Shown here: positions 1 through 64,000 of the stretch, one piece after another | Position numbering within the stretch: the stretch's first letter is position 1 | How the letters are laid out: the number at the start of each line of letters is the position of its first letter | Source of the DNA: Vulcanimicrobiota bacterium | Lineage (GTDB): Bacteria > Vulcanimicrobiota > CADAWZ01 > Ess09-12 | DNA length: 64,000 nt | Reading direction: 5' to 3' | Assembly: GCA_031082125.1 (NCBI GenBank) | Contig: JAVHLM010000002.1 | Coordinates: forward strand, 239,012-303,011 | Notes under the pieces: model-generated | Seen by the model: only the letters and a program-made list of their open reading frames with translations | The model's database searches: none | What the model was told of the DNA's origin: nothing | Translations under genes and position numbers: made by a program

Positions 1-2055
1 GAAGAGCGGTGTGCCGTCAAGATCGCATTTTTTCAGTTCCTCGTCGCTCATCCCGCAGATTCTCAGCAGCGTAGGGGTCACATCCATGATGGAAGGCTTT
101 TCCCTGGTGATTTTCCTGTTTGAGAAGAGGACTCCGGGGATGAGGGCCGGGTCAAAGAGGTGATCGCCTGACCATTTCTGGAGGTTGTCCTCAAGGAGCG
201 CCGGGGGCACCCCGCCCAGGGCGGTCTGCCACGAAGCCCTGTAGCCCGTGTTGAAGCCGATGAAGAGGTCGGGCGTCTGCTCGGCCTTATTCCCCCAGAA
301 GATTTCCTCCCTGGTGTAGACATTGTGAATGACGGGCTGCAGGTACTGGCCGTCTCTCCAGTTTTTCATCTTCTCCTTGAGCTCCTTCTTGAGGCTCTCG
401 GCTTCCTCGCCGGGAGTCACGATGCCGTCCCTTTCGCGGCCTTTCAGGTTGAGGTAAAGGGCGCCGAACCCTGCGGCGTACACCCTGGTCTTTGACCAGT
501 CGATATCCTTGAGAAGTTCCACACCCGAAGGAGCCTTGGGATCCCGGAGCTCGAGGTAGCCGTTCTTCCTGAGCCACGTGTTGACATGGACCATTCTCCT
601 GAAGGAATTGAAGCCATGGTCGGAAAGGACTATCAGGATGTCCTCGCCGCCCATCTGAGCCAAGACTTCGCCCAGCACGGCATCAAGCTTCTTGTAGGAA
701 TCCTTGATGGCGTCGCGGTATCGGGGAGGGGCGTCCCTTTCGAAGAGAGGGTGGCTGCTGTCAATGTAACGCCAGAACATGTGAGAAGTCATGTCGGCTG
801 TTTCAAAATAGGAATAAAGGATGCCCTTGGTAAAGCGCTTCAGCTCAAGGGAGAGAAGGGCCATTTTTTCTCTCTGCACCTCGTCAATCTGAGCAAGGAA
901 GGGGTCCTCAGGGAGGATGTTCTGGTTGAGGGCCCACGTGTCCATGGGCATGCCCATGGTATAAAAGAGCCCTGTCTTTGAAGAGACCTCCTTGCTGTAG
1001 TTCCTGGGGGCTGATATGTCAAAGAGGGGATCACGGGGATCAAAATTGATGGGGCTGATGTAAAGCTTGAAATCGGGATTCGCGCCGAGAAGGTAGAATT
1101 TCACTATCCCCTTGGCCTTCCTGAAAGTGCCGATCTTGAAGGTCACGTCCTTGAAGTCGCTCCAGCGGTCCTTTTCAAGATCGAAGCTGTTGTTCTGGTA
1201 TTCAATGGTCACCTTGTCGCCCTGGGGAGGAACGGTAACCTTTATCGGCACTTTCACGTTGTCAGACTTTCCCCTGGCGCTCGCGACCTTGGGGCCGATG
1301 AGGTTCATTACCATTACGGGCGCCTTGGCCACATGGAAGAAATTCCCCACGGAGACCTCGTCTTTCTCCACCTTCTCCGAGGTGTAAAGGGTAAGAGTGC
1401 CTTCCGTGCCCAGGATGTCGGGCACGCCCATGCCGGAGAGCATGCGGCCCATGATCCTGTCGGGGGGGAAGGTCACGGGGCAATGGAGCACCGTGGCGGG
1501 AATCCTTTTCTCGGTGGTGTAGTTCCAGAAGCATTTGCCGTCCACCACGCGGATGAAGCGGCCTTTGTCCATTTTCGAGAGGGAGAGGCTCAGGCCGTAA
1601 TTGGCGGGGTCTCTCACGATGAAGTCAAAGAGGCCGTTCTTGCCGGGGTTCCTTCCTGTGGAAAATCCTGTCCAGGCCACGGGGGACTGCGAGGGATTGG
1701 TGGTGGAGAGGCGGCGGTAGGAGCCGGTTTCACTCAGTTTCTTCAGGTTGGGGAGCTCCCCCTTTGCCATCATGGGCTCCACGAGGTCGGGGGAGAGGCC
1801 GTCAAAGCCCAGGATAATCACCTTTTTATTGAAGTTCGCTGCCGGTTGGTTCATATACACTCCTGCCGCTATGGCAATCGCCAGGATAAGAATGAGAATG
1901 ATCAGGAAAAGCTTGCGGTGATCCCAGAAGAACTTGAAGATCTTCTTGAAAAAGAGGCCTGCCGCGCCGAAGAGGCCCAGGATGAAGAGGAGTATCCCCG
2001 TCCCTGTTCCCACGAGGGTCATGCCCGTTCCCGGATCAATGTAGCCGAAGTCCAT
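1..2055 (-). CDS. Alkaline-phosphatase superfamily protein (type I phosphodiesterase / nucleotide pyrophosphatase-like) with N-terminal membrane anchor; C-terminus runs off window start
   Basis: Reverse-strand ATG at 2053-2055, frame open to position 1 (685 codons). Hydrophobic N-terminal segment, then VIILGFDGLSPDLV and SPVAWTGFSTG motifs typical of the AP-superfamily metal site. Absent from ORF track because truncated; track ORFs 586-981 and 1333-2079 are antisense to it. Confidence 0.6.
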   Translation of the reverse strand, partial: MDFGYIDPGTGMTLVGTGTGILLFILGLFGAAGLFFKKIFKFFWDHRKLFLIILILILAIAIAAGVYMNQPAANFNKKVIILGFDGLSPDLVEPMMAKGELPNLKKLSETGSYRRLSTTNPSQSPVAWTGFSTGRNPGKNGLFDFIVRDPANYGLSLSLSKMDKGRFIRVVDGKCFWNYTTEKRIPATVLHCPVTFPPDRIMGRMLSGMGVPDILGTEGTLTLYTSEKVEKDEVSVGNFFHVAKAPVMVMNLIGPKVASARGKSDNVKVPIKVTVPPQGDKVTIEYQNNSFDLEKDRWSDFKDVTFKIGTFRKAKGIVKFYLLGANPDFKLYISPINFDPRDPLFDISAPRNYSKEVSSKTGLFYTMGMPMDTWALNQNILPEDPFLAQIDEVQREKMALLSLELKRFTKGILYSYFETADMTSHMFWRYIDSSHPLFERDAPPRYRDAIKDSYKKLDAVLGEVLAQMGGEDILIVLSDHGFNSFRRMVHVNTWLRKNGYLELRDPKAPSGVELLKDIDWSKTRVYAAGFGALYLNLKGRERDGIVTPGEEAESLKKELKEKMKNWRDGQYLQPVIHNVYTREEIFWGNKAEQTPDLFIGFNTGYRASWQTALGGVPPALLEDNLQKWSGDHLFDPALIPGVLFSNRKITREKPSIMDVTPTLLRICGMSDEELKKCDLDGTPLF

Positions 2056-2270
2056 CGATGCCCCTTTATGCCGCGATGATAATGGTTTTCGGAAAAGTAC
2101 TTTGCTGTTGTGCCCTCATGTTCCTCTGTAATGATAGCATAAAAAGGTTTTTCCCACAATCCTGCCGGAGAGGGAAATGGAGAGGATTCCCCGGGCATTC
2201 CCGTGGGAAAGGCCTCCACGACCCAGCGCCTTGAAAGCGCAGGTCTTTGCAGGCAGGAGTATCACCTTGA

Positions 2271-2621
2271 TTACGGCCTGCAGACGGGGCAGGGAAGATA
2301 CCCTCTCCTGAGGGCCTGCTCTCTCGTGAGAGAGGTCCCGCCGGTGAGCTTCTTGCAGGACATCTTGTGAAAGAACTTGCCGCTGCTCCCGATGAAGACC
2401 GTGGTGGTCCTGTCAGCGGGAGTGGTAGTGGCCGGTTTTTTTATCACCACTGTGCGGCGGGGCTGAACGGCCTGCGCAATGAGGCTGCCGGGGCGATCCC
2501 GTGAGTCGGCAGAGGCGGTGGCACAAAGGGGCAGCACGAGTGCCAGCGCCATGACGAGGATCATAGCTCCTTTGACAAAAGTCCTCCCGAGAATGCCGCT
2601 TTCCGGTGGGGGCTTATGCAT
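2271..2621 (-). CDS. Small exported or membrane-anchored protein with C-terminal Ada-like zinc-binding motif
   Basis: Internal ATG of track ORF 2271-3017. 116 aa with hydrophobic N-terminal segment (AMILVMALALVLPLCATASA) and C-terminal H-x3-C ... PCPVCRP resembling the Ada N-terminal metal-binding signature (FRPCKRCxP). Confidence 0.35.
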   Translation of the reverse strand: MHKPPPESGILGRTFVKGAMILVMALALVLPLCATASADSRDRPGSLIAQAVQPRRTVVIKKPATTTPADRTTTVFIGSSGKFFHKMSCKKLTGGTSLTREQALRRGYLPCPVCRP

Positions 2622-2840
2622 GGCCCTTGTTCCTCCTGGTTTTTTACCTCTTGAAATAATACTCAAAGATAAAGGAGTTCGTCGGGAGCCCTCTTTCCCC
2701 TCCAGGGAGGGGAACCCTGAGGCAGGAGCCATGGTCACGGTCGATAATCCCGGGAAGGCTCGAAAGAGGAACGGAAGGATCTTCAGAGAAAGATGAGGGG
2801 TGTAGTGCTCAAATCGCTCTTGAGAAAGGTGAGTGACGGT

Positions 2841-3365
2841 ATGGGGAGCCTCTTTGGAAAGAAGAAGGAACCCGCGGCTCCGGCGGGGCCCGTGGTGGTG
2901 CTCGAGACAGGCCAGGGTATCATCGAGATAGCCATCTGGCCGCATGTGGCGCCGAAGGCATGCGAGAACTTCACCAAGCTCGTGGAAAAAGGCTATTATA
3001 ATGGAACAACCTTTCACCGGGTCATCAAAGGCTTTATGCTCCAGGGCGGCGACCCCGAGGGCACGGGATCGGGGGGCTCGTCGATATGGGGGAAGCAGTT
3101 CGAGGACGAGACAAGCCCCAGGGTGAAATTTGACAGGGAAGGGCTTCTTGCCATGGCCAACAGGGGCCCGAACACTAACGGAAGCCAGTTTTTCATCACC
3201 ACTTCAAAACCGTCGCACCTCAACATGAAGCACACCATATTCGGAGAAGTGATAACCGGCTATGACGTCGTGAAGAAGATAGAGAACACGCCGACAGAAA
3301 AGCCCCAGAACAAGCCTGTGACACCGCAGAAGATCCTGAAGGCCTCACTGAAGCCGAAGCATTAG
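2841..3365 (+). CDS. ppiB: Peptidyl-prolyl cis-trans isomerase, cyclophilin type
   Basis: Cyclophilin motifs FHRVIKGFMLQGGDP and GSQFFITT; AGGTGA Shine-Dalgarno ~11 nt upstream of ATG at 2841. Track ORF extends to 2793 but the N-terminal 16 aa are not cyclophilin-like. Confidence 0.85.
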   Translation: MGSLFGKKKEPAAPAGPVVVLETGQGIIEIAIWPHVAPKACENFTKLVEKGYYNGTTFHRVIKGFMLQGGDPEGTGSGGSSIWGKQFEDETSPRVKFDREGLLAMANRGPNTNGSQFFITTSKPSHLNMKHTIFGEVITGYDVVKKIENTPTEKPQNKPVTPQKILKASLKPKH

Positions 3366-3461
3366 CCTGTCAGGCCCGCGCTCCCTCTTTTTCCGGTAGG
3401 GTAGGCCTGGTATAATGAAAGGAGCATTGATGGGAACTACGAGCGGAATATTCTCAAAGGC

Positions 3462-3857
3462 ATGAATTTTCTCAAAAAGCTTTTTCCCGGAAAGAGGCAG
3501 TCCGCCGCGGCCAGGGATTCAGGACTTTTCCCCGAGAGCACCGTCGTCTTAACCGTTGATGACCACGCTGTCATCAGTGCCAGGCCGGGAGGGCTCACGG
3601 AGCGGGTCACATGGGACGAGCTTTCCCGTGTGGAGATCATGACTACCGATGAAGGTCCCCTGGTGGCCGATGTATTCTGGGTGCTCCATGGGAAGGACCG
3701 GGGATGCGTGATACCCCAGGGTGCCACCAACGAGCATGACCTCATCGAGAAGCTTGTCAGGCTTCCAGGGTTCAACCACAACGAAATGATAGAAGCCATG
3801 GCCTCGACGGAGAACCGCACCTTTCTGGTCTGGGAGAAAGGGGGAGAATCCCGCTAG
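3462..3857 (+). CDS. Hypothetical protein (131 aa)
   Basis: Track ORF with ATG start; no recognisable family. Preceded by an 11-codon uORF whose stop overlaps this ATG (ATGA). Confidence 0.4.
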   Translation: MNFLKKLFPGKRQSAAARDSGLFPESTVVLTVDDHAVISARPGGLTERVTWDELSRVEIMTTDEGPLVADVFWVLHGKDRGCVIPQGATNEHDLIEKLVRLPGFNHNEMIEAMASTENRTFLVWEKGGESR

Positions 3858-4636
3858 AGCTTTCTCTTCACCCTGTCGCCGGTCCTGGCGGTGCCGCTCC
3901 CTGCGATTTTTTCCGCCGTGCTCTCGTTTTTGTCCACAAAGGTCACTTTAAGATCACAGGAGGCCGCTCCCTTCTCCCTGGGGATCAGGGTAAAGATCAT
4001 GCCCTCCAGGACTCCCTTGGTCTTTCCTATGTCCAGCGTGACTCTCCCCTTGGTCACATCCAGCACGTAGCCTTCAAGCGCGGCCTGATGCGGGGCTTTC
4101 TTGAGTTTCATTTTCTCAATTTTCACTGAAAGTTCCCGGGCGAGGGCCACAAAGCCCTTGCCCAGCGATGATTCCTTGAATGTCTCCGTTTTATAGGGGA
4201 GGGCCGTGCCCTCCTTGAGGTCCTCTGCAGGCACCTCGATGGTCTTCTCGGCTTCAACACCTCCGGCGATGAAGCCCCCTTTTTTGTCGGTGAAGGTGAG
4301 GGCGCAGGCCACCGTGATATTGGTATTGTCGCTCTTGGCGAACTTCGTGACGGTGCCCCTCACAAGGTAAACTGGAGTACCGGCTTTCGCTCCCTCGGGG
4401 GTACTGCCCAGCACGAAGCGCTTTGATTTTTTTATCTGCCCTTCCATAAGCCTGGAAAAGAGTGTCGCGGGGTCAAGGGCGTCGCCCCACCAGGGCGAAA
4501 ATCCCGTGGCCACCTTAAAGGAGTCTATCTCCACGGGAGTTTTCACTGGCGCCGCTTTGGGTGCTGCGTCACCGGAGGGCGCCGCCAGGGTGAACAGGGC
4601 TGCACACAGCAGTGCTGCAGAGATGATTTTTCTCAT
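3854..4636 (-). CDS. Hypothetical secreted protein (260 aa) with signal peptide
   Basis: N-terminal signal peptide MRKIISAALLCAALFTLAAP; Lys-rich beta-rich body; converges with previous gene with overlapping stops. Confidence 0.5.
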   Translation of the reverse strand: MRKIISAALLCAALFTLAAPSGDAAPKAAPVKTPVEIDSFKVATGFSPWWGDALDPATLFSRLMEGQIKKSKRFVLGSTPEGAKAGTPVYLVRGTVTKFAKSDNTNITVACALTFTDKKGGFIAGGVEAEKTIEVPAEDLKEGTALPYKTETFKESSLGKGFVALARELSVKIEKMKLKKAPHQAALEGYVLDVTKGRVTLDIGKTKGVLEGMIFTLIPREKGAASCDLKVTFVDKNESTAEKIAGSGTARTGDRVKRKL

Positions 4637-4897
4637 GGGATGGTTATTCTCCTTTCCTTAATTCATCCCTTACCCTTCGGCGCGGTTGTACCCCATGCCT
4701 TCAATGGTAAAACGGCATGGATGCCACTGGGAAAAGGGGCCGTCCCAGAAAAAATTGGAGGTCCCCCTGCGGGGGGTATCCCGGTAAATTCTCCGCTTCA
4801 GCTGCTTTCCCTCTGTGGTAAAACCAGGGGCTTGCAGGAGAAGAGGAAAAGGCATGGAAAAGTCACGGGATAAATTTTCTCGAGGAGGAAGTCGGCG

Positions 4898-5926
4898 ATG
4901 AAAAGATCTTTCTGTCAGGCCCTCGCGGCAATCCTTATCCTGGCAGCCCTTGCAGCGGGGAACAGCGTTTATGCGGCGCCGGTGAAGTTTCAGGACAAGA
5001 TGCTCTGGATACAGCTGGGGAACCAGATCAAGGACATTGATGACGCCATGCTGGAAAAGATAGCCGAGTGCGGCTTCTCCAAGGTGATTCTGCTGCACTC
5101 TTCAATCAATGAGCAGGGCTACTTCCCTGTCCTCCGATCCCTCACGAAGCGCTGCCATGCAAAGAAGATCAAGGTGAGCATGGGGACTCTTGTCTTCAAG
5201 GACACCTACCAGAAGCCTTACTGGCTCCGCAACCCGGGCCTGAGGAAATGCGACAGGGACGGGAAATACAGCGACACCAAGTATTATCACTACCAGATAT
5301 GCCCTAACAACCCTGTAAACCATGAGTACGCCGCGGGCCTCCTTCTCAGGGAGGCACAGGAGGCCGGCGTGGACGAAATCCATATCGACTATGAGATAGA
5401 GCCCTGCTTCTGCCCGTACTGTGTCGCCGATTTCCAGGAGAAGCACAAGAAGGACCCGCGCGTGCTCTCTGACAAGGACAGGGACTGGCTCGTGTGGCGC
5501 TCCCGCAAGACCCGCGATTTCTTCGAGGTGCTTGCCCGCAAGTGCTACGGGAGCTTCCCCACCTTCCTCATCTCTGCCACGGCGCCCGTCATCGGCCTTC
5601 CCGGCGGCTTCACGGCCTATGGCACAGACCTGCGCTATGAGGATCTCACCCAGTATGTGGACGAGTTCCAGCCCATGATCTACCTTTCGGTGAAGACAGA
5701 CCCCTCCGTTGCCGGCGACAAGTTCGCTGCCATCCAGCGCCGTGTGCTGGACAAGTATGTGGTCCCCGGCATCATTATCAACGAGGAGGGAACGATGCAG
5801 ATAAAGACCAGGGACCGTCTGATGGCGGAGCTTGAAGGGCTCGCCCGCAAGGGGGCAAAAGGCATTGCTGTCTTTGAGGTTCGTTACATCAACGATGAGC
5901 TTAAGGGACTCCTGCGCGACCTTTAG
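4898..5926 (+). CDS. Secreted hypothetical protein, possible glycoside-hydrolase-like TIM barrel
   Basis: Signal peptide MKRSFCQALAAILILAALAAGNSVYA; alternating beta/alpha pattern (VILLHSS, EIHIDYEIE); CFCPYC motif. Family assignment tentative. Confidence 0.45.
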   Translation: MKRSFCQALAAILILAALAAGNSVYAAPVKFQDKMLWIQLGNQIKDIDDAMLEKIAECGFSKVILLHSSINEQGYFPVLRSLTKRCHAKKIKVSMGTLVFKDTYQKPYWLRNPGLRKCDRDGKYSDTKYYHYQICPNNPVNHEYAAGLLLREAQEAGVDEIHIDYEIEPCFCPYCVADFQEKHKKDPRVLSDKDRDWLVWRSRKTRDFFEVLARKCYGSFPTFLISATAPVIGLPGGFTAYGTDLRYEDLTQYVDEFQPMIYLSVKTDPSVAGDKFAAIQRRVLDKYVVPGIIINEEGTMQIKTRDRLMAELEGLARKGAKGIAVFEVRYINDELKGLLRDL

Positions 5927-6735
5927 CCCTCGCGGTCCAGCGCTTCCCTGATGGAGCGCACAAAGTCTCTCACGGTGCTGCAAAGCTTTTTTCTGTCGCC
6001 ACGATGTTCCTCGATGATGGTGGCGAGAGCGCTTCCCACTATGACGGCATCAGCACCCGTTCCCCTGAAGAGAGCCGCATGGTCCGGCTTTGAGATGCCG
6101 AAGCCCACGGATACAGGTGTATCCGTCACTTCCCGCACTTCGTTGATTTTCCCGATGGTCCGTGCTGAGACGGAAGACCGCTCGCCCGTGACGCCCAGCA
6201 CCGCCACGAGGTAGATATAGCCTGTCGTAAGGCCTGCAATGTCCCTGATGCGCTCCCGCGGTGTCGTGAGGCCCACCATGAACACTGATTCAAGATCATT
6301 TGCCGCAAGCCCCTCCATAAGAGGGGCAGCGCTCTCTGGAGGGAGATCGGCCGCCAGCACTGCATTGACGCCGCAGGCGGCGGCATTACGGCAGAAAGCC
6401 TTGATGCCATAAGCATGGATGAGGTTGTAGTAAAGAAGGAGCCCCAGGGGCACCGGTGAGAGCTTTCTCACCCTTTCTATCAGAGCAAGGCATTTTCCCG
6501 GCGTCATGCCGGCGGCGAGAGACCTTGCCGCCGAGCGCTGGAGCACGGGGCCGTCGGCGATAGGGTCGGAAAAGGGAAAGCCCAGCTCGAGGCCTTCGGC
6601 GCCTCCCTCAAGAGCTGCCGAGATAAGGGCAAGGGATGTCTTCTCGTCGGGATCTCCCAGGGTGAAGTAAGGGATAAAGGCCTTTCCGGCCCCCGGGGTC
6701 TCTCTCTTTTCCAGCAGATACCGGCGGAATCCCAT
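5923..6735 (-). CDS. trpA: Tryptophan synthase alpha subunit
   Basis: 270 aa; FIPYFTLGDPD, GVTG and GFGIS motifs of TrpA; last gene of trp operon. Confidence 0.9.
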   Translation of the reverse strand: MGFRRYLLEKRETPGAGKAFIPYFTLGDPDEKTSLALISAALEGGAEGLELGFPFSDPIADGPVLQRSAARSLAAGMTPGKCLALIERVRKLSPVPLGLLLYYNLIHAYGIKAFCRNAAACGVNAVLAADLPPESAAPLMEGLAANDLESVFMVGLTTPRERIRDIAGLTTGYIYLVAVLGVTGERSSVSARTIGKINEVREVTDTPVSVGFGISKPDHAALFRGTGADAVIVGSALATIIEEHRGDRKKLCSTVRDFVRSIREALDREG

Positions 6736-6738
6736 AGG

Positions 6739-7902
6739 TCACCTCTTCATGGCAAAATAGCTATCCAGGTCCTTGTCGCCTCTCCCCGAGAGGTTGATGA
6801 GCATAAGGGAGCCCCTGTGCTCCCCTGCCGCGGCAAAGGCCGAAGCGAGGGCATGGGCAGGCTCAAGGGCAGGGATAATCCCCTCAAGGAGCGAGAGCGT
6901 CTCGAAGGCCTCGAGGGCCTCTTCGTCGGTCACCGTCACGTAGCGGACGCGCCCCCTGTCGCGAAGTGCGCTGTGCTCGGGTCCCACGCCGGGGTAATCA
7001 AGGCCTGCCGCCACCGAATGGGTCTCCTCAATCTGCCCGTGGGGGTCCTGGAGGAGATAGCTCAGGCTCCCGTGGAAGACCCCGGGCCGCCCGAAGGTGA
7101 GGGGGGCGCCATGATGGACACCGTCGCCTTTTCCGCCGGGCTCGACTCCCACAAGCTTCACCTCACCGTCACCGAGGAAGGCGCTGAAAATTCCCATGGC
7201 GTTTGACCCGCCGCCTACGCAGGCATAGACATAGTCGGGGAGCCGCCCTTCCTTCCGGACTATCTGGCGGCGCGCCTCGCGGCCGATGACGCTCTGGAAC
7301 TCCCTCACCATGAGGGGGAAGGGATGGGGGCCGCAGACGGTGCCGAAGAGGTAATAGGTGGTTTCCACATTGGCAATCCAGTCGCGGAGGGCTTCATTGA
7401 TGGCGTCCTTGAGGGTGGCTGTCCCCGAGGTGACGGGAATGACCTCGGCTCCCAGCAGTTTCATGCGCTTCACGTTGGGGCTCTGGCGCTCTATATCGGT
7501 GGCGCCCATGTAAATGTGAGTCTTGATGCCGAAAAGGGCCCCTGCCATGGCGGTGGCGACCCCGTGTTGCCCGGCGCCTGTCTCAGCGATGAGGCGCCCC
7601 TTGCCCATCTTTTTCGCAAGCAGCCCCTGGCCCAGGCAGTTGTTGGTCTTGTGGGCGCCGCCGTGGAGGAGATCCTCCCGCTTGAGGTAGATAGTGGCGC
7701 CCAGCCGCTCAGAGACATTGGCGGCAAGCGTGCAGGGTGTGGGCCTCCCGGCGTAGTCCCTCAGCAGGGCGGCAAGCTCACTCCTGAAGGCTTTCTGCCG
7801 CGCTATGTCCAGAAAGGCGCTCTCGACCTCCTCGAGGGCAGGGATGAGGATCTCGGGCACATAGAACCCGCCGTACCGTCCGAATTTTCCAGTTTTGCGC
7901 AT
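6739..7902 (-). CDS. trpB: Tryptophan synthase beta subunit
   Basis: 387 aa; PLP-lysine motif HGGAHKTNN; GAGQHG; start ATG at 7900-7902 on reverse strand. Confidence 0.95.
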
Positions 7903-7914
7903 GGGTGCTCCTTT

Positions 7915-8697
7915 TCAGCGCGGCGAAGACCGTGCAAGGATGGCCGTGAACTCCCTCAGGCACGCCTCGGGATCTCCTCCCGCCATGAAGGCCGAGCCTA
8001 TGAGAAATGCCCCGGCATAGGGCATGAGCTCCTCAAGGTGATCTCCTGAGGTGATTCCCGATTCGCTTACGATGAGGATTCCTTCCGGGATGAGGGGGGC
8101 GATCCTTTTTGTCGTCTCCCTGGTAATGGTCATATCTTTGAGGTTCCTGTTGTTGATGCCTACCATGGGGGGGCTGAGGGGAAGGACATGCTCCAGGGAC
8201 ACTTCCTCGTGGACTTCCACGAGAGCCTCCATCCCGAGCTCTCTCACAAGGGAGTAAAGGCCGGCAAGCTCGCCGGCTTCGAGGGCTTCGGCAATGAGAA
8301 GGACGGCATCGGCACCTGAAGCCCTGGCTTCGTGAACCTGGTAAGCGTCAATGATGAAATCCTTCCTGAGGAGGGGCAGCTCCACGAGGCGGCGCGCCGT
8401 GAGGAGATCGTCGAGACTCCCCGAGAAGTGGTCCTCTTCAGTGAGGACGCTCATTGCATCGGCATAACGCCCGTAAAGGGCCGCCTGTGTGGCAAGGTCA
8501 GGGGCGTTATGAAAGGTGCCTCTTGACGGCGATGCTTTTTTGTACTCGGCGATGAGGCCATGGCCTTTCCTGCTGAGAGCTCCTGCGAAATCCCTGGGAG
8601 GAGGTGCCTCGCGGTCCCTCAGTTCCCCGAGGGGCACCCTCTTCTTCGCCTCGGCAAGACACTCCCGCTTTCTCTCCACGATGCGATCAAGGATCAC
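7915..8697 (-). CDS. trpC: Indole-3-glycerol-phosphate synthase
   Basis: 260 aa; monofunctional length, no fused TrpF domain; IAEYKKASPS and INNRNL motifs. Confidence 0.9.
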   Translation of the reverse strand: MILDRIVERKRECLAEAKKRVPLGELRDREAPPPRDFAGALSRKGHGLIAEYKKASPSRGTFHNAPDLATQAALYGRYADAMSVLTEEDHFSGSLDDLLTARRLVELPLLRKDFIIDAYQVHEARASGADAVLLIAEALEAGELAGLYSLVRELGMEALVEVHEEVSLEHVLPLSPPMVGINNRNLKDMTITRETTKRIAPLIPEGILIVSESGITSGDHLEELMPYAGAFLIGSAFMAGGDPEACLREFTAILARSSPR

Positions 8698-9740
8698 GGC
8701 TTTCTCACTCCCTCCTCCCCCCGGGAAAGCGAGGCCTGTATCGTGAAGGCCTTGATCTCCTCAAGCTTTTGAAGGGCTTTCCCCTTTTCTATGAGGTTTC
8801 TTGCGGCATTCACGCCTTCCTTGATGGATGGCGAGTGGCCCGCCACGTAGAGGGCCGCCCCGGCATTGAGGAGGGCCATGTCCCTTTTGGGGTCCTTTTT
8901 CACCTTTCGCGGCGTCAGCACATCCCTTATAATCCCGGCGTTCTCGGCGGCGTCGCCGCCCAGGAGGCTCTCGTGCCTGGCCCTGGTGAGGTCGCATTCC
9001 TCGGGGTAGAGGATCTTTGCCGTGATGCGCCCGTCGCGGACCTCAATGTACCGTGAAGGCCCCGTGACAGTAAATTCATCGGTGCCGTCGCCGTGGACGA
9101 CAAGGGCCCGCCTTGTGCCCAGCCTTTCCAGGACATGGGCCACTGTCTCAAGGTGATCGGGCGAGAAGAGGCCCACGACCTGGTGCGTGGCCCCCGCGGG
9201 GTTCGTGAGGGGGCCCAGGAGGTTGAAGACGGTCCTTATTCCCAGGTCCTTGCGCACGGGGGCAATGGCCAGCATGGCCTGGTGGTGCTCCCTGGCGAAG
9301 AGAAAGCAGAAGCCTGTCTTGAGAAGGCATTCCACGAGCTTTTCCGCGGGAAGGGAGAGGGAAAAGCCCAGGGCCTCAAGGACATCGGCGCTCCCGCTCT
9401 TTGATGAGGCGGCCCTGTTCCCGTGCTTGGCCACTCTTATTCCCGCCGAGGCGGCAATGAGAGCTACCGTTGTCGAGATATTGTAGGTGCCGACACCGTC
9501 GCCACCAGTGCCGCAGGTGTCCAGCAGGGGCTCTTTCGTGGGAAAGTTGACGCGGTGGCAGAAGGTGTGCATGACGCGGGCGAAAGCAGTGATCTCATCG
9601 ACGGTTTCCCCTTTTATCCTGAGAGCGGTGAGAAGTGCACCGGCCATCACGGGGCTGTATTCGTTCCGCATCATCTTTTCCATGAGGTGTGCGGCCTCAT
9701 CGGCAGTGAGATTCTCTTTTCTTGTGAGCTTGTTCAGCAT
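8694..9740 (-). CDS. trpD: Anthranilate phosphoribosyltransferase
   Basis: 348 aa; CGTGGDGVGTYNISTTVALIAASAG motif; overlaps trpC start by 4 nt. Confidence 0.9.
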   Translation of the reverse strand: MLNKLTRKENLTADEAAHLMEKMMRNEYSPVMAGALLTALRIKGETVDEITAFARVMHTFCHRVNFPTKEPLLDTCGTGGDGVGTYNISTTVALIAASAGIRVAKHGNRAASSKSGSADVLEALGFSLSLPAEKLVECLLKTGFCFLFAREHHQAMLAIAPVRKDLGIRTVFNLLGPLTNPAGATHQVVGLFSPDHLETVAHVLERLGTRRALVVHGDGTDEFTVTGPSRYIEVRDGRITAKILYPEECDLTRARHESLLGGDAAENAGIIRDVLTPRKVKKDPKRDMALLNAGAALYVAGHSPSIKEGVNAARNLIEKGKALQKLEEIKAFTIQASLSRGEEGVRKP

Positions 9741-9744
9741 GGCC

Positions 9745-10323
9745 TCATCCCTCCCTGCCGGAAAGCACGTTGTCGATTATGGCACCCCCTGCGGCAGTGA
9801 GAATGCTCTCAGGGTGAAACTGCACTCCCGTGACCGGCAGGCTCTGGTGTCGCACTGCCATTACAATGTCTTTCTTGCGCGCCGCCACTTCGAGGACCAG
9901 AGGGATCTCGAGGCCCGCGAGGGAATGGTAGCGCCCTACGGGGAGAGGTGAGGGAAGCCCTGAGAAGATCCCTTTCCCGTCGTGAGTGATGAGGGACGTT
10001 TTCCCATGGACGATCTCCCCGGCATGGCCCACTTTCCCTCCGAAGGCCTCGATCATGCACTGGAGGCCCAGGCAGACGCCGAACATGGGGACTTTCCCGG
10101 CGTAAGTCTTGATAAGGTCTATACTGCACCCGGCGTCACGGGGTGCCGAGGGCCCGGGGGAAAAGACCAGCAGATCGGGCGAAAATTCCCTGAAGAGGGC
10201 TTCATACTCATCCATGGCAAGGTTATTCCTGTATATTTTCACGAGGCAGCGGCGTTTTTCAAACTCGTCCACCAGGTTGTACGTGAAGCTGTCGAAATTG
10301 TCGATGAAGAGTATCTTTTTCAT
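9745..10323 (-). CDS. trpG: Anthranilate synthase component II (glutamine amidotransferase)
   Basis: 192 aa; class-I GATase motifs GVCLGLQ and catalytic H-x-E region (VQFHPES). Confidence 0.9.
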   Translation of the reverse strand: MKKILFIDNFDSFTYNLVDEFEKRRCLVKIYRNNLAMDEYEALFREFSPDLLVFSPGPSAPRDAGCSIDLIKTYAGKVPMFGVCLGLQCMIEAFGGKVGHAGEIVHGKTSLITHDGKGIFSGLPSPLPVGRYHSLAGLEIPLVLEVAARKKDIVMAVRHQSLPVTGVQFHPESILTAAGGAIIDNVLSGREG

Positions 10324-11924
10324 CTCTCTGCAGCTCTTTTCAATGCCGTGAGCGGGGCGGCAAGCTTTTTTTCCGTCTCCTCGTATTCGCTCTCCGCGAT
10401 GGAATCGTAGACAATGCCTGCCCCTGCCCGCAGGTGCGCCTTTCCCTCCAGAATCCTCATCGAGCGGATGATGATGCAGGAGTCCATCTCGCCGTTCCGG
10501 CTGAAGTAGCCGCAGGCGCCGCCGTAATAGCCGCGCTTGAATTTTTCACAGCGTCTCAGGAGCTCCATTGCCTTGAGCTTGGGTGCCCCGGTGAGGGTCC
10601 CGGCATTCATCACCGAGAGGTAGGCATGGAAGGCGTCAATATCTTCCTTGAGCTCACCCTTCACCGTGGTCACAAGGTGCTGCACATGGGAATATTTCTC
10701 CGTGCAGTACGGCGACTCGACGACTCTCGTACCGGGCTTTGCCACGCGGGCGATGTCGTTGCGCGCCAGGTCGATGAGCATGGAGTGCTCGGCAAGCTCC
10801 TTGAAGTCAGTCTTGAGGGAGACCTCGTACCGGGAGTCAAGGTCGGCATCAGGGACTCCTGCAGCGATCCCCCTGGGCCTTGTACCCGCGATGGGCCTCG
10901 TCTCTACGATTGGCTTTTCTGTGCCGGTGACCCTGAGGAGCATCTCGGGCGATGCCCCCAGCAGCACACCGCGCCCGTCGTTCATGTAAAACATGTAAGG
11001 TGAAGGGTTGAGGGAACGGAGCTCTCTGTAAATTGCCCAGGGGTCTGCTATGCCTTCTGCAGTGACGGTCCTGGAAGGGACGGCCTGGAACACATCGCCC
11101 TCGACGATATGGCTTTTCATTGTCTCTACGAGGCTCATGTATTCCTCCCTGCTGAACTCCTGGGAGGTGGTGATGGCTCCCCCGGTGCTCCCCGCCTCAG
11201 GAGGTGCGGTGCCGTTGAGAATGAGGCGCTCGATACGTTCTATCACTTCTGTGGCGTGGAGGAACGCGCCGCCTGCCTCTTCGTCGGTGATGACCATGGC
11301 GTTGGAGACTATGGCAAGCTCATGCTTCGCATGGTCTGCCACGAGCAACGTGGTGCCATAATAGAAGGTGAAATCATCCTCATTAAGGGGATCGCTCAAA
11401 GGCGGGGGAAGGCTCTCGAAGGTGTCTATGAAGTCGTAGGTGAGGGCGCCGAAGAGGCCGCAGAAAAGGTGGCCGGGCCAGTAAGCCGGCGTGAGCTTCC
11501 CGAGGACAAGGCGGAGCACGTGAAAGGGTGTGATGGCTCTCAGCCTCGCCTGCTCGTCAATATGGCGGGGAACAGGGGGAAGAATTCCCTCTGCAAGCGA
11601 AGGCTCATTCCTTATCACGCTCCCCAGCAGGGCAAGATCGGGCATCAAGGCATCTATGAATCTTATACCAAAGCGGTCAAGCGCTTCCAGGCGGTAGCCC
11701 GTTCCTCTCCCGCAGATGCGCAGGCACGGCTCGATGACCATGATGCTCATTTTCCCATAGAAGGGCACGATGTCGGCCGATTCCAGGAACATGGCATGGG
11801 GTGCATGGCCTCCTCCCGAGACCAGCGAGAAGATCTCCGAGGCATCACGGGTGAGGGCGATGCTCTTCACGACGGGGATGAGGCGGAGAGAGCCTCCGGG
11901 CTTCACTGTTTCTCTCATTGGCAC
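10320..11924 (-). CDS. trpE: Anthranilate synthase component I
   Basis: 534 aa; chorismate-binding motifs (GGYxGxxGYF-like GYYGGACGYF); GTG start at 11924 overlapping aroF 3' end. Confidence 0.9.
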   Translation of the reverse strand: MPMRETVKPGGSLRLIPVVKSIALTRDASEIFSLVSGGGHAPHAMFLESADIVPFYGKMSIMVIEPCLRICGRGTGYRLEALDRFGIRFIDALMPDLALLGSVIRNEPSLAEGILPPVPRHIDEQARLRAITPFHVLRLVLGKLTPAYWPGHLFCGLFGALTYDFIDTFESLPPPLSDPLNEDDFTFYYGTTLLVADHAKHELAIVSNAMVITDEEAGGAFLHATEVIERIERLILNGTAPPEAGSTGGAITTSQEFSREEYMSLVETMKSHIVEGDVFQAVPSRTVTAEGIADPWAIYRELRSLNPSPYMFYMNDGRGVLLGASPEMLLRVTGTEKPIVETRPIAGTRPRGIAAGVPDADLDSRYEVSLKTDFKELAEHSMLIDLARNDIARVAKPGTRVVESPYCTEKYSHVQHLVTTVKGELKEDIDAFHAYLSVMNAGTLTGAPKLKAMELLRRCEKFKRGYYGGACGYFSRNGEMDSCIIIRSMRILEGKAHLRAGAGIVYDSIAESEYEETEKKLAAPLTALKRAAER

Positions 11925-12931
11925 TCCTTTGCTGAGAGGTGCATGAGCTTCTCGATTTCGCCCACGAGCTTCGAGAAGCGCTCCGTCGAGATGGTCTGCT
12001 TGCCGTCGCTTTTTGCCCTGTCGGGGTCGGTGTGGACCTCGATAAGGATGCCGTCGGCGCCTACGATGGCCGCCGCCTTCGCCATGATATAGGCCAACTC
12101 CCTGTCGCCGGTACCATGGGATGGATCCACCACGACGGGAAGGTGGGTCTCGCGTTTGAGATAAGGGACAGCGGCGAGATCCAGGGTGTTGCGCATGGCC
12201 GTCTCAAAGGTCCTGATGCCCCGCTCGCAGAGGATTATCCTGGGATTTCCCGCAAGGGCAATATACTCGGCGCACATGATGAGCTCCTCGAGCCGCGCCG
12301 AGAGCCCCCTCTTGAGGAGCACGGGCTTGTCAATCTTCCCTGCCTCAAGGAGGAGGTCGTAGTTCTGCATGTTCCGGGCCCCGATCTGCAGGATGTCATA
12401 ATAGTCGTAATAGCGCTCCACATCCTTTGTGTGGATTATCTCGGTGCATATGGGGAGGCCTGTGACAGCCCTTGCCTCCTTGAGGTATTCCAGGCCTTCC
12501 TCCTTGAGGCCCTGGAAGGAATAGGGCGAGGTGCGGGGCTTGAAAGCGCCTCCCCTGAGCACGTGGCCCCCCTTGTCCTTCACTTGTCTTGCGATCTCGA
12601 TGATCTGCTCGCGGCTCTCGACAGCGCAGGGGCCGGCGATGAAGGTGAAGGTCCCTCCCCCGATGGCGTGGGCGCCCAGGGTGATAACGGTGCTCTCGTC
12701 GTGGAACTTCCTGTTCACAAGCTTGTGGGGCTCCAGGATGGGAATGACGCGCTCCACGAAGGGGAGGGCTTCGAGCTGGAGGGCCTGGAGCTTCCGCTCG
12801 TCGCCGAGGGCGCCTATCACAATCTTCTCCGAGCCGGGGAGGTAAAGGGGCTCAAGCCCCAGATTCTCTATCCCCTTGAGGATGCTGTCGGATTCCTGTT
12901 TTGTCACGTTCTTGCGAAGCACAATAATCAT
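11915..12931 (-). CDS. aroF: 3-deoxy-7-phosphoheptulonate (DAHP) synthase, type I-beta with N-terminal ferredoxin-like regulatory domain
   Basis: 338 aa from ATG at 12931 (RBS GGAGAG 9 nt upstream). Near-collinear with Thermotoga-type DAHPS: MIIVLRK ... GPCAVES ... RGGAFKPRTSPYSFQGL ... KPVLLKRG ... DPSHGTGDR. Track ORF extends to TTG 13039 across the promoter. Confidence 0.85.
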   Translation of the reverse strand: MIIVLRKNVTKQESDSILKGIENLGLEPLYLPGSEKIVIGALGDERKLQALQLEALPFVERVIPILEPHKLVNRKFHDESTVITLGAHAIGGGTFTFIAGPCAVESREQIIEIARQVKDKGGHVLRGGAFKPRTSPYSFQGLKEEGLEYLKEARAVTGLPICTEIIHTKDVERYYDYYDILQIGARNMQNYDLLLEAGKIDKPVLLKRGLSARLEELIMCAEYIALAGNPRIILCERGIRTFETAMRNTLDLAAVPYLKRETHLPVVVDPSHGTGDRELAYIMAKAAAIVGADGILIEVHTDPDRAKSDGKQTISTERFSKLVGEIEKLMHLSAKECQ

Positions 12932-12961
12932 AAATAGCTCTCCGGAAAAATACTGCTTATG

Positions 12962-12990
12962 ATTATAGCCCTTCGGGCATGATCTGTCAA
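12962..12990 (-). promoter_or_regulatory. Predicted sigma-70-type promoter of the aroF-trp operon (TTGACA-17-TATAAT)
   Basis: Reverse strand reads TTGACAgatcatgcccgaagggcTATAAT, ending ~30 nt upstream of the aroF RBS; no leader peptide or attenuator between promoter and start. Confidence 0.55.
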
Positions 12991-13279
12991 TTTCCGACGG
13001 CAGGCGGCCTTCGCACCTGCCCCCTCCCGCGATGCTCAAAGTGCTTCAGACTCCGCAAGATTCTCATACTGCATAAGGGCGTCCAGAATGGGGCGGGTCA
13101 GCGCCTCGCCGTTTCCCTGCCCGGAGGTGATGGCTTTCCACAAAGTCTCGCGCGCCGTGGTCTCTGCCTTCTGATAGGGCTTGCTTTCCGGGTTTTCAAT
13201 GCCCCAGGCCTCACAAAAGGTATGGGTTGCCCGATTGGTGCCATTTTCTAAATATCGGAGTCTGTTCCCATTTTTCCCC

Positions 13280-13308
13280 TTGATCGAAGTGGTTAATGCT
13301 GGTATAAT
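13280..13308 (+). promoter_or_regulatory. Predicted promoter upstream of hflX (TTGATC-17-TGgTATAAT, extended -10)
   Basis: ttgatcgaagtggttaatgcTGgTATAAT in the aroF/hflX divergent intergenic region. Confidence 0.45.
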
Positions 13309-13449
13309 TATTTCTGAATTTTCCTGAAGGGACGATGGACCACGAGCAAGGTAAAAGGGAACCTGCTGGGGCTCAAGCCCCGGCAGAAGCACCTGCTGGA
13401 GAAGATTTACGAGCGGCGCATCCCGCCCCGCCGCGTCATTACCCCCGAG

Positions 13450-14970
13450 GTGGCGCGATACCTCACTGAGCTTTCTCATGAACTGGGCAGGCAGGTGGGG
13501 ATCCTTGTGGACCGCCGGGGCCACGTCTATGATGTCTTCGTGGGCGACGCGAAGGGCATCGAGATCTCGGGCCTGGGGCGCTACCGCGCGGGACGCTCCC
13601 GCTTCAGGGGGCTGCGCTTCCTCCACACCCATCTCCGGGGCGAGGAACTCAGCACCGATGACCTCATGGACCTGGCTCTCCTCAGGTTTGACCTCGTGGT
13701 CGCCCTTGAGGTGCTCCCTTCGGGTCTCCCCGGCCTTGTGCGCATGGCCCACCTTCTCCCCAGGGACTCACGGGAGAAGCTTTACGAGGTCCTCGAGCCT
13801 CTGTCGGTCCATGAGCTGGACCTTGACTTTCACCAGTTCATTGAGTCCCTCGAGGAGGAGTTCGCTCTTTCGGCAAAGAGCTCCGACATATTGGATGGAA
13901 GAAAGCGCGCCCTCCTTATCGGCGTCACGACGCGAAGCACGGAGAAGGCCAGGGAATCCATGGAGGAGCTCTCGGCACTGGCCGAGTCGGCAGGCATTGA
14001 AGTGCTCGAGACCATCATCCAGCGCAGGCAGACCATAGACAACCGCTACGTGATGGGGAAAGGGAAGATCAAGGAGATTTTCATCACGTCGCTCCAGCTC
14101 GGCGCCACCCTCATTGTTTTCGACAGGGAGCTCACGGGCTCGCAGATGAAGTCCATCTCCGAGGCCACGGACCTCGAGGTCATCGACAGGACGCAGCTCA
14201 TCCTGGACATCTTTGCCCAGCGCGCCCGCTCAAGGGAAGGCAAGATCCAGGTGGAGCTCGCCCAGCTCAAATACTCTCTTCCCCGCCTCGTGCTGAAGGA
14301 TGACTTTCTCTCACGCATCACAGGGGGCATAAGGGCCAGAGGGCCCGGCGAGACAAAGCTCGAGATTTACCGCCGCAGGATCAAGGAGCGTATCGACCGC
14401 CTCAACAGCGACATTGATGAGATTGTGAAGGGCCGCGATGAGCGCAGGAAGGCGAGGGAGAAAACGGGCATCCCCGTCCTCTCCCTCATCGGCTATACCA
14501 ACGCGGGCAAATCCACGCTCCTCAACAGCCTCACCGAGAGCAGTGTCTTCGTGGAGAACCGCCTCTTCGCCACGCTTGATCCCACGACGCGAAGGCTTCG
14601 CTTCCCCCGTGAGCGGGAAGTAATAATCACCGATACCGTGGGCTTCATAAGGGAGATACCCCGCGATCTGCTGAGCGCTTTCCGCTCAACCCTCGAGGAG
14701 CTGCGCGAGGCCCACCTCCTCATTCACCTCTTCGACGCGAGCGGCCCGACCTTCAGGGAGCACATCAGCGCAGTCAACGACATCCTCCAGGAGCTTGCCC
14801 TGGACAATATCCCCCATCTCCTCGTGGGGAACAAGGCGGACAAGCTCACTGACGAGGAAAAGCAGCGCATAGAGGAGGAGCTGGGCTGTATCACTATAAG
14901 CGCCATAAAGAAGGAGTCCCTGGGCGTTCTCACCAGCCTTATGGAAAAAGAGATATGGAAAGACGCTTAG
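13450..14970 (+). CDS. hflX: GTPase HflX with ~150-aa N-terminal extension, no C-terminal domain
   Basis: 506 aa from GTG start (track). HflX N-domain (ALLIGVTTRS ... DRTQLILDIFAQRA ... GPGETKLE) and G-domain (GYTNAGKST, DTVGF, NKAD, SAI). First ~150 aa have no counterpart in E. coli HflX. Confidence 0.85.
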   Translation: MARYLTELSHELGRQVGILVDRRGHVYDVFVGDAKGIEISGLGRYRAGRSRFRGLRFLHTHLRGEELSTDDLMDLALLRFDLVVALEVLPSGLPGLVRMAHLLPRDSREKLYEVLEPLSVHELDLDFHQFIESLEEEFALSAKSSDILDGRKRALLIGVTTRSTEKARESMEELSALAESAGIEVLETIIQRRQTIDNRYVMGKGKIKEIFITSLQLGATLIVFDRELTGSQMKSISEATDLEVIDRTQLILDIFAQRARSREGKIQVELAQLKYSLPRLVLKDDFLSRITGGIRARGPGETKLEIYRRRIKERIDRLNSDIDEIVKGRDERRKAREKTGIPVLSLIGYTNAGKSTLLNSLTESSVFVENRLFATLDPTTRRLRFPREREVIITDTVGFIREIPRDLLSAFRSTLEELREAHLLIHLFDASGPTFREHISAVNDILQELALDNIPHLLVGNKADKLTDEEKQRIEEELGCITISAIKKESLGVLTSLMEKEIWKDA

Positions 14971-14973
14971 TGC

Positions 14974-17313
14974 TTATACCTTCATCACCACGAGGGTCAT
15001 GTCATCCTTCTGCTCGAGGCCCTGGGTGAACACCTCAACTTCATCAAAGAGTGCGTCGAGGATCTCCTGGGCGGACTCGTCCTGGTGGACCGCCACAATC
15101 TTCTCGACGCGCTCGGTGCCGAAGAACTCCTTGCTCTCGTTCTCAGCCTCGACAATGCCGTCGGTCATGAAGATCAGGATATCCTTGGGATAGATCTTGA
15201 TGCGGAACTCCTTGTACTTGATGTTGGGACGGAAGCCCAGAATGGGGCCCTTGCCCTTGAGCGGGCGGGCATTGAGCTCGGTTGCCCTGATGAGGAGCGG
15301 CGGGTTGTGGCCCGCATTGGTGAAGGCAAGGGTCTTGTCCGTGGCTCTGTAAGTGCAGTAAAAGAGCGAGGACATTTTTCCGAAGCTTACGAAATCGTTG
15401 TAAAGCACGTTGTTGATAGCCGTGACCACCTCGCATGGGGCGTCTATCTGGGAAGCCTGTGATCTCAGCACGCTCCTGAGGAGGCCCATGATTAGGGCGG
15501 CCCCCATGCCGTGCCCTGTCACGTCGCCGCAGGCAATGCCGATTGACCCGTCGGGCGTCGTGACAAAGTCGAAGTAGTCGCCGCCCACCTCGCTCGCCGA
15601 AATGCAGCGGCATGCTATGTCCGCACCCTTGACGGGCGGCGCTTTTTCCACAAGGAGGGCCTTCTGTATCTTTGAGGCGAGCTCAGCCTCGAGCTCCAGG
15701 CGCTTTGATTTCCTCACCTTTTCCATGAGCCTCATGGTGTAAAGGCTGATGAACGTGAGCTGCGAGAGGGCCATCATCATCTGGAGCTCCTGGGAGGTGA
15801 AGCTCTTTTTCTGGAGCTTCAGGACGCCGTAGTGGACATTTTCTCCCATCATGAGGGGGACGACGAGCGAAGAGGTGGTAAAAAGAGGCTTTTTTGCCTT
15901 GATCATGGCGTTTATCTCGCCTTCGTAGAGGCTTGGGGTCTCTTCGGGAGGATAGCAGAAGGCTTCACGTCCTTCGGGACCTGCCCGATCCTCCCTGTTG
16001 ATCATGAGGACGCCGCGGGTAATGCTGAGGGGCTGGCATATCAGGGTGAGGAGGGAGTTTCCCCAGTCGGGACTCTCGCTGTCCTCTATGGATTTCTTGA
16101 CGATGGTCCTGAAAGCCTCGAGGTGCGCCTCGGTCTGCGCCTGCTTTTCCTCGGGCGATGTGTAGGTGCTGATGAAGAAGATGCCCGTGATGAGAAAAAG
16201 AAAGGGAAAGATGTCAAGGTAAGTCGAGAAAGCCATAAATACCAGGACTGTCAGGACAAGGTAGGCAGCGGCGGCGGCAGGGAAAATCCTGCGCATTCCC
16301 CTGAGCGGCGAGTGGAAAAAGAGAAAGTAGCAGCCGCCGCCAAGGACGAGCAGGATGATGTCGTAAAGGATCACGGGGATGTGAAAGAGGACGGGGCCTT
16401 TTACCACCGAATAGAGAGCCTGTGCGAAGATCTCGCAGTCCGACATGATGCCGAGGGGCGTCATGGTGAAATAGCGCTCCATGGGATCGATTGAGCCCAG
16501 CAGTACGATTTTCCCCTCGATCTCGGCAGGCGGCACTTTCCCGCCGAGGAGCTGCTCCATGGAGAAGTAGGAATAGGTCCTGCTGGGCCTCGCGTTAAAT
16601 CCCATGGTGGCCGAAGTGAAGTAATTGATGAAGAACTGGTTTTTCCCCTGGAGAGGAAGGCTCTTGGCAGTCCCCAGGGACACGGAGCTCCCCAGGATGG
16701 TGCTCGAGAACCTGATATCTTCTTTTTTTATCCTGTAGTAATGGGCGAGGGTCTCCAGCACAAAATGGTCATATTCCTTGCCTTCAACGTTTTCGCGCAG
16801 CGGAATGAAGCGCATCTTCACGTTTGAGCTCACCTCGATGAGCCCCAGGTCTCCTGCAACCTTTTCCAGGGCCTGGCCGGGGCTCCCTATGATCGTTGCC
16901 GTTTTCCCGCTCCGGTAAAAAAAGGCAGGGAACAGAAGGCTGCCCTGGGAAGAGGCGTCAGGAGGCTTCAGGCTCTTTGTATCAAGCGCCGGGGGAATGA
17001 AGTTGAGGGCAATCACGGCGGCCTTCTGGGAGCGGAGGATGTTGATGCTCTTGGTATAGGCTCCTTTAATCAGCTCAGTGTCTTTGTATTTTTTCTGCAT
17101 TTCCTGGTAGGAGGGGATGGCGATGACGATGACAGGCGAGGGGGATTTCTTTGAAAGCTCCTCGTAGGTGCCCTTCAGAAGCGAGGAGCGCAGCTGAAGA
17201 AGCCTGTCAAGCCAGAGGTAATCAAAGCTGTCCAAGAGGGAAAGGTGGGTGATGACAAGCACGGCAAGCACCAGGACTGCGTAAAAGATGACATTGATTC
17301 TGAGTTTCTTCAC
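14974..17313 (-). CDS. CHASE2 sensor domain protein fused to PP2C-type (SpoIIE/RsbU-like) serine phosphatase
   Basis: 779 aa; N-terminal TM, periplasmic region, multi-TM block, C-terminal PP2C motifs (GGDYFDF, DVTGHG, FMTDGIVEA). Confidence 0.8.
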   Translation of the reverse strand: MKKLRINVIFYAVLVLAVLVITHLSLLDSFDYLWLDRLLQLRSSLLKGTYEELSKKSPSPVIVIAIPSYQEMQKKYKDTELIKGAYTKSINILRSQKAAVIALNFIPPALDTKSLKPPDASSQGSLLFPAFFYRSGKTATIIGSPGQALEKVAGDLGLIEVSSNVKMRFIPLRENVEGKEYDHFVLETLAHYYRIKKEDIRFSSTILGSSVSLGTAKSLPLQGKNQFFINYFTSATMGFNARPSRTYSYFSMEQLLGGKVPPAEIEGKIVLLGSIDPMERYFTMTPLGIMSDCEIFAQALYSVVKGPVLFHIPVILYDIILLVLGGGCYFLFFHSPLRGMRRIFPAAAAAYLVLTVLVFMAFSTYLDIFPFLFLITGIFFISTYTSPEEKQAQTEAHLEAFRTIVKKSIEDSESPDWGNSLLTLICQPLSITRGVLMINREDRAGPEGREAFCYPPEETPSLYEGEINAMIKAKKPLFTTSSLVVPLMMGENVHYGVLKLQKKSFTSQELQMMMALSQLTFISLYTMRLMEKVRKSKRLELEAELASKIQKALLVEKAPPVKGADIACRCISASEVGGDYFDFVTTPDGSIGIACGDVTGHGMGAALIMGLLRSVLRSQASQIDAPCEVVTAINNVLYNDFVSFGKMSSLFYCTYRATDKTLAFTNAGHNPPLLIRATELNARPLKGKGPILGFRPNIKYKEFRIKIYPKDILIFMTDGIVEAENESKEFFGTERVEKIVAVHQDESAQEILDALFDEVEVFTQGLEQKDDMTLVVMKV

Positions 17314-17479
17314 CGTGCACTCCCCTGACGGAACACTCGAAAACCCTGCTGCCCAATAGTTCGAGGTAAGGGCCCGGTCTCCCTTCTCGCCGGCACTCTC
17401 CCCAAGGTTTCCGCCCTTTATTCAATAAAAGAGAGGCCCCCTTTGGCAGGCCTCTCACAGTTGCGGTACCTTCATTACC

Positions 17480-18157
17480 TCAGTCCCTGTTGCGGAGCGC
17501 CAGGAGGTAGAGAAGCTGCGCCACTGCCGTGAGGGCGGCGGCCAGATAAGTGAGGGCTGCCGCACCGAGCACATCGCGCACAGCCTTTTCCTCGTCTCTT
17601 CCGACAATTCCCTTTTCCGTGAGGAGCGCCACTGCCCGGGAACTGGCGTTGAACTCCACGGGAAGGGTGATGACATAGAAGAGGACCGCGCAGGAAAAAA
17701 GCAGGATTCCCAGGTTCAGCATGAAACCCGACTGAAAGGCAATGCCTATTACTGCCATGATCCACCCGGCGTTGCTCCCGAAGCCTGCAACAGGCACGAG
17801 GCTTGAGCGCAGCTGGAGGGGAAGGTAGCCCTGGGAGTGCTGGAAGGCGTGGCCCGTTTCATGGGCTGCAACGCCAACGGAGGCAAGAGAATTGCCCTCA
17901 TAGACTTCCGGGGAAAGGGAAAGCCTCTTTCTCAAGGGATCATAGAAATCGCTCAAAAAGCCGCCTCCCTCCTCGACGGCCACGTCCTGGAGCCCTCCCC
18001 CGTTCAGAAGCTCCCTTGCCGCCTGGCTCCCTGTAAGGCCCGACCTTGCCGGCACCTGCAAGTATTTCTTGAAAGTTGTCTGCACCTTTATGCTCGCATA
18101 AAGTGAGAGAAGCACAAAGGGCATCACAATGATGAGGTAAAGGGGATCGAAAAACAT
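17480..18157 (-). CDS. Membrane zinc metallopeptidase, YugP-like
   Basis: 225 aa; TM-flanked; HExxH motif in AAHETGHAFQH. Confidence 0.7.
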   Translation of the reverse strand: MFFDPLYLIIVMPFVLLSLYASIKVQTTFKKYLQVPARSGLTGSQAARELLNGGGLQDVAVEEGGGFLSDFYDPLRKRLSLSPEVYEGNSLASVGVAAHETGHAFQHSQGYLPLQLRSSLVPVAGFGSNAGWIMAVIGIAFQSGFMLNLGILLFSCAVLFYVITLPVEFNASSRAVALLTEKGIVGRDEEKAVRDVLGAAALTYLAAALTAVAQLLYLLALRNRD

Positions 18158-18310
18158 AATGCTTCATCTCCTCTCTTTTCTCACTAAAGAAGCACCATAG
18201 CCATGATGCCCCCTTAATTTCTCCTTGTGACGATGCCATTCCTCTTGGAAAGATTCTGTACCCCGGGCAAGGAAGGTGAGAGAGAATCACTGCAAGAATA
18301 AGGAAGAGAG

Positions 18311-19207
18311 GTGATAAGCGTGGGAGCGACAGTGGTCACGGGCGCCAGTGGGCGCGTGGGAGCCTCGATAGTGAGGAAAGCCTCTGCACAGGGTCTCGAG
18401 CTTTGCGGCCTTTATCACTGCCGCTGCCTGACCTCTCCCGGCATCGAGGCGTACCAGGCCGATATTGCGGACAGGCGGTCACTTTTTACCCTTCTTGACA
18501 GGATAAGGCCTGAAAAGATTATCCACTGCGCCGCCATAGCTCATGATGACGAGGAGGAGCGCCTCAGGTGCGTCAACATAGAGGGAACAGCCAACCTTGC
18601 CGAGTATTGCAAAGCCCACGGCGCCTATCTTGTTCACCTCTCAACGGATCTTGTCTTTGACGGGGAGAAAGGCCGTTACCGCGAGGATGATGAGCTTTCA
18701 CCCGTGGGAAGGTACCCCCTCTCCAAGGCCCGCGCCGAAGAGGCTGTCCGGGAAAGCGGAGCCCGGGCCTCAATAGCCCGTATCCCTATTAATTACGGAT
18801 GGTCCCGCGACGGAACAACCTTTGCCGAGTGGATCCTCTCCAGGATGAGGCAGGGGGTGCAGGTCCCCCTCTTTGTCGATCAGTTCCGCTCCCCAATTTA
18901 TCTCGGGAACCTGGCGGAAGCCCTCCTGGAGCTGGCCCGGCGGGAGTGCCCCGGGACTTTCCATCTTGCCGGGGCAGACAGGATTACCCGTTATGACTTT
19001 GGCCTCAGGATGGCCGATCTGTTCCGCTTCCCCCGCGAACTTCTCGCAGGAGTAAAAATGGAAGAGGTGGCCTACCGGGGGAGCCGCTCTAAGGACTGTT
19101 CCCTCGATGTCACCAAGGCGCGAAGCCTCCTTGCGACGCCTCTCCTCGGCGTCGAGGAGGGCCTCAGGGCCTTCAAAGAGGAGGAAGGGCAAGCGGTTAT
19201 GCCATGA
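18311..19207 (+). CDS. NAD(P)-dependent SDR-family oxidoreductase, RmlD-like (dTDP-4-dehydrorhamnose reductase-like)
   Basis: 298 aa; Rossmann motif VVTGASGRVG; YxxxK in YPLSKARAE; GTG start at 18311 after AGGAAG. Confidence 0.7.
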   Translation: MISVGATVVTGASGRVGASIVRKASAQGLELCGLYHCRCLTSPGIEAYQADIADRRSLFTLLDRIRPEKIIHCAAIAHDDEEERLRCVNIEGTANLAEYCKAHGAYLVHLSTDLVFDGEKGRYREDDELSPVGRYPLSKARAEEAVRESGARASIARIPINYGWSRDGTTFAEWILSRMRQGVQVPLFVDQFRSPIYLGNLAEALLELARRECPGTFHLAGADRITRYDFGLRMADLFRFPRELLAGVKMEEVAYRGSRSKDCSLDVTKARSLLATPLLGVEEGLRAFKEEEGQAVMP

Positions 19208-20390
19208 GGGGGACGACGGCCTGCTGAAGGGGCTGCCCAAAGACCTGGACGGTCCTGTTCCCCACATAGACGTCAATTTCGCTCCTCACGCCGAAGTCTC
19301 CCTCGAGGTAGATCCCCGGCTCCAGCGAGAAACAGCAGCCGGGGAGGATGAGGCGCTCGTCCTGGGTTTCCAGGTTGTCAATGTTGACGCCTGTGCCATG
19401 CACATCCTCACCGATTGAGTGGCCTGTCCTGTGGATGAACCTGGGGCCGTAGCCGGCGGCTTCTATGAGAGCTCTGGCCCTGTCATCGATTTCCCAGCCG
19501 CGGAGCTCCCTGCCGCCGGTGACGCGCTCTTCCACAAGGGCCAGCGCGCTTTCGCGGGCTCTTTTCACGATATCAAATACCGCCGAATATTTTGGCGGCA
19601 CCTCGGTGCCTGCGAAGGCAGTCCACGTGATATCGCCATAGACGGCCAGAGGAGCGTCCTTCTTCGCCCAGATGTCCAGCAGGATGAAATCGCCGGCCTT
19701 GAGGGCTTTGGAGGAGCCCTCAAGGGGTTCGTAATGGGGATTGGCAGTGTGCTCGTTGAAGGCAACCACCGGGTAGTGATGGGTGATGAGGGAGCGCTCT
19801 CTGAAGCGCTCGAGCACAAACTGCTGGAGGGAATATTCCGAGGCCGTGAGGTTCTCCGCTATGTGGCGCCTTATCTCTCCGAAGGTGAGATCCACGATCC
19901 TCCTGAGGTCTTCCACCGCCTCGCGGTGGCTTGCGAGCTGAGACTCCGTGAGGAGAGACTCGAATCGCTGTATGAGATCGGCAGAGGAGACGATATCGAC
20001 GCCGAATGAGCGGATAAGCTCTATGGTGCCCCCGTCCACGGTCGAGACATAAGGGATGGCGTTCATGGGGGAATATTGCATGGCCACTCTTCTCGCCCCA
20101 TGGAGTGCCTCCCTGAGGCTGCGGTGAAGCTCTTTCCATGAGAGATAGATCTTTTTTTCTCCCGGCAGGGCGTCAAGCTGCCCCTCCTCGATGATATGCA
20201 CGATCTTCACCGGTTCCCTGCGGGCCGGGAGGTAGTAGAACCATCGGCGCGTAGAGGCTCCCTTTTCTTCGAGACGGAGCACCCTCGACGCATAGGGATC
20301 GCTTCCCCGGAAGCTGCAGAAAAGCCAGCCGTCAAGGTCCATCTCTGCAAGGGTTTTCTGGATATCCTCAATATGGGTTAAGACAGTCAT
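19197..20390 (-). CDS. M24-family metallopeptidase (Xaa-Pro aminopeptidase / prolidase-like)
   Basis: 397 aa; creatinase/prolidase fold motifs HRTGHSIGEDVHG and C-terminal pita-bread region; overlaps 3' end of the RmlD-like gene. Confidence 0.7.
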   Translation of the reverse strand: MTVLTHIEDIQKTLAEMDLDGWLFCSFRGSDPYASRVLRLEEKGASTRRWFYYLPARREPVKIVHIIEEGQLDALPGEKKIYLSWKELHRSLREALHGARRVAMQYSPMNAIPYVSTVDGGTIELIRSFGVDIVSSADLIQRFESLLTESQLASHREAVEDLRRIVDLTFGEIRRHIAENLTASEYSLQQFVLERFRERSLITHHYPVVAFNEHTANPHYEPLEGSSKALKAGDFILLDIWAKKDAPLAVYGDITWTAFAGTEVPPKYSAVFDIVKRARESALALVEERVTGGRELRGWEIDDRARALIEAAGYGPRFIHRTGHSIGEDVHGTGVNIDNLETQDERLILPGCCFSLEPGIYLEGDFGVRSEIDVYVGNRTVQVFGQPLQQAVVPLMA

Positions 20391-20645
20391 GGTTCCTCCT
20401 TTTCAAGACAATAATCCCCCAGAGGGCATACGATGACTTTTTCACCAGGGAGCAGGATAATCCCTCTGCTGCCATGGTGGTGCGAGAATTCTCTTTTCCG
20501 GGGCAGGTAAAAAGGAAACTTCATAGAATCTCTAGAATCTCCGGGTTGGCTTTGAAAAGAGCCAGCAGGCCTCTGGCATAAAAGGCAAATCTCTGCTAAG
20601 ATAAAAAGGGGGCCTCCCGCCACACTGTGAAAATGGGGTGATAGT

Positions 20646-21680
20646 ATGAAAGGATCGTTCCTCTCTGGAACAATAGGAGCCATGATGCTCCTGACAACGG
20701 CGCTCTGCCATGCAGGAGGCGATGTGCAGATCTACCGCTCATCGAAAATGGACACCCAGGGCAACGAGGTGCTTGTCATTACCAACAGATCCGCCCAGAA
20801 TATTGACCGGTATGTGCGCCGGACCGGCAGCGGCAGTTATATTTACAAAAATTACACTTCTCTTACCCCCAGAAGCGCTTCCACAGTTCCCGCAGCGCCT
20901 TCGTCGCCGGCAGCCCTCAGGGGACCTTACTCCGATTATGACGTGTCACACAGCGCGAACAGCAGCAGATATCTGGAGCCCATAATCGTGCCTTATCCCG
21001 GCACAGCAGGCGGGACAATAGATATCGCACCAATAATTTTCATGGAGGCACGGCGCTATAACGTCGATCCAATTCTTGTGAAGACCGTGATCAAGTACGA
21101 GTCAGGATTCTGCCCCTCGGCCATCTCGCCGGCCGGTGCCTGCGGCCTCATGCAGCTCATGCCGGGCACTGCCGAGGCGCTGGGGGTGAGCGATGTCTTT
21201 TCACCCCATCAGAATATATCGGGAGGGGTGCAGTACATCAGGCGCCAGCTCGACAACTTCGGCAACAACGTGGCCTATGCGCTGGCAGCCTATAATGCCG
21301 GCCCGGGAGCCGTCTCCACTTACGGCGGCATTCCGCCCTTCGAGGAGACGCGGAATTACGTGAACATGATTCTCTCCGACTATCTGCAGGAGGCGAGGGT
21401 CACCAGGAAGCGCACCGGCACTGCTACGGCAGTAACGGCTCCATACCGCGAGCCCAGGAAGATTGACGTGATATCAACGCTCTCCAGGATGCAGAATACT
21501 GCAGGGGACGCCGGAAGCCGGGGCATCCCCGCGGGGGGAGAGAGGGCGGCACAGGAATCGTCACAGGTTCTTCCCCTCACGGGAAGCCAACCGTCGCAGC
21601 AGAACCTGCTGGAGAACAGGCTGACTGTTCAGGGGAATCCTTTTGAAAACAACCCGTCGGTGAAAGTACCCGGTTATTAG
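20646..21680 (+). CDS. Lytic transglycosylase (SLT domain) with signal peptide
   Basis: 344 aa; signal peptide; catalytic region ESGFCPSAISPAGACGLMQLMPGTA and AYNAGPGAV. Confidence 0.8.
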   Translation: MKGSFLSGTIGAMMLLTTALCHAGGDVQIYRSSKMDTQGNEVLVITNRSAQNIDRYVRRTGSGSYIYKNYTSLTPRSASTVPAAPSSPAALRGPYSDYDVSHSANSSRYLEPIIVPYPGTAGGTIDIAPIIFMEARRYNVDPILVKTVIKYESGFCPSAISPAGACGLMQLMPGTAEALGVSDVFSPHQNISGGVQYIRRQLDNFGNNVAYALAAYNAGPGAVSTYGGIPPFEETRNYVNMILSDYLQEARVTRKRTGTATAVTAPYREPRKIDVISTLSRMQNTAGDAGSRGIPAGGERAAQESSQVLPLTGSQPSQQNLLENRLTVQGNPFENNPSVKVPGY

Positions 21681-21685
21681 GAGTC

Positions 21686-23293
21686 ATGAAGAGCGACAGA
21701 GTGCTTTTTTACGCACCGGTGAGGGCTTGTTGCGCCGCCATTCATTGCCGCGTCCCATGCCTTGTCCTTGCCCTCTATCTCCTGGCGATTTTTTCTTCAT
21801 TGGGGGCATATTCCCAGCAACAGAGCCCTCAGGAGAATGACAAGGCCCCTCTCGCGCTTCCTTCGTCCTCATCGATCCTCTGCACTGTTGACTTTACCAA
21901 GGCTATGGGGGATTTCCCCGGAGGCTCCATCGTAATGGCCTTCCCGGCAGACTCCTCGAGGGGTGGGGAAGCCGGGGCAGGGCCTGTCGATGTGGTGAAA
22001 GCTTCAGGTCTTGACGTGATGCAGCTTGAAATAGCAGAGGACTTTTACAATGTCTTTCCCGATAAAAGCCTGGATCCTTCGGCTCCCGGGAGCTATCGCT
22101 TTGCCGATCTTGATAACACCATCATGAAGGCCAGGGAACAGAACCTCTCTCTGGTATTCTCCTTCAAAGCTTCCCGGTTTCCCGACGATGTGGGAAAATT
22201 CAGAACGCAGCTTGAGCAGGTGATGAAGCACCTTTGCATTGCCCTGGGTCCCGGAAAGGCTCTCAAGGCTTTTCTCTTTGACGCCCGGCCCGATGAGCCC
22301 GGTTCATACTGGAACGGCAAGGACGATGAATGCCTCCGCCTTTACACGCTTTTTGCAAGGTCAGCCCGAAAAATCGATTCTTCAATCCCCGTGGGGGGGT
22401 GCGGCTTTCTCAATGTCTTTGCCGGCGAGAGCGAAGGCACCTTCAAGGACGTCTCACCACGGCTCCTCCAGTGGATTGACGGTATCACACGGGATAAGGT
22501 GCCATGCGATATGCTCTTTTTCCGCCATTGTGGCTTGATCCCTTACGGATTTTTCCTTGTGACCCGCACCCTCGAGGAGAAAGTGCTCCGTGGCCGCCCT
22601 TCCCTCTCGACCCTGTTCAGCAGGCCAAAACTCTATTGTGCCATAGAGGCCCTCCCTGAAAAGGCTCCGTCTCTTTTCAGGGCAACGGTAACAGTCAATG
22701 CCCTCATATGTGCCATCAAGGGCGGTGCAAATTATGTGGCCATAACAAATGGCTCAGGTGAGGTGAGCGATCCCCTCACGGCGGCACTCAAGGAGTGCTG
22801 CAATTTTTCGCGGTATCCTGTGCAGCTGGAGACAGTGGGGCTTGACCGCCTCTGCTTCATTATCATGGCCTGCCGCTCAAAGGATGGGAAGTCGCTGTTC
22901 TTTACCCTGAGCGGCAACAATCCTACAAGCTACCTGCTCTCCGGTGAGGGAGGCGAAGATAAGGCTGCCATGGAGAAAGAGTACCGCGCATATGTTGACA
23001 CCTTTACCGAAAAAGTATTCCCTCCCCTTTACGAGCGCTATCATCTCAACATAGAGGGCCTCCCCTGGGGAGGGCAGCCCATCCTTCTCAGGAGGTACAT
23101 GCTGGAAGGGCAGAACGGGCTTCGCCTCGCTGAAGAGAAAGTCCTTGCGGGGAACAAGCAGTTCTACTTCAACAAGAACTTTACCCAGCCCGGAATACAG
23201 TTTCTCCACCTGGAGGTGCAGGAGAAGCCGAAAGAGGAGAAGGCGCAGCCTTCTCCGGTGAATCCTCAGGAAAAGAAGGGAGTGGTGCCATGA
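21686..23293 (+). CDS. Hypothetical Cys-rich secreted or membrane-anchored protein (535 aa)
   Basis: Hydrophobic N-terminus; no recognisable catalytic motifs; ends in a Pro/Lys/Glu-rich tail; 4-nt overlap with next gene. Confidence 0.5.
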   Translation: MKSDRVLFYAPVRACCAAIHCRVPCLVLALYLLAIFSSLGAYSQQQSPQENDKAPLALPSSSSILCTVDFTKAMGDFPGGSIVMAFPADSSRGGEAGAGPVDVVKASGLDVMQLEIAEDFYNVFPDKSLDPSAPGSYRFADLDNTIMKAREQNLSLVFSFKASRFPDDVGKFRTQLEQVMKHLCIALGPGKALKAFLFDARPDEPGSYWNGKDDECLRLYTLFARSARKIDSSIPVGGCGFLNVFAGESEGTFKDVSPRLLQWIDGITRDKVPCDMLFFRHCGLIPYGFFLVTRTLEEKVLRGRPSLSTLFSRPKLYCAIEALPEKAPSLFRATVTVNALICAIKGGANYVAITNGSGEVSDPLTAALKECCNFSRYPVQLETVGLDRLCFIIMACRSKDGKSLFFTLSGNNPTSYLLSGEGGEDKAAMEKEYRAYVDTFTEKVFPPLYERYHLNIEGLPWGGQPILLRRYMLEGQNGLRLAEEKVLAGNKQFYFNKNFTQPGIQFLHLEVQEKPKEEKAQPSPVNPQEKKGVVP

Positions 23294-24204
23294 GGCTCCT
23301 TACACGGTCTGATTTTGACGGTCTCGTATCGGCAGTGCTGCTGAAAGCCGCGGGAGTCATCTCGAGCAGGCAGTTTGTCCATCCCAAGGATGTGCAGGAT
23401 GGGCTCGTGGAGGTCTTCGAGGACGATGTCCTTGCAAACATCCCCTATGTAAAAGGCTGCGGACTCTGGTTTGATCACCATTCAAGCGAACAGGAAAGGC
23501 TGGGCAATCTGGGGAGTTTCAAGGGCGCTTATGAGGTCGCTGACAGCACCGCGAGGGTCATCTTCAACTATTATGGAGGTCATGAGAAGTTCGGCCACCA
23601 CTATGACGATCTTCTTGAGGCGGTAGACAAGTCCGACGCCGCCAAGTTCTCCATGGATGAGGTGCTGCACCCCCGGGGCGGCGTCCTCCTCTCTTTCATC
23701 ATTGACGCCAGGACAGGCCTGGGACGCTACAAGGATTACCGCATCAGCAACTATGACCTCATGGATAACCTTATCGATTACTGCCAGACCTTGAAGATCG
23801 ATGATATCCTGGAGCTGCCCGATCTGAAGGAGCGCACAGTGCGCTACATTGAGCACCAGCATTGGTTCGAAGAGCTGCTGCGCAAGCACTCGACCCTCGA
23901 GGGGAACGTGATCGTCACCGACTTCAGGGGCCTTGCCGAGACGCCTTCGGGGAACAGGTTTCTGGTCTATACCCTCTTTCCGGGAGGGAACATCTCGCTG
24001 CGGGCCTTTGACGGGAAGCTCAAGAATATTGTCTTTGCCGTGGGGCACAGCATTTTCCTCAGGACCTCGAGGACCGATGTGGGAAGCCTCATGCTCCGTT
24101 ACGGCGGCGGCGGCCACCAGAAGGCCGGCACGTGCCAGGTGCCGGTTGGTGAAGCCGACAGGGTCCTCAAGAAACTCGTGGAGGCCATGAAGCGTGACGG
24201 GTGA
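23290..24204 (+). CDS. DHH/DHHA1-family phosphoesterase (NrnA-like)
   Basis: 304 aa; DHH motifs RSDFDGLVSAVLL and WFDHH; DHHA1 glycine-rich motif GGGGHQKAG. Confidence 0.65.
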   Translation: MRLLTRSDFDGLVSAVLLKAAGVISSRQFVHPKDVQDGLVEVFEDDVLANIPYVKGCGLWFDHHSSEQERLGNLGSFKGAYEVADSTARVIFNYYGGHEKFGHHYDDLLEAVDKSDAAKFSMDEVLHPRGGVLLSFIIDARTGLGRYKDYRISNYDLMDNLIDYCQTLKIDDILELPDLKERTVRYIEHQHWFEELLRKHSTLEGNVIVTDFRGLAETPSGNRFLVYTLFPGGNISLRAFDGKLKNIVFAVGHSIFLRTSRTDVGSLMLRYGGGGHQKAGTCQVPVGEADRVLKKLVEAMKRDG

Positions 24205-24213
24205 CAGGCGGTG

Positions 24214-26844
24214 CTATCGGAGTCCGTCCCCTTTCATGTGCTCCAGGATTTTCCCTGCCATCGTGTAACACTCGCCTGCCTTGGCTTTCTCGCCTCTCTC
24301 TCTGAAGGCGTCGCCAAGGATGGTGTAGAGCCTTGCAAGCGAAATGGTGAGATATGAGCCGTTGCTGCTCATCAGGTCCAGCTCGTTCCGCACCTCATCG
24401 AGCCTTCCCGCATTGAAGAGGGCCATAATGAGGCCCCCGGAGATGAAGACCGGTGCGGCGGGATTTTCAAGGCTCCTGAGGGCAATTCCTTTTCTGTAGG
24501 CTTCTATGGCCTTCTCATACTCCTTCATTTTCAGCAGCAGGGCGCCGCGTCTTCCGTGGGCATAGATGATGCGCTCGGCTCCCGTGGCATTCAGCATGTC
24601 AAAGTCTTTTCCCTGAGGGTACGCGGTCCCCGGTGAAAAGCTCCGTGCGTAGAGATCCTCAATATATCCTGGGTGGCCCGGCATCAAGGTTTCCATCAGG
24701 GCAAAATCAGGCTTTCCTCTTATCCCTGCGATGAGAGCCCTCAGGGTGAGCGGTAAGGTCTCCCGCTCAGAGGCATTGGCGCTTTCAAGAAAGGCTTCAT
24801 AAGCCTTGAGGGCCGCCGCACCATCGCCTGATTTCTCAAGAGCCCATGCCCTGAGGAAGAGAAGCCCCGCCGGAGCAGGCTTCACGGAAAGCCCCCTTCC
24901 GACCTCTTCAAGGGCTTCCCTCGCGATGGATGCGCGCTGGTATCCCTGGCCCGAGATGGCAAAGAGCCTAAAGAGGCAGCACACTATCTCGTTTCCCCCC
25001 CCCATCAGCGAGGAGAGCTCTCTGCGCGCCCCTTCATAATCGCCTCTGGCAAGCGCTGCCCGGGCTTTATAATAACGGGGGAAGCACCCCGGGCCGGTGG
25101 TGGGGCTTTCCCCGAGGGTCTCTGCACCTGTCCACTTATCCGCCAGGCCTCCATTGAAAGCCTCCATGAGCCCTGGGGCTGACGGGGCGAGGGTTTTCAG
25201 CAGGGCCCATCCCCTGAGCTCCCCGTTCCTTATGAGGAGCGCCGGCTTGTTGAGGTGAAAGGGAAGAAGCCCTGGTGAAGGGACTTTCCTCGCCCGGGGC
25301 ATGTCATGATAGGTGCCCACCGTTCCCGCCACGGGCCTGAGGGCTTCAATCTCATCGACTTCGACTACCGTGAGGGTCCCCACGGTGACTCTTGCTCCAT
25401 CCTTTCCCATTCCGCTGATATCCCCCCCGGGGGTGAGAGCAAGGTCAGAAGTGCCTCCGGGGATGATGATCCCTGTGGAATATCCTTCAGGAGTCACAAG
25501 GTCTCTCTCTTGCCTGAGAGTGAACGAGGCGGTCCTGGTGAGGGAGGACCGACCATCCTTCCACACTCTTACCAGGCAGGTGCCGGCAAGGGCGCCGTCG
25601 AGAGCCTTCCCTGTAGGGATGGTGCTCGCGCGGAGGAACTCGAAGAGATAAATGAGGGCATTACCCCTGTCTTCGTCCCTGAGAAGCTCTGCAAGGGGGA
25701 GATAGGCTTCGTAGCTCCGGGAGGGATCGCCGCCGAGGCTCTCCCGGAGAAGGCGGAGGGCCTCTCTGCGGTTCTCTGCCCCGAGGCCGAGGAAAAGGAG
25801 AGACCGGGAGCGCAGCAGGTTCATGGGGCCCCACGATGACAGGGGGGGGCACAGGCCAAGGGCTTTTTCAAAGTAAGGGCGCGCCGCGGTGAGCGAGCCC
25901 TCCCGTGCGAGGAGGTATCCCACATTGAAATTCAGAAAAGCGTTCAGGGGCTGCCTTTTAAGGGCCTCACCGGCCATTTCCCTGGCTTTCCCGATGTCGC
26001 CCTGTCTCTCATGATAGAGGGAGCACCATGAGAGGGCCTCGATCACTGAAATAATGGAGTCACCGCCCTCATTGAGGGCTTTTTCGTAAAATGGCCTTTC
26101 ATCGTCCTCTCCCCAGGCCATGACTGTGGCGCGGAGCTCATCGTTTTTTACAAGCTCCAGTCCCGTGTCGGTGAAGACCTGCCGCTCTCCCTTTCCTGCT
26201 GCGAAGAAGGAAGTGCAGGGACTGCCTGCCATCGCGCTCCTGAAAGCAGCGGCGCGGGCTTCGCCGGTTCCGGGAAGAAAAAGCTCCCGTGGCGAGAAAA
26301 GTGATCGGGAGAGGAGAAAGCCCGCTCTCTTGAGGTCTCCCTCCCTTGCTGCAAGCGAAGCCAGCAGGAAGGCGGACTTTGCTGCCGGCAGTGAAGGGCC
26401 TTCCAGGCCTCCCGAGGCTTCAATGGGCAGGCTGCCGCTTCGGGGAGCCTTCAAAATCGCTGAAGAAAGCCATTTGGTGGCCTCATGGCCATGGCCGAGG
26501 GAGTAGTGGGCAAGGCCCACCATGAAGAGACCCGGGGCATACCCGGGGGAAAGTTTCGCCTCTTCTTCAAGGTAATAGAGTGATTTTTCCCTCAGCCCCC
26601 TTTCCCAGTAAAGGTTTCCCAGCTTAAGCCACACCGGGGCCATGGCAGGGTCTATACGCAGGGCCTTTTCCCATTCCAGCAGCGCCTCGCCAGCCTTCCC
26701 CTGGCGGAACAGGGAGTCGCCAAGCCTTTCATGCATGGATGCCCCTTGCGGGGAGGCTTCAGAGTCCTGGCCGGCCATAAGGGTGCCGGTCAGGGAAAGG
26801 ATCAGCAGGAAACTCAGGAACAAGGCGGGCATTTTTTTCTTCAT
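24214..26844 (-). CDS. Large secreted TPR-repeat protein (876 aa)
   Basis: Signal peptide MKKKMPALFLSFLLILSLTGTLMA; repeated TPR-like helices (AGEALLEWEKALRIDP, AIEAYRKGIAL). Confidence 0.7.
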   Translation of the reverse strand: MKKKMPALFLSFLLILSLTGTLMAGQDSEASPQGASMHERLGDSLFRQGKAGEALLEWEKALRIDPAMAPVWLKLGNLYWERGLREKSLYYLEEEAKLSPGYAPGLFMVGLAHYSLGHGHEATKWLSSAILKAPRSGSLPIEASGGLEGPSLPAAKSAFLLASLAAREGDLKRAGFLLSRSLFSPRELFLPGTGEARAAAFRSAMAGSPCTSFFAAGKGERQVFTDTGLELVKNDELRATVMAWGEDDERPFYEKALNEGGDSIISVIEALSWCSLYHERQGDIGKAREMAGEALKRQPLNAFLNFNVGYLLAREGSLTAARPYFEKALGLCPPLSSWGPMNLLRSRSLLFLGLGAENRREALRLLRESLGGDPSRSYEAYLPLAELLRDEDRGNALIYLFEFLRASTIPTGKALDGALAGTCLVRVWKDGRSSLTRTASFTLRQERDLVTPEGYSTGIIIPGGTSDLALTPGGDISGMGKDGARVTVGTLTVVEVDEIEALRPVAGTVGTYHDMPRARKVPSPGLLPFHLNKPALLIRNGELRGWALLKTLAPSAPGLMEAFNGGLADKWTGAETLGESPTTGPGCFPRYYKARAALARGDYEGARRELSSLMGGGNEIVCCLFRLFAISGQGYQRASIAREALEEVGRGLSVKPAPAGLLFLRAWALEKSGDGAAALKAYEAFLESANASERETLPLTLRALIAGIRGKPDFALMETLMPGHPGYIEDLYARSFSPGTAYPQGKDFDMLNATGAERIIYAHGRRGALLLKMKEYEKAIEAYRKGIALRSLENPAAPVFISGGLIMALFNAGRLDEVRNELDLMSSNGSYLTISLARLYTILGDAFRERGEKAKAGECYTMAGKILEHMKGDGLR

Positions 26845-26852
26845 GGGGCCTC

Positions 26853-27800
26853 CTATTGAAAGGGGAGCTTGAATTTTTCCCCTGTCACAAGCTCGGTTTT
26901 GGTCATGATGCGGGGAGGCACCTGCTCTCCCCGGAGGGCTTTCAGGAGATTTTCGACGCCGAGAGCGCCCATCTCATAAGGGCTCTGGGTGACCGTAGCG
27001 TTTATCTGCCTTTCTTTCACCGCCTTGAGCCCCTCCTCAGAAGCGTCGAACCCTGCAATGAGTATTTTTTGCTTCAGGACCACCTTGGCTGCGTCGGAGA
27101 CGCCCAGGGCCATGAGGTCATTGAGGGCGAAAGCGCCCTTGATGTCAGGGTGGGAGTGGAAGGTCTCCCTGGCGATCTCAAAGGCCTTGGTTCTGTTGAA
27201 GTACGCCGGCGGCGCGGTGATGATTCTGATTTTCGGGGAGCCCTGCAAGGCCTCCTTGAAGCCCTGGCGCCTCAGGTTCCCCGTGAAGCTGTCGCTTTTC
27301 CCTTCCAGCAGCAGCAGGGACCCTTCATGGTTGATTTTTTCGGCGAGGTATTCTCCTATGTGTCGGCCTCCCTTCAGGTTGTCGCTTGTTATAAGCGAGA
27401 GAACCTGGGCACCCGTCTCCTTCGCGAGCTTTTCATCGATGCCCGTATCAAGGAGGATCACGGGGATCTTGAGGCGGTTGGCCTTCAGTATAAGGGGCAT
27501 GCATCGTTTTTTCCCCTCGGGGACAATGAGAATCCCCTCGATCCTGGTGTCCAGGAGCCTGTCTATGAGCATGGCGTTTTCCTCGGCATCGAGGCGGTCC
27601 TGGACCAGGATGGTGGCCTTGATGCCGCGGGCTTCGGCCGTCTCCCTGATCCCCTTCTCCATGTCGCTGAAATAGGGATTCATCGATGATTTCAGGACGG
27701 CGCCGATCATGGAAGTTTTTGCCGGTCCCGACCCCTTCCCGCACCCCCAGAGAAGGCAGAGCAGGGAAAAACACAGTATCGTGAGAGGAAATTTTTGCAT
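26853..27800 (-). CDS. Periplasmic sugar-binding protein family (PBP1/RbsB-like) lipoprotein, orphan
   Basis: 315 aa; lipobox LLWGC; PBP1 fold motifs (ATILVQDR, EGILIVPEG, IPVILLDTG); no ABC permease or ATPase adjacent. Confidence 0.75.
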   Translation of the reverse strand: MQKFPLTILCFSLLCLLWGCGKGSGPAKTSMIGAVLKSSMNPYFSDMEKGIRETAEARGIKATILVQDRLDAEENAMLIDRLLDTRIEGILIVPEGKKRCMPLILKANRLKIPVILLDTGIDEKLAKETGAQVLSLITSDNLKGGRHIGEYLAEKINHEGSLLLLEGKSDSFTGNLRRQGFKEALQGSPKIRIITAPPAYFNRTKAFEIARETFHSHPDIKGAFALNDLMALGVSDAAKVVLKQKILIAGFDASEEGLKAVKERQINATVTQSPYEMGALGVENLLKALRGEQVPPRIMTKTELVTGEKFKLPFQ

Positions 27801-27909
27801 CGGCAGGCCCTCCCTCCATGACTATTCTTCCCGGGTACCAGGAGTCCTCTTGCCCCGCATCATCCCAGGACCCATCGAGGGCGGTGGCACCGGAATTTTT
27901 CTTTGGGAG

Positions 27910-27938
27910 TTGACAACCTGGGGGGACCTCTCTATAAT
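27910..27938 (+). promoter_or_regulatory. Predicted consensus promoter of the DUF2760-Hsp70-Hsp70 operon (TTGACA-17-TATAAT)
   Basis: TTGACAacctggggggacctctcTATAAT ~40 nt upstream of GAAAGGAG RBS and ATG 27977. Confidence 0.6.
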
Positions 27939-27976
27939 TATCACCTGACTATGGTCCCGCCCGGGGAAAGAAAGGA

Positions 27977-28453
27977 GTGATCATTATGGGTGGGTTTATA
28001 AAGGCCTTGCAGCTTTTTTTCCAGGTCCTCAGGGACAGGGAGCTGGCCGAGGGAATTGAGAGACTGAAAAGCGGGCAGCTCTGCGACCCTGCACGGGTCC
28101 TTTACCTTTTCCAGCGCGAAGCGCGCTTTGTGGATTTCATCAAGGAAGACCTGGAGGGTATCGGCGATGCCCAGGTGGGCGCCGTGGCGCGCACCTTACA
28201 CCAGGGGTGCCGGAAGATCCTCAAGGAGTATCTTGTCATAGAGCCTGTGAGGAGCGAAGAGGAGGGCTCGCCTCTCACCGTGGAGAAAGGCTTTGATCCC
28301 TCGGCGATCCGCCTGGTGGGGAATGTGAGCGGTGAGCCCCCTTTCAAGGGAACGCTGGCCCACCATGGGTGGAAGCTTGCCTCTTCCAAGGTTCCGGCCG
28401 CACCCTCCGGCCAGGATTCGTCAATAATCCAGCCTGCCGAGGTAGAGCTCTAG
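27977..28453 (+). CDS. Small cytoplasmic protein, DUF2760-like (158 aa)
   Basis: Track ORF with strong RBS; helical N-terminal half; family assignment from recollection of DUF2760 proteins neighbouring Hsp70 paralogs, not from a search. Confidence 0.5.
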   Translation: MIIMGGFIKALQLFFQVLRDRELAEGIERLKSGQLCDPARVLYLFQREARFVDFIKEDLEGIGDAQVGAVARTLHQGCRKILKEYLVIEPVRSEEEGSPLTVEKGFDPSAIRLVGNVSGEPPFKGTLAHHGWKLASSKVPAAPSGQDSSIIQPAEVEL

Positions 28454-28501
28454 CGGGAGCGAAGATAAATTTGCATTTTCTGTTATGAAATGAGGTGTAC
28501 T

Positions 28502-30322
28502 ATGAAAGATTCAAAATATGTGATAGGAATAGACCTTGGCACTACCAACAGCGCCATGGCCTATGGAGACACCACTGTTCCCTCCGGGGAGCAGCGCCAC
28601 GTGATTTTTGACATCCCGCAGGTGGTGCAGGCCGGCGAAGTGGAGAGCCGCCCCGTCCTCCCCTCCTTCACCTACCTGCCTGGCGACCATGAGCTCCCCG
28701 AGGGGAGCCTTGCCCTTCCCTGGGACGGCGGGAGAGCCTTTGCCGTGGGAGAATTTGCCCGCGACCAGGGCGCCAAGGTCCCCCACCGCCTCGTGTCGTC
28801 CGCCAAGTCATGGCTCTGTAATGGCGGCGTGGATCGCACGGATGCCATCCTTCCCTGGAAGAGCCCAGATGAGGTGGAGAAAATCTCTCCTGTCGAGGTG
28901 TCAAGGCGTTACCTTGCCCACATGAAAGAGGCCTGGGACCATCATCCCGAGATTTCTGGCGGGTCCCCCTTTGAGGACCAGGAGATTGTGCTCACTGTCC
29001 CCGCGTCCTTTGATGCCGTCGCCAGGGAGCTCACCGTGAAGGCTGCCACCGAGGCAGGCTTCACCTGCACCCTGCTGGAGGAGCCTCAGGCAGCTCTCTA
29101 TGCGTGGCTCAGCACCATGGGAGACAAATGGCGCAAGCTCCTTGCCGTGGGCGACCTGATCTTTGTCTGCGACATAGGCGGCGGTACCACAGACTTCAGT
29201 CTTATCTCCGTCAGTGAAGAGGGAGGTGACCTGGTGCTTGAGCGGATTGCCGTAGGGGACCATATCCTGCTGGGCGGCGACAACATGGATCTTGCCCTTG
29301 CAATGGCCGTAAGCAACCGCCTCAGGGAGGACGGCACAAAGCTCGATTCGTGGCAGCTCAAGGCGCTCTGCCAGAGTGCACGCACGGCCAAGGAAAACAT
29401 GCTCCGCGACATGAAGATGAAGAAGCACCAGCTCGTAGTTCCCGGAAGGGGAAGCAAGCTCATAGGCGGCTCTGTGAAAGCCGATCTTACCCGCGACGAG
29501 CTCGAGACGGTGCTCATCGAAGGATTCTTTCCTCAGGTTGCCTCCGATGACCACCCCGAGCGGGGGACGAGGATAGGCCTCACGGAACTGGGCCTCCCCT
29601 ATGAGGCCGATGCCGCCGTGACAAAGCACATCGCAAAGTTTCTCTCTGTCCATCAGCGCTCCATGGCCCGCGGCAGAGATGATGACGGCTTTGTTCTTCC
29701 CACGGCCATTCTCTTCAACGGGGGTGTCCTCAAGAGTCCCCTCATCTGTGAGAGGATAGTGAAAGTGATCAAAAGCTGGGCATCCGACGAGAGTGCCGGG
29801 GAGATTAAAGTGCTTGAAGGCACTGACCGTGATCTCGCCGTGGCGGTGGGGGCCTCCTATTACGGCATGGTGAAGAAGGGGAGCGGGATAAGGATAAGAG
29901 GCGGCACGGCACGGTCGTACTATATAGGCATTGAAACCTCAATGCCTGCCGTTCCCGGCATGAGACCGCCCCTCAAGGCCCTCTGCGTGGCTCCCCAGGG
30001 GATGGAGGAAGGTACAGAGGCGGAGCTTCCCGGCAGGGAATTCGGTCTTGTCGTGGGAGAACCCGTGGAGTTCAGGTTCCTTTCCTCGTCGCAGAGGAAT
30101 GAGGACAACGTCGGGACCCTCGTCGAAGAGTGGGATGACGAGCTCCAGGAGCTTCCCGCCCTCAGGGTCGAGCTTCCCCCCGAGGGTGTCGAGCACAGGG
30201 TGGTGCCTGTGACCCTCAGGGCCAATGTCACCGAGGTGGGAACCCTTGAGCTCTGGTGTGTCGAGGGTGAAGACGGGCGGCGCTGGAAGCTGGAGTTCGA
30301 CGTGAGGGAAAAGGACGAGTGA
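28502..30322 (+). CDS. Hsp70-family ATPase, non-canonical (short beta C-terminal region, no helical lid)
   Basis: 606 aa from ATG 28502 (RBS TGAGGTG). Hsp70 NBD motifs VIGIDLGTTNSAMA, VPASFD, CDIGGGTTDFSL; SYYIGIE beta region; ends ~150 aa after NBD. Confidence 0.8.
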   Translation: MKDSKYVIGIDLGTTNSAMAYGDTTVPSGEQRHVIFDIPQVVQAGEVESRPVLPSFTYLPGDHELPEGSLALPWDGGRAFAVGEFARDQGAKVPHRLVSSAKSWLCNGGVDRTDAILPWKSPDEVEKISPVEVSRRYLAHMKEAWDHHPEISGGSPFEDQEIVLTVPASFDAVARELTVKAATEAGFTCTLLEEPQAALYAWLSTMGDKWRKLLAVGDLIFVCDIGGGTTDFSLISVSEEGGDLVLERIAVGDHILLGGDNMDLALAMAVSNRLREDGTKLDSWQLKALCQSARTAKENMLRDMKMKKHQLVVPGRGSKLIGGSVKADLTRDELETVLIEGFFPQVASDDHPERGTRIGLTELGLPYEADAAVTKHIAKFLSVHQRSMARGRDDDGFVLPTAILFNGGVLKSPLICERIVKVIKSWASDESAGEIKVLEGTDRDLAVAVGASYYGMVKKGSGIRIRGGTARSYYIGIETSMPAVPGMRPPLKALCVAPQGMEEGTEAELPGREFGLVVGEPVEFRFLSSSQRNEDNVGTLVEEWDDELQELPALRVELPPEGVEHRVVPVTLRANVTEVGTLELWCVEGEDGRRWKLEFDVREKDE

Positions 30323-30346
30323 CTTTAAAGAAGCGGAAGGGCTCAC

Positions 30347-33115
30347 ATGGAGGCTTCATCACGCTATTCCATAGGGATTGACCTGGGCACCACCAACTCA
30401 TCGGTGGCCTATATCGACAGGAACTCGCGGGCGAAGAGGCGCCCCATCCAGTTCCTGGAGATCCCTCAGGTCGTGGCCGAGGGCGAGGTGGCCTCGAGGC
30501 TGCTCCTCCCCTCCTTTCTTTACTTTCCCCGCGAGTTTGAAGTCCCCCGGGAGCAGCTTGGCCTCCCCTGGGACAGCGAGCGTGATCATGTCATCGGGGA
30601 GTTCGCCCGCGCCCGTTCAGCACTAGTGGCCGGCCGCGTGGTCTCATCGGCGAAGTCGTGGCTTTGCCATGCCAAAGTGGACCGCAGGGCCCCCCTGCTC
30701 CCCTGGGGCTCACCGGAGGGAGAGCGCACCATCTCGCCTCTTGATGCCACGCGATGCTTTCTCTGTCACCTGAAGGAGGCCTGGAATCACGACATGGCAT
30801 CTCATGATGACGGAGCCCGCATGGAGCAGCAGGAGCTGGTCATCACCGTCCCCGCCTCTTTTGACGAAGCGGCGCGGGAGCTTACAGTGGAGGCAGCACG
30901 GACCTGCGGACTCTCAAGAATCATCCTGCTGGAAGAGCCTCAGGCAGCCTTTTATTCCTGGCTTTATTCCCATGAAGCCTCATGGAGGAGGAGCCTCAAG
31001 GGGCTCTCAGTCATCCTGGTCTGTGACGTGGGAGGGGGCACAAGCGATTTCACCCTGATCAGGGTGGAGCATGGCACCGACGACCTCTCCCTCAGGAGAG
31101 TCGCCGTAGGTGAGCATCTTCTTCTGGGCGGCGACAACATGGATCTTGCCCTGGCCCGCCATATGGAGAAGAAAGTCTTTCATGGCGAAAGGAAGCTTGA
31201 CAGCGCAGGGTGGTCCATGCTCTGCCAGCAATGCAGGAGCGCCAAGGAAAAGGCCTTCATGGAGAACCCGCCGCCCGAGTTTTCCCTCACCATCACAGGG
31301 CGGGGAAGCCGGCTCGTGGGAGGGGCCTCTTCTGCACTCATCACAAGGGATGAGGTGGTGAGCCTTCTGATGGAGGGCTTTCTTCCCGATGTCCTCTACG
31401 GTGAGCCTGTAATCTCTTCAAGGGGAGCGGGCCTCAAGGAGTGGGGCCTTCCCTACGCCAATGACCCTGCCATCACAAGGCACCTCTCGGAGTTCCTTCG
31501 GCACCATCTCCCCGGCAGTGAATTTCCCGACGCGGTGCTCTTCAACGGGGGAGCCCTCTCTCCCGTTGCGCTCCAGGAGCGGATCGTCAATATTCTGGAG
31601 AAATGGCGAGGCCCCGGTAATCCCCTCAGGATCCTTCCCAACCGGTTTCCCGAGCATGCCGTGTCAAGGGGCGCCGCCTATTTCGGGCTGGTGCGCACAG
31701 GCGAAGGGGTGCGCATCGGCGGCGGCACGCCGCGCTCGTACTATGTCGGCGTCGAGGTGGCCGACAGAGGCCGCGGGCTTCCTCCCCCCGGCACACAGGT
31801 ACTCTGCCTTGTCCCGAAGGATCTCCTCACGGAGGAGGTACAGGAGATCAGGGGGCATGAGTTCTCCCTGCTGCTGGGCCGCCCCGTGAGCTTTGCCCTG
31901 TTTTCCTCAACGCGCAGGGATGAAGATCTCCCGGGAGAGCTGCATCTCATCGATCCCGACGAGCTTGAAAAGCTCCCTCCCCTCTACACCGTCCTGTCCC
32001 ATGAAGGCACTGAAGGCGAGGTCCCTGTCCATCTCAGGGCCTGGATCACCGAAATCGGCACCCTTGAGCTCTGGTGCGTCTCCGAGGCTGAGCAGTGGAA
32101 GCTTCAATTTGCCCTCGCGGCGGGCCCTGCCGCCGCCGCAGAGAAAGGTGAAGAGCCGCCATCCCTGGCGCCATCCATAGCAAGGGATGCCAAGGAACTT
32201 GTGGCAGCGGCATTTCAGAAGAAAGGATCGCAGGAGGTGAAGCCCCGCGGCCTTCTCTCGGCTCTTGAAGAGATGACGCACGGGAAGCGCGAGCTCTGGC
32301 CCATGGCCTTTTCCAGGGAAATCGGGGATGCCGCCCTCCAGGTGGCGGGAAGAAGGAGGAGCACTCCCACCGCCGAGGCGAGCTGGTTCAATGTTGCAGG
32401 CTTTGCGCTTCGCCCGGGATTCGGCTACCCTCTTGACGAGTGGAGAATGGAAAAGGTGTGGTCTCTTTTTCCCCACTGGCTCCAGCACCACCGCGATCCT
32501 CAGTGCCGCCTTGAATGGTGGATTTTCTGGCGCCGCTGTGCAGGCGGTCTTGATGAGAAAGCTCAGGAGCAGATCTTTGACAGGGTGAGCCCTTACCTTT
32601 TCCCGGGGAGAAAGCACATCAGGACATTTCCCGGCCCTGCTCCCGTGCGCATTGAATTTCTCGAAATGATGAGGACGGCCTCATGTATTGAAAAAATTTC
32701 AGGACATGGCCGCTCCATGCTGGGCGACTATGTCCAGGCCCACCTGAAAAGCCATCCCGAAGCCGCCGACTGGTACTGGATGATTGCGCGGATAGGCTCC
32801 CGGATCCCCTTTGCTTCAGGTGCTGACAAGGTCCTTGCGCCTGAGACCGTATCCCCCTGGGTGGAGACCCTTGTCTCCCTCCCATGGCAGGGCTCCCAGG
32901 GAGCCTTTGCCCTTTCAAGGATTGCCCGCCTCACGGGCGACAGGGCCCGCGATATCGATGAGCCGCTGAGGATGGCGGCGGTAAAGAGGCTTCGGGCCTC
33001 GGGATGCGATGAAGAACTAATTGCGCCGCTCCTGGAGGTCGTGGAAGACAGGACTGCTGACCAGAGTATGGTCTTCGGCGAGTCACTCCCGCCGGGCCTT
33101 ACGGTAAAATCCTGA
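30347..33115 (+). CDS. Hsp70-family ATPase paralog with ~300-aa Trp-rich C-terminal extension
   Basis: 922 aa; SIGIDLGTTNSSVA, VPASFD, CDVGGGTSDFTL, SYYVGVE; same architecture as upstream paralog plus unique tail. Confidence 0.8.
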   Translation: MEASSRYSIGIDLGTTNSSVAYIDRNSRAKRRPIQFLEIPQVVAEGEVASRLLLPSFLYFPREFEVPREQLGLPWDSERDHVIGEFARARSALVAGRVVSSAKSWLCHAKVDRRAPLLPWGSPEGERTISPLDATRCFLCHLKEAWNHDMASHDDGARMEQQELVITVPASFDEAARELTVEAARTCGLSRIILLEEPQAAFYSWLYSHEASWRRSLKGLSVILVCDVGGGTSDFTLIRVEHGTDDLSLRRVAVGEHLLLGGDNMDLALARHMEKKVFHGERKLDSAGWSMLCQQCRSAKEKAFMENPPPEFSLTITGRGSRLVGGASSALITRDEVVSLLMEGFLPDVLYGEPVISSRGAGLKEWGLPYANDPAITRHLSEFLRHHLPGSEFPDAVLFNGGALSPVALQERIVNILEKWRGPGNPLRILPNRFPEHAVSRGAAYFGLVRTGEGVRIGGGTPRSYYVGVEVADRGRGLPPPGTQVLCLVPKDLLTEEVQEIRGHEFSLLLGRPVSFALFSSTRRDEDLPGELHLIDPDELEKLPPLYTVLSHEGTEGEVPVHLRAWITEIGTLELWCVSEAEQWKLQFALAAGPAAAAEKGEEPPSLAPSIARDAKELVAAAFQKKGSQEVKPRGLLSALEEMTHGKRELWPMAFSREIGDAALQVAGRRRSTPTAEASWFNVAGFALRPGFGYPLDEWRMEKVWSLFPHWLQHHRDPQCRLEWWIFWRRCAGGLDEKAQEQIFDRVSPYLFPGRKHIRTFPGPAPVRIEFLEMMRTASCIEKISGHGRSMLGDYVQAHLKSHPEAADWYWMIARIGSRIPFASGADKVLAPETVSPWVETLVSLPWQGSQGAFALSRIARLTGDRARDIDEPLRMAAVKRLRASGCDEELIAPLLEVVEDRTADQSMVFGESLPPGLTVKS

Positions 33116-33121
33116 AAATGC

Positions 33122-33150
33122 TTGATTTTATTGTCAGTATGGTTTACAAT
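33122..33150 (+). promoter_or_regulatory. Predicted promoter (TTGATT-17-TACAAT) upstream of repeat-protein gene
   Basis: TTGATTttattgtcagtatggttTACAAT followed by AAGGGGGG RBS and ATG 33179. Confidence 0.45.
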
Positions 33151-33178
33151 AGAAGGGTAAAAAAAGGGGGGAAAAATT

Positions 33179-33640
33179 ATGGATAATCTCGGCAGCGTTT
33201 ACGGACCTTCATTTTCCAAGGGGCCTCTGATGCTGGTAGGGTGGAATGCAAGGGAGGACAAGCTTTCGGTGCAGACAGGCACCACCTTTATTGACTATCC
33301 TGGAACCGACAAGGATGTCATGATCCGTTGTGAGCAGGATTCCATCATCATAGACAGGAAAAGCGACGTGCCCGCGGTCATCATAAAGAGAAACGGCGAC
33401 GATATAGAGGTCCACAAGGAAGGACAAGATGCCGATGTGAGGATCAAGCGGAGCGGCAATGAGATTTACGTGGACAGGAAAGGGATGGATGAAGACGTGA
33501 CCATATCGCGCCAGGGCACCCTCGTGATCTTTGACCGCATGGGGCAGGATCGCGATGTGAAGATATCATCAACCTCCGATCACGGCGTCAATTTCCCTGT
33601 GTACATCACATGGGAAGGCGAAGTCATTGAGCAGGTCTGA
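33179..33640 (+). CDS. Hypothetical protein with ~9 tandem 10-12-aa repeats (153 aa)
   Basis: Periodic pattern hydrophobic-x-hydrophobic-x-(R/K)-x-G-x-D-x-D, e.g. IEVHKEGQDAD / VRIKRSGNE / IYVDRKGMDED / VIFDRMGQDRD. Confidence 0.5.
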   Translation: MDNLGSVYGPSFSKGPLMLVGWNAREDKLSVQTGTTFIDYPGTDKDVMIRCEQDSIIIDRKSDVPAVIIKRNGDDIEVHKEGQDADVRIKRSGNEIYVDRKGMDEDVTISRQGTLVIFDRMGQDRDVKISSTSDHGVNFPVYITWEGEVIEQV

Positions 33641-33663
33641 TGACAGCTTGTGACCAGGACCCA

Positions 33664-33695
33664 GGGATCTCTTAAGAGAGATCTTTTTCTTTTTC
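33664..33695 (+). terminator. Possible intrinsic terminator (AT-rich 7-bp stem, T-tract)
   Basis: gatctctTAAGagagatc followed by tttttcttttt, 25 nt after the stop of the repeat-protein gene; stem is weak. Confidence 0.4.
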
Positions 33696-33716
33696 AGGTC
33701 AGGCCCTTCCCCCTTA

Positions 33717-33745
33717 TTGACAGCGGCCGAAAAGGGGTGTAAAAT
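33717..33745 (+). promoter_or_regulatory. Predicted promoter of kinase gene (TTGACA-17-TAAAAT)
   Basis: TTGACAgcggccgaaaaggggtgTAAAAT ~30 nt upstream of ATG 33777. Confidence 0.55.
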
Positions 33746-33776
33746 CTCTATATTCCCCCTGTAAGGAACTCTCCTG

Positions 33777-36700
33777 ATGCTTGGAACGGTATTTATAGGA
33801 AGATACAAGGTAATAGAAGAACTCGGCCGCGGCGGCATGGGTATTGTCTACAGGGGAGAGGATCCTGCCCTGGAGAGGCCTGTCGCCATCAAGGTACTTC
33901 CCCCCAAGAAGCTTTCACAGAAAAAAGCCATCAAGCGTTTTCTCCGTGAGGCCCGAGTCTCGGCGCGCCTTGATCACCCCAGGATTGTCAAGATCTATGA
34001 CATCGGCGAGGAAGAGGGCATCTACCACATTGTCATGGAGTACGTGTCGGGGAAGGGGCTGCGCGATCTCATCGAGGAGCGCGAGAGTGTCGGGCAGATC
34101 GACATAGACGACATGACGCGCCTTTTCAAGCAGATATGCCAGGCCATCGAGTATGCCCACAGCCTGAAGATTGTGCACCGTGACATCAAGCCGGAAAACA
34201 TCATGGTGACCACCGAGGGGAATGCCAAGGTCATGGACTTCGGCCTTGCCGTCCTCGAGGACCGCCATTCAATCACCGAGATGGGCGCCGTAATGGGGAC
34301 GATAGCCTATTTCTCCCCTGAGCAGGCCCGCGGTGAGCCTGCCGATCACCGTGCCGATATCTACTCGCTCGGCGTGGTATTCTACGAGATGCTCACTAAC
34401 GCGCTTCCCTTTGAGGCTACCAACCCCTCGGACATGATCCAGAAGCATCTCCAGGCGCTTCCCCTCTCGCCTGTCAAGCGGAACCCCTCGGTGCCGCCCC
34501 TCCTGGAGAGCCTTATCCTGAAGTGCCTCCGCAAGCTCCCCGACGACCGTTATGGTGACGTCTCCGAGCTGACAGCCGAGCTTTCGCGCTACATCCGCTC
34601 AAGGGAGAAGCAGAAGGAAGAGCCTCGCCCTGAAGCGCTGGCGCCGGAGCCTGTCCAGGGGCCGCCTCCCAAGGTTGAATGGCCCTTTTCTCCCCCTCAG
34701 AGTGACTCTGTGCCCCACGTCCATTACCAGCCGCCACGGGAAATGGAGCACCTGGCCACTCCCCAGGGAGAGGAGGAAGAGGACGAGGGGCCTGTTCCCG
34801 AGCTTCCTCATCATCTGATCCCGCCCGAGGAGGCCGATGGCAGGGCCTTTCACCCCGCGGACATACCGGCCCAAACACCTCCACCCGCCGAAGCGCCGCC
34901 CGGGCAGAAATTCCAGCCGGTTGCAGGAACAACTCCCCTTGCGAGTCCTCAATGGATGATGGAGGCCAAGGAGGAAGCCGAGCAGGATCGCTACCAGGCC
35001 TTCATGGACAAGCTCAGGCGCGATGCCGCTGTCCGCTCCCATGCCACTGAAATGGAGGTGGCACCCACGCCTGCCGCCGTGGTATGCGCCAAGTGCGGCC
35101 TTGAGAACACGGGAGACAAGAAGTACTGTGTGGACTGCGGGAGCCTTCTCGCCCCCAGCTACTTTGTCGCTGCCCGCGAGGCGATCCATCACAATGACCA
35201 GGGGGTCATCTACTTTGAGGAGGGCCAGCTTGAGAGGGCTCTCTTCGAGTTCCAGCAGGCTCTTGCCCGCGATCCCGACATGGCCGAGGCGCGCTTCAAC
35301 ATTGCAAGGGTCTATCTGGAAAGGGGGGAGTTTGAAAAGGCTTTCGAGGCTTTCAGGGAATTCTCCCATCTTCAGCCAGACAACCCCCAGCCCTATCTTT
35401 ACCTGGCCGATATTTACCGGAAGCAGGATCGGAAGGATCTTGCCATCAACGAGTACATTAAGGCCATCAAGCTCAATCCCTCAGACGCGGCGGTGCGCTG
35501 CCAGCTCGCTTTCCTCTATTCCCAGCAGGGTGCCCTTCCCCAGGCCATCCAGGAATACAGAGTGGCCCAGAACATTGACCCCGAGAATATTGAGGCTCAC
35601 CGCCAGCTCGGCTTCATCTATGCGGGCCTCGAGCAGGTTGATGACGCCATAAGGGAGTTCGAGTGGGTCGTGAAGCTCGACCCCGGCAACCAGCAGGCTT
35701 ACACGTGGCTGGGAAACCTTTATACGAAGCGCCGTCGCTATGGCAATGCCGAGAAGGTCTATACCATGGCCCTCTCCCTCAACCCTGCCGATGCCGGCAT
35801 TCATGCCCAGCTTGGCGGCCTCTACGAGATGCAGAACAGGGAGGAGCTCGCCTTCCAGTCGCTCTTCCGGGCTGTCTCCATCGACCAGGGAAATGCCGAG
35901 GCCAGGACCAGGCTTGCCGATCTCTACCTGAAGCACCACCAGCCCCAGATGGCCGTCAAGGAGCTTGAGGCCGTCGTCACCCACCACCCCAACGATCTGA
36001 AGATCCACCAGCAGCTCGGTGAGCTCTATCTTCATCTCAACAAGTTTGATGAGGCCCTCGATCACTTTGAGAAAACAGTGAACCTCTCGCCGGGGACTGC
36101 CGACCTTCACAACAAGCTGGGAAGACTCTATCTGAAGAAGGACTTCAACCAGCTCAGCATCCTGGAATACCAGAAGGCCGTGAGTCTCGATCCCTGCAAC
36201 CCCGAGTATCATGAGGATCTTGGAATGGCCTACTACTGCCAGAACAGGAATGATATGGCCATCCAGGAGCTCAGGAAGGCCGTCACCCTTGACAGTCGGA
36301 ACGTCGATTACTACAAGGCGCTTGGCGTGATGCTCGAAGAGGAGGGCCGTCTCGACGAGGCCATAAAGATGCTGAAAAAGGCCCAGGAGATGGACAGGAA
36401 GGATCCCATGATCCATGCCCTCATGGGGAAGGTCTATTTCTCCCAGGGCCTGATGAACATGGCCATCTTCGAGTACCAGAAGGCCCTTGAGCTCCAGCCC
36501 ACCAATTACCTCTTCCATATCTACATGGCCAAGGCCTATTCCCGCCAGGAGAAGGTTGACGCCGCAATCGAGGCATTCAGGAAAGCGATTGAGCTCATGC
36601 CGGGCGCCCGAGGCGCGGAATACAACATCGTGATGGGGAAAGCCTATGTCGATCTTGGCAAGGCTTACCTGGATAAGGGCGATCTCAACCTTGCAAAGGA

Positions 36701-37301
36701 AGTGCTCCTTACGGCATACAAGCTCACCCCGCAGAATGCCAGGGTCTCCCATTACCTGGGGATCATATTCCTGGGCCTCAAGGACTTCAAGAACTCGCTG
36801 CACTATATCTCGGAGGCTCTCAACCTTGAGCCCAACAATGCCGATATCATGGCGGACCTGGGGAACCTTTACCTCGCCCGGGGCGACATTGAGCTCGCTA
36901 TAAGGGCTTTCAGGAGATCCATTGATCTCTCGCCTGACAGGTTTGATGTCTACGAGCTGCTCACCATGGTCCTCACCAGGGCCGGAAAGTTCTCAGATGC
37001 TGTCGAGGTGCTCCGCTCTGCGAAGGAACTCAATCACTCGCAGGCCGATCACTATCACTGGCTTATCGGAGGCCTTTTCCTGAAGCTCAAGGACCCGGAG
37101 AGCGCACGGGAGGAGTTCACGAGAGCCATCGCGATAAACAACAGGAACTGGAATTACTACTTTGATCTCGGCGGGGCATACCGCCTTCTCAACCGCAACG
37201 AGGAGGCATTCAGGGAGCTTGAGACGGCCTTCAGCCTCTGCAAGGACAAGAAATCCTCGGAGCTCATCATGGCAGAGCTTAAAAAGATAAGGGTGCGGTG
37301 A
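33777..37301 (+). CDS. Serine/threonine protein kinase with zinc-ribbon and >15 C-terminal TPR repeats
   Basis: 1174 aa; Hanks kinase motifs GRGGMGIVY, AIK, HRDIKPEN, DFG; Pro-rich linker; CAKCG ... CVDCG zinc ribbon; long array of 34-aa TPR units. Confidence 0.85.
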   Translation: MLGTVFIGRYKVIEELGRGGMGIVYRGEDPALERPVAIKVLPPKKLSQKKAIKRFLREARVSARLDHPRIVKIYDIGEEEGIYHIVMEYVSGKGLRDLIEERESVGQIDIDDMTRLFKQICQAIEYAHSLKIVHRDIKPENIMVTTEGNAKVMDFGLAVLEDRHSITEMGAVMGTIAYFSPEQARGEPADHRADIYSLGVVFYEMLTNALPFEATNPSDMIQKHLQALPLSPVKRNPSVPPLLESLILKCLRKLPDDRYGDVSELTAELSRYIRSREKQKEEPRPEALAPEPVQGPPPKVEWPFSPPQSDSVPHVHYQPPREMEHLATPQGEEEEDEGPVPELPHHLIPPEEADGRAFHPADIPAQTPPPAEAPPGQKFQPVAGTTPLASPQWMMEAKEEAEQDRYQAFMDKLRRDAAVRSHATEMEVAPTPAAVVCAKCGLENTGDKKYCVDCGSLLAPSYFVAAREAIHHNDQGVIYFEEGQLERALFEFQQALARDPDMAEARFNIARVYLERGEFEKAFEAFREFSHLQPDNPQPYLYLADIYRKQDRKDLAINEYIKAIKLNPSDAAVRCQLAFLYSQQGALPQAIQEYRVAQNIDPENIEAHRQLGFIYAGLEQVDDAIREFEWVVKLDPGNQQAYTWLGNLYTKRRRYGNAEKVYTMALSLNPADAGIHAQLGGLYEMQNREELAFQSLFRAVSIDQGNAEARTRLADLYLKHHQPQMAVKELEAVVTHHPNDLKIHQQLGELYLHLNKFDEALDHFEKTVNLSPGTADLHNKLGRLYLKKDFNQLSILEYQKAVSLDPCNPEYHEDLGMAYYCQNRNDMAIQELRKAVTLDSRNVDYYKALGVMLEEEGRLDEAIKMLKKAQEMDRKDPMIHALMGKVYFSQGLMNMAIFEYQKALELQPTNYLFHIYMAKAYSRQEKVDAAIEAFRKAIELMPGARGAEYNIVMGKAYVDLGKAYLDKGDLNLAKEVLLTAYKLTPQNARVSHYLGIIFLGLKDFKNSLHYISEALNLEPNNADIMADLGNLYLARGDIELAIRAFRRSIDLSPDRFDVYELLTMVLTRAGKFSDAVEVLRSAKELNHSQADHYHWLIGGLFLKLKDPESAREEFTRAIAINNRNWNYYFDLGGAYRLLNRNEEAFRELETAFSLCKDKKSSELIMAELKKIRVR

Positions 37302-37373
37302 GCCCCCTGCCAGGAATATCCGGGCGGATCCCTGTGTATCGTGAAGTACCCTCCTCTCTTCAGGACAGGACCT

Positions 37374-39608
37374 ATGAGTGACAAATCTTTTGCCCAAATC
37401 GTCGTGGATCTCAATGTAAAGGGGCTTGACAGGCTCTTTACCTACCATGTTCCCCCACCCTTTCGGGACATGCTTGAGATTGGCTCCATAGTGAGGATCC
37501 CTTTCGGAAATAAAATGAGAGCCGGGTTTGTCGTTGAGTTCGCCGCCACAGGGGGGACCCTGGAAAAGGGGATAGAGATCAAGGATATTGATGCAGTGCT
37601 CCGTACCGCCTCGCCATGGCGCCGGGAGCTCATAGAGCTTGCCCAGTGGATGTGCCGTTATTACGGGTGCACCTTCCTTGAGGCCCTCAGGGCAAGCCTG
37701 CCGCCTTCCATGGTCATCCGCCAGGCCAGGGTGAGAGAAAACGAAAAATTCAGGAAGCTTGTGGTGTTGAAAGCTCCCCTTCCGGCGGGTTATCCGGAGA
37801 AATTCCCGGCAAAAGCTCCGCGGCAGAGAGAGGCCCTCGATAAGCTCTCAGCCCGGGGCTCTCCCCTCCCGGCGGCGGAACTGGGAGTGTCCCTGCAGGT
37901 TTTGAGGGATCTTCAGAAAAAAGACCTTGTGGAGATAAGAGAGGAAAGGATCAACAGAATCCCCGGCATCACCCGCTCATTCGATCCCACTTCACCCTTT
38001 CAGCTCACCAGCCAGCAGCAGGAGGCTTATGATAAGGCGGTACTCCTGATGAAAAATGGGGAAGGCTCTGTCATGCTTCTTCATGGCGTCACGGGAAGCG
38101 GGAAAACCGAGGTCTATCTGCAGGCAATTGCCCACTGTCTCAGCCAGGGAAGAACAGCCCTTGTCCTTGTCTCGGAAATCGCCCTCACTCCCCAGGCACT
38201 GGACCGGTTCAGGGGAAGGTTCGGTGCTATGGTGGCCCTTCTCCACTCGGGGCTCTCGGCAGGTGAGCGCCACGATGAGTGGCGGCGCATCATGGAGGGC
38301 GAGGCCCGGGTGGTTCTAGGCGCCCGGGGCGCAGTCTTTGCCCCCCTTGAGGACCTGGGCCTCCTGATACTTGACGAAGAGCATGAGACTTCTTACAAGT
38401 CAGAAGCCGATCCCCGCTATCATGCCCGCCATGTGGCCGTGAAAAGGGCCCTCCACAACAGGGCGGTCCTTCTTCTCGGGAGCGCCTCGCCTTCCCTCGA
38501 AAGCTACTACAGGGCCCGGCAGGGTGCCTACACCCTGGCTGAGCTCCCTGAACGCATTCCGGGGACCAGCTTCCCTTCAATGAAGATCGTTGATCTCAGG
38601 AAGTATTACAACCGTCCCGGGGGAAGGCTTTTCAGCCCCTACCTCACAAGGAAGATAAGAGATGTCCTCAAGAGGGGGGAACAGGCGATTCTTCTCATCA
38701 ACAGGAGGGGGCTTTATAATTATCTCTACTGCACTGAGTGCGGCCATATCATCTCCTGTCCCCACTGCGACATCGCGCTGAGAATCCACCGCGATCCCAT
38801 GCTGATGAGATGCCATTACTGCCTTTACGAGCACGGGGTCCCCGAGGCCTGCCCCCATTGCAAGGGCCCTGGCCTCTCCTCCCGCGGAGGGGGAACCCAG
38901 CGGGCCGAGAGCGAGCTTGCCCATCTTTTTCCCCAGGCCCGCATCATAAGGATGGACAGGGACACCACGAGAAAAAAGGGAGCCTATGACTATTACTATG
39001 ATCTTTTCAGGCGCGGTGACGCCGATATCCTGCTGGGGACCCAGATGATAGCCAAGGGCCTGGATTTTCCCCGGGTAACCCTCGCGGGAGTTCTCATGGC
39101 CGACGTGGCCCTTTCCCTTCCTGATTTCCGGTCAGGTGAGCGCACGTACCAGCTCCTTCTCCAGGTGGCGGGAAGGAGCGCGCGCAGCGTTCTGGGGGGC
39201 GAGGTGGTCATCCAGACCTACAACCCCGATCATCCGGCACTCGCAGCCCTCATGGGACACGATCACAGGTGCTTCTATGAGTGGGAGCTGCGAAGCCGCC
39301 AGGAGCTCAGCTACCCTCCCTTCATGCACATGGTGCGCCTTGTCTTTTCGGGCCCCCAGGAGGGACTCGCAGGGGCCGTGGCGGGATCCTTCAAAGATGA
39401 GCTCTCCCGGGGCGCCCTGGAGGGCCACATCATCATGGGCCCCGCTCCCTGCCCCCTTTCATTTCTTCGCAATGAGTTCCGCTTTCAGATCCTCATCAAG
39501 ACAAGAGCTGTCACCGATATCGTGGCCCTGGCAGGAGGGATAAGGGAGCGCTTCTCGAGGAAAGAGGTAAGGGTCACTCTTGATGTCGATCCCGTGTCGT
39601 TCCTTTAG
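37374..39608 (+). CDS. priA: Primosomal protein N' (replication restart helicase PriA)
   Basis: Walker A GVTGSGKTEV, DEEH box, Cys4-Cys4 zinc motif (CTECG ... CPHCD ... CHYC ... CPHCKG). Start taken at internal ATG 37374; track ORF begins 37341. Confidence 0.85.
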   Translation: MSDKSFAQIVVDLNVKGLDRLFTYHVPPPFRDMLEIGSIVRIPFGNKMRAGFVVEFAATGGTLEKGIEIKDIDAVLRTASPWRRELIELAQWMCRYYGCTFLEALRASLPPSMVIRQARVRENEKFRKLVVLKAPLPAGYPEKFPAKAPRQREALDKLSARGSPLPAAELGVSLQVLRDLQKKDLVEIREERINRIPGITRSFDPTSPFQLTSQQQEAYDKAVLLMKNGEGSVMLLHGVTGSGKTEVYLQAIAHCLSQGRTALVLVSEIALTPQALDRFRGRFGAMVALLHSGLSAGERHDEWRRIMEGEARVVLGARGAVFAPLEDLGLLILDEEHETSYKSEADPRYHARHVAVKRALHNRAVLLLGSASPSLESYYRARQGAYTLAELPERIPGTSFPSMKIVDLRKYYNRPGGRLFSPYLTRKIRDVLKRGEQAILLINRRGLYNYLYCTECGHIISCPHCDIALRIHRDPMLMRCHYCLYEHGVPEACPHCKGPGLSSRGGGTQRAESELAHLFPQARIIRMDRDTTRKKGAYDYYYDLFRRGDADILLGTQMIAKGLDFPRVTLAGVLMADVALSLPDFRSGERTYQLLLQVAGRSARSVLGGEVVIQTYNPDHPALAALMGHDHRCFYEWELRSRQELSYPPFMHMVRLVFSGPQEGLAGAVAGSFKDELSRGALEGHIIMGPAPCPLSFLRNEFRFQILIKTRAVTDIVALAGGIRERFSRKEVRVTLDVDPVSFL

Positions 39609-39723
39609 CAGGGCATTGCATAATGGGCCATAAAGAGGTATCATAGAGAGGGACAGAGGAATTTTGGGGCATGTATTGAATATTCTGGAAATTGCGAGAT
39701 ATTCTGAAGGGGAGGCTCATACC

Positions 39724-40821
39724 ATGAAAAAGATCTTGTTATATGCAGGCTGTGTCATCGTGCTCATAGCCCTGCTATCACCCCTGGTGATGGCGGCGGA
39801 TCCGGTATATGATCAGGAGTGGACCATTTACGTGAGGAACAGGGAGCTCCAGGCACCCTTTCAGCTCACGGGCGGGAGATTCTTCGTTCCCCTCTCCCCG
39901 CTCCTTGATGCCCTCAAATACAGCTGCTCGCAGGGCGATGACGGGGTGATCACGATAAACTCAACGCCCGGTGCGACGGGCGGCGTGACGATAAGCGGGG
40001 GGCGTGCCACTTTTGCTTATGGCGACAACAAGTTCAGCGTCAACGTGATGATGACGAGAGGGGAGAATTATGTCGAGCTCGCCACCTTCGCGAGAAATAT
40101 CGGATTGGGTGTCGTAAGCAACAATGACACGGGCATCGTTGATGTGGTGGTGCCCCAGGGTATTTCGGCCAAGGATTTTGAGAAGGAGCACAACCTTGCG
40201 GTGCTGAAGGGGAACGCCGAGGCCTCCGAGGCAGACAACACCGTGGGCGGTACCTATGCCACCATAGACAAGGGCCCCGGTTCCGACGCCACGTCACAGG
40301 GACTTGACACGAGCGGCCCCAAGGCTACCACGGCAGCTGCAACCGGCGCCGGCCCCGGCCAGTCGGTGGACCAGGGCCCCAAGACCTCCACGGCAAGCTC
40401 AACGGCGGAGCCCGGAGCGAAAACGGGCCAGAGTGCTGCAGCCACCACATCCGCCACGACGCAGAAAGGCAAGGAAGAGGAATCGCCTATCAAGCAGGTC
40501 GGAGATTTAGGCGGATTTGCCGACACGAGGACCTGGAACTGCTGGTGGAATGCCACCCTGAAGAACACCGGGGAGGATACGGTCAACAACGTCATTGTCA
40601 CGCTCCATATACAGGACGGCTACGGCAAGGATTTTGACACGCAGATCAAGCCCATCGGAAACATGCGGCCCGGCGACATTTCAAAGGTGGATTTCACCTG
40701 GATGAACAAGAGCAGGCTCAATGTATTTCCCAAGCTGGAGATCAAGCACGATCCCCTTCCCAAGAAAGAGGAAACCCCTGCGGGGCAGCAGCAGGTCAAG
40801 CCCGTGGTGAAGCCAAAGTAA
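39724..40821 (+). CDS. Hypothetical secreted protein with Thr/Ala/Gly-rich low-complexity linker
   Basis: ATG 39724 after GAAGGGGAGG RBS; signal peptide MKKILLYAGCVIVLIALLSPLVMA; central TTAAATGAGPGQ low-complexity segment. Confidence 0.55.
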   Translation: MKKILLYAGCVIVLIALLSPLVMAADPVYDQEWTIYVRNRELQAPFQLTGGRFFVPLSPLLDALKYSCSQGDDGVITINSTPGATGGVTISGGRATFAYGDNKFSVNVMMTRGENYVELATFARNIGLGVVSNNDTGIVDVVVPQGISAKDFEKEHNLAVLKGNAEASEADNTVGGTYATIDKGPGSDATSQGLDTSGPKATTAAATGAGPGQSVDQGPKTSTASSTAEPGAKTGQSAAATTSATTQKGKEEESPIKQVGDLGGFADTRTWNCWWNATLKNTGEDTVNNVIVTLHIQDGYGKDFDTQIKPIGNMRPGDISKVDFTWMNKSRLNVFPKLEIKHDPLPKKEETPAGQQQVKPVVKPK

Positions 40822-40855
40822 AACATCGCAGCTTATATTCACGAAAGGAAGTTGA

Positions 40856-41344
40856 ATGGCAATGGCGCTCAGGCCGATAAGGTTTCTCGGTGAGCAGGTG
40901 CTGCGCAGGAAGGCCAAGGACGTGGAAAAGCTTGACGCCTACATTATCCAGCTCCTCAATGACATGGTCGATACGATGTACCAGAACAGAGGGATTGGCC
41001 TTGCGGCAAACCAGGTGGGCGTGCTGAAGAAGCTCATTGTGATAGACATAGGCGAGGGCCTTATCAAGCTCATCAATCCAAGGATATTGAAGAAGGAAGG
41101 GAGCGAGGTGTGCACCGAGGCCTGCCTGAGCATGCCGGATATGCTCGGCGAGGTGGACCGGGCCACCGAAGTGACGGTGAAGGCGTACGATGAAAAGTTC
41201 AAGCCCTTTGAAATCACGGGGCGGGGACTTCTTGCCCGTGTGCTTCAGCATGAGATCGACCACCTTCAGGGCAGGCTCTTTATAGACATGGCTACCAACG
41301 TGAGGAAATGCCCTCCCCCGGAGGAAGAGCAGGAGAATCCTTGA
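40856..41344 (+). CDS. def: Peptide deformylase
   Basis: 162 aa; motifs GIGLAANQVG, EACLS (EGCLS-like), HEIDHL. Confidence 0.9.
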   Translation: MAMALRPIRFLGEQVLRRKAKDVEKLDAYIIQLLNDMVDTMYQNRGIGLAANQVGVLKKLIVIDIGEGLIKLINPRILKKEGSEVCTEACLSMPDMLGEVDRATEVTVKAYDEKFKPFEITGRGLLARVLQHEIDHLQGRLFIDMATNVRKCPPPEEEQENP

Positions 41345-41402
41345 CGCCCACTCCGGCACCGGTAAGGGGAGCGGCCCTCTCCCGAGGAGACTGTGGTTCA
41401 CC

Positions 41403-42365
41403 ATGAAAGTCTTGTTTTTCGGCTCCGAGGATTTTTCCATTCCGGCGCTGCGCATGCTCTCGGAAGGACCCCATGAGGTGGTGGCTGTGGTGACGCAGCC
41501 CGACAGGAAGAAGGGCCGGGGTCACCAGGAGAGCGGGACGGAAGTGGCGGAATACGCTCATTCCCGCGGGATTCCCCTCCTCAAGCCGGAGAAACTGAAG
41601 GATCCGGGATTTCTGGAGACTTTGAAGGATCTGGCGCCGGATCTTGTGGTGGTCTGCGCCTATGGCAAGATCCTCAGGCAGAGGGTGCTCGTCTGCCCTC
41701 GCCTGGGATGCATAAATGTCCATCCTTCCCTTCTTCCCCGATACCGTGGCGCCACACCCATCGAGGCCGCCCTGAGGTCCGGTGACACGATAACGGGCGT
41801 CACGATCTTTTACATGGACGAGGGATGTGACACGGGAGATATAATTGTACAGAAACAGTATCCAATCGGGCCTGATGATACAAGAGGCTCCCTCAGGGAG
41901 AAGCTTTCCCATTTTGCCACAGGAGTGCTCGGGGAAGCCCTTGAACTGATCAGCGAGGGAAAGGCACCGCGGTGCCGCCAGACCGATGAAGGGGTCTGCT
42001 GCACCGCTCTGATAGAAAAGGAGGACACCTTCATAGACTGGTCGCTTCCGGCAGAGAACCTGGTCAATTTCACAAGGTCCCTCTGGCCGAGACCCTCGGC
42101 TCAAACTCTGTTCCGCGGGAAGCTGCTCAAGGTGGCTCCTCTGTCAATGGCTCCTGTCAGTCATGGGGGGACGGCACGGCCGGGGGAGATACTCGAGGTG
42201 AGGAAGAATGAAGGACCCCTTGTGGCGACGGGAAAAGGGGTAGTGAAACTGGGAGAGGTGAAGCCTGAGGGAAAGAAGCTGATGACGGCATGGCAGTTTT
42301 CCCTTGGCTACAGTCCAAGGGCAGGCGAGAGCTTTTCGCTGCCGGAGGGGTGCCCTTCCCTTTAG
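41403..42365 (+). CDS. fmt: Methionyl-tRNA formyltransferase
   Basis: 320 aa; N-terminal formyltransferase motifs (MKVLFFGSEDFSIPAL, INVHPSLLPRYRG) and C-terminal domain. Confidence 0.9.
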   Translation: MKVLFFGSEDFSIPALRMLSEGPHEVVAVVTQPDRKKGRGHQESGTEVAEYAHSRGIPLLKPEKLKDPGFLETLKDLAPDLVVVCAYGKILRQRVLVCPRLGCINVHPSLLPRYRGATPIEAALRSGDTITGVTIFYMDEGCDTGDIIVQKQYPIGPDDTRGSLREKLSHFATGVLGEALELISEGKAPRCRQTDEGVCCTALIEKEDTFIDWSLPAENLVNFTRSLWPRPSAQTLFRGKLLKVAPLSMAPVSHGGTARPGEILEVRKNEGPLVATGKGVVKLGEVKPEGKKLMTAWQFSLGYSPRAGESFSLPEGCPSL

Positions 42366-42390
42366 AGGGGCCATAAAAAGGAGGAAATAT

Positions 42391-43398
42391 ATGCGAAACC
42401 GTATTCTCTGCATCATCGCAATCCTGGTGCTGTGCGCAGCCCTGGCGGGAGGCTGCGCCTGGGCCAGTGATGATGAGAAAGGACTCACCAACTGCTCCAC
42501 CCACATGAACACTCTGGTGCAGGCAATAGAGCTCTGGGCCAACGATCACAGGGGAAATTTCCCCACGAAAGAGGAGTTCTCAAGCCCCCGGTTCCTGGAG
42601 TACGTGAAAAAGGTGAAAGGGGGCTTTGCGAAAAAGGAGGTCTGCTGCCCCGTCTCAGCCAGGCCCTATCTCTATCAGTCCCTTCCCCTCCAGAAGAGCT
42701 ACGTGATCAAGTGCCCCACACCCGAGATGCATGGACTCGCGTCTTTCTATTACTCCCGCGACAAGATGTTTGTCAAAGGGAAAAAGGTGCCGGTTGCAAA
42801 GAAGCCTTCCGGCACTTCTCCCGTCGCGGCGGCAGCTCCCACACCCGCGGCCACTGTAAGTGCAAAACCTTCCCCTTCCCCCTCGGCCAAGGTGAGCGCA
42901 AAGCCCACCCCTTCTCCCACGGCTTCACCTGCTGCGGTCAAAAAGCCGGGGAAGACTGAATCTCCCGAGCACCAGGATGTGCTGAAGGAAGACAGGGAGA
43001 AGATTATCACCGTCATCACGGCCCTCTATAATGCCTATTCCGAGAAGAACCTCGACAAGATAATGGAGCTTGAAAAGGAGTCCATCGAAGCATCAGCCAC
43101 CGATTACGAGAAGAAGGGAAAAGGGCCGGCCCAGGAAGTGAGGGAGGCCTTTAAGAGCGCCACGAAGGAAATAATAGAGCACAAGGATTTCAAGATGCTT
43201 CCCCTCAACATGAGCGATCTGACCTTCCAGAAAAGGGGAAAGTTCGTCAAGGTCACGAGCGTAGTACCCATCATAGCCACCGAGAGGCTCGAGGTCATGG
43301 AGGAGGGGAAATACTTTTTCGTGAGACTCCGGATAGGAGAGCTTGTCTTTGACCAGCGCTCTGACGGATGGAAAATTGTCAACATGTATCTTTACTGA
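42391..43398 (+). CDS. Hypothetical lipoprotein with Pro/Ser/Ala-rich linker
   Basis: ATG 42391 after AAAAGGAGG RBS; lipobox LAGGC; linker SAKPSPSPSAKVSAKPTPSPTASP encoded by imperfect DNA repeats; globular C-terminal domain. Confidence 0.55.
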   Translation: MRNRILCIIAILVLCAALAGGCAWASDDEKGLTNCSTHMNTLVQAIELWANDHRGNFPTKEEFSSPRFLEYVKKVKGGFAKKEVCCPVSARPYLYQSLPLQKSYVIKCPTPEMHGLASFYYSRDKMFVKGKKVPVAKKPSGTSPVAAAAPTPAATVSAKPSPSPSAKVSAKPTPSPTASPAAVKKPGKTESPEHQDVLKEDREKIITVITALYNAYSEKNLDKIMELEKESIEASATDYEKKGKGPAQEVREAFKSATKEIIEHKDFKMLPLNMSDLTFQKRGKFVKVTSVVPIIATERLEVMEEGKYFFVRLRIGELVFDQRSDGWKIVNMYLY

Positions 43399-43440
43399 AA
43401 GGAAGGGCCATCAGGGGAAAGGCTCTCGCGGAGGACTGAT

Positions 43441-43470
43441 GGAGGGGAACAGCGACTCCCCTCTTTTTTT
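43441..43470 (+). terminator. Predicted intrinsic terminator after def-fmt-lipoprotein genes
   Basis: GC stem gagggg ... cccctc with 10-nt loop followed by 7 T residues. Confidence 0.55.
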
Positions 43471-43526
43471 CCCGGCCGGCCTGGCTCCCTGAAAGCCATG
43501 GGTGCAGGTGAGTGGATCTCAAGGGA

Positions 43527-44591
43527 ATGGACCTCCGGGAGCTTGAGGAGTTTTTTATCGTGCTCGGTGAGGAAGCCTACCGCGGGAAGCAGATGATGAA
43601 ATGGCTCTATGGCAAGGGAGAAAGCAACTTTGCCGCCATGACTGATTACGGCAGGGAGCTTCGCGGGCGCCTCTCTGAGGCAGCCTCCATCGGTCAGCTG
43701 AAGGTAGTCACACGGCAGGTGTCGTCTGACGGTGACGCCGAGAAGTATCTTTTTGCCCTCGCTGATGGCCATCTTGTCGAGAGTGTCCTTATGAGCTACG
43801 AGGATCACCTTGGTCCCTCGAGGATGACCGCCTGTATCTCCACGCAGGTGGGATGCGCCATGGGATGCACCTTCTGCGCTTCATCAATCGGGGGATTCGT
43901 GAGAAACCTCACCGCCGGCGAGATAGTGGACCAGGTGCTCCAGATCCAGAAAGAGATAGCCTCCCGCCAGGTGAGGGTCGCCAATGTGGTGATGATGGGC
44001 ACGGGAGAGCCCCTCCTCAATTATGACCATGTGATGAAAGCCGTGAGGATCCTGAACCATCCCGACGGGATTGCCATCGGGGTGAGGCATATCGCCATAT
44101 CGACCTGCGGCATAGTCCCCGGGATTGAAAGGCTTGCCACCGAGGGCATGCAGGTAAAGCTTGCCGTGTCCCTTCACAGCGCCAATGACGAGGTGAGGAG
44201 CTCCCTGATGCCGGTCAACAGGAAGTATCCCCTTGCGAGGCTCATGGAGAGCCTCCAAAATTACCAGAGGATGACGGGAAGGCGTGTCACCATAGAGTAT
44301 GCCCTTATCAGGGGCGTGAATGACGGGGTTCATGATGCCATAGCCCTCCGTGAGCTCCTCAGGGGCCTTACTGCGCTCATCAACCTCATACCCCTCAATC
44401 CTGTCGCGGAGTTTTCTTGCCAGAGAAGCAGAGATGACTCCGTGGAGCGTTTCAAGAAGGTGATGGATGAGGCGGGAATCAGGACCACCGTGAGAAAGGA
44501 GCGGGGCGTCGATATAGACGCGGCCTGCGGCCAGCTCAGAAAAAAGGCGCGAGCGGCAGAAGGATGCCATGGAATACCTGAGAAAGCTTGA
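43527..44591 (+). CDS. rlmN: 23S rRNA/tRNA adenine-C2 methyltransferase RlmN (radical SAM)
   Basis: CxxxCxxC radical-SAM motif in GCAMGCTFCAS; conserved N-terminal GEEAYRGKQ; ATG 43527 (track ORF begins at GTG 43512). Confidence 0.85.
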   Translation: MDLRELEEFFIVLGEEAYRGKQMMKWLYGKGESNFAAMTDYGRELRGRLSEAASIGQLKVVTRQVSSDGDAEKYLFALADGHLVESVLMSYEDHLGPSRMTACISTQVGCAMGCTFCASSIGGFVRNLTAGEIVDQVLQIQKEIASRQVRVANVVMMGTGEPLLNYDHVMKAVRILNHPDGIAIGVRHIAISTCGIVPGIERLATEGMQVKLAVSLHSANDEVRSSLMPVNRKYPLARLMESLQNYQRMTGRRVTIEYALIRGVNDGVHDAIALRELLRGLTALINLIPLNPVAEFSCQRSRDDSVERFKKVMDEAGIRTTVRKERGVDIDAACGQLRKKARAAEGCHGIPEKA

Positions 44592-45279
44592 AAAGAGTCT
44601 TGAGCACCTCATAGAGGGAAGGATACTTGACCATTTCCAGGATGGCATCCACCCCATGGAGGTGGCAAAAAAGCTTGCCTCCATGATGAGGGAAGAGAAG
44701 CGCCTCATCCTGCAGAAATGTTACGGGCCCAATCATTACGTCATATCTCTCTCAGGGGAGGATTACCATGAGTTTTCCCGCCTTATGGCCACATTCAGGG
44801 GGGAGCTGGTACAGTTTCTCGCCATGGAGGCAGAAGATCTCGATCTTTCCTTCCTTGGCCCTCTTGGCGTTGAGCTTCATGAGGAGGGCTCTGTCAAAAG
44901 AGGCTTTGTAAAGCTCTCCTGCTCCTACACCTCGGGGGAGTCTGTCAAGGAGGGGGGGGCATCGCTCCAGGTGATCAGGGCCGTGCTTGCCGTCAAGGAA
45001 GGCTTCGGCAAGGGGAAGATTTACCCTCTCCTGGCAAGCGCAGTGACCCTCGGGCGCTCAGAGGATAACAGCATCATCATAAGCGATCCCAAGGTGTCGT
45101 CCCTTCACTGCAGGATAGAGCTGCAGGGCGACGAGTTTGTTTTAAAGGACATGGACAGCAGGAATGGCGTGGAGATTAACAGGAAGCCTGCCACAGGGGC
45201 GGTGCTCAGGGACAGGGATGAGATCGCTCTCGGTTATTCGATCCTCCAGTTCTTCAGGCTTTCCACCCAGTCCTTGTAG
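44569..45279 (+). CDS. FhaA-like protein (DUF3662-type N-domain plus C-terminal FHA domain)
   Basis: 236 aa; N-terminus MEYLRKLEKSLEHLIEG resembles FhaA; C-terminal FHA signature GRSEDNSIIISDPKVSSLHCRI ... SRNGVEIN. Confidence 0.7.
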   Translation: MEYLRKLEKSLEHLIEGRILDHFQDGIHPMEVAKKLASMMREEKRLILQKCYGPNHYVISLSGEDYHEFSRLMATFRGELVQFLAMEAEDLDLSFLGPLGVELHEEGSVKRGFVKLSCSYTSGESVKEGGASLQVIRAVLAVKEGFGKGKIYPLLASAVTLGRSEDNSIIISDPKVSSLHCRIELQGDEFVLKDMDSRNGVEINRKPATGAVLRDRDEIALGYSILQFFRLSTQSL

Positions 45280-45287
45280 GCGGGGAG

Positions 45288-46151
45288 GTGACTGCTTCAA
45301 CCATGGGAGAGTTAAGGGAGTTCTGGAAGAAGTACCGCAGAAACAGGCTTGCCGTGGCGGGCTTCCTTGTCATTCTGCTGATGGTTCTGGTTGCCCTTAC
45401 CTGCGGGCTCTATTCCCCCTATCCTCCCGATCGTCAGGATCTGAGCTTTGAAGGGGTTCCCCAGCCTCCCGGGGGCGCTCATCTCTTCGGCACTGACAAC
45501 TACGGGAGAGATGTTTTCAGCAGGGCCCTCTACGGCACGAGGATATCACTCCTTGTGGGCATCCTGGCCGTTTCCCTCTATATGCTGATAGGCATTCTGC
45601 TCGGCTCTTTCGCAGGCTATTACGGGGGGTGGGTTGACGGCCTCATCATGCGCGTCGTTGACGTGATGCTCTCCATTCCCACTTTTTTCTTTATCCTGGC
45701 CATCCAGGTGCTCCTCTCCCCCTCGGTGTTCAACGTGATAGTAGTAATCGGCCTCACCAGCTGGGCGGGGCCCACAAGGCTCGTGAGGGGACAGGTCCTG
45801 GCTCTCAAGGAGACGGCCTTCATCGAGGCGGCAAGGGCCTGCGGAGCCTCGGACTCCCATATTATTTTCAGGCATATCATCCCCAACTGTCTTGCCCCTG
45901 TCATTGTCATGGCAACGCTTGGAGTTGCGGGGGCCATCCTCACGGAATCGGTGCTGAGTTTTCTTGGCCTTGGTGTGCAAGAGCCCCAGGCAAGCTGGGG
46001 AAACATGCTTATGAGAGCCCAGGAATACATCTCCACTGCGCCATGGATGGCCCTTTACCCCGGCGTGCTCATCATGCTCACCGTGCTTTCCTTTAATTTT
46101 ATGGGCGAAGGCATCAGGGATGCCGTTGATCCCAAGATGAAGCTCCAGTGA
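45288..46151 (+). CDS. ABC transporter permease, DppC/OppC type, orphan
   Basis: 287 aa (GTG 45288; alternative ATG 45303); six TM segments and EAA-like loop (ETAFIEAARACGASD); no DppB, ATPase or peptide-binding SBP adjacent. Confidence 0.75.
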   Translation: MTASTMGELREFWKKYRRNRLAVAGFLVILLMVLVALTCGLYSPYPPDRQDLSFEGVPQPPGGAHLFGTDNYGRDVFSRALYGTRISLLVGILAVSLYMLIGILLGSFAGYYGGWVDGLIMRVVDVMLSIPTFFFILAIQVLLSPSVFNVIVVIGLTSWAGPTRLVRGQVLALKETAFIEAARACGASDSHIIFRHIIPNCLAPVIVMATLGVAGAILTESVLSFLGLGVQEPQASWGNMLMRAQEYISTAPWMALYPGVLIMLTVLSFNFMGEGIRDAVDPKMKLQ

Positions 46152-46176
46152 GGTCCCCCGTGAGGTCCCCCGTGAG
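46148..46176 (+). repeat. Tandem 12-nt direct repeat (GTGAGGTCCCCC x2 plus partial)
   Basis: gtgaggtcccccgtgaggtcccccgtgag starting at the permease stop codon. Confidence 0.6.
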
Positions 46177-46266
46177 TGAACAGGACTATGGGGGGATATA
46201 TGGAATACCTAAAGGTCCGGAATGAACCTTCCCCCTCATCACAAGAGAGCAAGGAGAACGCACGCA

Positions 46267-46896
46267 ATGCCAGTGCATGTCACAAGCCACCCCATGATCC
46301 AGCATAAGCTCACCGTACTGCGCAGGAAAGAGACGCCACCGAAAGATTTCAGGGAGCTTGTCGTGGAGATTACCACCTGCATGGCTTATGAAGCCACCAG
46401 GGAGTTTCACCTCAGGGAGGTGGACATAGAGACGCCGCTCATGAAGGCGCGCCTGAAGGGTGTCATTGAGAACGGCATCATCATCATGCCGATTCTCCGC
46501 GCAGGCCTGGGTATGGTAGACGGGATGCTGCGCCTCTTCCCTGATGCCCGCGTGGGCCATATAGGGATTTACCGCGAGCACGACACCCTCAAGCCTGTTG
46601 AATACTACTGCAAGTTTCCCCAGGAAATGGAAGGCGACGCCATCTTCCTTATCGATCCCATGCTTGCCACGGGGGGCTCGGCCTGCGCCGCCATTGAGTT
46701 CATGAAGACCAGGGGAATTCCGGGCTCCCGTATAAAATTCCTCTGCATCCTTGCCGCGCCGGAAGGTGTGGCGGCAGTGGAGGAGGCCCACCCCGATGTG
46801 GATATCTATGTCGCTGCCATTGACAGCCGCCTCAATGAGCAAGCCTATATCCTGCCCGGCCTCGGAGATGCCGGCGACAGGATGTTCGGCACTTAA
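46267..46896 (+). CDS. upp: Uracil phosphoribosyltransferase
   Basis: 209 aa from ATG 46267; PRPP-binding motif IFLIDPMLATGGS; N-terminus collinear with E. coli Upp. Confidence 0.9.
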   Translation: MPVHVTSHPMIQHKLTVLRRKETPPKDFRELVVEITTCMAYEATREFHLREVDIETPLMKARLKGVIENGIIIMPILRAGLGMVDGMLRLFPDARVGHIGIYREHDTLKPVEYYCKFPQEMEGDAIFLIDPMLATGGSACAAIEFMKTRGIPGSRIKFLCILAAPEGVAAVEEAHPDVDIYVAAIDSRLNEQAYILPGLGDAGDRMFGT

Positions 46897-46928
46897 GAGC
46901 ACCGCAAGGAGCACCGAAGGAGGTACTT

Positions 46929-48347
46929 ATGGATCTTGTGATAAAAAATGGAATGATAGTGATGGCCACCGACACTTTCAAGGGTGATATCGCCATCAGG
47001 GGGGGGAAGATCGCTGCCCTCACGCAGGGCGTTCACCTCGAGGCCAGGGAGGAGATCGACGCTGAAGGAATGCTTGTCCTTCCCGGCGTGATTGACGGCC
47101 ATACGCATTTCTCCGATCCTGCGGGAGGTCTCCTCACGTCCGATGATTTTCTCTCGGGAAGCAGGGCCTGTGCTGCCGGCGGTGTCACGACTTTTATAGA
47201 CTGTGCCGTCCAGGAGAAAGGGCAGTCTCCCCTTGAAGCCCTCAAAATGCGCCGCAGCGAGGCACAGACCCATGCCTATGTGGACTATGCTCTCCATATG
47301 GCTTTTACCGATTTTTCCGAGGGCACGCTGAAGGACATACCAAAGCTCATAGAGGCGGGCGTCCCCACTTTCAAGCTCTTCATGGGACTGGGAAAGGCTG
47401 CCTGGATGGCTGATGACGGGGCTCTCATCACCATGCTCGAGCAGGCAAGGGACCAGGGCGCCCTTATAGGCATTCATGCAGAGAACCACCACCTTGTGGA
47501 GAGGAACAGGGCACTTCTCCTCAGGGAGGGGAAGAGAGAGCCCCGGTGGCACTCCGTGTCGTCCCCCCACTACGTGGAGGTCGAAGCCCTCAGGAGAGCC
47601 CTCTACCTTACGGAGGTAACCAACAGCCGTCTCTTTGTCTTTCACCTCACCACTGCCGAGGGGACGCGCCTCGTGGGCGAGGCCAAGGGAAAGGGAATGA
47701 TGGTTTTTGCCGAGACTTGCCCCCAGTACCTGCTGCTCTCGGATGAAAAGCATGAAGGTCCCGAGGGTCTTCACTTCGTGGCAAGCCCGCCGCTCAGGAA
47801 GGCAATTGACAATGAGATACTCTGGCGGGGCATCTCGGTAGGGGCCATCCAGGTCGTCTCTTCGGACCACTCCCCCTTCACGAGGGCTCAGAAGAGCTCG
47901 GCAGGCAGCGATTTTACCTCCGTGCCTCCCGGTCTTCCAGGCGTGGAGACCCTTCTCTCCCTTCTTTACTCAGAAGGAGTGAAAAAGGGGAGGATCACGG
48001 CAAGCCAGATGGTGGAGATCGTCTCGGCAAACCCTGCCAAGCTCTTCGGGCTCTATCCGTCAAAGGGGAGCCTGGCTCCCGGTGCAGACGCCGACGTGGT
48101 CATCTTTGATCCTGCAGCACAAAAAACCCTTCGTGCCGCTGATCTTCACATGAACACCGATTTTTCCCCCTATGAGGGCATGGAAGTCATCGGGGTGCCC
48201 CTTACGACCCTCTCCCGGGGAGAGATAATATTCAAGGACGGAGCCTTTCCCGCCTCTCCCGGCCGCGGCATGTTCCAGGAAAGGCATTACCGCGAGCAGG
48301 AATGGGAGGCCAGATCCTTTGCCCATGGCGGGGAAAGGAGTCGATAG
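46929..48347 (+). CDS. Cyclic amidohydrolase (dihydropyrimidinase / hydantoinase-like)
   Basis: 472 aa; metal-binding GVIDGHTHF; length and motif spacing fit dihydropyrimidinase rather than dihydroorotase. Confidence 0.7.
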   Translation: MDLVIKNGMIVMATDTFKGDIAIRGGKIAALTQGVHLEAREEIDAEGMLVLPGVIDGHTHFSDPAGGLLTSDDFLSGSRACAAGGVTTFIDCAVQEKGQSPLEALKMRRSEAQTHAYVDYALHMAFTDFSEGTLKDIPKLIEAGVPTFKLFMGLGKAAWMADDGALITMLEQARDQGALIGIHAENHHLVERNRALLLREGKREPRWHSVSSPHYVEVEALRRALYLTEVTNSRLFVFHLTTAEGTRLVGEAKGKGMMVFAETCPQYLLLSDEKHEGPEGLHFVASPPLRKAIDNEILWRGISVGAIQVVSSDHSPFTRAQKSSAGSDFTSVPPGLPGVETLLSLLYSEGVKKGRITASQMVEIVSANPAKLFGLYPSKGSLAPGADADVVIFDPAAQKTLRAADLHMNTDFSPYEGMEVIGVPLTTLSRGEIIFKDGAFPASPGRGMFQERHYREQEWEARSFAHGGERSR

Positions 48348-48349
48348 CA

Positions 48350-49885
48350 GTGCTCTCTTTCAGGAAATACCCTGTCATCTACGAAGTCAACACACGATTG
48401 TGGCTTTCTGCTCTTTCGGCAAAATACGGTACCCCCATGCATCTTGGCGCAGTGACTGAAGAGGAACTTGCCCTTTTGCGCAGCCGCGGCTTCGATGCTC
48501 TCTGGCTCATGGGGATTTGGGAGCCTTCCCCTGTGGGGCAGGCCATTGCAAGGGCTCATGAAGGGCTCAGGAGAGAGTTCATCAGGGCCCTCCCCGATCT
48601 AAGGGAAAAAGATATCCTTTCCTCTCCTTATGCCGTGAACAGCTACACCGTATCCAGCAACCTGGGGGGCGAGGAAGGCCTCAGGGATTTAAGGTCCAAG
48701 GCCCATAAGGCAGGGCTCCCGGTCATGCTCGATTTCGTGCCGAACCATACGGCCCTTGATCATCCCTGGGTGACAGAGCATCCTGAGTACTACGTGGGGG
48801 GCTCCCTTGAGGATTATTACCGCGATACGGGGACTTTCTTCAATGCAGGAAATGAATACCACCCCGTGGTGATTGCTCATGGAAGGGATCCCTATTATCC
48901 CGCCTGGACCGATACGGCGCAGCTGAACTACTTCAATGCCTCAACCCGCGAAGCAATGAAGGCCACCCTTCTAGAGATCGCTTCAAAGTGCGACGGTGTG
49001 AGGTGCGATATGGCGATGCTCATTCTTAACGAGATCCACATGGGTATCTGGGGAGAGCGCCTCTTTCCCGAGGGGCGGCGCAGAAGGATTCCCGGGGAGT
49101 TCTGGCAGGAAGCCATTGAGGAAGTCAAGGCAGTGCACCCCGAGTTTCTCTTTGCCGCCGAAGCATACTGGATGAAGGAGGGGGAGCTTCAGTTCATGGG
49201 CTTTGATTACACCTATGACAAGGCCCTCTACGACTGGCTGCGCTCTGCCGAGCCCCTCAAAATAGAGAATTATATCGGCGGGGGCCCCTTTTTCTATCAG
49301 GAGCGGTGCCTCCGCTTTATTGAAAACCATGACGAGGACCGTGCCGCCGCGGTATTTTCACCTGAGCACCTGAAGACGGCCGCCCTCATTGCAGGGACCC
49401 TTCCTGGAGCCCGGCTTTACCATGAGGGACAGCTGGAAGGATACCGCAGAAAACTTCCCGTGCAGCTCGGAAGGCGCGAGCGTGAAGACCGTGATGAAGA
49501 GCTGTGGCTGTTTTACGAGAAACTCCTCTCCCTCACCTCCCAGGAGGTCTTCCACCGGGGCAGGTGGCAGTATCTTCCCACTTATTCCGCCTGGGAAGGA
49601 AACAATACCTATCAGAATTTCATCGTGTACCTCTGGGCCCTGCGCACGGAGCTCTATCTCGTGGTGACAAACCTCTCACCGCAGCGCTCACAGTGCTACG
49701 TACCCCTTCCACCGGGGGGGATAGAGGGAAAGACCTGCACCCTTGTCGATCTCCTTGATGACAACCTCTACGAGCGTGATGGAGATCTGCTCTCCACGAA
49801 GGGCCTTTACCTGGATATGGGCCCCTTTTACCGCCACCTCTTCAGGATCGAGGTCCCCGCGGCGACCCAGGCCTCCCCTGTTTGA
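48350..49885 (+). CDS. Glycoside hydrolase family 13 (alpha-amylase superfamily) protein
   Basis: GTG start 3 nt after previous stop with AAAGGAG RBS; GH13 regions DFVPNH, GVRCDMAM, AAEAYW, FIENHD. Confidence 0.7.
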   Translation: MLSFRKYPVIYEVNTRLWLSALSAKYGTPMHLGAVTEEELALLRSRGFDALWLMGIWEPSPVGQAIARAHEGLRREFIRALPDLREKDILSSPYAVNSYTVSSNLGGEEGLRDLRSKAHKAGLPVMLDFVPNHTALDHPWVTEHPEYYVGGSLEDYYRDTGTFFNAGNEYHPVVIAHGRDPYYPAWTDTAQLNYFNASTREAMKATLLEIASKCDGVRCDMAMLILNEIHMGIWGERLFPEGRRRRIPGEFWQEAIEEVKAVHPEFLFAAEAYWMKEGELQFMGFDYTYDKALYDWLRSAEPLKIENYIGGGPFFYQERCLRFIENHDEDRAAAVFSPEHLKTAALIAGTLPGARLYHEGQLEGYRRKLPVQLGRREREDRDEELWLFYEKLLSLTSQEVFHRGRWQYLPTYSAWEGNNTYQNFIVYLWALRTELYLVVTNLSPQRSQCYVPLPPGGIEGKTCTLVDLLDDNLYERDGDLLSTKGLYLDMGPFYRHLFRIEVPAATQASPV

Positions 49886-49944
49886 ATCTTTTTTTAGTGT
49901 AAACACATCTTGATGTATATAAAAAGGGAATGTGAGGTGAAACC

Positions 49945-52566
49945 ATGCGTTACGATAAAATGACCGTCAAGGCCCAGGAGGCCCTTCAGGCAGCGATGGA
50001 TCTCGCATCGCACCACAGCCATCAGCAGGTCGAGCCGGAGCATCTCATGCTCTCCCTTCTCGAGCAGCACGAGGGGATAGCCGTCCCCATCCTGCAGAAA
50101 CTCGGCGTGAACCCCCCCATGGTCATGGAGCGCCTCAGGGAGGAGCTGAAAAAGTCCCCTGCCGTATATGGCGGCGGCGCGGGGCAGGTATACATGTCGC
50201 CGCAGCTCTCAAAGATTCTGGAGGTGGCATGGCGCGAGGCCCAGCGCCTCAAAGATGAGTATATTTCCACGGAGCATCTCTTTATTGCCATTGCCGATGA
50301 GAAATCCTGCAGGGCTGGACAGGTGCTGCGCAGTATGGGGGTATCCCCCGAGGCCATTTACAAGGTCCTTGTAGAGATCAGGGGCACGCAGCGCGTCACC
50401 GACCAGAACCCCGAGGACAAGTACCAGGCCCTTCAGAAATACGGCCGCAACCTCACGGAGCTTGCCCGGTCGGGGAAGCTCGATCCTGTCATCGGCCGCG
50501 ATGACGAGATAAGGCGGTGCATCCAGGTCCTCTCCCGGCGGACCAAGAACAACCCCGTCCTCATTGGTGAGCCCGGCGTGGGCAAGACTGCCATCGTTGA
50601 AGGCCTCGCCCAGAGAATAGTGAGCGGTGACGTGCCTGAGAGCCTCAAGGAAAAGAGGCTTGTAGGCCTCGACCTGGGTGCCCTTGTGGCAGGCACGAAA
50701 TTCAGGGGAGAGTTCGAGGACCGTCTCAAAGCCGTCCTCAAGGAGATAGAGAGCGCCAGGGGTGAGGTTATTCTCTTCATTGACGAGATCCATACCCTTG
50801 TGGGGGCCGGGGCTGCCCAGGGAGCTGTTGACGCCGCCAATATGCTGAAGCCTGCCCTTGCCCGCGGCGACCTCAAGTGCATCGGCGCCACGACCCATGA
50901 CGAATACAGGAAGCATATAGAAAAGGATGCGGCTCTTGAGCGGCGCTTCCAGCCGGTCTTAGTAAAGGAGCCCGACGTGGAGAGTACCATCGCCATCCTG
51001 AGGGGACTCAAGGAGCGCTACGAGGTCCATCACGGCGTCAAGATCAAGGACGGCGCCCTTGTAGCCGCTGCCGTGCTGTCCCACCGCTATATTTCGGACA
51101 GGTTTCTCCCCGACAAGGCCGTCGATCTCATCGATGAGTCGGCATCAAGGCTCCGCATAGAGATTGACAGCATGCCCACGGAAATAGACGAGCTGGAGCG
51201 GCGCGTGAGGCAGCTCGAGATAGAGAAGCAGGTTCTCTCCAAGGAGAAAGATGAGGCCTCCCGGGAGAGGCAGAGGAGGCTCGAGGAGGAGCTCGCCTCG
51301 CTCAAAGAGGAGAGCGACGAGATGAAGGTGCAGTGGAAGCTTGAAAAGGAGTGCATCCGGAAAATAAGCGATTACAGCGAGCAGATTGAGCGTTACAAGA
51401 CGGAAGCAGAGGGGGCTGAGCGCCAGGGGAACCTCCAGCGCGTCGCCGAGATACGCTATGGGCTTATCCGTGAACTCCAGAACAAGATAGGCGAAGAGAA
51501 CGCAAGGCTCGCCTCGATACAGAAGGAGAGGAAGTTCCTCAAGGAGGAGGTGGACGAGGAAGACGTGGCGGAGGTGGTCTCCAAGTGGACCGGCATCCCC
51601 GTGTCAAGGATGATGGAGGGAGAAATGCAGAAGCTCGTGCGCATGGAGGAGCAGCTCAGGAAGCGCGTGGTAGGCCAGGATAATGCCATCATGGCCGTGG
51701 CCAATGCGGTGCGCCGGGCCCGCTCGGGGATATCGGAACCCGACAGGCCCCTCGGCTCATTTATCTTCCTGGGCCCCACAGGGGTGGGCAAAACAGAGCT
51801 CGCAAGAACTCTTGCAGAGTTCCTCTTCGATGACGAGCGGGCCATGATCCGCATTGACATGAGTGAATACATGGAAAAACACTCGGTGGCGCGCCTTATC
51901 GGTGCTCCTCCGGGTTACGTGGGCTACGAGGAGGGGGGGCAGCTTACCGAGGCAGTGCGCCGGAGGCCCTACTCGGTGCTCCTCTTTGATGAGATTGAAA
52001 AGGCCCATCACGATGTCTTCAACGTGCTTCTCCAGGTCCTTGACGACGGTCGCCTCACTGACGGCCAGGGCCGCACCGTGGACTTCAAGAACACCATCGT
52101 GATCATGACCTCCAATGTGGGGAGCGTCTATATCCAGGAGCTGGGCGAAGACGAGGCCGAGGAGATGAACCGCAGGATCCAGGAGGCTCTCAAGGAGCAC
52201 TTCAGGCCCGAGTTCTTAAACAGGCTTGACGAGATCATCATCTTCAACAAGCTCACAAGGTCCGAGATTTCCCGGATTGTGGACATCCAGGTGGAGCACC
52301 TGCGCACGAGGCTCAGGGACAGGAAGATTGACGTGGAGCTCACCGCGGGCGCCCATGAGTTTCTTGCAGACGCCGGCTTTGATCCCGTATACGGTGCCAG
52401 GCCCCTCAAAAGGGCTATAAGGAAATATGTGCAGGATCCACTTGCGCTCCAGATACTCGAGGGGCGCATCAAGGAAAACAGCCTCGTGACGGTGGACAGG
52501 GAGGAGGCCGGCCATGGTCTCACCATGATCGTTGCAGGAAGAGAGCTGCAGAATGTTGAGCGCTAA
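49945..52566 (+). CDS. clpB: ATP-dependent chaperone ClpB
   Basis: 873 aa; two AAA+ modules ([16 protein letters not shown]), coiled-coil middle domain; RBS GTGAGGTG. Confidence 0.95.
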
Positions 52567-54100
52567 GGCAGGAGCAGTCCTTGCGATTTTTTTGGCTCTT
52601 TTTGTGGCCTCTCCCTCCCATGCCGGGGATCTGGAGGAATCAGGAGAGCCACCCTCCCTGAAGTGCACCTTCAGGGAGCTCCCTGTTCCCGCCATTCATA
52701 AGGTCACCCTCTCCCTCCCTGCCCGCGACGGCGTGAAGATTATCCCCTCGGCCCCCCCTTTTCTTGCACTGCTGGAGAGCGAAGAGGGGACGCTCTATGT
52801 CGGTGCGGGGTGCGGCCTCATCATCTCCTCTCCCGGAAGAAAGGAGTGGACCCTTTTCAATACCCTCAACGGCCTATGCTTCAACAGGGTAACGGCCTTT
52901 GCCGAGGGGAGGAAGAGCGTCTGGATAGCCACCTCGCCCCGGCTTATTAAGAGCCCTGTCCTTGGGGGCCTTATGAGGCGTGATGCAGACGGCAGGGGAT
53001 TCCGCTTTTACGGGGAAGGGAAAGGCCTTCCATGCCCCTGGATCACCGAGCTTCTCCTCTATGAGAGCATTCTCTACCTTGGCACGGAAAACGGCATAGT
53101 CTTTTTCAACACGGCGACAGACTCCTTTATCTATGCGAAAGAAGGCTTCAATGCGCAAAACGTCTTCGTGGACGGGACCCATGTTCTGGTAGAAGCCGAG
53201 ACATCCCTTCCCTCGCCGACGGAGCTCTACTCTTTCGGCCTTGAGGACCGGATAATAGAGAAGAAGGCCACGAAGACCTTTTCTGGATTTGACAGGATTG
53301 ACTCCTTCGCCATGGAAGGCACGACGCTCTGGATCACCGGCTCATTGCTGAGGGAGGAAAAGGGTGCATCGAGCCTGCGCTGTGGAGGGCTCCATTTCTA
53401 CGACTGTGACAGCGGCAGGCTTACCGAGGTGAAGGTTCCCCCGGGAATTTACGAGGAGTCTCTGAAGGTAAAAAGATGCGGTGATGAGCTTCTGCTCCTC
53501 TCTGACAAGGGATTCGGCCGGTGGGTCAATAACGGGCTTCTATTCTACAGGGTGCCTCCCTCGCTCAAAAGCTACCTGCCCTCGGTCATTGAGAGCTCCC
53601 CGTCTGGAGCCCTCCTGCTGGCAGCCTCCCGAGCGGTGATGGTCATGAAGGGTGACCGCCTTGAGGCCTACGAGTTTTCAAACACTCTCCCCGGCTCCTC
53701 GATAAAGGCCATGGCCCTCTGGGAAGGGAAGCTCTGGGCCGCTTCTGACACAGGAGCCATCACCCGCTTTGCCCCATCAGGTGAAGTGGAAGCCTCCTAT
53801 GTCCCCGCGGAAGGCTCGCAGGTGGAGGAGCTTTTTCCCAGCACCGAGGGGAGGCTTTACGCCAGGTGCAGGCTCCCGGCGGGTCTTTTTGCCTATGACC
53901 GGGACTCTGACAGGTGGTGCCCCGCGTCTTCATGGGCAGGGGAGAAGGTGACGGATTACCAGGCAGTCCCCATGAGGTTCATGTCTCTTCTTGATACGCT
54001 GAGGCTTGAGGTGCCCCACGACATGGTGAAATGCATCGAGGACAGGGATTGTTTATGGGTCTCGACACAAGGCGCGGGCCTCATCAGAGTGAAAAAGTGA
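52553..54100 (+). CDS. Hypothetical secreted protein, probably beta-propeller-like (515 aa)
   Basis: ATG 52553 overlapping clpB 3' end by 14 nt; signal peptide [24 protein letters not shown]; beta-rich repeats ([30 protein letters not shown]). Confidence 0.5.
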
Positions 54101-54118
54101 AAGAAGGGGGCGCAGGTA

Positions 54119-54147
54119 TTGCATTCCCCTTCCACTTGTGCTATAAT
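54119..54147 (+). promoter_or_regulatory. Predicted strong promoter of rpmA-obg (TTGCAT-17-TGcTATAAT)
   Basis: TTGCATtccccttccacttgTGcTATAAT ~50 nt upstream of rpmA start. Confidence 0.6.
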
Positions 54148-54198
54148 GAACAAAAATTTCGGAACTATGAGGCGAAAGACCGCCCGAAAGAGAAAGGG

Positions 54199-54480
54199 AT
54201 GAAGACCATGAAGTTCGACCTTCAGCTTTTTGCTCATAAAAAAGGTATGGGAAGCTCGAGAAACGGGAGGGACAGCCATTCTCAGAGGCTCGGGCTGAAA
54301 AAGTCCGGAGGGAGCATGGTGATTGCCGGAAATATCATAATCCGCCAGCGCGGCACCAGGGTGAATCCGGGAACGAACGTGGGAATGGGAAGGGATCACA
54401 CCCTCTTTGCCCTCGTGAACGGAAAGGTGGAGTTTGACACCAGGAACAACAAGTCTTTTGTCCATGTAGTGCCCGTATAA
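54199..54480 (+). CDS. rpmA: 50S ribosomal protein L27 with N-terminal Prp-type propeptide
   Basis: 93 aa; [16 protein letters not shown] ... NGRDS ... IRQRGT ... GRDHTLFA; N-terminal extension ends in the F-A cleavage context known from Prp-processed L27. Confidence 0.85.
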
Positions 54481-54633
54481 GGCAGACCACATCCCCGGGA
54501 GGTGCCCTCAAGTCCACGATGTGTGGACTTTTTTCGTCATCTGAACGATCAGGAGAACTCCGCGCCTGCCAAGGCAATGGCCTCTCAAGGCCATGAAGCT
54601 ACTCACCGAGCGAAAGACAGAACTGCCAGGATC

Positions 54634-55908
54634 ATGAAAGAACGTCTTATTGATGAAGCAAAGATTTATGTAAAGGGAGGCGATGGAGGAAGCGGCTGCA
54701 CCAGTTTCCGCCGTGAGAAGTGTATTCCCCGCGGCGGCCCCGACGGCGGGAGCGGTGGCCAGGGCGGCACTGTCTATCTTGAAGCCGACAGCTCCATGAG
54801 CGATCTCCTTGCCTTCAAGTACAAAGTGCATTTCAAGGCCAAGAGGGGCGATCATGGCAAGGGAAGCCTGAAAGACGGAAAGTACGGTGAAGACATGGTG
54901 GTGAAGGTTCCCACCGGGACCATTGTCTATGACGTGGAGAGTGGCGATGCCCTTGCCGACCTCGTGGCTCATGGCGAGCGGTTCCCCGCGGCGAGGGGAG
55001 GCAGAGGAGGAAAGGGAAATACGGAGTTCAAGACGGCAATGAGGCACATTCCCCGTTTTGCTGAAAAGGGCGAGCCGGGAGAAGAGCACTGGCTCAAGCT
55101 TGAGCTGAAGCTCCTTGCCGACGTGGCCATAATCGGCTTTCCCAACGCGGGCAAATCCACGCTCCTTTCAATGCTCACCAGGGCCCTGCCCAAGGTGGCG
55201 CCGTATCCTTTCACAACCCTCACGCCCATGCTCGGTGTAGCGGCAATGCAGGGCAAAGTCATTGTGATTGCAGATGTGCCCGGCCTCATTGAGGGAGCTC
55301 ACAGGGGCCAGGGGCTTGGCATCGAGTTCCTGCGCCATATTGAGAGGACCAAGATGCTCCTCCACCTCATAGATGCCGCAGAGTGCGCCGGGGAGGACGA
55401 TCCCTTTCTTCCTTATGAGAAGCTCAGAGAAGAGCTCCGGCAGTACCGGGAGGCCCTCATGACAAGGCCTGAGCTGATAGTGTTCAACAAGGTCGATCTG
55501 CTGGAGGGGGAAGCCCCGAGGAAGCTGATAAGGGAAAGCTTCCGGAGCAGGGGAAGAGAGGTAAAGTTTCTCTCCTGCGAGACGGGCGAGGGGCTTGAGG
55601 CTCTTCGTGAAGAGGTATTCTCAAAAGCGTGGGAGGCTCCGGTCCCTGAAAAGGTCGTGCATATCGTGGAAAGGCCGGCCCAGCCTGAATTCACTGTAAG
55701 GCAGGACGAGGGACGCTATGTCGTTGAGGGGAAGAGAGTGGAGCACATGGTGGCCATGATCGATCTTGACAACGATGAGGCGGTGCAGCATCTTCAGAAA
55801 AAGCTGAAACGACTGGGCGTGGAAGAGGCCCTTCTTGCCAGGGGGGCTAAGGAGGGCGATACGGTGGCCATTGGGAAGAGCGAGTTTGACTTCAGCCCCG
55901 ATGGGTAG
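54634..55908 (+). CDS. obg: GTPase Obg
   Basis: 424 aa from ATG 54634; N-terminal glycine-rich Obg fold (KGGDGGSGCTSFRREK), G-domain (GFPNAGKST, DVPGLIEGA, NKVD). Confidence 0.9.
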   Translation: MKERLIDEAKIYVKGGDGGSGCTSFRREKCIPRGGPDGGSGGQGGTVYLEADSSMSDLLAFKYKVHFKAKRGDHGKGSLKDGKYGEDMVVKVPTGTIVYDVESGDALADLVAHGERFPAARGGRGGKGNTEFKTAMRHIPRFAEKGEPGEEHWLKLELKLLADVAIIGFPNAGKSTLLSMLTRALPKVAPYPFTTLTPMLGVAAMQGKVIVIADVPGLIEGAHRGQGLGIEFLRHIERTKMLLHLIDAAECAGEDDPFLPYEKLREELRQYREALMTRPELIVFNKVDLLEGEAPRKLIRESFRSRGREVKFLSCETGEGLEALREEVFSKAWEAPVPEKVVHIVERPAQPEFTVRQDEGRYVVEGKRVEHMVAMIDLDNDEAVQHLQKKLKRLGVEEALLARGAKEGDTVAIGKSEFDFSPDG

Positions 55909-56126
55909 ATTATCGTTTTATGAAAAGAATTTTTGCGGAGTACTGCGCAAGAAGGAGGTGGCGCTTTTTATCGCGAACTCATGGGGAAAGAGATCCCTAT
56001 AGAGCAGGCCCTGTGCCGCACCGGCGATCGGCCGGCGGGAGGCGAACTGCCCGGCGCTCTTTTATTTTCCCCTATGATACCAGGGAAAGATGGAGATACA
56101 GCATTCTGTTATGGGAGGTAACGGTT

Positions 56127-56411
56127 TTGAACGCGTACGAGGTGACTTATATTATCGATTCGGCACTGACGGAAGAGAATGTACAGAAGACCATTGAGAA
56201 GTTTTCTGACCATGTGAGCAAGGCAGGAGGCCAGGTGGTGAACGTGGACAACTGGGGAAAGAGGCGCCTTGCCTATGAGATAAAGGGAAAGCTCGAAGGG
56301 GTATACGTGACGATGCGGTACAATGCCCCCGAGAACGTCTCATCGGAGCTTCGCCGCATTATGGGCATCGATGAAGAAATCGTGAGAAACATCATCATCA
56401 GAGTGAATTAA
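56127..56411 (+). CDS. rpsF: 30S ribosomal protein S6
   Basis: TTG start after GGGAGG RBS; NAYEVTYIID ... WGKRRLAYEI; track ORF extends upstream to 55920. Confidence 0.8.
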   Translation: MNAYEVTYIIDSALTEENVQKTIEKFSDHVSKAGGQVVNVDNWGKRRLAYEIKGKLEGVYVTMRYNAPENVSSELRRIMGIDEEIVRNIIIRVN

Positions 56412-56422
56412 AGAGAGGTTGC

Positions 56423-56866
56423 ATGTCAAGCTACAACAAGGTGATTCTTATCGGGCGCGTCACAGCCCTGCCCGAGATGCGCTATACCCAGACCGGCAAG
56501 CCTGTCACGTCCTTCACCATAGCGGTGGACCGGCCCCGCAGGAGTGAGGGCAAGGACAGGGAGACCGATTTTATCAGCATAGTGACCTGGCAGAAGCTTG
56601 CCGAGATATGCTCCCGGTACCTTGACAAGGGGAAGCTCATCTGTATCGAGGGCAGGCTCCAGGTGCGCACCTATACGACGGCAGACGGCCAGAAGAGAAA
56701 GGTCTATGAGGTCGTCGCCTCTGACATGCGTATGCTGGGAAGGCCCAAGAGCGAGGGGGGAGCTTCCCAGGACGAGACGGAAGGCCACATCGTGGAAAGC
56801 GGTGACAGGGATCTCGATCACCTGGGCATCTCTGACATAGGAATGGAGGATGACGTGCCCTTTTAG
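56423..56866 (+). CDS. ssb: Single-stranded DNA-binding protein
   Basis: 147 aa; OB-fold N-terminus NKVILIGRV; acidic C-terminal tail ending DDVPF. Confidence 0.9.
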   Translation: MSSYNKVILIGRVTALPEMRYTQTGKPVTSFTIAVDRPRRSEGKDRETDFISIVTWQKLAEICSRYLDKGKLICIEGRLQVRTYTTADGQKRKVYEVVASDMRMLGRPKSEGGASQDETEGHIVESGDRDLDHLGISDIGMEDDVPF

Positions 56867-56929
56867 CGCGCCTGTCCCGCCGGCGGCACTCAGTGCCCCG
56901 TGAAAAGAACTAGAGAAAGGATGAACGGT

Positions 56930-57166
56930 ATGAAGCGTGAGAGCAATATGAGGATGCGGAAGCCCAAGAGGAAGGTGTGCCACTTCTGCGTGAACAAGAT
57001 TGTGAGCCTTGATTATAAGGATTTCAATGCCCTCAGAAAATATGTAAGCGAGCGGGGCAAGATCCTTCCCCGGAGGATCTCCGGTAACTGCGCGAAGCAC
57101 CAGCGGGCCCTTACGAGCGCCATTCAGAGGGCGCGGGCAATAGCGCTTCTTCCTCACACCATATAA
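56930..57166 (+). CDS. rpsR: 30S ribosomal protein S18
   Basis: 78 aa; CHFC ... DYKD ... [16 protein letters not shown] ... LLPHT; start chosen at ATG 56930 (RBS GAAAGG 9 nt upstream); track ORF begins 56900. Confidence 0.8.
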
Positions 57167-57263
57167 TCCTCTCCCGGCGCATGCACCCTGAAGATATGCC
57201 CCCGCGGGGGGCGGCGGTGCGGTCGTGAAGGGGGAGACACATTATTTTCTTGAGGTGATAGAC

Positions 57264-57713
57264 ATGAAGGTAATCCTTAAAAAAGACGTGGAAAAACTCG
57301 GTGAAGAGGGTGCCATCCTGGAGGTCAAGAACGGCTATGCCCGGAATTACCTTCTTCCCAATAACCTTGCGATTGTCGCTTCCTCCGGGAACATGAAGAC
57401 CTGGGAGAACGAGAAGAAGACGCGGGAGCGCCGCGTTGCCAAGAATACCGAGAAGGCGAAAAATCTTGCCGACAGCCTTTCCCAGAAGAACTTCACCATA
57501 AAGGCGAAGGCGGGAGAAGAAGGGAAGCTCTACGGTTCCGTGACCTCGCAGGACATTGTTGAGCTCGTGCTCGCACAGGCCAAGATAGAGCTTGACAGGA
57601 AAAAGCTGACGCTTGCGGAGCCGATAAAAAAGACGGGAAGCTACAAGGTTCCCGTGAAGCTCTTCAAGGGCGTGACGGCAGAGATCAGTCTTGAAGTGGC
57701 GCCTGAAGAGTAG
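57264..57713 (+). CDS. rplI: 50S ribosomal protein L9
   Basis: 149 aa from ATG 57264 (RBS GAGGTG); MKVILKKDVEKLGEEG ... GYARNYLLP. Confidence 0.85.
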   Translation: MKVILKKDVEKLGEEGAILEVKNGYARNYLLPNNLAIVASSGNMKTWENEKKTRERRVAKNTEKAKNLADSLSQKNFTIKAKAGEEGKLYGSVTSQDIVELVLAQAKIELDRKKLTLAEPIKKTGSYKVPVKLFKGVTAEISLEVAPEE

Positions 57714-57751
57714 GCGCTCCGTTTCCCCGAATGTGAGAGGAGAATCGACCT

Positions 57752-59095
57752 GTGCAGATCTCTGTTGACAGGGTTCCGCCGCAGAACTTAGACGCGGAGA
57801 CATCGGCACTCGGTGCTTGCCTTATTGAAAAGGAGGCGCTCGCAAGGGTTGCAGAGATACTGCCCGATCCCGCTGATTTTTACCGCACGGCTCACCAGGT
57901 CATCTATAACGCCATCCTGAAGCTTTATGAGCGGGGCGAGCCTGTCGATCTGATCACGCTCACCAACGAGCTTCGCAACAGCAGCAAGCTCGACGAGGTG
58001 GGCGGCGTGGCGTACCTCACCTTCCTGATAGATTCCGTCCCCACGGCGGCCAACGCCGAGTATTACTCCACCATCATCAAGGAGAAGGCGATACTGAGAA
58101 ACCTCATCACCGCAGGCATGAACATCACAGGGATGGGATACCGCGAGGATGAGGCTGCCGAAATGATAGTGGACCGCGCGGAGACGGAGATATTCGGCAT
58201 CGCGCAGAAGCGGATGCTCTTCGATTTTGTGCCCCTCAAGAAGGTCATGGCGACCACCTTCGAAAAAATCGAGGACCTCTATGCGAGGAAGGCCCATGTG
58301 ACGGGTGTGTCCACCGGCTACAGGGATCTTGACCATTACACCGCAGGCCTTCAGAAGGCCAACCTCATTGTCGTCGCCGCGAGGCCCGGCATGGGGAAAA
58401 CCGCCATCTGCCTCAATATCGCCCATTACCTTGCCACGAGGGAGAAGCTGCCCGTGGCCATCTTCAGTCTTGAGATGGCCAAGGAGGAGCTCGCCCAGCG
58501 CTTTCTCTGCGCCGAGGCACGCATTGATGCCCAGCGCCTCCGCACCGGCTACCTCGAGGAGACTGACTGGCCCCGCCTCACAAGGGCAATGAACGTGCTC
58601 TGCGAGGCACCCGTCTTCATTGATGACACACCCAACCTCTCGGTCATGGAAATGCGCTCCAAGGCCCGCCGCCTCAAGAGCAAGCATGGCATCGAGCTTG
58701 TGGTCATCGATTACATCCAGCTCATCAGGGGCTCGTCGCGGATTGAAAACCGCAACCAGGAGATATCGGAGATATCCCGCCAGCTGAAAGCCCTCTCCAA
58801 GGAGCTGAGTGTTCCCGTTATCGCCATCTCACAGCTCTCCCGCGAGGTGGAGAAGCGCCAGGACAAGCGCCCCATGCTCTCCGATCTCAGAGAGTCGGGG
58901 GCTATCGAGCAGGAAGCCGACATGGTCATATTCATTTACCGCGATGATTATTACAATCCCCATTCAGAGAAGAAGAACAAGGCCGAGATCATCATCGCCA
59001 AGCAGAGAAGCGGTCCCCTGGCCACGATAGATCTCATATTCCTTAAGCAGTTCACCGTCTTTGTGTCAGAGGAGAAGATCCATGTGGAGGAATAG
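57752..59095 (+). CDS. dnaB: Replicative DNA helicase DnaB
   Basis: 447 aa; Walker A ARPGMGKT; RecA-like motifs; conserved N-terminal domain. Confidence 0.9.
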   Translation: MQISVDRVPPQNLDAETSALGACLIEKEALARVAEILPDPADFYRTAHQVIYNAILKLYERGEPVDLITLTNELRNSSKLDEVGGVAYLTFLIDSVPTAANAEYYSTIIKEKAILRNLITAGMNITGMGYREDEAAEMIVDRAETEIFGIAQKRMLFDFVPLKKVMATTFEKIEDLYARKAHVTGVSTGYRDLDHYTAGLQKANLIVVAARPGMGKTAICLNIAHYLATREKLPVAIFSLEMAKEELAQRFLCAEARIDAQRLRTGYLEETDWPRLTRAMNVLCEAPVFIDDTPNLSVMEMRSKARRLKSKHGIELVVIDYIQLIRGSSRIENRNQEISEISRQLKALSKELSVPVIAISQLSREVEKRQDKRPMLSDLRESGAIEQEADMVIFIYRDDYYNPHSEKKNKAEIIIAKQRSGPLATIDLIFLKQFTVFVSEEKIHVEE

Positions 59096-59114
59096 ATGAA
59101 AGGAGTGTGGTGCT

Positions 59115-59747
59115 ATGGGTACGACGAAGAAAGTGGTAAAGAAGTCAGTAAAAAAGTCTCTTGAGGCCCATCTGGAGAAGGTCTACAGCGACAAATACCA
59201 GGTGGTGACCGGTGTGCCGCTCGCGATGGCAAAGAAGTTCATCAAGACCCTTCTCACCCAGGTGGTGAAGGAGAGCAAGGATGCCGGCACCTATAATCTT
59301 CCCCCCGATCACGGCAAGAGCATGCTCGAGGCCGCCAAGAAGGATCAAAAGGTGAAGAAGGCCATCGAGCTGAAAAGGAAAGAAGGGGTCACCGACGAGG
59401 ATTTCATCAACTGGTGGGCCGTTCCCGATGTGGAAAGGCGCCTTCTGCTTCGCATCGATGAAACAAACAGGATGGGCCTCTTCATGAAGTTCACCAACAT
59501 CGACAGGATGCCCGCCACGGAGGCGAACAGGCTTGTCCTCAAGTATCACCCCCTCTACGGTGAGCCCCAGGAGACCGACAATGAGGCTGATATGGACAGG
59601 CCCCTTCCCGCCGAGCTCCGCGAGCGGATCACACGGTACGCCGAAAACCTTAAGGAAATCCCCGTCGAGGAGCAGCAGGCTCTTATTGACAAATTTTCCA
59701 CTCTCAATGCCCGTGTCCGGCATGAGATAAAGAACAAAGCTCTCTAA
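59115..59747 (+). CDS. Hypothetical protein with Lys-rich N-terminus (210 aa)
   Basis: MGTTKKVVKKSVKKS basic tail; no recognised motifs; 19 nt downstream of dnaB. Confidence 0.5.
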   Translation: MGTTKKVVKKSVKKSLEAHLEKVYSDKYQVVTGVPLAMAKKFIKTLLTQVVKESKDAGTYNLPPDHGKSMLEAAKKDQKVKKAIELKRKEGVTDEDFINWWAVPDVERRLLLRIDETNRMGLFMKFTNIDRMPATEANRLVLKYHPLYGEPQETDNEADMDRPLPAELRERITRYAENLKEIPVEEQQALIDKFSTLNARVRHEIKNKAL

Positions 59748-59757
59748 GGGGGGGGCC

Positions 59758-60738
59758 ATGCCAGGCACAAGAGAACAGGTCTTCAGGCAGCTTCAGATAC
59801 TGAGGAGGATCCAGGTGCGCTCCACTCTCACCGCGCAGGACCTTGCGAGGGAGCTCGAGGTGAGCGTGAGGACCATATACAGGGACATAGGCCTCCTCAA
59901 TGAAAGCGGTTTTCCAATCTATTTTGATAACGGCTACCGCCTGCCGGGCGATTATTACTTTCCCCAGATCAACTTCGAGATGGATGAGCTTGTAGCTCTC
60001 TTCCTGAGCAGCAGGTTCCTGCTGCGCTACCGCGATCTTCCTTACTACAGGCTCATCAAGTCAGCGATGGACAAGATAGAGGGGAGCGTCAACGCACAGT
60101 ACAGGGAGATGCTCACAAGGCTTGACCACCAGTTTGCCGTGGGCATTCCCTACGAGATGTTCGAGGGAACCTCGTCAAAGACCACTGACACGGTGAACAA
60201 GGCCATTCTTGATCACAGGTGCCTTGAGATTCTCTACCACACCTTCATGGATGACACGGTAAAGACAAGGAAAGTTGAGCCCTACGGCATATTTTTCTCC
60301 CAGGACAACTGGTATATTCTGGCATTCTGCCACCTCAGGAGGGAGATAAGGGAGTTCAACCTGAAGCGCATCAAGAAAGCCACCATTCTCGAGGAGAAAT
60401 TCAGCCTCCCCGAGGGCTTTACCATTTCCCGGCACCTGTGCCATCCCTGGGATTTCGGCGAGGACGACCCCGTGAAGGTGGTGATACGCCACAGCCCCCC
60501 CGCGGCCAGGAAGGCAAGAGAAGCCCAGTGGCATCCCTCGCAGGAGTTGAAGGAGCAAGATGACGGCTCCGTCATCATGACGGTGAAAGTGAGGGCCCCG
60601 GAAAACATGATCGCCATGATCCTCTCCCAGAGAGGTGAGGTGGAGGTTGTCTCGCCCATTTCCCTGAGGCATGAAGTGGCCTCAGAGATCAGGAAGATGG
60701 CTCTCCTCTATGACGGGAAGCCAAGGGGATCACCGTGA
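59758..60738 (+). CDS. WYL-domain transcriptional regulator (HTH-WYL-WCX architecture)
   Basis: 326 aa; N-terminal HTH (QDLARELEVSVRTIYRDI), central WYL-type region (NWYILAFCHLRREIREFNLKRI), C-terminal extension. Confidence 0.7.
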   Translation: MPGTREQVFRQLQILRRIQVRSTLTAQDLARELEVSVRTIYRDIGLLNESGFPIYFDNGYRLPGDYYFPQINFEMDELVALFLSSRFLLRYRDLPYYRLIKSAMDKIEGSVNAQYREMLTRLDHQFAVGIPYEMFEGTSSKTTDTVNKAILDHRCLEILYHTFMDDTVKTRKVEPYGIFFSQDNWYILAFCHLRREIREFNLKRIKKATILEEKFSLPEGFTISRHLCHPWDFGEDDPVKVVIRHSPPAARKAREAQWHPSQELKEQDDGSVIMTVKVRAPENMIAMILSQRGEVEVVSPISLRHEVASEIRKMALLYDGKPRGSP

Positions 60739-62292
60739 GGATTTTCTCTTCTTCCCCTTTTTCTGGGTGAATTTTCGGGCCTGTGCCGCTTCTTTCTCTT
60801 TCAAGGGCGGCTTTTCTTCTGCCTCAGGGGTCTTCCCGGCATCAGGGGGTATTTCCCTCTCTTCCAGCCGCTTGACGGCCGACATGACCAGCGTTTCACC
60901 AAGCCCTTTCAGGTGGGAAGCGAGTTCCTCGTGGATGCTTCTTGCTCTGCGCTCCGCCTCATCTATGATGAGGGCTCCCCTTTTCTCCGCTTCCCCGAGA
61001 ATCCGGTCATACTCATCGCGCGCATGGGCAAAAAGCGTCGAGAAGTGCTCGTCGAGGGCGCTTTTTGTCACTTTGATCAGGGCTTCCTCAAACAGGCTTT
61101 TCATATCAAGCTGAGGCGCGGCCTGCGATGCCTCACAGGGGACAGGTGGCGCTGCAGGCATTGGTTCGTCGGCACCTGCCTGGAGATCTCCTGCTTCCAG
61201 AGGCACCGGTGCGGACATAGAGATCTCGGCAGGCACCGTGATCCCGGGTGGTATTTCAGCGACAGCCTCGGCAGCCGGTGCTGTTTCGGCTTCAGGGGTG
61301 GCTTCAAATACAGCTTCCGGTGGTGCCTCTGGGACTGCTTTCGCCCTTTTGAGGATCTTTTCCATTTTTTCTGCCCGCTCCCCCCGGAGTCCCAGGGAGG
61401 CTGCCTTGCCGGCGACAAGATCCATGCACTCAGGCGGCACCGGTGCCGGCGATGAGTCATAACTGTCAAGCAGGGAGATTGAGAGGTACGCATTGAGCTC
61501 AAGAGCTTTGGTGAGCCACTGAAGTGAATGGCTGCTGTCGCCGAGCTCCCTGTAGAGATCAAAGAGCTCCCGACAGAAGAGAAAGTGGGCGTCATGCTCA
61601 AAAGCGTTGAGGAAATAGGGAAGGGCGCTCTCGCGCCCTCCCCCGTGAAAAGCAGATTTCCCTATGTAGTAGTAAGTCCACGAAAAGTTTCTGTTCATTG
61701 AGAGAAGCTCTTCGAAGACCGTCCTGGCTTTCCCAAAGTCACCGGCGATGAAGGTGTCATACCCCATGGAGAAGCCATCGAACCACTCCTTTGCATTCTT
61801 GAGCTTTGAATATATCTGGGTGGCAAGCTTTTCCGAGGCTTTTGCCCTGGGGAAGAGACCCAGGAACGCCTTGAAGGTGAGGAGGGCCTGCTCTGTGGTG
61901 CCCAGGTTCTGATAGGCTTTCCCGAGGGTGATATAGACCTTTTCCGCCATATCGGACTTGCCGCCCACGGTAAAATCAAGGTCGATGCCCCGTTGGAGGC
62001 TGTGCCGGGCATTTTTCCAGTCGTGGGCCTTGAAATAATAAAGCCCCTGCAGGAAATAGGGCTCACTGAAAAAGGGATCTTCCTGAATGGCACCATCGAG
62101 GGTCTTGAGGAATTCTTCCCTCTGGACTCTCGGATCAATGAGCTGGGCCTTTTTCAGGAGCGCAGCGGCCTCGATAAGCATAGCACCCGGTCTTTCTATG
62201 GATATAAAAGGTCCGGGTACAATTTCTCCATAGCGGCGCCCTGTTCCTCTGGAATGGGAAAAGATTGTGCAGGAAAGAGGCGCTTCTCCCAT
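60730..62292 (-). CDS. TPR-like repeat protein with Pro/Ala-rich linker and C-terminal coiled-coil (start uncertain; internal ATG at 62184)
   Basis: 520 aa track ORF; TPR-like helices (YFLQGLYYFKAHDWKNARHSLQRGIDLD); low-complexity PEAPPEAVFEATPEAETAPAAEA; charged helical C-terminus. Confidence 0.5.
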   Translation of the reverse strand: MGEAPLSCTIFSHSRGTGRRYGEIVPGPFISIERPGAMLIEAAALLKKAQLIDPRVQREEFLKTLDGAIQEDPFFSEPYFLQGLYYFKAHDWKNARHSLQRGIDLDFTVGGKSDMAEKVYITLGKAYQNLGTTEQALLTFKAFLGLFPRAKASEKLATQIYSKLKNAKEWFDGFSMGYDTFIAGDFGKARTVFEELLSMNRNFSWTYYYIGKSAFHGGGRESALPYFLNAFEHDAHFLFCRELFDLYRELGDSSHSLQWLTKALELNAYLSISLLDSYDSSPAPVPPECMDLVAGKAASLGLRGERAEKMEKILKRAKAVPEAPPEAVFEATPEAETAPAAEAVAEIPPGITVPAEISMSAPVPLEAGDLQAGADEPMPAAPPVPCEASQAAPQLDMKSLFEEALIKVTKSALDEHFSTLFAHARDEYDRILGEAEKRGALIIDEAERRARSIHEELASHLKGLGETLVMSAVKRLEEREIPPDAGKTPEAEEKPPLKEKEAAQARKFTQKKGKKRKSSR

Positions 62293-62373
62293 GAATCCTT
62301 AATATCCCCGGGTGAAGAAGCCTTTTCTGCAATGGGTGATCATTCCTCCCATGAGGGGAGAAGAGGTGCCATT

Positions 62374-63684
62374 ATGAAGACAACCGTAGGCGATCCCCCC
62401 CGCTGGTACCGCTGGGGTATATTGCTCATGGTGAGCATCACTGTTTTTGGAAGTTATCTCGCTTACGACAGCATCGGCCCTATCGGCCCCATGATCAAGA
62501 AGGCCCTGGGCTATGACAGCAGGCAGCTCGGCCTTCTCTACAGCATTTACAGCATCCCCAACATCGTGATGGTCTTCCTTGGAGGGTTTGTCATAGACAA
62601 GATCGGGACCCGCCTCGGCGGCTTCATCTATGCCTTCCTGGTGCTGCTGGGCGTTCTTATCACCGCCATTGCACCCTCATGGCACCCCGTGCCTTCCTTC
62701 ATCATGCAGGCTATCCCCGCAGAGTGGCAATGGAGCCCCGTGTTTATCTGGATGCTCCTTGGCCGCTTTGTCTTCGGCCTCGGCTCGGAGTCTCTCATTG
62801 TGGCCCAGAGCACCATCATTGCCCGGTGGTTCAAGGGCAATGAGCTTGCCCTCGCTTTCGGCCTTAATCTCACCGTGAGCCGCCTGGGAACTTTTGCCGC
62901 CTTTTTTACCTTCGGGTGGATAGCCGACCATTTCCGGTCAATCCAACCCGTGCTCTGGGCGTCAGTGGTGCTCTGCGCCGTCTCGCTTGCCTCATATCTG
63001 ATCTATATCGCCATGGATAAAAACGCCGAGCGCAGGTTCGGCCTTTCTATGAGCGATGGGGGAGGCGATAAGGTCCTTCTTTCCGACATCTGGAAGTTTC
63101 CTGCCTCATTCTGGTACATCAGCACCCTCTGCGTGCTTTTCTACTCTTCCATCTTCCCTTTCACGGCCTTTTCCACGGACTTTTTCCACGAGAAGTGGGG
63201 ATACTCCCAGGATTATGCGAGCAAGATCTCTAGCATCATCATCACCTTTTCAATGATATGCACGCCGATTTTCGGAACTCTTATCGACCGCTACGGGAGA
63301 AGGGCCTCGGTCATGATAGTCGGCTCCCTTATGCTGATACCGACCTATCTGCTGATGGGCTACACTTCTCTTCCCCCGTGGATTCCCATGTCCATCATGG
63401 GTATAGCCTTCTCGCTCGTGCCGGCGGCCATGTGGCCCTCGATGCCTCTCATCATCAATGAGGCAAGGCTTGGCACTGCCTACGGCCTCATGACCATGAT
63501 ACAGAACTTCGGCCTTGCCCTCTTCCCCTTCGTCATCGGCTGCGTACATGACAAGACCGGCAGCTACGTGCCGGCCATGCTTGTCTTTTCATCCCTTGGC
63601 GTTGCCGGGATTGTCTTTGCCGTCCTTCTCTACCTCAGGGAAAGGGAACGCCTCGAGCTTGGAAGACCGGCTACGCCTCCTTGA
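62374..63684 (+). CDS. Major facilitator superfamily transporter
   Basis: 436 aa from ATG 62374 (RBS GAGGTG); 12 predicted TM segments; MFS loop motif GGFVIDKIGTR. Confidence 0.8.
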   Translation: MKTTVGDPPRWYRWGILLMVSITVFGSYLAYDSIGPIGPMIKKALGYDSRQLGLLYSIYSIPNIVMVFLGGFVIDKIGTRLGGFIYAFLVLLGVLITAIAPSWHPVPSFIMQAIPAEWQWSPVFIWMLLGRFVFGLGSESLIVAQSTIIARWFKGNELALAFGLNLTVSRLGTFAAFFTFGWIADHFRSIQPVLWASVVLCAVSLASYLIYIAMDKNAERRFGLSMSDGGGDKVLLSDIWKFPASFWYISTLCVLFYSSIFPFTAFSTDFFHEKWGYSQDYASKISSIIITFSMICTPIFGTLIDRYGRRASVMIVGSLMLIPTYLLMGYTSLPPWIPMSIMGIAFSLVPAAMWPSMPLIINEARLGTAYGLMTMIQNFGLALFPFVIGCVHDKTGSYVPAMLVFSSLGVAGIVFAVLLYLRERERLELGRPATPP

Positions 63685-64000
63685 GGGCGGCAGCCTCTTT
63701 GCTGGTCCGCTCTCTCATTGAAAGTGCGCCGGAGATGCATTTCTGGGTGCAGATGCTGCAGCCTACGCAGCGCTCGGCATCGGTGACGGGAACCTTCTGC
63801 TCGTCAAGCGTGATGGCGAGGTACGGGCACCTCGTGCAGTTCCCGCAATGAACGCAGAGCTCGGCAGTTACCGTGGAGATTTTCTTCACCGGTGTGAGCT
63901 CCATGAAATCTGTGACAGGCCCGGGGAGGGCAATCCCGATGAGCTTTTCCACCGAGGGAATTCCCCGCTCTGCCAGCAGGTGCGAGAGACCCTGGTGGAG
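63671..64000 (-). CDS. C-terminal part of a dihydroorotate/dihydropyrimidine dehydrogenase-family protein with tandem 4Fe-4S ferredoxin motifs (PreA-like); 5' end beyond window
   Basis: Reverse frame open to window end; C-terminus ... CVHCGNCTRC ... CVGCSICTQKC; track lists only the 63671-63952 portion. Confidence 0.55.
   Translation of the reverse strand, partial: LHQGLSHLLAERGIPSVEKLIGIALPGPVTDFMELTPVKKISTVTAELCVHCGNCTRCPYLAITLDEQKVPVTDAERCVGCSICTQKCISGALSMRERTSKEAAALKEA

Follow-up and report, generated by a model that had tools for sequence, protein, structure and literature searches.

Directly behind the replicative helicase gene dnaB, an Eremiobacteraeota-labelled source carries two genes, one for a lysine-rich protein of 210 amino acids (ORF210) and one for a WYL-domain regulator of 326 amino acids (WYL326). 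The question raised by this locus is whether these genes form a damage- or stress-responsive regulatory module with dnaB, as the sequence-only reading had considered possible, or whether they are neighbors without a common function. We analyzed the window (the whole stretch of DNA under study, 64,000 nucleotides) and related loci. In one uncultured lineage, the classical rpsF-ssb-rpsR-rplI-dnaB cluster continues, with short spacers, into two further genes of the same orientation. The pairing is real and confined to that lineage; its function is an unproven proposal. The best explanation taken as a whole, to which we assign a probability of about 0.5, is that an ssDNA-sensing homodimeric WYL regulator is paired with a co-expressed accessory protein, ORF210.

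The genes upstream of dnaB form a housekeeping stretch on the plus strand (56133-57713) consisting of rpsF (about 56133-56411; Pfam Ribosomal_S6), ssb (56423-56866; SSB), rpsR (within 56900-57166; Ribosomal_S18) and rplI (about 57264-57713; Ribosomal_L9_N/C), all with approximate start codons. The promoter scan placed a promoter-like site at 56127-56155, directly ahead of rpsF, and the 38-nt spacer between rplI and dnaB in the window leaves no room for a separate promoter region ahead of dnaB. The dnaB gene (57752-59095, plus strand) was recognized by TIGR00665 (2.9e-176), DnaB_C (6.5e-112) and the DnaB N-terminal domain (1.8e-33), and showed 80-84% identity to dnaB of related loci. The ORF210 gene (59115-59747, plus strand) indeed starts 19 nt after dnaB, and the spacer (59096-59114, plus strand) contains an AAGGAG ribosome-binding site and no terminator-like site detectable by the terminator scan. 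After a further spacer of 10 nt follows the WYL326 gene (59758-60738, plus strand), which encodes a wHTH-WYL-WCX transcription factor of the YafY/COG2378 type according to Pfam and AlphaFold. The coordinates and lengths of both open reading frames reported in the sequence-only reading were exact on recheck. A convergent TPR-repeat gene on the minus strand (60730-62292; TPR_2, 8.3e-12) overlaps the stop of the WYL gene by 9 nt with its own stop; it occupies the same position in relatives, although its protein is only ~40% identical to theirs, and we regard it as a syntenic neighbor and at most a possible member of the module.

In three relatives, a hairpin follows rplI and ~110 nt then separate it from dnaB, suggesting a separate dnaB-ORF-WYL transcription unit in those genomes. 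The proposal that inverted repeats might serve as candidate operators yielded only the rplI terminator hairpins: no operator was found by inspecting inverted repeats between 57100 and 61200 or by promoter and terminator scans in the window, and the rplI-dnaB spacers of five relatives contained no palindrome beyond these hairpins. When the 3' end of dnaB and the following spacer were aligned for seven loci, likewise no conserved non-coding motif beyond codon constraint appeared. The window contained no Rfam match and no tRNA, and no recA, lexA or uvr genes were present within its 64 kb. DnaA boxes were seen upstream of dnaB in relatives and not in the window; a link to a replication origin or DnaA was accordingly dropped.

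All nine of the distinct related MAGs that we compared (labelled "Eremiobacteraeota" or "Vulcanimicrobiota") have the order dnaB-ORF210-WYL, and in most of these loci the genes are 3-21 nt apart (12-21 nt between dnaB and ORF210 in the relatives). Outside the lineage, ~70 loci of the ORF210 family, drawn from many phyla, had neither a WYL gene nor dnaB (within 6 kb) nearby, and ORF210 and dnaB were both missing from 80 loci of related WYL genes. The expectation that the pair is conserved together thus held, with dnaB included, in every lineage relative examined, and failed outside the lineage from the side of either partner. All long related contigs shared a syntenic 12-gene neighborhood, rpmA-obg-rpsF-ssb-rpsR-rplI-dnaB-ORF-WYL-TPR-MFS(-Rrf2). 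Because this whole neighborhood is syntenic, linkage by descent is inseparable from functional linkage, and the conservation of the pair says little about function. Identity to the relatives was 53-62% for ORF210 and WYL326, 59-61% for Obg and 63-65% for MFS, values that put the evolution of both genes at ordinary core-gene rates.

There is a considerable, if minority, probability that ORF210 and WYL326 are neighbors by descent only, i.e. functionally unrelated genes that close a conserved housekeeping cluster, of which the WYL protein would regulate genes elsewhere or act as a minor local regulator and ORF210 would keep the role that its family has in other phyla. The synteny of the rpmA-to-MFS(-Rrf2) block and the related WYL loci without ORF210 agree with such an arrangement, as does the control of distant genes by the known WYL activators DriD and PafBC (PMC9186387, PMC11804915). 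The ORF210 family is also a stand-alone one with heterogeneous neighbors in the ~70 loci: no shared operon partner emerged when 80 loci were ORF-clustered and 33 close co-oriented neighbors were compared all-against-all, and in a Pfam census no more than 2 of 84 immediate neighbors shared a Pfam family. Descent alone accounts less well for the persistence of the 3-21 nt spacers at ~55% protein identity while other spacers of the block vary, and for the change of the ORF210 N-terminus, which coincides with the arrival of the gene in the dnaB operon.

The HTH-WYL-C-terminal-extension architecture that had been read from the translation was borne out by profile search, with all three Pfam domains scoring far above their cut-offs. 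WYL326 contains a winged helix-turn-helix (residues 10-59; 59785-59934; PF08279 HTH_11, 5.9e-15, 55 bits against a cut-off of 25), a WYL domain (residues 143-209; 60184-60384; PF13280, 6.4e-21, 74.6 bits against 21.8) and a WCX domain (residues 238-315; 60469-60702; PF25583, 6.6e-17, 62 bits against 24), all on the plus strand. In accord with this layout, residues 4-61 of the AlphaFold model (pLDDT 80.5) form a winged HTH of three helices and a beta wing, residues 75-151 linker helices, residues 154-214 a barrel of five strands and residues 239-319 an alpha/beta WCX domain. The HTH was the best-conserved region among orthologues, and the WCX region aligned with its counterpart in PafC and with the DriD dimer domain. 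The canonical W185-Y186-I187 is present in the sequence QDNWYILAF, and the NCBI name of the protein is 'YafY family protein'. The six-frame translation of the window (64 kb), searched by profile, yielded no further WYL gene. Among PDB chains, the top matches were PafBC 6sj9 (2.3e-13) and PafC 7p5x (5.1e-11), followed by DriD 8tp8 (1.6e-8), and BrxR and CapW-type chains (7t8k and 7qfz) came last (3e-3 and 9e-3). By profile and model, WYL326 is a single-chain transcription factor with the usual wHTH-WYL-WCX build; it resembles the PafBC/DriD activators more closely than the CapW/BrxR defence repressors, and its mode as activator or repressor is a prediction.

Generic HTH-WYL profiles of PADLOC matched WYL326 at 1.8e-46, which would fit a repressor of the BrxR/CapW kind that controls a defence island against phages, but these profiles describe a domain architecture and not a defence context. 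The gene is flanked by dnaB, ORF210, TPR and MFS genes and more widely by ribosomal, replication and transport genes, and neither ORF210 nor the TPR neighbor had a PADLOC match, in agreement with the earlier remark that the flanks held no defence genes. In addition, BrxR and CapW-type proteins were the weakest of the PDB matches, the RWHVR motif is absent, and no relatives of the ORF210 family were found in viral contigs. We give this explanation almost no weight; the genomic context effectively refutes it.

The candidate ligand of WYL326 was considered by comparing its WYL-domain residues (Y160, R171, W185-Y186-I187, R198, F200, N201, K203 and R204) with the contact residues of DriD and PafC taken from PMC9186387 and PMC11804915. 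In the alignment, R171, Y186 and F200 correspond to DriD R178, Y192 and W206, R198 corresponds to both DriD R204 and PafC R198, and R204 corresponds to PafC R204. All of these residues (R171, Y186, R198, F200 and R204) were invariant among WYL326 orthologues, and Y160, R171 and R198 were invariant across 26 homologues. Asn201 occupies the position of PafC R201, PafB R211 and DriD R207, where 75 of 82 related WYL proteins have R or K; the PafC R201 equivalent belongs to the pair of arginines described as 'highly conserved' in PafB/PafC (PMC9186387, PMC11804915). K203, on the same strand two residues further on, is invariant in the clade (D, S or G elsewhere) and may stand in for the charge lost at Asn201.

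With Asn in place of Arg/Lys, the ligand of WYL326 could differ. PafB needs that Arg for ssDNA binding (PMC9186387, PMC11804915), and a c-di-GMP-sensing WYL regulator has been reported (PMC11880434), so that a ligand such as RNA or a cyclic dinucleotide, with WYL326 not acting as a DNA-damage sensor, has to be weighed. We consider this rather unlikely: the remaining contact residues are all conserved, K203 may supply the missing charge, and ssDNA is the ligand of the structurally characterized wHTH-WYL-WCX regulators compared (PMC9186387, PMC11804915, PMC11662680, PMC10693628, PMC13010146). WYL326 is probably an ssDNA sensor in which most of the ssDNA-contact residues are kept and one Arg is changed to Asn. 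Given these retained residues and the published WYL regulators of the five reports just cited, a damage- or replication-stress-responsive role is a reasonable inference.

The second gene of the pair encodes an all-helical protein of an unannotated family. Homologues across many phyla and an overall model pLDDT of 89 (43 for residues 1-10) indicate that ORF210 is a real gene. The family comprises 893 cluster representatives (about 900 clusters at 50% identity) with loci in many phyla, and was found only in uncultured phyla. Its strongly conserved motifs are EGVTDEDIxWW, YGDP, DDRPLPxEL and SxNAxxR. ORF210 carries the family motif EGVTDEDFINWW (residues 90-101; 59382-59417, plus strand), of which G91, D96, W100 and W101 were invariant in alignment A1 and G91 and D96 were at least 90% conserved across 102 diverse members. 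The motif DRPLPAEL (residues 161-168; 59595-59618, plus strand) had D161, R162, P163, L164, P165 and E167 invariant in A1, and P163, L164, P165, E167 and L168 at least 90% conserved in alignment A4. The remote-homology search that had been suggested for the 210-aa protein left it unplaced: ORF210 and the 102 diverse members matched no known family in Pfam, NCBIfam, PHROGs or PADLOC and no PDB entry by sequence profile, and the model had no fold match. A phage origin of ORF210 was rejected, since viral contigs contained no relatives.

ORF210 starts with MGTTKKVVKKSVKKS, and its lineage-specific polybasic N-terminal tail, MGTTKKVVKKSVKKSL (59115-59162, plus strand), is disordered in the model. 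The lysine run (6 K in 10 residues, in a protein with 13% K overall) is modest compositionally; by our own estimate, made without a tool, its chance was roughly 0.1 after correction for all windows of the protein. The N-termini of relatives read MGRMKKTKDKS, MGKVKKTQEKS or MAKTKSATRAQKKAQPAPKKEKMKRSK, and all clade members have polybasic, A/K/P-rich tails of variable length (~28 such residues in P0004). The lysine-rich character described in the sequence-only reading thus stood, but its comparison with a histone tail did not, as homologues in other phyla have hydrophobic (MGFFSKLFG-type) or transmembrane N-termini at this place and the family is not basic (median pI 6.0; many members have a pI of 4.8-5 and no basic tail). 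Those homologues carry an N-terminal amphipathic motif, M-G-hydrophobic-hydrophobic-x-x-hydrophobic-hydrophobic, which the window protein lacks. Such a motif resembles membrane-targeting helices, e.g. that of PspA. Fusions within the family, to a GT2 glycosyltransferase (in one lineage only), DUF4328, Methyltransf_24 and N-terminal transmembrane segments, also point to the membrane and not to DNA. From these comparisons, the lysine tail appears to have replaced the usual N-terminus in this lineage only and to be no remnant of a histone.

The polybasic tail of all clade members and the position directly downstream of dnaB in nine loci would suit a DNA-binding protein of the histone-like or nucleoid-associated kind, or a protein that assists DnaB as a loader or modulator. 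Both roles are improbable in light of the rest of the family. No HU, H-NS, histone, HTH, AAA+ or DciA-type domain was detected by Pfam and NCBIfam in the window protein and 102 members, and the model has no recognizable DNA-binding fold. With respect to helicase loaders (DnaC/DnaI, DciA), ORF210 has neither AAA+ nor DUF721, and of the ~70 homologous loci from outside the clade none lies near dnaB. With respect to nucleoid proteins, it has no HU/IHF, H-NS, Lsr2 or histone fold and no HTH, and its basic tail is clade-only in a family with a median pI of 6.0 and membrane-type N-termini.

For the ssDNA-sensing regulator with a co-expressed ORF210, we propose the following mechanism. [quoted passage not shown] The ssDNA that arises when DNA is damaged or replication is under stress would then change its promoter binding or its recruitment of RNA polymerase, and it would most likely act on its own transcription unit (dnaB-ORF210-WYL), on damage genes dispersed as a regulon, or on both. 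More tentatively, ORF210 may have been recruited once into the operon, in the ancestor of the lineage, and may have exchanged its hydrophobic N-terminal anchor for the polybasic tail on that occasion; it might now serve as a co-expressed accessory protein with affinity for a polyanion, either DNA or acidic lipid, without being histone-like. The most far-reaching version, in which ORF210 was converted from a membrane-anchored protein to a polybasic replisome-linked factor and is expressed with DnaB under an ssDNA-sensing WYL protein as a replication-stress module, is speculative and we hold it to be doubtful.

Should WYL326 prove to sense ssDNA and to share a transcript with ssb and dnaB, it would offer a simple candidate for the regulator of damage or replication stress in a phylum that is little known and largely uncultured, and the WYL activator class would gain a non-defence, non-actinobacterial context. 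ORF210 marks a sizeable family that has strongly conserved motifs without an annotation, a structural relative or a conserved context, and that merits a family entry. The locus does not overturn current understanding: WYL326 belongs to a known regulator class, and its partner is an orphan.

Comparison with known systems places WYL326 as follows. CapW and BrxR have the same three-domain architecture, and ssDNA is the ligand of CapW (PMC11662680), but the RWHVR motif of those repressors (PMC11662680) is replaced by W185-Y186-I187 in WYL326, and their neighboring defence operon, which is usually divergent, is not seen here, where there are no CBASS, BREX or other defence genes. DriD is a homodimeric ssDNA-activated WYL transcription activator of Caulobacter crescentus (PDB 8tp8, 7u02) (PMC9186387, PMC11804915). 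It is likewise a single gene of nearly the same length (327 aa) with the same wHTH-linker-WYL-WCX layout, and WYL326 has equivalents of DriD R178, Y192, R204 and W206. The similarity is distant, however (E 1.6e-8, over WYL326 residues 167-314 only), the genomic context is different, and a didA-type target is known for DriD only. Measured against full-length similarity and the residues Y168, R176, R178, Y192, R204 and R207, by which a DriD orthologue would be recognized, WYL326 falls short, with R176 changed to Lys and R207 to Asn.

PafBC is an actinobacterial ssDNA-activated activator of the DNA-damage response (PDB 6sj9, 7p5x) (PMC9186387, PMC11804915), and PafBC chains are the top-scoring solved relatives of WYL326. 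The canonical WY(L/I) motif is shared, and the R-x-F-x-x-x-R strand of WYL326 keeps two of the three arginines of PafBC, PafC R201/PafB R211 being replaced by Asn201. In PafBC, two WYL protomers encoded in the Pup-proteasome locus of Actinobacteria are joined as a heterodimer or a fusion, whereas WYL326 is one gene near dnaB. SiwR of Mycobacterium smegmatis and DdaA of Acinetobacter, compared here by description only, are stand-alone homodimeric WYL activators that lie outside defence islands and answer genotoxic stress via ssDNA; SiwR controls adjacent DinB-like genes and DdaA controls aciT and recA (PMC10693628, PMC13010146), whereas the genes adjacent to WYL326 are dnaB and that of an orphan protein.

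The gene at 59758-60738 (+) encodes a 326-aa protein, WYL326, which NCBI names a YafY family protein. Three Pfam domains were found in it, each far above its gathering score: HTH_11 (residues 10-59, 5.9e-15), WYL (143-209, 6.4e-21) and WCX (238-315, 6.6e-17). The HTH-WYL-C-terminal-extension architecture proposed in the sequence-only reading was thereby confirmed, and the coordinates, lengths and N-terminal KKVVKKSVKKS of that reading were all exact. An AlphaFold model of WYL326, built on 26 homologues (pLDDT 80.5), consisted of a winged HTH (4-61), linker helices (75-151), a five-strand barrel (154-214) and an alpha/beta C-terminal domain (239-319). We put the probability that WYL326 is a regulator of this class at about 0.9.

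The window belongs to a metagenome-assembled genome labelled Candidatus Eremiobacteraeota, and an NCBI contig encodes both proteins at 100% identity. The + strand gene order in the window is rpmA, obg, rpsF, ssb (56423-56866), rpsR, rplI and dnaB (57752-59095; TIGR00665, 2.9e-176). Between dnaB and ORF210 (59115-59747, +), the gene for a 210-aa all-helical protein, lie 19 nt that include an AAGGAG ribosome-binding site, and a further 10 nt separate ORF210 from WYL326. A convergent TPR gene (60730-62292, -) lies 3' of WYL326, with an MFS transporter gene beyond it. Apart from weak matches inside genes, scanning from dnaB to the end of WYL326 revealed no terminator-like sites; promoter-like sites were at chance level, and the sole promoter-like site nearby was before rpsF. 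Three relatives have a hairpin following rplI and approximately 110 nt of spacer ahead of dnaB, which suggests that dnaB, the ORF and the WYL gene form one unit there.

Several features of the surrounding DNA were also observed. The WYL326 stop overlaps the TPR 3' end by 9 nt (60730-60738) with no terminator between them; at the same junction, the related locus L010 has a 111-nt gap containing a strong hairpin. The TPR protein evolves much faster than its neighbours (approximately 40% identity over 43% of its length, versus 56-84%); its C-terminal half is rich in Glu and Lys, weakly matches ATP-synthase-B and DivIVA-like coiled coils, and ends in a polybasic stretch (KKGKKRKSSR). The MFS ORF as listed (TTG at 61993, 563 aa, 61993-63684) overlaps the TPR gene by 300 nt; since its homologues in relatives have 442-473 aa, translation probably begins near 62374 (MKTTVGD...). 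The obg-rpsF spacer of relatives (L009:3958-4279, L010:4056-4273, L012:4062-4258) holds a conserved stretch including ATGAAATTTCTTCATCCCATGGAAGGAGGTGGGCG, possibly a leader or short ORF, and only GAAGGAGGTGGCGC of it is kept in the window (55909-56200). No Rfam family reached its gathering score anywhere in the 64-kb window, this spacer included, and no tRNA genes were found there. In L012, the DNA upstream of dnaB contains a perfect DnaA box (TTATCCACA, about 5900-5910); L009 and L010 have boxes with one mismatch at equivalent positions, and L007 has one with two mismatches (about 910-920). None was found near the window dnaB, and the eight one-mismatch matches in 64 kb are at chance level. 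Judged from N-terminal sequences only, the rest of the window appears to hold a trp operon (about 5.9-13 kb, minus strand), two Hsp70-like genes (28.5-33.1 kb), a Ser/Thr kinase-like gene (33.8-37.3 kb), a priA-like gene (37.3-39.6 kb) and a clpB-like gene (49.9-52.6 kb). An unrelated 131-aa ORF at 3462-3857 (+) starts with MNFLKKLFPG.

Nine distinct related loci of the lineage were compared (L003/L005, L006, L007, L009, L010/L011/L083, L012, and the P0026 and P0027 contigs), together with the window. In all of those examined an ORF of 206-223 aa precedes the WYL gene, with dnaB ahead wherever the contig extends that far. Most loci have 3-11 nt between the ORF and the WYL gene, L007 has 53 nt and L003 has 157 nt. 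Between dnaB and the ORF there are 12-21 nt, except in L003 (213 nt), which carries inserted repeat elements. Heptamer-like repeats in tandem (GACTATA/GACTAAA...; CACAAAGG...) fill both L003 spacers (2095-2307 and 2929-3085), have an inverted copy at their distal end, and look like MITE/REP-type hairpin inserts; the spacers of the other relatives are all 3-53 nt. On long contigs the whole block rpmA-obg-rpsF-ssb-rpsR-rplI-dnaB-ORF-WYL-TPR(-)-MFS keeps the same order, usually followed by Rrf2. Identities between window and relatives were 80-84% for DnaB, 67-73% for SSB, 63-65% for MFS, 59-61% for Obg, 56-62% for WYL326, 53-59% for ORF210 and about 40% for TPR. By these comparisons, ORF210 and WYL326 behave as ordinary vertically inherited chromosomal genes, and because the whole block is syntenic with ordinary identities, conservation of the pair is indistinguishable from general synteny.

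Outside the lineage, none of about 70 ORF210-family loci had a WYL homologue or DnaB within about 6 kb, and these loci shared no neighbours. The next-nearest WYL homologue (32% identity) lies beside CdhD and ferredoxin genes, and 79 further YafY-type metagenome loci had neither an ORF210-family gene nor DnaB. The sequence-only reading had named separation of the pair beforehand as grounds for refutation; the two genes stay together at the nine lineage loci and not among the about 70 ORF210 and 80 WYL loci elsewhere. Its observation holds, and its interpretation as a local stress module is supported in part only, given the lineage-restricted pairing and the general synteny.

ORF210 had no match in Pfam, NCBIfam, PADLOC or PHROGs. 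A word-indexed search returned only 18 relatives; searching 1.84 billion cluster representatives with a profile yielded 893 at E<=1e-3, of which 315 reached E<=1e-30, mostly of about 200 aa. A one-genome-per-species scan gave 68 loci in Acidobacteriota, Patescibacteria, Planctomycetota, Nitrospirota, Omnitrophota, Desulfobacterota and other phyla, with no cultured isolate among the records. The family was absent from viral contigs, 102 diverse members lacked a meaningful Pfam or NCBIfam match, and PDB sequence profiles found nothing. The AlphaFold model of ORF210 is confident (pLDDT 89.2, pTM 0.83), with ten helices. The family motifs are EGVTDEDIxWW, YGDP, DDRPLPxEL and SxNAxxR, and in our reading of the alignments no conserved His, Cys or Ser hints at a hydrolase. 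Fusions join the family to DUF4328 (a membrane domain), a methyltransferase (Methyltransf_24) and, in one lineage only, a family-2 glycosyltransferase. The last is in frame and N-terminal to the ORF210-family domain (L033:5116-6576 on OY970295.1, a Thermodesulfovibrionales complete MAG chromosome). This sizeable, entirely unannotated family is a more novel element than the regulator, and nothing yet connects its function with replication.

The N-terminus is the least conserved region of the family. MG plus two hydrophobic residues (MGFFSKLFG, MGLFSSLFG, MGILSRIFG, etc.; P0048-P0193) opens 48 of 121 short members (40%), a looser hydrophobic pattern occurs in 73 of the 121, and a further 13 of 166 members have one to three predicted transmembrane helices. 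The family as a whole is not basic (median pI 6.0; nearest non-clade homologues, 4.8-5). A polybasic N-terminus was found only in the window's clade (MGTTKKVVKKSVKKS, MGRMKKTKDKS, MGKVKKTQEKS, MAKTKSATRAQKKAQPAPKKEKMKRSK), and it is disordered in the ORF210 model. The clade tail replaces an apparent membrane-targeting segment, so the description "histone-tail-like" fits its composition and not its ancestry; it may bind DNA, acidic lipid or another partner. Given the MNFLKKLFPG start of the unrelated ORF, the amphipathic motif may serve these organisms more generally for targeting.

HMMER alignments of WYL326 were mapped onto the published ssDNA contacts of DriD (PMC9186387) and PafBC (PMC11804915). 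K169, R171, Y186 and F200 correspond to DriD R176, R178, Y192 and W206, and R198, N201 and R204 to DriD R204, R207 and R210 and PafC R198, R201 and R204, respectively. R171, Y186, R198, F200 and R204 are invariant across ten orthologues, and Y160, R171 and R198 across 26 homologues with identity down to 26%. At position 201, 75 of 82 related WYL loci encode Arg or Lys, whereas WYL326 has Asn; position 203 is a clade-invariant Lys in WYL326 and Asp, Ser or Gly elsewhere. In the model both residues are on the same strand, two positions from each other, so the charge may simply have shifted from 201 to 203 in the clade. From these alignments the groove looks functional, with one clade-specific change, and ssDNA is somewhat favored as the ligand.

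[quoted passage not shown] It is probably co-transcribed with the genes for SSB and/or DnaB, and its level would therefore follow replisome gene expression. WYL326 might plausibly act on its own operon, on a dispersed repair regulon, or on both. Operator-like repeats, which the sequence-only reading had suggested looking for, were found neither in the window nor in relatives, and the 64-kb window holds no repair genes, hence no repair promoters for comparison. ORF210 would be a co-expressed accessory protein retargeted by its new polybasic tail. A real functional link between the two proteins is doubtful, and it is improbable that they form a replication-stress module centred on a retargeted orphan protein.

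Binding of short ssDNA with an effect on transcription has been shown for DriD, PafBC, SiwR, DdaA and CapW (DriD, PMC9186387; PafBC, PMC11804915; CapW, PMC11662680). The closest solved structures to WYL326 were PafBC (6sj9, 2.3e-13) and PafC (7p5x, 5.1e-11), followed by DriD chains 7u02 and 8tp8 (about 1e-8); BrxR (7t8k, 3e-3) and a related chain (7qfz, 9e-3) ranked last. WYL326 carries the canonical W185-Y186-I187 motif and, unlike CapW/BrxR repressors, lacks the RWHVR motif that marks them (PMC11662680). These motifs place it nearer the activator branch by sequence, which is a resemblance and not a test of its mode of action. No defence genes lie nearby, as had been noted earlier. WYL326 adds to a well-known class, in a context that is housekeeping rather than defence.
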